In this document: in pieces, positions 1 to 29,027 of the stretch
Numbering within the stretch: position 1 is the first letter of the stretch
Layout: each line of letters opens with the position of its first letter
IMG/VR virus record: IMGVR_UViG_3300014039_000003
Coordinates: 64,001-93,027 of that record
From: a virus
Length of the DNA: 29,027 nt
Direction: 5' to 3' (one strand)
Position numbers and translations under genes: made by a program
The notes under the pieces: model-generated
What the model saw: the letters and a program-made list of their open reading frames with translations, nothing else
What the model was told of the DNA's origin: nothing
Database searches by the model: none

Positions 1-1117
1 TTATAGCAAGGCTCATGCCACCAGATGTATCTGTTTTACCGCCGTGAAGAACGCTGTTTGAACCGCAGTTCTCCCAATACTGTTCAACCGAACGAGTAAC
101 AATATCGACTGTGCTTATGCCTCTGTCTTGATCGAAGTTGAAATCCTCAACCTTGAACGGGAGCACAGCTGCACCAACCTGCGGCGGGAGTGCATTGCAG
201 AGGTGAGTATAATACTGCATCGCCAAATTCCAATCTATCGTCGGCGCTCCCTGACTATCGAGTTCGATTCTACCGACAAGTACCTTGTAATTAGCGAGTT
301 CGGTCGCTGTCTCCTGCAATGCCTTATAATTTTCTATATCCAACAGGTCGGGGAGGCAACCAACATAAGGCGGTATAAACGCTCCTTGGTCGCCGTCTGC
401 GGTACAGAACGGGAGACACCAAGATATCTCTTCGGGGACAAACTGCCTCTTAACGCCGTCAGATTTATAGGCATTCCACATCTTGGTGAACTCAGGCGGA
501 TAAAATCCAAGCTCGTCCTCTTTAATCTGAGACATATCAACTGTATAGAGATAAGTACCGTCGGCGATAGCTTCAACAGTACAATAGTCGGCATTGATTT
601 TTTGAATAAAGAATGAATCCCCGGATTCCCACGACACGCCGAAGAAGATTCCCTCGCGCACCGCGCTCACGGCAGCCTTGGAAAGCTCGTTCTTCAGATT
701 CCAAACCTCACACTTTTTAGCCGCAGCAAGATATTGCTTCTGAAGATTATTGGCTTTCATCTTAGACTCATCATATCCAAGAGGGTAAAGCACATAATCC
801 CACAGCCACATATTTGCTTGATAGTTAATAAGGCGACGATACAGCGGCGAAGCATTGTAAAGATACATCGACGCGTTGCGAAGACTCTTTGCGTTTGTTG
901 ACGGATTTTTAAGCCACGTCAGAATATTTTCCTTTGTATAGGTGGAGTACGACTGACCTCGACTCTGTTGCGAGGACGCAGGATTGCTTATATTTCTTTG
1001 AGCTATCTTCTGTGCGTATAAAAGAGCTTTATGAAACTCCGCCTTTGCCGCTTCAAGGTCAACTTTCTTTTGCTCTTCAGCTGAGGGCGGCGGAGCCGTT
1101 TCTTTCTTTTTTGCCAC
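1..1117 (-). CDS. Phage portal protein (SPbeta YonE-like), 3' end truncated by window edge
   Basis: Not in the ORF track because it runs off the window. Hand translation from GTG at 1117 (SD AGAAAGGAGG upstream) is open to position 2: MAKKKETAPP...YSTYTKENILTWLKNPSTNAKSLRNASMYLYNASPLYRRLINY...IPPYVGCLPDLLDIENYKALQ. It lies directly downstream of the terminase large subunit. Confidence 0.8.
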   Translation of the reverse strand, partial: MAKKKETAPPPSAEEQKKVDLEAAKAEFHKALLYAQKIAQRNISNPASSQQSRGQSYSTYTKENILTWLKNPSTNAKSLRNASMYLYNASPLYRRLINYQANMWLWDYVLYPLGYDESKMKANNLQKQYLAAAKKCEVWNLKNELSKAAVSAVREGIFFGVSWESGDSFFIQKINADYCTVEAIADGTYLYTVDMSQIKEDELGFYPPEFTKMWNAYKSDGVKRQFVPEEISWCLPFCTADGDQGAFIPPYVGCLPDLLDIENYKALQETATELANYKVLVGRIELDSQGAPTIDWNLAMQYYTHLCNALPPQVGAAVLPFKVEDFNFDQDRGISTVDIVTRSVEQYWENCGSNSVLHGGKTDTSGGMSLAI

Positions 1118-1132
1118 TTCGCGCCTCCTTTC

Positions 1133-2887
1133 TTATTTAATAATAGGTTTCTTGAACGCAAACACTTTGCGTTCGGGTGGTTTGTTGCTGGGCTTGAGCT
1201 TTCTTTCAAGCTCCTGAACAACCCAATAGTTGTAACCGACCGATGACACTCGGTCTTTTCTCATACCGGACTGTTCTTTGACCTTTATCAAAGTACCGGT
1301 AGGTGTGTATTTCAGACTTATTATCTCGTTAATAAAGAGCGTCGTATGAATATATGGAAGCAGAACTTTACGCTTCAACTCGGCGTCGTCAAGTATAGCT
1401 TGAACAATACCTCTCGGCAGTTCATAAAAGTCATTTTCAGAACTAAGAAGCTTAATCTTATTCTGCTTAAAGCCGTCGCGTAGCGCAAGATACATATCAT
1501 TATTAAACTGACTTGTAGCCTGTATTGCCCAAATAACCTTTTTAGCCTCTCTGTCCGTGCAACGAGCGGCGTACACGTCGTCATTACAACAACTGAGTGG
1601 CGGGTAGGTAACATTGTACTCCGGGTCATATATGTCGCGCACGAGAGCGTCGTACACGCCTATACCAAGACCCTTAACATCGAGAGCTATGTCGGTACAA
1701 TGGAACTGCTCGTACAACCTGCGTATACGTAAGGCGAGGTCGTTCGTGTGAAGTCCCTCGTGATTCTCCGTATATATGAGGTTGCTGATGTATCTATTCT
1801 CCGAATTAGGTATAGCCCTGTTAATCCATATAGACGCGGCGTCGTTGTTTTGCTTCTTGGAAGCCAACAGCGCAACGTCGGCAGAAAGAACACGTCTCTC
1901 ATTAAATGCGAGCGGAGGTATCTTCTGCTTATAGTTAGGTATAAGAGAGCTGATATAGTCGGGATATATGGCTTGCTTTATCTGACGAGTTTTGGCTATA
2001 TCGTCATAAGAGAACAGCGAGCCGTCCGTATCTCCGAACCACAAGCACTCCATTTCCATGCCGAACGTCGTCTCAGACTGGTCGCCCTCGGAAAGCTCGT
2101 CCGCTATCTGATTCTTGTCAAGCAGGTGCTCTTTTATTGAAAGCTGATAGGGGAGTCCACAGGTGAAATATCTGCGCTGATCGTCGCTCATATTCTTTGC
2201 GTATGTCTGAAGCTTACCAAAAGACCAATGGGACTTATACCATGCAGACGAAAGATAGATTTCTTTGTTTCTCTCGGTCAAATGCGCATATTTAGGATTG
2301 TTGAGATATCCCGGATTTCTCGGAGCCGTCAAAAATCTTTTAAGAACCGTCTGAATAATAGTGAGCGGTATCATACGGAACTCATCGCAGATGATAATAT
2401 TAGCTCTGTTGTGTCGAGCTTCATCATTTGCAGTTACGACAAATATACGAGATGTGTTCCTAAACACAATCTCCGCTTTGGACTGATTTATTGTTATGCC
2501 CTTCGGCTCTATCTCTAACTGAAGATTAGCGGAGTTGGGCATAAGAATCGTTTGTATTTTCGTTAAGACCTCGACGGACTGTCCACGGGTCTTAGACGCA
2601 ATACAGATAGCTGTACCGGGGTACAAAATACAACGTACACAGCAGAACACGGCGACCAGAAAGGTCTTTCCCTGCCCTCTTGCTGCGATGTACATTATAT
2701 AGTTGCACCAGTTCATCATATACAGGATTATCTGCTGAAAAAGCTTAAGCTTAATATTAAGATAATCCATGCAGAAACGGTGAGGGTTAGCCCTATAGAA
2801 CGAGCACCACGCGTCCACGCCGTTCATAATTCGCTTAGCCTTGTCGTTGGCTAACTCGCGGTCGCTGAGCTTATTCCGTGTCGCCAT
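1133..2887 (-). CDS. terL: Terminase large subunit
   Basis: Walker A AARGQGKT, Walker B IIICDE, nuclease motifs VLSADVA and KDRVSS. Start moved from GTG 2902 to ATG 2887 (MATRNK), which has GGTGA upstream. Confidence 0.9.
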   Translation of the reverse strand: MATRNKLSDRELANDKAKRIMNGVDAWCSFYRANPHRFCMDYLNIKLKLFQQIILYMMNWCNYIMYIAARGQGKTFLVAVFCCVRCILYPGTAICIASKTRGQSVEVLTKIQTILMPNSANLQLEIEPKGITINQSKAEIVFRNTSRIFVVTANDEARHNRANIIICDEFRMIPLTIIQTVLKRFLTAPRNPGYLNNPKYAHLTERNKEIYLSSAWYKSHWSFGKLQTYAKNMSDDQRRYFTCGLPYQLSIKEHLLDKNQIADELSEGDQSETTFGMEMECLWFGDTDGSLFSYDDIAKTRQIKQAIYPDYISSLIPNYKQKIPPLAFNERRVLSADVALLASKKQNNDAASIWINRAIPNSENRYISNLIYTENHEGLHTNDLALRIRRLYEQFHCTDIALDVKGLGIGVYDALVRDIYDPEYNVTYPPLSCCNDDVYAARCTDREAKKVIWAIQATSQFNNDMYLALRDGFKQNKIKLLSSENDFYELPRGIVQAILDDAELKRKVLLPYIHTTLFINEIISLKYTPTGTLIKVKEQSGMRKDRVSSVGYNYWVVQELERKLKPSNKPPERKVFAFKKPIIK

Positions 2888-3893
2888 AATCTTCACCGTC
2901 ACTTATAATGGCATCCAACAACGCGTCGTCGTCGCCCTCGTATTCAGGCATTTCAACACGGTATTTTGCCATCTCTTCCTCGTAAGCCGCGCTATATTTG
3001 TTTTGTATTCCCAACATCTTGCACAGATGTCCGAGGAAGTAAACCGTTATGTATTTGCGGATTCCGTCAACATCCTGCCATTCGGGGAGCGGCTCTGAAA
3101 TGGGGCGTTCATTTTCCCATTTCTTGATAAGAGTACCAAAGGTGTTTTGCTCAACCATAGCGTTCTCATTATTCTGACTTGGCTTTAAGTTTGCCGTGCC
3201 GAGGAGGTCTTGGAATACCTTGAGTGCCTCTACAAGCTTCATAGACCCCTTGCCTTGCTGAGCTTTTAGAATATTGAGCTGAGCAATACACAGATTCTTG
3301 AAGACCTCTTCCTGAGATTTAGTAGAGCACTCATGCCGCGAAGTCCAGTCGTCGTATTGCTCTTGAAGAAACTTAAGCTCTTCGGGTTCAAATCCGCCAC
3401 CGAAGAACGCTAAGGTCTTCTGCTTTATTTTGATTTCAGAACTATTGTTCTTTAAATCCTCTACGTCATTAATGACGGTTTCCTCGTCGCGTATAGTGTC
3501 ATCGTAGGTTTTGCCCTGATAACAACGCAGAGACATCTTAGACACATATGAGCTCATGCGGCTAAAAGACGCCGAGCTCTTCTCGGTTGCATCATATATC
3601 CTTTTTGAGAAATACCAGTCGAACTTCTGACATAGACGCTTCGTCGCCTCCATCTCCGAGCCAAGTTCGTCAGTATACAATTCAAATAACTCCTCGACGC
3701 ACGAGCGGCACACAGGGATAAATCCGTCGTTGCCGACATGGATAGGGGATTGTGACCTATAAAAATTACCGGTAAGCTTCGTATATTTTTTGCCGCACAT
3801 AGTGCAGTAGAACTCGGTTCGACCGTTAGACGACGCGGGCTTTTTCTTTTTCTTTGAGGTCGATTTAGAGCGACCTATTGAGTTTTGAGCTAT
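2871..3893 (-). CDS. Zn-finger protein upstream of terL (candidate terminase small subunit / YonG-like)
   Basis: CTMC...CRSC zinc-binding pair, basic N-terminus, overlaps the terL start. The SD AAAGGATGTG overlaps the GTG at 3902, so ATA at 3893 is the better-spaced start. Confidence 0.6.
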   Translation of the reverse strand: MAQNSIGRSKSTSKKKKKPASSNGRTEFYCTMCGKKYTKLTGNFYRSQSPIHVGNDGFIPVCRSCVEELFELYTDELGSEMEATKRLCQKFDWYFSKRIYDATEKSSASFSRMSSYVSKMSLRCYQGKTYDDTIRDEETVINDVEDLKNNSSEIKIKQKTLAFFGGGFEPEELKFLQEQYDDWTSRHECSTKSQEEVFKNLCIAQLNILKAQQGKGSMKLVEALKVFQDLLGTANLKPSQNNENAMVEQNTFGTLIKKWENERPISEPLPEWQDVDGIRKYITVYFLGHLCKMLGIQNKYSAAYEEEMAKYRVEMPEYEGDDDALLDAIISDGEDYGDTE

Positions 3894-3913
3894 ATTACCC
3901 ACATCCTTTATAT

Positions 3914-3939
3914 AAAAATAGCGCCCCTATACGGGACGC
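3914..3939 (-). terminator. Intrinsic terminator after the tRNA cluster
   Basis: Minus strand reads GCGTCCC-gtata-GGGGCGC followed by TATTTTT. Confidence 0.55.
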
Positions 3940-3951
3940 AAAAAGTTAAAT

Positions 3952-4025
3952 TGGCGGCGCTTGCAGGATTTGAACCTACACTATCAGAGCCAAAATCTGA
4001 TGTGCTGCCCTTACACCAAAGCGCT
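3952..4025 (-). tRNA. tRNA-Gln(TTG)
   Basis: Cloverleaf with anticodon arm TCAGA-TTTTGGC-TCTGA, T arm GTAGG-TTCAAAT-CCTGC and encoded CCA. A1:C72 is mismatched. Confidence 0.85.
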
Positions 4026-4348
4026 GTGTTGCAGGACTCGGGCGGATATCGCTTGCATAATACCCGCCCAAAGTTCTGCTTAAGGAGGAATGAAATTTTG
4101 AAGCCGCTTGCAAGCAGCCGACAAAATGGAGTTGTCCAAAGGAACCGCCCGTATGGGCGGCATTTGTAAAACTAAGGAAACGTCGTAACGCCTCCTATAC
4201 AAAGGCGAATGAGCCTTTTGATAACCTAAGTTAAATCCAAGTCGCGCCTTTTCATCAGCCATCGGGATTTTTACGGCTTAACAAGCCGCCGCCGAGCGCT
4301 CAGGCAGTCCGATACTTAACTTCTCGCGCTTCCTCGCGCTTGGATTTG
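4026..4348 (-). ncRNA. Putative structured RNA between tRNA-Thr and tRNA-Gln
   Basis: No credible ORF. Contains several stems (GCCGCCC/GGGCGG, GCAGAACT/AGTCCTGC, AAATCCAAG/CTTGGATTT) and UCCUU tracts. Confidence 0.5.
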
Positions 4349-4423
4349 TGGAGCATCCTGCGTGACTCGAACACGCAACCCGCTGCTTACAGGGCAGCCG
4401 CTCTACCATTGAGCCAAGGATGC
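4349..4423 (-). tRNA. tRNA-Thr(TGT)
   Basis: Acceptor stem GCATCCT/AGGATGC, anticodon arm GCTGC-CCTGTAA-GCAGC, T loop TTCGAGT, CCA. Confidence 0.9.
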
Positions 4424-4532
4424 AGATACTCGGATTTGATATCGCTGGGACACATCATAGAGAGGTGCGGATAGTCTGACGTACCGAGCTTGTGGCATAA
4501 CCCACACGTCCCCGTTGCGCAATACGGGATAT

Positions 4533-4607
4533 TGGAGCCTTATGTTGGATTTGAACCTACGCGCTTCCGGTTAACAGCCGGACGCTCTTCCACTGAGCTA
4601 ATAAGGC
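4533..4607 (-). tRNA. tRNA-Asn(GTT)
   Basis: Acceptor stem GCCTTAT/ATAAGGC, anticodon arm TCCGG-CTGTTAA-CCGGA, CCA. The discriminator base is T. Confidence 0.85.
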
Positions 4608-5073
4608 AGATATTGACTTTGCATCAAATAAGGACTAAAATATGCTTGCCCATTTCGCGTGCCACAATAAGCGCGAGGGTAAGAAAGGAGCTGGTGTTTT
4701 TGTCCCAGTTTTTGATCTTGCCTGTCTCTGAAGCAAAGCCAATGCATGGGCAGAACGTGTATTAACACGCTCCGCAGTTCCCTACTGCTAAAGTGCGGTC
4801 GCCTTGGTTAAGAAAGGAACGCCACATCACGTCCATGACTCTCGGTAGTAAGCAGTGCAGATGCCGGTTACTCAGCCTACTGGTGGGTTATAATGGCCAG
4901 AACAGAATTAAAAGGACCAAAAGGAAAACCCTGTCTTACGAGTACGAAGTCAGGTGTTACCGATTGTCATTGCACCAAGGTTCAGAGAAAACAAATAGGG
5001 GAGAACTGCCGATGATGATGTGCTCGGTAGTTCTTTTGAACAAAAGGAAATATAACAAGACTCGCTTGTTATC
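4608..5073 (-). ncRNA. Putative ~465-nt multibranched RNA between tRNA-fMet and tRNA-Asn
   Basis: Long-range stems CCTTGGT/ACCAAGG (4803-4980) and TGCCCAT/ATGGGCA (4647-4752), local hairpins such as AGAACTACCGA/TCGGCAGTTCT, and many UCCUU tracts. No credible ORF. Confidence 0.5.
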
Positions 5074-5149
5074 TGGTTGCGGAGGCAGGACTTGAACCTG
5101 CGACCTCCGGGTCATGAGCCCGACGAGCTACCAACTACTCCACTCCGCA
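5074..5149 (-). tRNA. Initiator-type tRNA-fMet(CAT)
   Basis: Anticodon arm TCGGG-CTCATGA-CCCGG has the three consecutive G-C pairs of initiator tRNAs. Acceptor stem TGCGGAG/CTCCGCA, then ACCA. Confidence 0.88.
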
Positions 5150-5182
5150 ATATGTTTATTTTAAAACAACAGCAAGCAAACC

Positions 5183-5458
5183 GTCTAACAACTGTCTAAC
5201 ACTATTATTATTCAGCGATTTTTCGCACCACGCGAACCGTTTATTAATTGCGTTATATGGGAAAATCATGGTTCTACACTGTATGAAATCGAATGATACT
5301 GTTTGATATTCGCGTCACAACCACTGTTAACCGCAGGGTCGTTGGTTCGAGTCCAACAGGGGGAGCCATCTCAGAAGCCTTGAGCCTCAACGGGTTCGGG
5401 GCTTTTCCCTTTTCTAAAATAGCTCGAAATTCCCATGTGTCTAACATTTTGTCTAACA
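5183..5458. mobile_element. attP site: core is the 3' half of a host-type tRNA-Asn(GTT) (5324-5368, + strand), with GTCTAACA arm repeats
   Basis: CTGTTAACCGCAGGGTCGTTGGTTCGAGTCCAACAGGGGGAGCCA has no 5' tRNA half. Direct repeats GTCTAACA occur at 5183 and 5194 (left) and at 5439 and 5451 (right). The site adjoins the integrase 3' end. Confidence 0.85.
5373..5413 (+). terminator. Terminator following the att-core tRNA 3' half
   Basis: GAAGCCTTGAGCC...GGGTTCGGGGCTTT stem followed by TCCCTTTT. Confidence 0.55.
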
Positions 5459-6607
5459 CGCCTGAGCTAAAGTTTCGCGAATAATTTCAGAGGTCATCTT
5501 TTTCCTCGACAAATCAAGATGACCGTATATATTACAAGTCATTTTTATATCGGCGTGACCCATCCAATCTTGGACATCCTTGAGCGAACAACCTTTGGCG
5601 AGAAGAAGGCTCGCACAACTATGTCTTAGATCGTGGAATCTTATATGCGGGAGATTATATTTTCTCAATAGGTCTCCGAATTTGTGCGATATATATGACG
5701 GGTCGTACATTGCGCCATTCGCCCATTTGAAGATATAATCATTCTCCACATAGGCGTCTCCAAAGAACTCTCTGTTCTTCTGTTCCTCTTCTTTGAGCTG
5801 AAGCAGTAGCTCTCTAATTTCAGGAAACAGCGGAAACGACCGATAACTTGATTTGTTTTTGGTTTTGTCTTTCTCGACAACCTTGGTTGACATAGAGACC
5901 GTGTGACGTATAAGGATAGTATTTGTGTCAAAATCAATGCTTTGCCACTGTAGACCCAAAACCTCACTGCGCCGCAGTCCATACATGACTGTAGTTTGGA
6001 TGAGCGGATGCAAAGGTTCGTCCTTTATGGTCTCAAGCAGAGTGTTAATTTCACTGGCGTTATACCACTCATACTCCCGTCTCTCAAGTTTTGGGAGCCT
6101 CACGAGTTCACAGGGATTAGACCTTATGAGCTTATGCCGCATAGCCTCCTTAAAGGCAAGCTGAAGAACATTCTTATGCAGACGAAGGGTTTTAGGTGAT
6201 AGACCGCCATTCCCATCTTTTCTGCCGTGGGTCGCCTTATAGTCAAAATATTGCTGTATATTGTCAAGGTTGGCATCCACTAATTTTATTTTGTGTTCCT
6301 CAAAATACGGTTGAACATGAGAATCAACTATAACCTTATAGCCATCCCACGTTACAGTGTCTATGAAGGGTTTTGTCTCCGTGAGCCATTGGTCTAAGTA
6401 GTCTGAGATAAGTATGTTGGGTTCATAAATAAGCTGAGCACTTTCATACTCGCTGATTATAGACCGCATAGCCGCCTCAGCTTTACGCAGATTATTCTTT
6501 ACTTCATAACCTGTGTAAACCCACTTCTGCTTACGCTTTCCAGTGTTGTCTACGAAATTCAGAACGGCATAATATTTGCCGCGTTTTGCTTGCAAGCTTC
6601 CTGTCAA
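5453..6607 (-). CDS. int: Tyrosine recombinase / phage integrase
   Basis: Catalytic motifs GLRRSE, FHDLRHS and MGHADIKMTCNIYGH, plus an N-terminal arm-binding region. TTG start with SD AGAAAGGAG. Confidence 0.95.
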   Translation of the reverse strand: MTGSLQAKRGKYYAVLNFVDNTGKRKQKWVYTGYEVKNNLRKAEAAMRSIISEYESAQLIYEPNILISDYLDQWLTETKPFIDTVTWDGYKVIVDSHVQPYFEEHKIKLVDANLDNIQQYFDYKATHGRKDGNGGLSPKTLRLHKNVLQLAFKEAMRHKLIRSNPCELVRLPKLERREYEWYNASEINTLLETIKDEPLHPLIQTTVMYGLRRSEVLGLQWQSIDFDTNTILIRHTVSMSTKVVEKDKTKNKSSYRSFPLFPEIRELLLQLKEEEQKNREFFGDAYVENDYIFKWANGAMYDPSYISHKFGDLLRKYNLPHIRFHDLRHSCASLLLAKGCSLKDVQDWMGHADIKMTCNIYGHLDLSRKKMTSEIIRETLAQAC

Positions 6608-6650
6608 TTAAATAATCTCCTTTCTGTAGTCCGCTTGCTGTTGTACGGTC

Positions 6651-6678
6651 ATTTTAGCACAACAGCACAAAATGTCAA
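6651..6678 (-). promoter_or_regulatory. Sigma-A promoter for int
   Basis: TTGACA-16 nt-TAAAAT with an extended -10 TG. The -35 box overlaps the xis stop codon. Confidence 0.6.
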
Positions 6679-6851
6679 CTACCGGCAGAAAGAAAATTTT
6701 CAATACTCTTTTTAGTAATTAAGTAACTTGCACCTATACGAACAGAGGGAATAGCGCCGCTATGCACAAGGTCATACGCCGTCTTCCTTCCTATTCGCAA
6801 CATTGTCTGCATCTCTTTAACAGTTACCACATCAGGATAATTGTCAAACAA
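6675..6851 (-). CDS. xis: Excisionase-like helix-turn-helix protein (58 aa)
   Basis: Hand translation: MFDNYPDVVTVKEMQTMLRIGRKTAYDLVHSGAIPSVRIGASYLITKKSIENFLSAGS. It has a typical HTH_17/Xis pattern and sits directly upstream of int. Confidence 0.85.
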   Translation of the reverse strand: MFDNYPDVVTVKEMQTMLRIGRKTAYDLVHSGAIPSVRIGASYLITKKSIENFLSAGS

Positions 6852-7147
6852 TCAAATCATTCCATTCCTATAAATTTTTATCAGTGCCCTGCGGAAACTG
6901 TCTACTCCTCATCAGTGGAGCGACTTTCTATCCGCAGGGTCTTTTCGTTCCTACTTACGGCAAGGGATTTCCGCTTTTTTAAGTCCCAACTTACGGTATG
7001 GGATAACCGCTTTTTTAGTTCCCGCCGTGAGCTCACGACTTCGCAAACCCCACGACTCGTCTACCGCTTATGGTGCGGCGCATCCTCGCAGGGCGTAATC
7101 AGTAACTGTATAACCGCCATTATTGCAGTTTGTAAAAAGAAGTATCG

Positions 7148-7252
7148 TTATATCACACCGAGGCTCGCAAGCAGCTGGATAATTGCCACGATAGCGATAC
7201 CACCGGTGAGAGCAAAAACATTTAAAAAGTTATAGATTAATGCAATCAGCAT
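7148..7252 (-). CDS. Small hydrophobic membrane peptide (34 aa)
   Basis: MLIALIYNFLNVFALTGGIAIVAIIQLLASLGVI with strong SD AAAGGAGAG, immediately after the HU stop codon. Confidence 0.6.
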   Translation of the reverse strand: MLIALIYNFLNVFALTGGIAIVAIIQLLASLGVI

Positions 7253-7264
7253 AATATCTCTCCT

Positions 7265-7555
7265 TTACAGGTCAGCGTAGTCGGGCTCAGTGCTCGGAAA
7301 GAACGCCACGCCCGGCACAAATTTGATAACATCCGACGGCTCCGGCACACACATCTCTCCCGTCACCGGGTGTCGGTAAGGCTTCGGTTTACGCCTGACC
7401 TTCTGAAATGTACCAAAACCATATATTGACAGCTTATCTCCGTCGTTAACGACCTTGGAGATAGCATTGCACACTGCATCAATGCAGAACTCTGAGTCAC
7501 CAAGGGTGAGAGAGTTATCTTTTGCCACAAGTCTTATAAGTTCCTTGCGATTCAA
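7265..7555 (-). CDS. hup: HU-family DNA-binding protein
   Basis: MNRKELIRLVA...LSIYGFGTF...RHPVTGE...KFVPG. TTG start at 7555 with SD GAAAGGA; the track start at 7681 overlaps the upstream gene. Confidence 0.9.
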   Translation of the reverse strand: MNRKELIRLVAKDNSLTLGDSEFCIDAVCNAISKVVNDGDKLSIYGFGTFQKVRRKPKPYRHPVTGEMCVPEPSDVIKFVPGVAFFPSTEPDYADL

Positions 7556-7574
7556 ATTATCTTCCTTTCTTTCC

Positions 7575-8558
7575 TCAAAAGGCGACAAGCTTAGTCGCCG
7601 ACTCAATGTTATAACCATCTTTATCAAGACACACATAAATACAGCCCTGCTGCTGAGAGTTAACCAACGCGCCATCACCATATCTCATTTTCTGTGTCTC
7701 ACACGCCGCGCCCTGCTCATACATGGTGGTATTCCCGATTTTATACGAGCCAAGTCTGTGTGTATGCGCCATTACAAGGCAGTTAAAATCATATCCCTCA
7801 TTGCGGAACCACAGCACAGCTTTCTCTGCCGTCTTCATAGGTGAACTGCTAAAAGCCTTCGGGTGAACAAACATTACATGACCTATCTGCGAAAACCACT
7901 CTCCGGTGTAGATAACTTCGATGTCGTCGAATGTCTCACGCAACGGCTCGAACCAAGTCTTAATATGATTGCGGCGGTCATAGTGATAGAAGCCGTCAAC
8001 AAAGATGTAGTCCAGCGCCGTCTCGGGCATAAGCTCCTGAAGGTCTGAATCAAGGTGATTGGCAAGATATGATCCAAGACGAAGCTCGTGGTTGCCGTAG
8101 TTCGCTATGACCTTCTTCGGCTTTATGTAGTCGATAAGCTCTATAATGTACTGACGACCCTCAACCAGCTCCTCGATACAGGGTATACGGTACGACTTCG
8201 AGAACCTGGAGATTGACTGACAATCAAATATGTCTCCGTTGAGCTGTAGGATATCTACACGTCCGACATACTTTGAGAATGTCTGTATAGGCTTGGCAAA
8301 CGGGAAGTGTAAGTCTGATATAGACAGAACCCTCGTCGCCACACCGCGCTCAGCTATCTCACGCTCATAGTTGCGACCGCGATTGAAGGCAGCAAATTCT
8401 TTTCGATAAGCACTCTCGCCGAGCGTCTGACCGTTTTCTGCGTTGAGTAGCTCGGCTATCTGGTCGCAGGTGAGACCATAAATTTTCTTGTTGTCGAAAA
8501 GCCGAACGAAGTAGTCCACATAAGACTCTCCGCTCTGCTTCTTAGCAAAGTCTTCCAT
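7575..8558 (-). CDS. Calcineurin-like metallophosphoesterase
   Basis: Motifs SDLH, GDIFD, GNHE and AHTH. Confidence 0.85.
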   Translation of the reverse strand: MEDFAKKQSGESYVDYFVRLFDNKKIYGLTCDQIAELLNAENGQTLGESAYRKEFAAFNRGRNYEREIAERGVATRVLSISDLHFPFAKPIQTFSKYVGRVDILQLNGDIFDCQSISRFSKSYRIPCIEELVEGRQYIIELIDYIKPKKVIANYGNHELRLGSYLANHLDSDLQELMPETALDYIFVDGFYHYDRRNHIKTWFEPLRETFDDIEVIYTGEWFSQIGHVMFVHPKAFSSSPMKTAEKAVLWFRNEGYDFNCLVMAHTHRLGSYKIGNTTMYEQGAACETQKMRYGDGALVNSQQQGCIYVCLDKDGYNIESATKLVAF

Positions 8559-8565
8559 CAGCAGC

Positions 8566-8745
8566 TCACCTCCACGGTTCGTGGCGAAGCCTCTTGAGGT
8601 AGCGCATTACCTTAAAGCTCTCGGTGCAGTAATATGTTTTCTTTCGACTGGGAGCGTAACGGTTCGTTACCGTTATATGTGTTCCCGGAAACTTCTTCCT
8701 AATCTTGAAAGCTTCCTCCTGCGAGATTTTAACTATATAAACCAT
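8566..8745 (-). CDS. Small basic hypothetical phage protein (56-59 aa)
   Basis: (MVY)IVKISQEEAFKIRKKFPGTHITVTNRYAPSRKKTYYCTESFKVMRYLKRLRHEPWR. The SD AAAGGA abuts the ATG, so ATA at 8736 may be the real start. Confidence 0.6.
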   Translation of the reverse strand: MVYIVKISQEEAFKIRKKFPGTHITVTNRYAPSRKKTYYCTESFKVMRYLKRLRHEPWR

Positions 8746-8912
8746 TCCTTTTTATCAATTTGGAGCGAGTTTTCTTACCCCTCTCCTATTGTAACCGCAC
8801 GGGACACCCCTAAAATTTGTCGCATAATACGGCTATTTTAGGGGGTCATTTATCCCGTTTGAGTCGGATTTTAGCCTATTTTTTGTAAATTTTTGCGTGA
8901 TTTGCTGTCAAT

Positions 8913-11678
8913 TTACGCGGAATATTTATATCGAGTGTATCTTTTACCGTACAGCTCAATATCACCCTCGTCGTCTTCTGCAAGCAGTCCGACGGGTTCA
9001 GCGCTCGCTTCGAGAACCTCATAGAACGATGTGTTAGGATAACCGAACAGTATATTAAATATCTTGCGCTGAATCTGAGAATAACGAGGCTCTTCTATCT
9101 GGTGCAGGAGGTAGACCATATCGCTCTTGGTAAACGACATATTACCTATATACTCTATGCACTCCTGTCTGATATCACAGCACTGCATCTGCTTAACGGA
9201 AGATTCTATGTCCGAAGCATATACACTCTTTATCTCATTTGTCATATCCGTTACCGCATTGATGACTCTGGTGACTTTCTCATACTGCCTGCGGCGGACG
9301 TCCACGTCGTCGCCCACGAGAGCAGAAAAGGGGAGGTACTCTTGCTTCTTCCCAATCTCCCCTCTCTGAGCCCTATACGAATTAATACAGGTCTGCACAT
9401 GATCCATAGTCGTCAAATGCTTCTTGTAATTCTTTCGCTTGCGGTCATAGTAACCCTTGCCGATATCCTTCGCCTTGAAAAAGTTAGGTTTAATGGCTCT
9501 CCCGTCATCGCCTTCGATTTTATATTTGTCGCGCAGTCGGCGAAGCTCCTTAGCGTTATTAATATTGAACTCTTTCTTTGCTTTGTCGATTTCAATGCCG
9601 CTCATAACATTCAAGATACATACGTCTTTATATATTTCCTCAATATCACTATAACTGCCACCACGATTAAGGACATCCCATATGCGGGTGTTGAGCTCCT
9701 GACTGAGGTTGATAATATCACCTATAAGATTGTTACTCGTCTTGACATCGAGGTCAACCTGTTCGTCGTGAGTATATTTGCGCTTCTTCTTAACGGACGA
9801 AACATCCGGCACCGCTATCAAAAACTTGCCTTCGTTCTTAAGCGCGGCATTGATAAGGTGAAGATTATCCGTAACAAGCGAGGTATCTGAATCAAAATCC
9901 GCGCCAGATAATTCGTTTAAGACATTTTCACCAATGCTGTTTATACAGACTATCTCGTTCGTCAGATTAAAGTAGCGGTCAATTTCACTACACTCCACAT
10001 TCGTCGGAACCCACACATTGCTCATTGAGATATGTGGACTGCGCGAACCTACGAGCCTCTGCCCGTAGCCAAACCTCTTGGTATGTATATTACCAACGCC
10101 CAGCACCGACACGCCGTCGAACTCACCGATGGTTGCCTGTAACATCTCGATCGGGTTGCCAAGCAAAGTTTCATAGTTGCCGTTGACGAGTACATGACCA
10201 AGCCTAAGATTCTTCGTGAAAGACTTAAGAATGTCTATCTTGAAGTCGTGATAAAGCTTTGTCTGCGCGAACCTGTCGTTAAGACCAAGAAGCTTATACA
10301 CAACATCATTCTTCGACTCGGCGGGGGAAATGCCAAACTCGTCTTCTATCGGATACTTGATATGATAGCGAAGAACTGCGGGATCTGTTCTTATAGCTGT
10401 CATATAGTCAAATGTCTCCTTGAGGAATGCCGCCGTCTCAGCCTTGTCCATCTGCAAGCTGTTGAGGAGCTGGTAGTGCGTTTGCACCATGCGTCCGTCA
10501 AAGAAGTGAGTCGGTTTATCATACTTAACAACGCCAAAAGTATTGTCGATGTGCTTCATCCACTCGTTTATCGTCCCGAACTTCAAATACTTGATGCTGC
10601 TCGGCGTGGTTACTATCTTTATATCTTCCACACGCTTCGCTTTAGTGTAGCCTTTTAGCTGGCTCACCTCTGTTATGCCGTGGTCGAAGAACCACTGCTG
10701 CAAGTTTGTGTTGAAACAGCAACATTTGAAGAAGAGGTTGCGGAGCAGTATCATACCCTTATCGCTGTATTTGCCCATAGCTGATATATCTATAAGTCCC
10801 TGCCCGTCCCAGATAGAGTTGGATATCTGCTCGTCTTTTTCTTCGGCAATCAAGTGGTCGCCCTCTTCACTGACAGACATAACTCTATCAAAGAACTTAC
10901 TCTCATAGTCGTCTATCACGAGAATGTTCTCGGGGTTTATCTCTAATATGTCGATAATGGAGCTTGACGGCAGAGAGATGTATGACTCAAGTGCGGCAAG
11001 GTCTACCTCTTCACCCTCGGCGACTTTCAGCCCGCACATCTCCCACTTATGCATACGAGCGTATAGCTTCTCGTCAATGAAGAGGCACTTGCCAACACGA
11101 GAACTGCCGCTCGACCTCTTCCACCTGACATATCTCACGCCATTACACACAAAGCCGTCATTATAAAGTATTCTGCGCAGCTCCGCTGTGCTCTTCAGCG
11201 TCTTGGGTGTTTTGATGAGCGTATATACGCCGCCCTCAAAGCCGAAGTATTTACCGAGCACTTCGTCAGATACCGGACATTCCACAGGCTGTCCAAGTAT
11301 TATTCCTATCAGCTCGCCGTCCTTTGTGGCTACGCAGTCATTGAAGTTAAGGTCTGTATCTTTATATCCGAAGCGAATATATTTGTTTCTACCGGCTTTA
11401 TTAAACTCCGCTACCGAGTATTTAAAGGTTACATTTATCACACGGGAAGTATACTCTTTCTTTCTCCCGTAAAAGCTGAAGTTGGTGCGGCGATATACCT
11501 TTTCATAAACCTCACGCAACTTTATCTGATCCAAGCTGTAATCGAGCGTGTTGGCATATCGTCTGTAATTAACCTTGCCGTCTTTGTCCACCAATGAGTA
11601 ACCCATATCGGGGTACAGCTCATTTGTTATGTATATGTCCTTAGCGTCGATACCCGGTATATATATTGTATTACCTAT
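8913..11678 (-). CDS. Single-subunit two-barrel (RdRP-like / YonO-like) phage RNA polymerase
   Basis: About 920 aa, with an RSP motif (GSRSPH) and catalytic-loop GADFDSD. It lies upstream of HU, terminase and portal, as yonO does in SPbeta. The frame extends to ATA 11678 (IGNTIYIPGIDAKDIY...), which has SD GAGGAG 8 nt upstream. Confidence 0.8.
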   Translation of the reverse strand: MGNTIYIPGIDAKDIYITNELYPDMGYSLVDKDGKVNYRRYANTLDYSLDQIKLREVYEKVYRRTNFSFYGRKKEYTSRVINVTFKYSVAEFNKAGRNKYIRFGYKDTDLNFNDCVATKDGELIGIILGQPVECPVSDEVLGKYFGFEGGVYTLIKTPKTLKSTAELRRILYNDGFVCNGVRYVRWKRSSGSSRVGKCLFIDEKLYARMHKWEMCGLKVAEGEEVDLAALESYISLPSSSIIDILEINPENILVIDDYESKFFDRVMSVSEEGDHLIAEEKDEQISNSIWDGQGLIDISAMGKYSDKGMILLRNLFFKCCCFNTNLQQWFFDHGITEVSQLKGYTKAKRVEDIKIVTTPSSIKYLKFGTINEWMKHIDNTFGVVKYDKPTHFFDGRMVQTHYQLLNSLQMDKAETAAFLKETFDYMTAIRTDPAVLRYHIKYPIEDEFGISPAESKNDVVYKLLGLNDRFAQTKLYHDFKIDILKSFTKNLRLGHVLVNGNYETLLGNPIEMLQATIGEFDGVSVLGVGNIHTKRFGYGQRLVGSRSPHISMSNVWVPTNVECSEIDRYFNLTNEIVCINSIGENVLNELSGADFDSDTSLVTDNLHLINAALKNEGKFLIAVPDVSSVKKKRKYTHDEQVDLDVKTSNNLIGDIINLSQELNTRIWDVLNRGGSYSDIEEIYKDVCILNVMSGIEIDKAKKEFNINNAKELRRLRDKYKIEGDDGRAIKPNFFKAKDIGKGYYDRKRKNYKKHLTTMDHVQTCINSYRAQRGEIGKKQEYLPFSALVGDDVDVRRRQYEKVTRVINAVTDMTNEIKSVYASDIESSVKQMQCCDIRQECIEYIGNMSFTKSDMVYLLHQIEEPRYSQIQRKIFNILFGYPNTSFYEVLEASAEPVGLLAEDDEGDIELYGKRYTRYKYSA

Positions 11679-11680
11679 AG

Positions 11681-11830
11681 TTAATTCTCCTCATCCATAT
11701 CCGTATTTATGGCTTGATTCCCATAGTCTATGTAAGCGACCTCATCCCAACTGCCGTGGCAGGGGTAGTCGTTGTCGTCGTTGCCGCAGCAGTTAATCCA
11801 CGGACAACCTTCACAAAATCCTCTGTTCAA
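11681..11830 (-). CDS. Small Cys-rich acidic protein (49 aa)
   Basis: TTG start: MNRGFCEGCPWINCCGNDDNDYPCHGSWDEVAYIDYGNQAINTDMDEEN. Its stop lies 2 nt before the RNAP ATA start. Confidence 0.5.
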   Translation of the reverse strand: MNRGFCEGCPWINCCGNDDNDYPCHGSWDEVAYIDYGNQAINTDMDEEN

Positions 11831-11998
11831 CTTCTTTCTCTAATCCTTTCTGTAAAATGCCGTTCACACCTCTTCCCTAAAATATCAGCCATGTCTCATT
11901 TCGTCCGAGTTTTGCTGTCTATATGCTATAAACTTTGGTTTAAAGTGTCCCGGTAGGGTAACTTGCACCCCAAGTCTTGATGTTTTATTTTTATGTAT

Positions 11999-13177
11999 TT
12001 AGCTTAGCATTTTGCTTATAATGTTATCTATCGTCTGCGCGACCTCAACGAAGTCTTCTTCCTTATAGCCTTTCGTCGTCATCGCGGCAGTTCCGATTCT
12101 TATACCACTGGTCTGCACGGGACTGCGCTTTTCTCCGGGGACGCAGTTTTTGTTGAGCGTAATACCGTGTTTATCGAGCTCGTCCTGTACCATCTTGCCG
12201 CTGATGTTCGGATGCGTCTTCGACAGGTCAACCAAGAATAGGTGGTTGTCTGTTCCGCCGGTAACTACATCATACCCCAGTCTGATAAACTCATCTGCCA
12301 TAGCCTTGGAGTTTTTGACGACCTGATGGATATAATCGCGATACTCCTGAGTACAGGCTTCCTCTGCGACAACGGCTTTACCTGCGATGACGTGCTGTAA
12401 TGGTCCACCCTGAACGCCGGGGAACACAGCCTTGTCAACCTGTAGCGCAAGAGACGGCTTGCAGAAAATCATTCCGCCCCTTGGTCCACGCAGAGTTTTG
12501 TGGGTCGTCGTCGTAATAATGTCGGCGAGTCCAAAAGGGGAGGGGTGGTCGCCCGCAGCTACCAGTCCCGCGATATGAGCCATATCAACCATAAAGAGAG
12601 CGCCACACTCATTAGCTATAGAGGCGATTCTCTCAAAGTCAATGATACGACTATATGCAGAAGCTCCGGCGAGAATCAACGCGGGTCTGAACTCGTGCGC
12701 CTTTCGAGACAAGTCGTCGTAGTCGATAAAGCCGCGCTCATCTACCCCGTAGAAGTTGACGTCGTACAGCTTGCCCGAAAAATTCACAGCAGAGCCGTGC
12801 GTAAGATGCCCGCCGTTGTCGAGGCTCATAGCGAGAATCTTATCTCCGGGCTGAAGGACGCTCATATACGCCGCCATGTTCGCCTGTGAACCTGAGTGCG
12901 GCTGAACATTGACATGGTAGTCCGTGTTGAAGACCCCACGCCACTTATTACAACAATACTCTTCAAGAGCGTCCACATTTTCACAGCCGCCGTAGTATCT
13001 GCCTTTAGATCCCGACGCTCTGACTGCGGGATAGCCCTCCGAATATTTATTGGTTAGACACGAACCAACCGCCTTTAGAACATTATCACTCACAAAGTTT
13101 TCGGAAGCTATGAGTTCTATGTTGTGGGCTTGTCTTTCTTTCTCATCTCTTATGTACTTAAATACTTTTGATTCCAT
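11999..13177 (-). CDS. glyA: Serine hydroxymethyltransferase
   Basis: [34 protein letters not shown], the PLP-lysine motif [13 protein letters not shown], and SGIRIGT. Confidence 0.97.
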
Positions 13178-13608
13178 TAATTCACCTCATATAATTCCTT
13201 GGCTTTCGCCTGTACTAAACCCCAAAGCTTACAGTTTTCAATTTCTGTGTTTAAAATCCGCTCGATTTTTTCTGGCTCAAGTTGATGTCGATGCACTTCT
13301 GAGAAGCATGGCCACCCCGGCATTTTAAAAGCTTCACAATCGCTATATTCCCAAAAGTCAGTGCGCCCAGTATACCTGTTGTCTACAATCCAGATATGAT
13401 TACGGGCAATATGAATACCTATTTTGCGGTTTATCCAAAAATTACATTGCATAATCTGGTCGTTGATAGTCTCGGCACCGCCGTACCTGCACTCCCATTT
13501 ATCAGCTGTAATTCGCTCACCGTTAATTATCCAATCGTTTCCTTTACAGCTCGGCTCATTACCATTCCACGCATCCTCTGTTGTGTTAAATGGAATAGGA
13601 CAATCCAT
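13177..13608 (-). CDS. Hypothetical protein (143 aa)
   Basis: SD AGAAAGGAG before ATG; the stop overlaps the glyA start (TAATG coupling). Confidence 0.65.
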
Positions 13609-13623
13609 TAGTTAACTCCTTTC

Positions 13624-14376
13624 TCACGCACACACCTGCGGCGCGTCGATAAGTCCATTTTCGATAAGTTTCTTGTGGAAGAACTGTTTGCCCTGCGGAG
13701 TGAAGAACACCCTTATCTTCACGAAATCAGATTTCGTGTACCAGTCCTTGGTCTCGAATAAACCCTCATTGCTCTTCTTTGCGTAAGGACGAAGCTGCTG
13801 AGCGGGAGTGCGGTACAGATATTTTTCATCTATCAGAAAGTTGACAAACTTGCGTTCTGAGATGCCGAGCTCTTTAGCGGTGTCTCGAAGCCCCGTGCAT
13901 TTATTGGGGCTAACAAATGTGTCGTAGAAGTCAACCTTGGGAGCCTGTTCCTTGAGCTGCACGGTCATTCTTTTGCTTTCATTAAATATCATCGTCAGTG
14001 CGTGTTTCTGCGCAGAATCGAGCTGACCGAAATAGCTGTCAATAAACTGAGCGGCGTCGTTTACATATCCGCCTGTTTTACGAATCGTGGGGATGATGTC
14101 ATGAGTTATCCATCGCTTGAAAGCTTTTGCTTCTGGTTTGCGGGATCCGAGCACGAGGGAGTAAAGCCCGGATTCGTTGATAATTGTTCCATCCCCTTGT
14201 CGCCCTAAGTTGAACTTAGCCCGCTCGTCCTCATCGAGACGGCTTGTCGCTATTGTAGGGTTGCTTAAGTCGAGAGCTCTACACACATCAGCCGCCACAA
14301 ACCACGGTTCGCTGTCAATGGTTATAGTGCGGATTTCCCCAAATTCCTCATTGTTAAATACTGTCAGTTCATTCAT
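13624..14376 (-). CDS. Phage antirepressor (Bro-N + KilA-C)
   Basis: Bro-N pattern FNNEEFGEIRT...PWFVAADVC...INESGLYSLVLGSRKPEAKAFKRWIT...IRKTGGY, and C-terminal KilA-C pattern PKVDFYD...AKELG...FTPQGK. Confidence 0.9.
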   Translation of the reverse strand: MNELTVFNNEEFGEIRTITIDSEPWFVAADVCRALDLSNPTIATSRLDEDERAKFNLGRQGDGTIINESGLYSLVLGSRKPEAKAFKRWITHDIIPTIRKTGGYVNDAAQFIDSYFGQLDSAQKHALTMIFNESKRMTVQLKEQAPKVDFYDTFVSPNKCTGLRDTAKELGISERKFVNFLIDEKYLYRTPAQQLRPYAKKSNEGLFETKDWYTKSDFVKIRVFFTPQGKQFFHKKLIENGLIDAPQVCA

Positions 14377-14415
14377 TTCATTTTCTCCTTTATTTATAAT
14401 GTTAAAATTTGCAGA

Positions 14416-14753
14416 TGGGGTAACATTTCGTTACACCACCTCTATTATCACGAGACTTTTAGACATTTTTGTCTGAAAGTACCACATCGGTAGTTGAGGG
14501 GTGACGCTGAACGATTCATTCACCCCCCCCTACGAAGTGGGCACACCCCCATCTTGGAAACCTGCTCATTTTTGAGCGGGTTCGATTTATAATGGAAAAA
14601 CTCGATAACAATTCATTATTGAGTTTTTAGCCAGAGCCCTCATAACCCTCATTTGAAATGAGGGTAATCACTTTTATGTGGAAGGGGTCGATAATATCGA
14701 CCCCTGTAATATTTGTTGCCGGAAAGCTATTGGACAAAAATGTAGAATAGCTT
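14416..14753. repeat. Array of ~10 distinct 19-33 bp palindromes upstream of the antirepressor
   Basis: Inverted repeats at 14416-14438, 14456-14479, 14477-14495, 14498-14526, 14559-14582, 14596-14628, 14642-14668, 14683-14705 and 14724-14753, plus a half-site at ~14530-14550. Confidence 0.85.
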
Positions 14754-14758
14754 CTCCC

Positions 14759-15061
14759 TCACTTCTCCGCTCTGTACTTCGCCAACGCCGCCGTCGCCTT
14801 GCGCTTCTGTTCTTCGGAAATGCTTCGAGCGGCGTTCTTTCTTATAGTAACTGCGGAGGGGATAGCCCTTAAAATCATTCCGCACACAGTGCCGTCGTCG
14901 TAGACCGTCTGCTCTACAGGTGTCCAGCCTTTACGCAGCGCGGCATTGAAGTCTTTCGGGACGGTGCTGTCCATCGTCCACCCGTCGTCGTCTCTATATA
15001 TGTGTGTCTCTCGCTCAGCGATTGATATCTTACTCGTAATCTTCTTCGTCTTTATCTCCAT
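14759..15061 (-). CDS. Hypothetical protein (100 aa)
   Basis: ORF overlapping the end of the helicase-like gene, on the same strand as the operon. Confidence 0.6.
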   Translation of the reverse strand: MEIKTKKITSKISIAERETHIYRDDDGWTMDSTVPKDFNAALRKGWTPVEQTVYDDGTVCGMILRAIPSAVTIRKNAARSISEEQKRKATAALAKYRAEK

Positions 15062-16292
15062 TCTGAACCCTCTCCATCCAATCTTTTAAAAGTGTCCTCA
15101 TTCTTCTGCTCGGCACATACAGCCATATCTCTTCCCCGCGTCTTATAGCCGACCTCCATATCCACTGCAACATAGTTGAAAGAGCGTACATATCTTGGTC
15201 TACCTCTACGCCAAACTTCTCATACACACGCCTCTCCGCGACATTCATAAACAGGTTGACGGCATAGGCGAGATACCTCTTATTAATGTATGAGTTAGTA
15301 GCTCTCTCGTTGAAGACGACGTAACTCTTGGTGTAACCTTTACCCTTAACCTTATTGCAGGCGCTCTTATAGGTTCCCCACATACGCTCGTCCGCAGGTG
15401 AGTTCTTCCATATATGCTTGTAGCAGTTGGCTATATGATTCTTAACTGCCTTGAGCTCACCGTCCTCACCAGCCTTGCGCCTCTGATACCAGTTCATAGA
15501 CAGCGCATGGGGCGGGTCGCCTATACGGTTGAGCTTTGGCGACTCTACTATATGTATAAGGTCTTTGATGTGCTTGGTGTATTCCGGCACATAATCGGTA
15601 TTATCCGAGAAGCGATAAACGCCGTCCTTTAACGATACACCTATATATGTATAAGGGATTTTGTAAATCTTCATAAAATAGCAAAGTGCCTGTCCGGTAA
15701 ACAAATATGTCAGCACGAACACCTCATTGAACGAGGTCAGAAGCTCCTGCGGCAGAGCCCAGTAATAAAGCTTCTGCCCCTTTTGTCCATCAACACACAA
15801 AATATCGCGGGAGCGGAACATCTTCATCTCATCTTCAAATTTGCCTGAGTCGTAGAGCTTGTCTGTCGCCCGATATGTCGTGCCGTCTGATTCTAAGAAG
15901 CCTGTAGCGACAAGCCCACCGACATCATTGGTCTTCATTTGACTCTCGATAAGAATATCCAAACTCTCATCTATAATGAGGGTATAGCCAAGCTCTCTAA
16001 TCATCGCCAGCGTATCACGGTTATAATTTCTGAAAGCCGCATGGGTTGTCGTTATGTTGCGCCCCTCGTTTATAAGAGCGGCTGTGTGCTCCGTCTTTCT
16101 AAAATGGTATTCGCTCAGTTTGTTGCTCGGTTCGACGAAGTGCAGCTCCGGACAGCCCTCTTTGATACGATTGCTCTCCGCCAGATATGGCGTGATGTAA
16201 ATAAATTTCTTCTCCTTGTGCTCGTTCATATAGGTAATGGCAGCTTCGGTTTTACCAGTACCCATAATCGCATCGCATACTTTGACTTTGAT
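15030..16292 (-). CDS. SF2 helicase-like P-loop protein (SPbeta YonV-like; possible origin-binding protein)
   Basis: Walker A DAIMGTGKT, Walker B LIIDE, C-terminal QWIWRSAIR. The track start (16265) falls inside Walker A. The frame extends to ATC 16292 (IKVKVCDAIMG), which has SD AGGAGG 8 nt upstream. Confidence 0.8.
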   Translation of the reverse strand: MKVKVCDAIMGTGKTEAAITYMNEHKEKKFIYITPYLAESNRIKEGCPELHFVEPSNKLSEYHFRKTEHTAALINEGRNITTTHAAFRNYNRDTLAMIRELGYTLIIDESLDILIESQMKTNDVGGLVATGFLESDGTTYRATDKLYDSGKFEDEMKMFRSRDILCVDGQKGQKLYYWALPQELLTSFNEVFVLTYLFTGQALCYFMKIYKIPYTYIGVSLKDGVYRFSDNTDYVPEYTKHIKDLIHIVESPKLNRIGDPPHALSMNWYQRRKAGEDGELKAVKNHIANCYKHIWKNSPADERMWGTYKSACNKVKGKGYTKSYVVFNERATNSYINKRYLAYAVNLFMNVAERRVYEKFGVEVDQDMYALSTMLQWIWRSAIRRGEEIWLYVPSRRMRTLLKDWMERVQNGDKDEEDYE

Positions 16293-16865
16293 AGTGTTTT
16301 CCTCCTATTTGAACTTATTTTCTAAAAATGGTTCCAAACTGGCTCACAGCCCTTGTGTATCAAGGCATCTGAGCACCCCCTCTCTTAAAAAACAATTTTG
16401 TGTTATGTGAAGGTCACAAGTCCACTAACGTGTCCTTGCTCGCCACATAATTCCGCCTGCGGAGTAGGCGGGAGACTACGCTATACCACCTCGGGAGAAG
16501 TTCTCTTCGCAAGCTTCGCTAACTTCTCTTCGGAGATACCGCTGACGTCTCCCTCAAACATCTCCTTAGGCGGGTGGAAGGCTTCGCCTTATTCCTAAAG
16601 GAAGACTGCATCCTCGGTTCGCTCCATCTTGAGGCGAACTCAGCAAGCCTTTAACTGCGCTGCGCTTCGTTTCCGTTCGCCTTATTAGTGTCGCTCACCT
16701 CGGATTTGTCTTAAAACGGCTTACGCCGTAGCCTGTACCACCATGTTATGTATATACCTTACACCCGAGGTTAACTGATTTACCAAAATCTGAAGGTTAA
16801 ATTTATGAATAAACTATGAATAGGAGTAGAGGGTAGAGGCTTAGCGCGTAGCGATAAAAATAAAT

Positions 16866-16890
16866 AAAAAAAACGCGCCTTTCGGCGCGT
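16866..16890 (-). terminator. Intrinsic terminator
   Basis: Minus strand reads ACGCGCC-GAAA-GGCGCGT followed by a T run. Confidence 0.7.
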
Positions 16891-17437
16891 AAGACGATCG
16901 TATACATATAGAGCTTGTAGAAGCCTTCTTCGAAGATGTCAGCCTGTGCATACCAACCCTGATTGGTCTATAGGCTTATACCACGGACGAAAGACCGCTC
17001 GTAAGGTAGGTTTTAGGGATTTTAGCCTGTACCACATCTCTATCTCGGATGCTCGTAGGGGTAACTTGGTGCGTAGAGCGGGCTTTTACCAGTTTTTTTA
17101 AAATTTAAAAAAGCACCAATCTACCTGACCCGTAGAAGATAGCCTCTACTATGGGCAGGATTTGTGTAGTTCTGAGGGTCTATTTTGACGACGTGTGAGT
17201 GGTGTTGATTAACTAAGCGGTTTTTCACTAATATTTTTCTGCTATAGGTTTAAAATAGCCCCCGTGGGGCGTAGAATCCATAAAGCGGTATTTTATGGAT
17301 TATTATGCATAGATAGTCGAGGTATACAAGCTATGATATTTTAGTGCTATATAAGCATTATTTTTGTTGTATTTACAACACGTCAACACGTCAACACTGC
17401 ATTATATTTTATCACACATATATTACCATAAAACAAA

Positions 17438-17488
17438 ATAAAAAATACCTATACACCGAAAGATAAAATCTAATCGTATATAGGTATT
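17438..17488 (-). terminator. Probable terminator downstream of the Xre pair
   Basis: AATACCTATA...TATAGGTATT inverted repeat, followed by T-rich sequence on the minus strand. Confidence 0.45.
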
Positions 17489-17627
17489 ATATTATATATT
17501 ATATATAGCTCTATAGGTGCAATATTATACATAATAGCGCGTAGACCGTCTGACCGTCTGCGGCAGCGTCGCACGGTGTAGCCGTGCCCCGTAGACCCGT
17601 GCGAGGGTATTGTGCTATTATAGAATA

Positions 17628-17987
17628 TTATATATCATCGTTGGTACTGCTGCATGACGGCGGTAGGTGCAGTATGCCGCGCACATAGTCGGCGGATAGG
17701 TTAGCGGCGGCGGCAACGGTGGTTATAGCCGTGTCCAGATCCGGCGGGGCGGGTGTTGGTGCGGTGGTGGCACGGTCGAGTAGGTTATCTATAGATATAT
17801 TAAGATAGTCGCATATGCGGGCAATGGTGATATAAGATATAGCCGTACCGCGTGTCATATGATATATTGTATCTTTGTTTACCGATAGTTCTTGTAGCAT
17901 ATCTTTTAATGTGACATTATGTGACGTACACTCTTTTTTTATCTTTTGTGCAATAATAGACGGTTCATAGTTGTTAATATTAGACAA
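17628..17987 (-). CDS. Xre-family HTH transcriptional regulator
   Basis: KIKKECTSHNVTLKDMLQELSVNKDTIYHM...IARICDYLNISIDNLL pattern; TTG start. Confidence 0.8.
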   Translation of the reverse strand: MSNINNYEPSIIAQKIKKECTSHNVTLKDMLQELSVNKDTIYHMTRGTAISYITIARICDYLNISIDNLLDRATTAPTPAPPDLDTAITTVAAAANLSADYVRGILHLPPSCSSTNDDI

Positions 17988-18025
17988 TACATAACCCCCA
18001 AAACATATAGTTATATGTGCAATAG

Positions 18026-18397
18026 TTACAAAGATGTGTTACCTATATTGTCTATTGGTAAGTGTAATAAGCCGCGTATATAATCGGTGGATACGCCTTG
18101 AGTGCGGGCGATTATATCTATAGCGTCCGATATTGTCGGTGTAGGTGTAGTATTATCTGATAATAAAGTATTTATATCTATCAATAGATAGTTGCATACT
18201 TGAATTAATGCTTTAATTGATGGATAACTGCCGCGCGTATCCATATAATAGAGCATATTTTTAGATATGTCTAAGTCGTGCAACATCGTACTAACAGATA
18301 TATTTTTATCTTTTGCGGCTTGCTTTATTCTTTTTGAGATTATAGGCGGCTCAATGTCCGTCATGTTGTACAACTCGGCGGGCTTATTTTCATTCAT
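18026..18397 (-). CDS. Xre-family HTH transcriptional regulator (paralog of neighbour)
   Basis: RIKQAAKDKNISVSTMLHDLDISKNMLYYM...PSIKALIQVCNYLLIDINTLL. ATG at 18397 has GGAGG upstream. Confidence 0.8.
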   Translation of the reverse strand: MNENKPAELYNMTDIEPPIISKRIKQAAKDKNISVSTMLHDLDISKNMLYYMDTRGSYPSIKALIQVCNYLLIDINTLLSDNTTPTPTISDAIDIIARTQGVSTDYIRGLLHLPIDNIGNTSL

Positions 18398-18441
18398 TTG
18401 TTGTGCAATCCTCCAAAGGTAGAAAAATATAGAAAAATCTG

Positions 18442-18470
18442 TTGACTTTGTCACCAATTGGTGCTAATAT
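18442..18470 (+). promoter_or_regulatory. Rightward sigma-A promoter with a palindromic operator in its spacer
   Basis: TTGACT-17 nt-TAATAT. The perfect palindrome CACCAATTGGTG lies at 18452-18463. Confidence 0.7.
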
Positions 18471-18582
18471 ATAGGCGTACCAAACAAGGACACCGCGGAT
18501 CAGCCGCCGATGATGAGCCATTGAGCCACGCGGATAAGGCGCGCGGGGATCTCGCAAAGTACAGATTGTCCGAATATCCACC

Positions 18583-18611
18583 ATTATAAAACAAGGAGGT
18601 TAAAAAGTCAA
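18583..18611 (-). promoter_or_regulatory. Leftward sigma-A promoter for the Xre pair
   Basis: Minus strand reads TTGACT-17 nt-TATAAT. Confidence 0.75.
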
Positions 18612-19314
18612 GCAACGGAAAGCGGAACACATAAATATTATTGTTAGCCTTGCAATACTTTGATATTGCTATCACGCTATGACGGTCAAAAGACTATCAG
18701 CTAAAGGCGGCGCGTGCCGTGACGCGTTTATCGTATACAATAATATTGTTAAATATCGGTAACGGCGGCGGGACACTCTCAACCGTTACCATGCCGCATA
18801 GGGGCGCTATGCGGGGCGAATAAAGGCATTTTATTACAAGTCCGTAAAGGATTAAAGAAATAACTGCCATTTAAGCGGGTGTATTATCTACTTAAATACT
18901 TTAATTCTGTTGTGCTAAAATGGAGAGTCCGGGGACGGCTTGAACCCGTCCGAACCTTTGAGTTCCTTTGCCGTTGGTATTGATATATACGCGATAAAGT
19001 ATATCAATAATAAGAAAAAAATAACCCGTGCATTAATGCTATAAAGATATTTTAGCTTTACACTGCCCGCGATATTTCTTAGGAAATACGGATAACGGGC
19101 GGCAATTTTTTATTCTTAGGAATAAATATTTATCGTAAAGCGGGGATATTTATATTTCATTGTTGGAAAATGTACGGTGACGAGTAATAATTGATACGTT
19201 GAGATATTAAGACATTTTAACACATTTCGAGCGCGTGAACTGTTGCAAGTTTGCGCGTTTTTTAATGTGCTAAAAAGCATATAAAAATTTTATTAAAGGA
19301 CGGTAAAAAAAATC

Positions 19315-20454
19315 ATGAAAAAGACAACGGAGAAAAAAGTATTACGGAACATCGCAGATATCAGATCAGACCTTGAAACACGCATTAACGCATATAATGC
19401 GGCGGTAAATGACGAGAACACAAAAGCGGCAGACCTTGAAAAGCTCGACAATGAAACGTCAGAACTTGAAAAAGAGTATGCCCGCGCGGCGTTCCATGCG
19501 GCGGCGCTTGAGCTGCTCGACAATGACGCGCCTATGCTCGCAGCGGCTACGGCTCTTAATTTTGAAACGCTCAAGTATAAAGATAAAGAGGATGAGAACG
19601 GCATAAAGTCGCGCGAACTTGTCACGGCTGAACGCCCGCTTGATTTTGTTTCCCTTGAATCATTCTTTGTTGAGCGCGGAAAGAAATTCGGTTCTGAATC
19701 TGCATGGGTTTATAAAGTCGCGGCTTTTAACCGTCTGCTCTGCATGAGAACGGCTCAGAGTATCGGCGCGGACGTGAAAACGGTTGCGGAAAAGTTTGCT
19801 ACGCCTACACAAGCCCGCGATATAAATCTTGGCAAAACTCCGACAAGCAACACGCAGTTATTAAAACAGTTACAGATGATAATTGACTCCATGATTTATG
19901 CGGAGGGCGAAAAGGGTAATATCTATAAAGCAAATTCGCACGATGTCGGCTATTTGCTGTCCCTTTACGCGAAAAAGGGGCGCGGTGTTCTGAGCGTTGT
20001 GGCTGCTCGCCCGAAATATCTCGAAAAGCTCATCGCGGAAATCCTCCATCGCATAGTTACCGAAAAAGCCTATAACATCGAGTTCAAGGAAAAGAAAGAA
20101 CGCGTAAGCGGCAAGATAGACCCTAAACCCGCCGGGACTGTTGAGTCTGCAAGAAAGTCCGCGAAGAAGTCGAGCGCGAAGGCTCAGACGGAAATTGAAC
20201 GCGCGAGACGTGCCGCCGATAAAGTCCGCAAAAAAGCAAAAGCGGAAGCGAAAAAAATTCAAGCTGAGAATGGCGGCGCGTCTGTAGCTGCGCCGTGGCT
20301 GCTCGACGCAATGCACAAACTCATCGAAGAGAAAAAAGCTGGAAAAATCACGGACGAGGAATTTAATAAATATCTTGAGTATGCCGAAAACAGAGATATC
20401 GAGGAGGGCGGTATAGGATTCTACGGTGTAAACAGCAAGGAAAAGTCCGCATAA
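19315..20454 (+). CDS. Hypothetical phage protein (379 aa), first gene of the rightward arm
   Basis: Long ORF with an SD-like AAAGGA upstream, a coiled-coil-like N-terminus and a Lys/Ala-rich C-terminus. No recognised family. Confidence 0.75.
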   Translation: MKKTTEKKVLRNIADIRSDLETRINAYNAAVNDENTKAADLEKLDNETSELEKEYARAAFHAAALELLDNDAPMLAAATALNFETLKYKDKEDENGIKSRELVTAERPLDFVSLESFFVERGKKFGSESAWVYKVAAFNRLLCMRTAQSIGADVKTVAEKFATPTQARDINLGKTPTSNTQLLKQLQMIIDSMIYAEGEKGNIYKANSHDVGYLLSLYAKKGRGVLSVVAARPKYLEKLIAEILHRIVTEKAYNIEFKEKKERVSGKIDPKPAGTVESARKSAKKSSAKAQTEIERARRAADKVRKKAKAEAKKIQAENGGASVAAPWLLDAMHKLIEEKKAGKITDEEFNKYLEYAENRDIEEGGIGFYGVNSKEKSA

Positions 20455-20521
20455 AAAAATTTTACGCTCAAAAGTGAAATTAAATCAAAATTAAAAATCA
20501 AAATCAGAAAGGAAACCCAAA

Positions 20522-20737
20522 ATGAAAACTAAAACAAAAATATATGCAATAATCGCAACTATCATGACCGCTTGTTATGCCGTACTGATCGCCCTGAGCG
20601 CGTGGAATTTCGCCGTCCAGATGAAAATTAATGCGCTCAAAAATGACGGTAGGGATGTTATTCATACCGACGCCGCCGCCTTCGCGGAGATCTGCGACGA
20701 AATCGACCACTTAAAGACTCTTAAAGCGTGGAATTAA
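20522..20737 (+). CDS. Small protein with an N-terminal hydrophobic/signal segment
   Basis: SD AGAAAGGA; sequence begins MKTKTKIYAIIATIMTACYAVLIALSAW. Confidence 0.65.
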   Translation: MKTKTKIYAIIATIMTACYAVLIALSAWNFAVQMKINALKNDGRDVIHTDAAAFAEICDEIDHLKTLKAWN

Positions 20738-20765
20738 AACAAAATCAGGAAGGAAATTGAAAATC

Positions 20766-20909
20766 ATGGATGAAATTCAGGTTGAAATTTGGGGTGCACT
20801 TTGCAATCTCGACGGCGAAACGGTTGCAAGACTGTTTACAAATTACTACGGAAATCAGCTTTTGACCGATGATTTCCGCGAGTTTATAGAGGAGGAAGGC
20901 GCAATATGA
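20766..20909 (+). CDS. Hypothetical protein (47 aa)
   Basis: MDEIQVEIWGALCNLDGETVARLFTNYYGNQLLTDDFREFIEEEGAI, with SD GGAAGGA and an ATGA overlap with the next gene. Confidence 0.6.
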   Translation: MDEIQVEIWGALCNLDGETVARLFTNYYGNQLLTDDFREFIEEEGAI

Positions 20910-21085
20910 AAATCAAAAACGGAAACGAAACCGTATATGAAATCATAACCAATCACGATTTTACACTCGATGAAGCTATAGCCTTCGCGGGTGAATATTC
21001 GAACGACGCCGCCATAAACGGCGAGCCGGAAGTCACGATAAACGACAAGAAATATTATTATGAGGAGTTGTATCTGGAATGGTAA
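20906..21085 (+). CDS. Hypothetical protein (59 aa)
   Basis: MKIKNGNETVYEIITNHDFTLDEAIAFAGE..., with SD GAGGAGG and translational coupling. Confidence 0.6.
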   Translation: MKIKNGNETVYEIITNHDFTLDEAIAFAGEYSNDAAINGEPEVTINDKKYYYEELYLEW

Positions 21086-21519
21086 GTACCTACGAAATAG
21101 AAGCCCGCGACTTTATGACACGAAACAAAATCAAAATGAGTATCACATTCAAAGACCGCGAAGTAAATCGACTTTGGAATGAAAACGCAATACGAAATCG
21201 CTACACGGTTTATATCCAGAACACCGATACCGACGAGGCTATGAGCGTCATATTTTGGGATTCCATCTACGATACAGAGCACAATATCACGCCGACTTGC
21301 TATGACATTCTGGCGTGTTTGACGAAGTATGACCCCGGCGACTACGAGGAATTCTGTTCTGAATTCGGATATGAAACCGAAATTGAAAATCAGTTCGGCA
21401 GATTTACGCGAAATGAAACCGCCTATAAGATTTGGCAGGCGTGCTACGACGAATGGGAAAAGGTAAAGCGCGTATTCGGCGAGGGTGAAACACTCGAAGA
21501 ACTGCGTGAAATAAACTAA
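21079..21519 (+). CDS. Hypothetical phage protein (146 aa)
   Basis: SD GAGGAG; contains PTCYDILACL...YEEFCSEFGY. Confidence 0.7.
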   Translation: MVSTYEIEARDFMTRNKIKMSITFKDREVNRLWNENAIRNRYTVYIQNTDTDEAMSVIFWDSIYDTEHNITPTCYDILACLTKYDPGDYEEFCSEFGYETEIENQFGRFTRNETAYKIWQACYDEWEKVKRVFGEGETLEELREIN

Positions 21520-21626
21520 AGAAAATCACTTTAATGAAATTATATTCCCGAGGTGTTTCTGTTCTCAAAACATAATCTAAATACTACAAAATTAAAGTGA
21601 AAAACGAAAGGAGCGAACATTTTACT

Positions 21627-21833
21627 ATGTCATATGAAAAGTTTGTAAAGGGAGTGATATGGAAAGTCGGATTTGAAACGAAAATCCGTTTTGAAAACGA
21701 CGGCGAAAAGTATACGGCATACATAACGGGCGGAATCATTATCTACGGAAATAGCATATCCGCTCTTGTATTGGTGCGCTGGGGCGACGGTCATTCGGCG
21801 CGAATAAATTTAGAGGAGGAAAGAAAATCATGA
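21627..21833 (+). CDS. Hypothetical protein (68 aa)
   Basis: ATG at 21627 after SD GAAAGGAG, preferred over GTG at 21597. Confidence 0.55.
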   Translation: MSYEKFVKGVIWKVGFETKIRFENDGEKYTAYITGGIIIYGNSISALVLVRWGDGHSARINLEEERKS

Positions 21834-22009
21834 GCTATAGCACCTATGGAGTCGAAGTCGAAAAGCAAAACGGTTTGGTAATTGGAAAGCGTTTTGATAA
21901 TCTCGACGACGCGATGTGTGTAGCTGAGCGCGCTGTTTATGAGCGCGGCTGCGTGTGGTCTTGTGTGCATATGCCTAACGGAGATATTTATGTTGAGTAT
22001 GAGATGTAA
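21830..22009 (+). CDS. Hypothetical protein (59 aa)
   Basis: MSYSTYGVEVEKQNGLVIGKRFDNLDDAMCVAE..., with SD GAGGAGG and an ATGA overlap. Confidence 0.6.
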   Translation: MSYSTYGVEVEKQNGLVIGKRFDNLDDAMCVAERAVYERGCVWSCVHMPNGDIYVEYEM

Positions 22010-22048
22010 ATCGAAATGAAAATTAAATTCTGAAAGGAAAATGAAATT

Positions 22049-22882
22049 ATGTCACTTGCACTTGTTAACAATTCTATGAACGAAGCCTATGATACCCGCG
22101 CCCTCTACATCGAAACGATTTTGCGGAACGTACCGGAAATCGGTGGGCTGAAATTTGCCGAGATACCGGTCGATCTGCTGAGCGTCCCCGCAACCTATCA
22201 GCGCCCGCAGCACGGACACGAAAAGGAAATCGCTAAACAGTGGAACAAGAAAAAGGCGGGTGCGCTTGTAGTCAGCTACCGAGACGGGCAGCTCTATGTT
22301 ATCGACGGACAGCATAGGCTTATAGCGGCGCGAATGGTAGGCGAGCAGACAATGCCGTGTCAGATTTACGAGGGGCTGAGTGAAGCAGACGAGGCTCTTA
22401 TTTTCGGAAAGCAGGACGAAAACAAAATCAAATTGAAAACCATAGAGAAAATCTATGCTCTGTTTGTCGGCGGCGACGCAAAGGCAATGAAGCTCAAGCA
22501 GATATGCGATGATTATGGCGTGGTACTCTTCCCGCAGGACAGCAAGGAAACGAAACCAATGCTCACCGGTCTGCGTGTGACTCTGACCGCGCTCAATGCC
22601 TATGGCGAGGACTGCGTAAAATGGATTTTCGATACGATTAAGAAATCGGGTTGGCATCTTGTTTCGGGTGCGTATTGTGAAGCCGATATAAATTCACTTC
22701 GTAATCTGTATGTCGCTCATAGAAACGAAATCGATAAGGTTCAGGGTATCGTTGTGAATATTTACAAGCGAACAAATTACGACCATATCCAGTCACTGGC
22801 AACCGTACAGTACCCGGCGAGAACTAAAATCGCATCTCTGACGGCTCTGCTCGAAGCAGCCGTTGAAGAAAATGTCGCGTAA
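22049..22882 (+). CDS. ParB/Srx-like N-terminal domain protein
   Basis: YQRP and YVIDGQHRL motifs. Confidence 0.75.
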   Translation: MSLALVNNSMNEAYDTRALYIETILRNVPEIGGLKFAEIPVDLLSVPATYQRPQHGHEKEIAKQWNKKKAGALVVSYRDGQLYVIDGQHRLIAARMVGEQTMPCQIYEGLSEADEALIFGKQDENKIKLKTIEKIYALFVGGDAKAMKLKQICDDYGVVLFPQDSKETKPMLTGLRVTLTALNAYGEDCVKWIFDTIKKSGWHLVSGAYCEADINSLRNLYVAHRNEIDKVQGIVVNIYKRTNYDHIQSLATVQYPARTKIASLTALLEAAVEENVA

Positions 22883-22991
22883 AATTTTGAGAAGATTTTG
22901 GTAAATAGCCGAAATCGAGTTGTAAGATAGAGCCGCCGTGAAAGGGAAACCAATTTCGGCGGCTAATTTAAAGTCAGAAAGGAAATGAATT

Positions 22992-23246
22992 ATGGAAATC
23001 GAAAATGATAATCAGATACCGTGCTCAGAGTGCATACACTATGCGTCTTGTACTTTTTGGTGTATGGAGGAACTGGGGTATGGTCTTGACCCCGGCGAAA
23101 CGTTAAGAGGATGCAGAGATGTCATACCTCTGTCGGCAATAAAATTTACTGATCCGGAAGTCGAAGCCAGATTTATGGACGAACACTTAAAAGCAAGGGA
23201 TTGGAAAGCACTTTGGTACAGACATATAGACCCCGACGACGATTAA
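22992..23246 (+). CDS. Small Cys-containing hypothetical protein
   Basis: SD AGAAAGGA; CSECIHYASC motif. Confidence 0.6.
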   Translation: MEIENDNQIPCSECIHYASCTFWCMEELGYGLDPGETLRGCRDVIPLSAIKFTDPEVEARFMDEHLKARDWKALWYRHIDPDDD

Positions 23247-23264
23247 ATCAGAAAGGAAACCAAA

Positions 23265-23474
23265 ATGAAAATCAACGAGGAAATGAAAGATTGGATAGAT
23301 TTTAGTGAAATTCGTTGCGGAGATGTGTTTCGTACTGAGGACGACGATTACTATATGAAGGTAAGTGGGTCAGCGAAGCACAACGCTGTTAGAGTTGGTA
23401 CAGGGCAGTTAGCCTATTTCGGTGGCGAGCTTGTTAGTCCGATTCGCAATGCGGAAATGGTAGTTAAATTCTGA
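23265..23474 (+). CDS. Hypothetical protein (69 aa)
   Basis: SD AGAAAGGA; FSEIRCGDVF...YMKV pattern. Confidence 0.65.
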   Translation: MKINEEMKDWIDFSEIRCGDVFRTEDDDYYMKVSGSAKHNAVRVGTGQLAYFGGELVSPIRNAEMVVKF

Positions 23475-23487
23475 AAGGAGAATCAAA

Positions 23488-23682
23488 ATGAAAATTGAAA
23501 TCAAAACCGAAAATGCCGCTTTCCACGATTATGACGCGGAAAACGAATATGTTGACTACTACACCACGGCAGTTGAGCTTGACCGAATTTTCGGGCAGAT
23601 AAGCAGGGCTGTAGCCGAAGGGCGAACGGAAGGCAAGGTGATAGACAGCAACGGAAACAGGTGCGGAGAATGGAGTGCCTGA
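23488..23682 (+). CDS. Hypothetical protein (64 aa)
   Basis: SD GAAAGGAG; IKTENAAF...IDSNGNRCGEW pattern. Confidence 0.65.
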   Translation: MKIEIKTENAAFHDYDAENEYVDYYTTAVELDRIFGQISRAVAEGRTEGKVIDSNGNRCGEWSA

Positions 23683-23893
23683 AATGAAAATGATTTTCGT
23701 TGTGGTCGTCATTACCGAAAACGGTAAGCATTCTGCCCTTGCCGACACGATAGCGACGGGCAACAATTTAGTGCCTATACTCAAAAGATACAACGCTGAT
23801 ATATGCCATTTATGCGAAAGCCGTAGAGAAGCGGACGAGCTGGCGCGGAAATGGAATGAGGCGTATAGGCAAAACGGCACAAACTTATTTTAA
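23675..23893 (+). CDS. Hypothetical protein (~70 aa)
   Basis: In-operon ORF; the start may instead be ATG at 23684. Confidence 0.55.
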   Translation: MPEMKMIFVVVVITENGKHSALADTIATGNNLVPILKRYNADICHLCESRREADELARKWNEAYRQNGTNLF

Positions 23894-23911
23894 ATTAGAA
23901 GGGGAATCGAA

Positions 23912-24115
23912 ATGGAATTGAAATTCGCAATCACAACTGTAATTGAAATTGCTTTCGTCGTCGCGTTTCTGTATGCACTGTGGCACGAGGGCAAAATTAT
24001 AGCTTTCGAGGAACGGATAGAGGATGCCGTAGCTCGATGGCTTGCAAAGAAAATCATAAGCAGAAGGAGGAGAGCTGCGATTGACAGAAGCAGACAGAAT
24101 GAAAAGGTTCGTTAA
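23912..24115 (+). CDS. Small membrane protein
   Basis: Hydrophobic N-terminus, basic C-terminus, SD GAAGGGG. Confidence 0.6.
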   Translation: MELKFAITTVIEIAFVVAFLYALWHEGKIIAFEERIEDAVARWLAKKIISRRRRAAIDRSRQNEKVR

Positions 24116-24245
24116 ACACAAAATCAAAGTCCTAAAGGAATTGGGCGTGAATTTGACAACCGAAGATGAAAAGCGTTTGGCGACGGCTTCAAGTTATATC
24201 GCCGTAGATAATATGGCGAGAACAATGATTCAGAAATTAAATTAA
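24081..24245 (+). CDS. Hypothetical protein (54 aa)
   Basis: TTG after AGGAGG: MTEADRMKRFVKHKIKVLKELGVNLTTEDEKRLATASSYIAVDNMARTMIQKLN. Confidence 0.5.
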   Translation: MTEADRMKRFVKHKIKVLKELGVNLTTEDEKRLATASSYIAVDNMARTMIQKLN

Positions 24246-24264
24246 AATTCAGGAGGAAAACGAA

Positions 24265-25011
24265 ATGAGATTTCAGGTTGGAGATCGAGTGAAAGCCATC
24301 CGAAATATATATGGTTTTAAGATTGATTCGTTTACCGGAACAATAACTGTAATATCCGGAAACAGTATAGGGGTGGCTTTTGATTCTTATATATCAGGCG
24401 CACATAATCTTGATGGATACTGCGAAAATGGTTATGGGTTATGGGTTAGTGAAGATGATTTGGAGCTTATTGGTAGATCAACGCCCGAATCGACGCTCAA
24501 GAAATGCAACGAGCGAGAAACACTGACTTTTGCGACGCCGGAACAGATTGTCGAAACTGTAAACAAAACGGAAATCGGATCGACTTTTGCAATCAACGGG
24601 CTTAAGGCGGTTGTGGTTGAACGGAACAATGGATTAGTGTGGTGCATTTCAGAGCCGATACGGTGGGGCAACAAATCGTTTGATTCATTCTTAGCTCAGT
24701 ATCATTCTATTATGGCAGACTACGATTGGAGTATGGAGGATTTTGGAGATGATAAGGAACATCTTTCGCGAAAAGGAAAAGCGTTTCCGATATCTCTTGA
24801 TGATTGGCGAAAACATTGGGACAAGATGGGCAGTTTCAAGATAGTGAATTCTATTAATGACCCTATTCGTCTCTCGACTGGATTTAAAAATGTGTCATTT
24901 GTTGTGCGAGATATTCATTCGCGTAGAGTCGACGCGGGCTTGTTTAGCGGTGATCCTAATGTATGGGATAACACAACTTGCGTTAAGTTTGCTATCAAGG
25001 AGGAAACCTAA
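24265..25011 (+). CDS. Hypothetical protein with an N-terminal SH3/KOW-like 'F.VGDRV' domain
   Basis: MRFQVGDRVKAIRN...GTITVI...IGVAFD; SD AGGAGG. Confidence 0.7.
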   Translation: MRFQVGDRVKAIRNIYGFKIDSFTGTITVISGNSIGVAFDSYISGAHNLDGYCENGYGLWVSEDDLELIGRSTPESTLKKCNERETLTFATPEQIVETVNKTEIGSTFAINGLKAVVVERNNGLVWCISEPIRWGNKSFDSFLAQYHSIMADYDWSMEDFGDDKEHLSRKGKAFPISLDDWRKHWDKMGSFKIVNSINDPIRLSTGFKNVSFVVRDIHSRRVDAGLFSGDPNVWDNTTCVKFAIKEET

Positions 25012-25281
25012 ATGGAAAACAATTTCAAGATTGGCGATAGAGTTAGATGTATAAGGAATCTTTATGGTTATTCGTTAGATGGAAGGCTTGGAACGGTCTG
25101 TGAGGTGATCGATGGGGTTGGAGGTATAGGTGTAGACTTCGATGAAAAGCCCGCCTGTCTGTTTGCAGATGAAAAGCCCACCCGTCTGCTTACAGATGGG
25201 ATTCTTTGGGGCTATACAGAAGCATTTATTTATGCTAACTGCAAGAAAGCGTCAGAAAGAGAATACATAACAGAAATGTAA
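25012..25281 (+). CDS. Short paralog of the upstream N-terminal domain
   Basis: FKIGDRVRCIRNLYG...GTVCEV...IGVDFD; SD AAGGAGG. Confidence 0.65.
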   Translation: MENNFKIGDRVRCIRNLYGYSLDGRLGTVCEVIDGVGGIGVDFDEKPACLFADEKPTRLLTDGILWGYTEAFIYANCKKASEREYITEM

Positions 25282-25305
25282 TTTAAAAATCAGGAGGAAT
25301 TTAAA

Positions 25306-26889
25306 ATGTATTTTGAAAATGAAAATAAAAGGTTTATAGAAGAACACAATAGCTTTACCGCAGAGGTTGATTATTACACAGAGCAGGTTAAGAAGATTTT
25401 TGACACTATCGGTATAGACTATAATTACACGACAGGCGGGATAAGAACCAATGTTAGCGCGTGGCTCAATGAGAAGGAACCGGTATTTGAGCTTCTGCGG
25501 AAGCATCCTATGTGGAATGAAAAAGCAAAGGCAATTGTGTTTCTTAGAGATGAAATACGCTCGGCAGACATGGGTAAATTTATAGACGACCTTAAAAAAC
25601 TTGAGATGTACATCAACAAAAAGACGGGCGAATATGGAATTAATTATAATCCCATAGTAACCAGTGCTCTTGATGCAATTTCAGAAAGTGCGGCGAGGGA
25701 AATTAGCGAAGAAGAGGCTGAAAAGATAAACAAGATCGGTTACTACAAGGAAATTCGTTCCGGAATGAAACGAAGCCGTGTTATCAATAACATATTTAAA
25801 GAATACCCCGTTGGCGACGATTATAAATTCGATGCGACGGGGCTTGTTGACCCCCACGAAGACGGTGACAGAAATTATGACAGCTACAACAAGAGATTTG
25901 CTGTTGTTGCCGATGACACGAATCCGCTCAAGATTAAACGCATAACGGTTTTAAGTGCGAATATTTGTGATTTTCTTCTGATGTCAAACGGAAATTCGTG
26001 GAGCAGTTGTCACTTTATTAATAGCAGTGGTGCATATCAGGGATGCTATAAGGCGGGAACGCTGAGTTATGCTAACGACTGCACGAGTATGATTTTCTAT
26101 ACACTTCCGGAATCTTATACGGGCGACGAGTGGTTTATGGAAAAGAAAATTACTCGTCAGCTCTTCTTCTATCAGAACGGTCTGCTTTTACAGTCCCGTT
26201 TGTACCCGAAGGGTGGCGACTCAACCAGCGAAAATTATCGCGATTATAGAGCTGTTGTTCAGGATATTATGTCAACTTGTCTTGAAGTACCGAATCTGTG
26301 GAAGAAAGTAGATTGCGATTGGGACAAGCTTATAACGACCCACGACAATAGTTTTCACTACCGTGATTATTATGAGTTTCCCGATGAATGTGTTTTTACA
26401 TACAACAAGGAAATGGAGTCAAAAATCAATTCGGGTTTGTATATCGGTGGAGATTCTTATTGTGTCGATTGCGGCGACTTGATGAGCACTTATGACGACA
26501 AAGAGAGTGAGTTGCAGTGTGTTGACTGTTGTGAAGGAAATCGTTGTTCTCGTTGTGGTTGCTCGTTTGCCGATGAAGACAATCTGCACGAAATAGACGG
26601 AGAACTCTATTGTGAGGACTGTTGCTTCTGGTGTGAGGTTCATGAACAGTGGGAGATCAGGTATGGCTATAGGAGCGACGACTTCGAGCGAGATGTTTAT
26701 ATAGATGGGGAGTCTTACACGATGTGCGACGATGCTTTTGATGATAATGTGGTGTATTGCGAGAGGTGCGGCGAGTATGAGTGGGAAGACGAAGCTCATT
26801 TTGTGGATGACACTTGTATGTGTAGAAACTGCTATGAAGAATATATGAAAGAGAAAAACGAGGAGGAAAACGAAAATGAAGTTGCTTAA
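25306..26889 (+). CDS. Hypothetical phage protein with C-terminal multiple CxxC zinc-ribbon repeats
   Basis: MSNGNSWSSCH motif in the core. The C-terminus carries CVDC, CVDC, CSRC, CEDC, CEVH, CERC and CRNC. Confidence 0.75.
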   Translation: MYFENENKRFIEEHNSFTAEVDYYTEQVKKIFDTIGIDYNYTTGGIRTNVSAWLNEKEPVFELLRKHPMWNEKAKAIVFLRDEIRSADMGKFIDDLKKLEMYINKKTGEYGINYNPIVTSALDAISESAAREISEEEAEKINKIGYYKEIRSGMKRSRVINNIFKEYPVGDDYKFDATGLVDPHEDGDRNYDSYNKRFAVVADDTNPLKIKRITVLSANICDFLLMSNGNSWSSCHFINSSGAYQGCYKAGTLSYANDCTSMIFYTLPESYTGDEWFMEKKITRQLFFYQNGLLLQSRLYPKGGDSTSENYRDYRAVVQDIMSTCLEVPNLWKKVDCDWDKLITTHDNSFHYRDYYEFPDECVFTYNKEMESKINSGLYIGGDSYCVDCGDLMSTYDDKESELQCVDCCEGNRCSRCGCSFADEDNLHEIDGELYCEDCCFWCEVHEQWEIRYGYRSDDFERDVYIDGESYTMCDDAFDDNVVYCERCGEYEWEDEAHFVDDTCMCRNCYEEYMKEKNEEENENEVA

Positions 26890-27910
26890 CATATTTAAGT
26901 TCCCGCAGGACAAGCTCAAGGCGGCGTTGGTTTGTCATCTTAGGGATAAGGGGTATTCGCCGATAGTGAGAGACGGGTTCGTGTACGCCGAGGGTGAAAT
27001 CCCAGTTCTGCTTGTTGCTCATATGGACACGGTACATAAGCATACACCGGATATCATTTGTATGTCCGATGATAAAAGTATAATGATGTCTCCGTTCGGA
27101 ATAGGCGGAGACGACAGATGCGGAGTTGCGATGATTCTTGAAGTTATTAAGGATCTCCGGTGCCATGTACTTTTTACCGAGGATGAGGAAATCGGCGGTG
27201 TTGGAGCAGGAAAGTTTTGTAAAAGCGAAATTAAACCGGAAGTGAATTTCATTATTGAGTTTGATCGAGCAAACGAAAACGACGCGGTTTATTATCAGCT
27301 CGATAACGAGGTATTTGCTGAAACGGTAGAGAAGTATGGTTTTGTAAGAGACTATGGCTCTTATTCGGACATTGTAGATATAGCTCCTGAGCTGGGGTGT
27401 GCTGCGGTGAATTTGTCGTGTGGATATTACAACGCTCATACTCAGCACGAATTTGTTTCTATTCCTCAGATGTACGCGCAGGTAGAAAGAGCAAAAGAAC
27501 TTATAGCAAACGAAAGCGGGAACTTTTTTGAGTGGAAGGAAGCTAAATATAACAAAAATTGGTGCTATGGTAGCTATAGCGGATGGTGTGATGACGATTA
27601 TTTCGGACTTGAGAGTAAATCAAAATCGAAATTGAACTCGAAAAAAGAAGAGGGAATCGAATTTGGTATTGTGCGTAAAGAAGTTTCGCTTATACCCGAT
27701 GATGCTTATCTTCAATCATCAGACGGTGAGCGGATTGAAGTTGGCGAGGAGATAGACGATTTCTTTGTGGATGATTCGGGGACAGTTTATGTGTATGACC
27801 CCGATTACTTAATGGTGATTCCGTTATTTGAATACGCAGCGATAAGTGCGAGTGGGCTGCCGTGTAAAATGGACGCAGACCATAGTTTTATGGTTGATGT
27901 TGAATATTAA
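26876..27910 (+). CDS. M28/M20-clan zinc peptidase-like protein
   Basis: Metal-ligand motifs VAHMDTV, GGDDRCG, FTEDEEIG, FDR, YSDI and GYYNAHT. Confidence 0.8.
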   Translation: MKLLNIFKFPQDKLKAALVCHLRDKGYSPIVRDGFVYAEGEIPVLLVAHMDTVHKHTPDIICMSDDKSIMMSPFGIGGDDRCGVAMILEVIKDLRCHVLFTEDEEIGGVGAGKFCKSEIKPEVNFIIEFDRANENDAVYYQLDNEVFAETVEKYGFVRDYGSYSDIVDIAPELGCAAVNLSCGYYNAHTQHEFVSIPQMYAQVERAKELIANESGNFFEWKEAKYNKNWCYGSYSGWCDDDYFGLESKSKSKLNSKKEEGIEFGIVRKEVSLIPDDAYLQSSDGERIEVGEEIDDFFVDDSGTVYVYDPDYLMVIPLFEYAAISASGLPCKMDADHSFMVDVEY

Positions 27911-27928
27911 TTTAGAAAGGAAATCAAA

Positions 27929-28504
27929 ATGCCTAATCATGTAACAAATAGAATTAAATTTTTAGGGAATCAGGAAGGAATTGACAAGGTACTTCAGCTT
28001 ATCAAGGGCGATGACAAGTGTATCAGTTTTAACAAAATCATACCAATGCCCGATAACATTTATCGCGGCGATTTAGGTAAGCGAGAAATGGAGTTGTATG
28101 GATCAGCTAATTGGTATGACTGGCGTATTTCTCACTGGGGAACAAAATGGGATGCTTATAACTCGTCGTTCAATGAAAGTGATAATACACTGTGGTTTGA
28201 TACGGCGTGGAGTTGTCCTATACCCGTGCTCAATAAACTTGCAGAGATATGCTGCCAAAATGGAATCGAGTTCGAGGGAGAATGGGCTGATGAGGATTGC
28301 GGTTGTAATGTTGGTGTGTTTTGGAGCGTCAATCATGTAGACGAAGTTTATGATTTCTGCCATACATCTTTGGATGACATGACAGATGAAGCATATGACA
28401 TATATGTGAAGCTCAAGGGCAAGGATGAGTGTTTGGGCAAAGACGACGACGGACATTGGGTGCGTTACGATTGCGATACTTGTCCGAACAAAGACAAATG
28501 CTGA
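27929..28504 (+). CDS. DUF1281/YubB ferredoxin-like family protein
   Basis: MPNHVTN, WYDWRISHWGTKWD and FDTAWSCP signatures. Confidence 0.7.
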   Translation: MPNHVTNRIKFLGNQEGIDKVLQLIKGDDKCISFNKIIPMPDNIYRGDLGKREMELYGSANWYDWRISHWGTKWDAYNSSFNESDNTLWFDTAWSCPIPVLNKLAEICCQNGIEFEGEWADEDCGCNVGVFWSVNHVDEVYDFCHTSLDDMTDEAYDIYVKLKGKDECLGKDDDGHWVRYDCDTCPNKDKC

Positions 28505-28548
28505 AGCAAACGCTAAAACAAAAAGCAGAAAGGAATTGAAATTGAAAA

Positions 28549-29027
28549 ATGAAAACATATAAAGGCTTTGATAAGGATTTAAAGTGCAGAGGTTTCCAGT
28601 ATGAAATAGGTAAAGACTATGAGGAAGAAGAGGCGAGAGCTTGTGAAAAAGGATTTCACGCTTGCGAGAATCCTTTTGATGTATTTAATTATTACCCGCC
28701 GTGCGACGGAAATCGATATTGCGAGGTAGAGCAGGACGGAGAGCTTTCCAAACATGGCAATGATTCCAAAGTTGCTTCGACCAAAATAAAAATCGGTGTT
28801 GAGCTCGGACTTAAGGGACTTATACAAGCGGGTGTTTCGTTTATCCTCGACAGGGTCAACTGGAAAGACGATAAGGCAACGAACACAGGCGACCGTTCGG
28901 CGGCAACGAACACAGGCTACCAGTCGGCGGCAACGAACACAGGCTACCGTTCGGCGGCAACGAACACAGGCTACCAGTCGGCGGCAACGAACACAGGCTA
29001 CCAGTCGGCGGCAACGAACACAGGCTA
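28549..29027 (+). CDS. Conserved phage protein (YKGFDKDLKCRGFQY N-terminal family) with SAATNTG repeats; truncated by window end
   Basis: Hand translation MKTYKGFDKDLKCRGFQYEIGKDYEEEEARACEKGFHACENPFDVFNYY..., open to the window end. Confidence 0.75.
   Translation, partial: MKTYKGFDKDLKCRGFQYEIGKDYEEEEARACEKGFHACENPFDVFNYYPPCDGNRYCEVEQDGELSKHGNDSKVASTKIKIGVELGLKGLIQAGVSFILDRVNWKDDKATNTGDRSAATNTGYQSAATNTGYRSAATNTGYQSAATNTGYQSAATNTG
28876..29027 (+). repeat. 27-bp in-frame tandem repeat (ATNTG[D/Y][R/Q]SA), at least 5.6 copies
   Basis: GCAACGAACACAGGC-(GACCGT/TACCAG/TACCGT)-TCGGCG units start at 28876, 28903, 28930, 28957, 28984 and 29011. Confidence 0.95.

Follow-up and report, generated by a model that had tools for sequence, protein, structure and literature searches.

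The 382-bp spacer (positions 14377-14758) upstream of a phage antirepressor gene is, as judged from DNA-level matches, a stack of orphan copies of coding palindromes carried inside other antirepressor genes. It lies in a window of 29,027 nt, the whole stretch of DNA analysed here, from a gut phage of a temperate lineage with a genome of ~93 kb, and its array is the sole such cluster across that genome. Within the genes, the pairing of the palindrome is, on comparative grounds, maintained by compensatory changes and exceeds the demands of the peptide. The literature searches gave no account of palindromes within the coding sequences of bro or ant genes, which does not by itself prove that none exists, and the piling up of orphan coding palindromes before an antirepressor gene was found in no paper.

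Palindromic units in the spacer

Under a fixed definition (8 or more matched pairs, no more than 1 mismatch, spacer up to 8), six strong palindromes were counted between the two genes (U1, U2, U5, U6, U7 and U8), where three weaker ones, U3, U4 and U9, are also present (Table 1). This corresponds to 15.7 palindromes per kb versus 0.99 per kb over all 93 kb of the genome, where no other stretch of 382 bp has as many as five under the same rule. Shuffled versions of the spacer (n = 300) had 0.23 palindromes on the average, with a maximum of 2. Each unit is single-copy and none recurs elsewhere in the genome. The ten palindromes listed by the initial annotation were all present where it had placed them, and the array does lie upstream of the Bro-N gene, the genes being on the minus strand. 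The unit peptides had been translated on the + strand, i.e. the wrong one; the readings are nearly equal on both strands because the units are palindromic. The stop codon noted in U7 exists on the + strand only, the gene strand reading ITLISNEGY.

Table 1. Palindromic units and neighbouring genes (positions in the window)
Feature	Position	Strand	Description	Basis or in-gene form
Antirepressor gene	13624..14376	-	Bro-N (aa 14-96) + KilAC/ANT (aa 140-237), 250 aa	Pfam, translation
G1	14205..14219	-	Resident in-gene palindrome CTAAGTT-C-AACTTAG, coding AKFNLG	Gene nt 158-172
U1	14416..14438	-	Bro-N-type orphan, related to KGVTKCDT class	Core GGTGTAACGAAATGT
U2	14455..14480	-	AntA-type orphan, DFQTFLSES class	ACTTTCAGAC-ATTTTT-GTCCGAAAGT
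U3	14477..14495	not set	Weak palindrome, 6/7 pairs, no class	
U4	14498..14526	not set	Nested palindrome GGGGTGA...TCACCCC, 7-bp arms, 15-nt nested loop	
U5	14559..14582	-	AntA-type orphan, NLLKNERV class	AACCTGCTC-AAAAAT-GAGCGGGTT in L114-L118
U6	14596..14628	+	Bro-N-type orphan, KLNNxSLSSL class	IMG/VR pattern scan
U7	14642..14668	-	Bro-N-type orphan, ITLISNEG class	
U8	14683..14705	-	Bro-N-type orphan, SGVDIIDP class, perfect palindrome with 11-bp arms	
U9	14724..14753	-	AntA-type orphan, DY(R/S)TFLSNR class, 2 mismatches	
Upstream ORF	14759..15061	-	100 aa, phrog_1709	

Seven units (U1, U2 and U5-U9) match, at the DNA level, in-gene palindromes of the antirepressor genes of other phages (designated below by L numbers). 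The matches fall at the equivalent Bro-N or AntA loop, which bears out the earlier impression that the units resemble hypervariable-loop segments of antirepressors. U1, U6, U7 and U8 are of the Bro-N type, and U2, U5 and U9, with a C-ATTTTT-G centre, of the AntA type. At the in-gene site, the core of U1 matches L043 and L009-L011 over 14/14 positions; U7 matches L017-L019 over 26/26 nt and L032 over 24/24, and was also seen inside the gene in one contig from an RNA library run; U8 gives a 20/21 match in L003-L006, L023, L034 and L039; U9 has a 17-nt identity with the in-gene site of the AntA-KilAC genes of L023, L034, L039 and L037. The orphans, 21-33 nt long, retain only 0-5 nt of gene flank. 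U6 is inverted relative to the resident gene, and U2 has either its loop or the entire unit inverted relative to its in-gene form. U3 is a conserved linker joining U4 and U2 in several relatives, while U4, whose inner palindrome is inverted in L011, is tentatively classed as the positional counterpart of a KGVSKSVTP-like unit of L037.

Three orphan stems are compensated or longer than the in-gene forms: the outer pair of U8 is A.T instead of G.C, the stem of U9, which stands directly 3' of the stop codon of the upstream gene, is 3 bp longer, and the outer stem of U6 extends to A5...T5. As far as such comparisons tell, this is not neutral decay. Folding of the spacer as RNA gave, against shuffles, z values of -6.8 (gene strand) and -8.7 (+ strand). 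The terminator scan flagged only U7 and U8, both on the + strand; U6, with T5 on both strands, looks like a terminator in both directions, and the remaining units have no U-run. A scan for sigma-70-type promoters found none on the gene strand near the units, and a search of positions 13000-16000 against Rfam 15 returned nothing at gathering score, its two sub-threshold matches being at chance level.

Other identities were considered for the spacer. It contains no tRNA or tRNA remnant, the four tRNAs of the window being at 3952-5149. A DGR was rejected, with no RVT_1 reverse transcriptase match in the genome, and so was a dispersed mobile palindrome (REP/BIME or MITE type), since each unit occurs once in the genome, which codes for no Y1 transposase. 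In the phages collection the locus had no close relative, and the Bro-N coding matches obtained there were all weak. Among the relatives studied below, conservation ends at the stop codon of the upstream phrog_1709 ORF.

The in-gene palindrome and its pairing

The domain assignment of the antirepressor gene is firmly above the Pfam gathering cut-offs, both for Bro-N (PF02498, 7e-23, 81.5 bits versus 25.6) and for KilAC (PF03374, 6e-24, 84.8 bits versus 25.3). Its own palindrome, G1, codes for the first strand and the tip of a β-hairpin spanning aa 52-66 (AlphaFold2 strands E52-56 and E62-66), and the G1 segment (23-29 nt) stays the same in genes whose overall identity is only 37-70%. The genes carrying a coding palindrome have a Bro-N or AntA N-domain fused to KilAC; the palindrome is at gene nt ~145-185, within the segment for the first strand and tip of the exposed hairpin. 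Its centre falls at gene nt 151-180 in most of the genes surveyed, namely 84% of the Bro-N genes (n = 49, non-redundant) and 91% of the AntA genes (n = 33). In the other 15-nt bins, a palindrome was found in usually 0-12%, and at most 16%, of the Bro-N genes and in 0-15% of the AntA genes, apart from 27% in one neighbouring bin.

In Bro-N and AntA alike the encoded hairpin comes after two helices, i.e. in a wing-like position, and a profile comparison of the two domains detected no homology (hhalign probability 2%). With Bro-N as query, a structure search retrieved the Mbp1/APSES DNA-binding domain and the N-domain of baculovirus Orf22, both weakly (TM ~0.5, E 0.015-0.03); the Foldseek search with the AntA model gave nothing significant, and a sequence search of solved structures gave no match.

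The in-gene palindromes have on average 8.3 matched pairs versus 5.9 in synonymous-codon shuffles. By covariation count, 12/13 pairs in Bro-N and 10/13 in AntA had changed on both sides. The proportion of paired cells was 85% (Bro-N) and 86% (AntA), against 53% and 68% in the shuffles, and fell to 29-47% in slid controls; none of 500 shuffles was equally high for percentage paired, for cells changed on both sides or for covariation score. The shuffles and the covariation thus uphold the proposal of the initial annotation that the DNA site, and not the peptide, would be what is retained. The palindromes fall into discrete classes whose DNA sequence is highly conserved, and in the alignments of in-gene palindromes a T(-6)/A(+6) pair and a CA..TG core are invariant. 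This combination hints at sequence-specific recognition, and would favour a binding site. In the KLNN class, 66/70 genes have a sense-strand A.C mismatch, and AntA in-gene stems often show a T.G wobble on that strand; such mismatches follow no consistent strand, and neither prove action at the DNA level nor exclude it at the RNA level. G.U asymmetry was dropped as a discriminator between RNA and DNA, as the classes contradict each other.

Variation among relatives and origin of the units

Among phages with 84-95% identity in the flanks, arrays can be as short as one or two units or as long as about ten, and close relatives gain, lose, reorder and invert units. L005, L006 and L016, which are otherwise near-identical, have no array or one or two units (in part U1 alone) and keep the gene; the array is therefore dispensable. 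L009 and L010 carry U6 in the orientation opposite to that of L011, and the centre of the KLNN class occurs in reverse-complement pairs (27:18 and 10:5), the arm asymmetry staying fixed. U1 keeps its place beside the gene start in nearly all relatives, and one AntA-type plus one Bro-N-type palindrome are kept there in most; this pair could have a regulatory role. No covariation was seen between the unit nearest the gene start and the palindrome resident in the gene. Further array variants were found in public sequencing data (assembled contigs from four runs).

Exchanges within the gene, which the initial annotation had suggested looking for, were also found. Along the ~750-nt gene, L016 and L007 share 90-100% identity in almost all 30-nt segments, the exception being one divergent patch of ~55-70 nt centred on the palindrome; between L043 and L016 the patch ends within the right arm. 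The conserved gene flanks code for DxDK and INESGLY. On a larger scale, the same KilAC domain carries swapped Bro-N or AntA N-domains, and truncated Bro-N pieces lie upstream of the gene, with microhomologies at the junctions (e.g. GTGCTCGG). The units of L034 and L037 are found amid plain debris of displaced alleles, and L008, L030, L033, L034, L037, L039 and L041 harbour, upstream of the gene, silent copies of the G1 segment (91 nt, 97-98% identity). A lack of enrichment inside antirepressor ORFs and an array invariant among relatives had been named as outcomes that would speak against the initial annotation; the palindromes are enriched there and the array varies, and hence neither outcome was obtained.

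Tentatively, we favour the view that the array is made of leftovers of displaced alleles, the hairpin parts of which would be preferentially kept by DNA folding, with the units as by-products; we put its chances at slightly less than even. The 5' half of the antirepressor gene is a recombination hot spot in this temperate ~93-kb lineage: alleles trade short patches centred on the palindrome, entire N-domains are exchanged on a constant KilAC domain, and pieces of the displaced alleles would accumulate between the upstream gene and the gene start. Palindromes would be preferentially retained from this debris, and at times lengthened or re-perfected. A single force would preserve palindromy inside genes and in orphan units, taken here to be a DNA hairpin or cruciform with intrastrand template switching, which would correct arms and flip loops and units. 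Template switching would in turn make the hairpin-coding segment hypervariable and recombination-prone, and the orphans would have no specific role, being at most generic hairpins. Against this view, the window array retains almost only palindromes, where random debris should contain other gene parts too, as it does in L034 and L037; this speaks for selection acting on the palindromes. Arm correction and spacer inversion are the outcome of quasi-palindrome template-switch mutation in the model of Ripley. The homogenised arms and the loops and units inverted between relatives resemble it, but that model concerns a mutational process and no element, and leaves the fixed position in two gene families unexplained. 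Such correction alone, keeping a tolerant loop segment palindromic, with the orphans as neutral debris of slowed decay and no function at all, would agree with the frequency of flips and inversions and with orphans perfected or extended without coding constraint. We consider it very improbable, as it accounts neither for the shared distance from the start codon in two N-domain families without detectable sequence homology, nor for the lack of palindromes in other tolerant loops, the rest of the genes being at background.

Among functional alternatives, the operator or decoy panel of the initial annotation supposes that each N-domain binds the palindrome in its own gene and that the orphans are sites for heterologous proteins of co-resident phages, so that the array would tie expression of the gene to those phages or titrate their proteins. 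The DNA-binding-type fold of Bro-N with its weak structure matches, the wing-like hairpin of both families, the discrete classes with their invariant pairs, the non-self classes in the arrays, the two-type pair beside the gene start and a window array reduced to palindromes are consistent with it. We nevertheless regard it as unlikely: the gene persists in L005, L006 and L016 without array or with U1 alone, the unit at the gene start ignores the resident palindrome, debris predicts non-self content equally, units of relatives stand amid obvious gene fragments, and there is no sigma-70-type promoter on the gene strand for the units to flank. Its more specific form, in which the wing-like β-hairpin of Bro-N or AntA would read its own encoding palindrome and the array would be a panel of foreign sites sensing or titrating other phages' antirepressor-type proteins, is less probable still. 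Dyad-symmetric sites for a protein within its own gene are known in lambda, where the iterons of ori, bound by O, lie inside gene O. There, as here, dyad-symmetric DNA within the coding region of a DNA-binding-type protein makes site, here a putative one, and protein co-inherited; the present case differs by its one palindrome without iterons, its hypervariability with compensatory change and the extra copies outside the gene. The Roi protein of HK022 is also said to bind a site in its own gene, as reportedly described by Clerget and Boccard in 1996; it was dropped as a parallel, its N-terminal half being Rha-like by sequence reading and giving no tblastn match to the window protein.

An RNA element, i.e. 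an in-gene stem-loop setting the stability, processing or translation of the mRNA, with orphans kept as terminators or protectors of 3' ends, seems distinctly unlikely. The strong RNA folding of the spacer, the stem of U6 with T-runs in both directions, the terminator-like U7 and U8 (on the + strand), the position of U9 against the upstream stop codon and the sense-strand T.G wobbles of AntA speak for it. Against it stand the lack of a U-run on the gene strand in most units, the A.C mismatch retained by the KLNN class, 1-nt spacers that make poor RNA loops, inversions of loops and units, which are DNA events, the lack of an Rfam match and the dispensability of the array. Intrinsic terminator clusters likewise place stable stem-loops between two co-directional genes, with T-runs as in U6, but most units here have no such gene-strand run and are homologous to antirepressor coding segments. 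As to silent cassettes, gene conversion from unexpressed copies is known for pilE/pilS of Neisseria and vlsE/vls of Borrelia. The array would by analogy be a library of donors copied into the expressed gene to switch the hairpin. Like those systems, the locus has unexpressed copies of a hypervariable segment next to the expressed gene and alleles that differ by short patches, in otherwise near-identical genes; several relatives even have the 91-nt G1 copies, and orphans equal forms expressed in relatives. In contrast with them, the orphans are bare palindromes from two domain families and are often inverted. The donor-cassette idea of the initial annotation proved a poor fit, and such a library is unlikely, indeed very much so in our estimate: flanking homology is almost nil, the exchanged patches (55-70 nt or more) are longer than the units, the three AntA-type units would misfit a Bro-N frame, some others are inverted or have stems extended by non-coding sequence, and the flanks coding for DxDK and INESGLY permit ordinary homologous recombination between co-infecting phages.

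Palindromic DNA inserted in frame and read within genes is known from the Rickettsia palindromic elements (RPE). REP/BIME are short palindromes found in intergenic arrays in either orientation (PMC8266576). The present array resembles REP/BIME in its short palindromes in either orientation, and the in-gene copies resemble RPE in being palindromic DNA read in frame, but the array units are mutually different and genome-unique, no RAYT/Y1 transposase is encoded and, unlike sporadic insertions, the in-gene copies occupy a homologous site in almost all members of the family. Integron attC sites, which act as folded single strands, also form arrays of differing imperfect palindromes; here there are no cassettes between the units (21-33 nt), no adjacent IntI and no conserved R/L boxes.

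Significance and wider occurrence

Genes of the antirepressor type (Bro-N, AntA, KilAC) rank with the most common yet most poorly understood ones in phages and large DNA viruses. That a nucleic-acid element is preserved in them by compensatory evolution implies that something acts on their DNA or RNA, be it a regulator, some mechanism of recombination or diversification, or the antirepressor-type proteins themselves. This element occurs at one spot in two N-domain families without detectable homology and is copied beside the gene. The ~25 near-identical phages with differing arrays, patch swaps and flips constitute an exceptionally favourable natural experiment for telling these candidates apart. 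Should it prove to be a built-in diversifier or a self-encoded binding site, the palindrome would represent a new principle for the way in which specificity modules evolve and travel between viruses; if the hairpin reads its own palindrome, a single cassette of ~30-60 nt would combine a binding site and its matching reader.

A scan of IMG/VR with the U6 pattern returned 97 stretches; among the 80 listed, ~85% were inside Bro-N genes at the loop site. The U6-like matches in the unrelated phages L186 and L229 resemble ordinary AT-rich terminators and are probably due to chance, and those in L164, L205 and L222, also unrelated, may be true orphan units.

The phage and its palindrome-rich spacer

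The phage record is 93,027 bp long, carries direct terminal repeats and was judged complete; the window is its final 29 kb. Because a tyrosine integrase gene adjoins a tRNA cluster, the 93-kb phage is, by its gene content, temperate. Every gene around the palindrome array is carried by the minus strand.

Features of the antirepressor locus and of the integration module (window coordinates)
Feature	Position	Strand	Remarks
Tyrosine integrase	5453-6607	-	phrog_1, 1.5e-66; adjoins four tRNA genes
Four clustered tRNA genes (Gln, Thr, Asn, Met)	3952-5149	-	
Antirepressor gene	13624-14376	-	250 aa; Bro-N N-domain and KilAC/ANT C-domain
Spacer with palindrome array	14377-14758		382 bp
100-aa ORF	14759-15061	-	upstream of spacer

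The initial annotation had described a series of palindromes in the spacer, and all of them are indeed present at the positions it gave. They are designated U1 to U9, numbered outward from the start of the antirepressor gene, and each is single copy in the genome. Counted by one set rule (8 or more pairs, no more than 1 mismatch, spacer no longer than 8), the 382 bp contain 6 palindromes, i.e. 15.7 per kb versus 0.99 per kb genome-wide; no other 382-bp window of the genome has 5 or more, and shuffled versions of the spacer averaged 0.23, with no more than 2 in any of them.

Three other features were noted. The phage carries an auxiliary metabolic gene for serine hydroxymethyltransferase (Pfam SHMT, 2e-150; 11999-13177, minus strand), two genes downstream of the antirepressor gene. 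The direct terminal repeat is made of tandem ~27-nt repeats (GGCAACGAACACAGGC.ACC...TCGGC) found at both contig ends (window ~28830-29027 and start of the genome record). At ~16400-19300, 2-4 kb from the array, the genes switch from the minus to the plus strand and the cumulative GC skew reaches its minimum; an origin or a divergent control region may lie there.

Counterparts of the units inside antirepressor genes

Each unit was used as a short-word query against 80 loci of other phages or contigs (L-numbers) encoding Bro-N protein relatives, and matches were found inside Bro-N genes, at one constant site. U7 matched 26/26 nt at the ITLISNEG codons of L017-L019 and 24/24 in L032, U8 matched 20/21 nt at SGVDIIDP in L003-L006, L023, L034 and L039, and the core of U1 was found at KGVTKCDT of L043 and L009-L011. 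A pattern scan of IMG/VR with U6 returned 97 stretches; ~85% of the 80 listed lie inside Bro-N genes at the loop site, where they code KLNNxSLSSL. The resident in-gene palindrome of the window, G1 (14205-14219, coding AKFNLG), is unchanged over 23-29 nt in genes with only 37-70% overall identity.

U9, U5 and U2, which have a C-ATTTTT-G or C-AAAAAT-G centre, match AntA genes and not Bro-N. The AntA N-domain (Pfam PF08346) sits on the same KilAC C-domain in several close relatives, and palindromes of this kind occur at nt 143-171 of AntA genes, with DYRTFLSNR corresponding to U9, NLLKNERV to U5 and DFQTFLSES to U2 (inverted). All units except U3 (weak) and U4 (tentative) were assigned to an in-gene class. 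Since the units match in-gene sites of both Bro-N and AntA genes, the resemblance to antirepressor loops proposed in the initial annotation is correct, save that its peptides were taken from the wrong strand. As judged from these matches, the array consists of orphan copies, outside any gene, of coding palindromes from both N-domain families, of which it unites at least seven classes. Our literature search found no description of coding palindromes in antirepressor genes or of such an array.

Candidate orphan palindromes of the KLNN Bro-N class are also intergenic in unrelated phage contigs (L164, 2216-2246; L205, 5074-5102; L222, 349-377), with no Bro-N gene within the stretch examined around them. 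Elsewhere, a KNTVVLTDG-class palindrome (92% match) lies ~100 nt downstream of a Bro-N gene in unrelated temperate-type contigs (L024/L025, 4844-4869; L031, 4886-4911); it may be an orphan unit or belong to a second gene.

Conservation of pairing in the coding palindromes

A palindrome with 7 or more pairs has its centre at nt 151-180 in 84% of 49 non-redundant Bro-N genes, the other 15-nt bins being mostly at 0-12% and at most at 16%; of 33 non-redundant AntA genes, 91% have one with 9 or more pairs, its centre falling at nt 151-165. Matched pairs numbered 8.3 versus a mean of 5.9 in synonymous-codon shuffles, and in many classes only 0-2 of 300 shuffles equalled the observed pairing. In the centre-aligned sets both sides change at 12/13 pairs (Bro-N) and 10/13 (AntA). 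Paired cells amount to 85% versus 53% in shuffles for Bro-N and 86% versus 68% for AntA (0/500 shuffles as high), and drop to 29-47% in slid controls. For example, CTAAGTTCAACTTAG codes AKFNLG and CTAGATTCAATCTAG codes ARFNLG. All 23 centre-aligned Bro-N-type palindromes (alignment A3) share an unvarying T(-6)/A(+6) pair, though the frame relative to the centre varies between classes; AntA-type units have an invariant C-A...T-G flanking a T-rich centre. Mismatch types showed no consistent strand. Read from this pattern of variation, the palindromes are maintained as nucleic-acid structures.

Profile-profile comparison found no homology between Bro-N and AntA (probability 2%). In the AlphaFold2 model of either domain, the residues coded by the palindrome form the opening strand and the tip of a beta-hairpin following two helices, a structural position common to both domains that the window brings to light; the Bro-N model bears a weak resemblance to APSES/Mbp1-type DNA-binding domains.

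Turnover of the locus and possible origins of the array

About 25 relatives share the upstream block at 84-95% identity as far as the stop codon at 14759, beyond which the spacer diverges, and the number, content and orientation of the units differ. L005, L006 and L016 keep ~95 bp with a sole U1-like unit, L043, L012, L013 and L007 have one AntA-type unit plus U1, L002 and one public contig are without U9-U6, and in L009-L011 the units outnumber those of the window. The in-gene segment swaps looked for since the initial annotation are clear: a patch of ~55-70 nt, with the palindrome at its centre, distinguishes L016 from L007, with 90-100% identity in nearly every other 30-nt window of the gene, and between L043 and L016 the exchanged patch stops within the right arm. 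Truncated Bro-N pieces precede an AntA-KilAC gene in L034, L037 and others; they include 91-nt copies of the G1 segment (97-98% identity) joined at microhomologies. U6, inner U4, U8 and U9 are inverted between relatives, and in the KLNN class (70 distinct genes) the centres form reverse-complement pairs (27:18 and 10:5) with a fixed arm asymmetry, which puts numbers on these loop flips. Some orphan units (U8, U9, U6) have stems compensated or longer than the in-gene forms. By these comparisons the locus evidently turns over fast, through swaps on the scale of short patches and of domains and through illegitimate recombination.

We tentatively favour the view that displaced antirepressor alleles leave debris of which the hairpin-forming parts stay. 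Acting as DNA, the palindrome would fold into a hairpin or cruciform at which template switching takes place, and would so make the hairpin-coding segment hypervariable. An operator or decoy panel, with the units as candidate binding sites, would fit the discrete and conserved palindrome classes, the T(-6)/A(+6) and CA..TG pairs that never vary and the fact that palindromes are retained bare; we consider it unlikely. At the RNA level the spacer has folding z-scores of -6.8 and -8.7, and no tRNA was found and no Rfam family matched in it; that the units are RNA stem-loops or terminators seems quite improbable. It is very doubtful that the palindromes are a by-product of mutation alone. Patch exchange could also draw on the units as silent-cassette donors, a role to which we give very little credence.

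Two minor observations concern gene integrity. A truncated stand-alone Bro-N ORF (~98 aa, SGVDIIDP allele; L034 4001-4315, also L023 and L039) has gene debris on one side and a complete AntA-KilAC gene on the other, and may give rise to a free Bro-N domain. In the close relative L043 (4001-4486), the Bro-N/KilAC frame ends at 161 aa; either the gene is broken or the assembly is in error.
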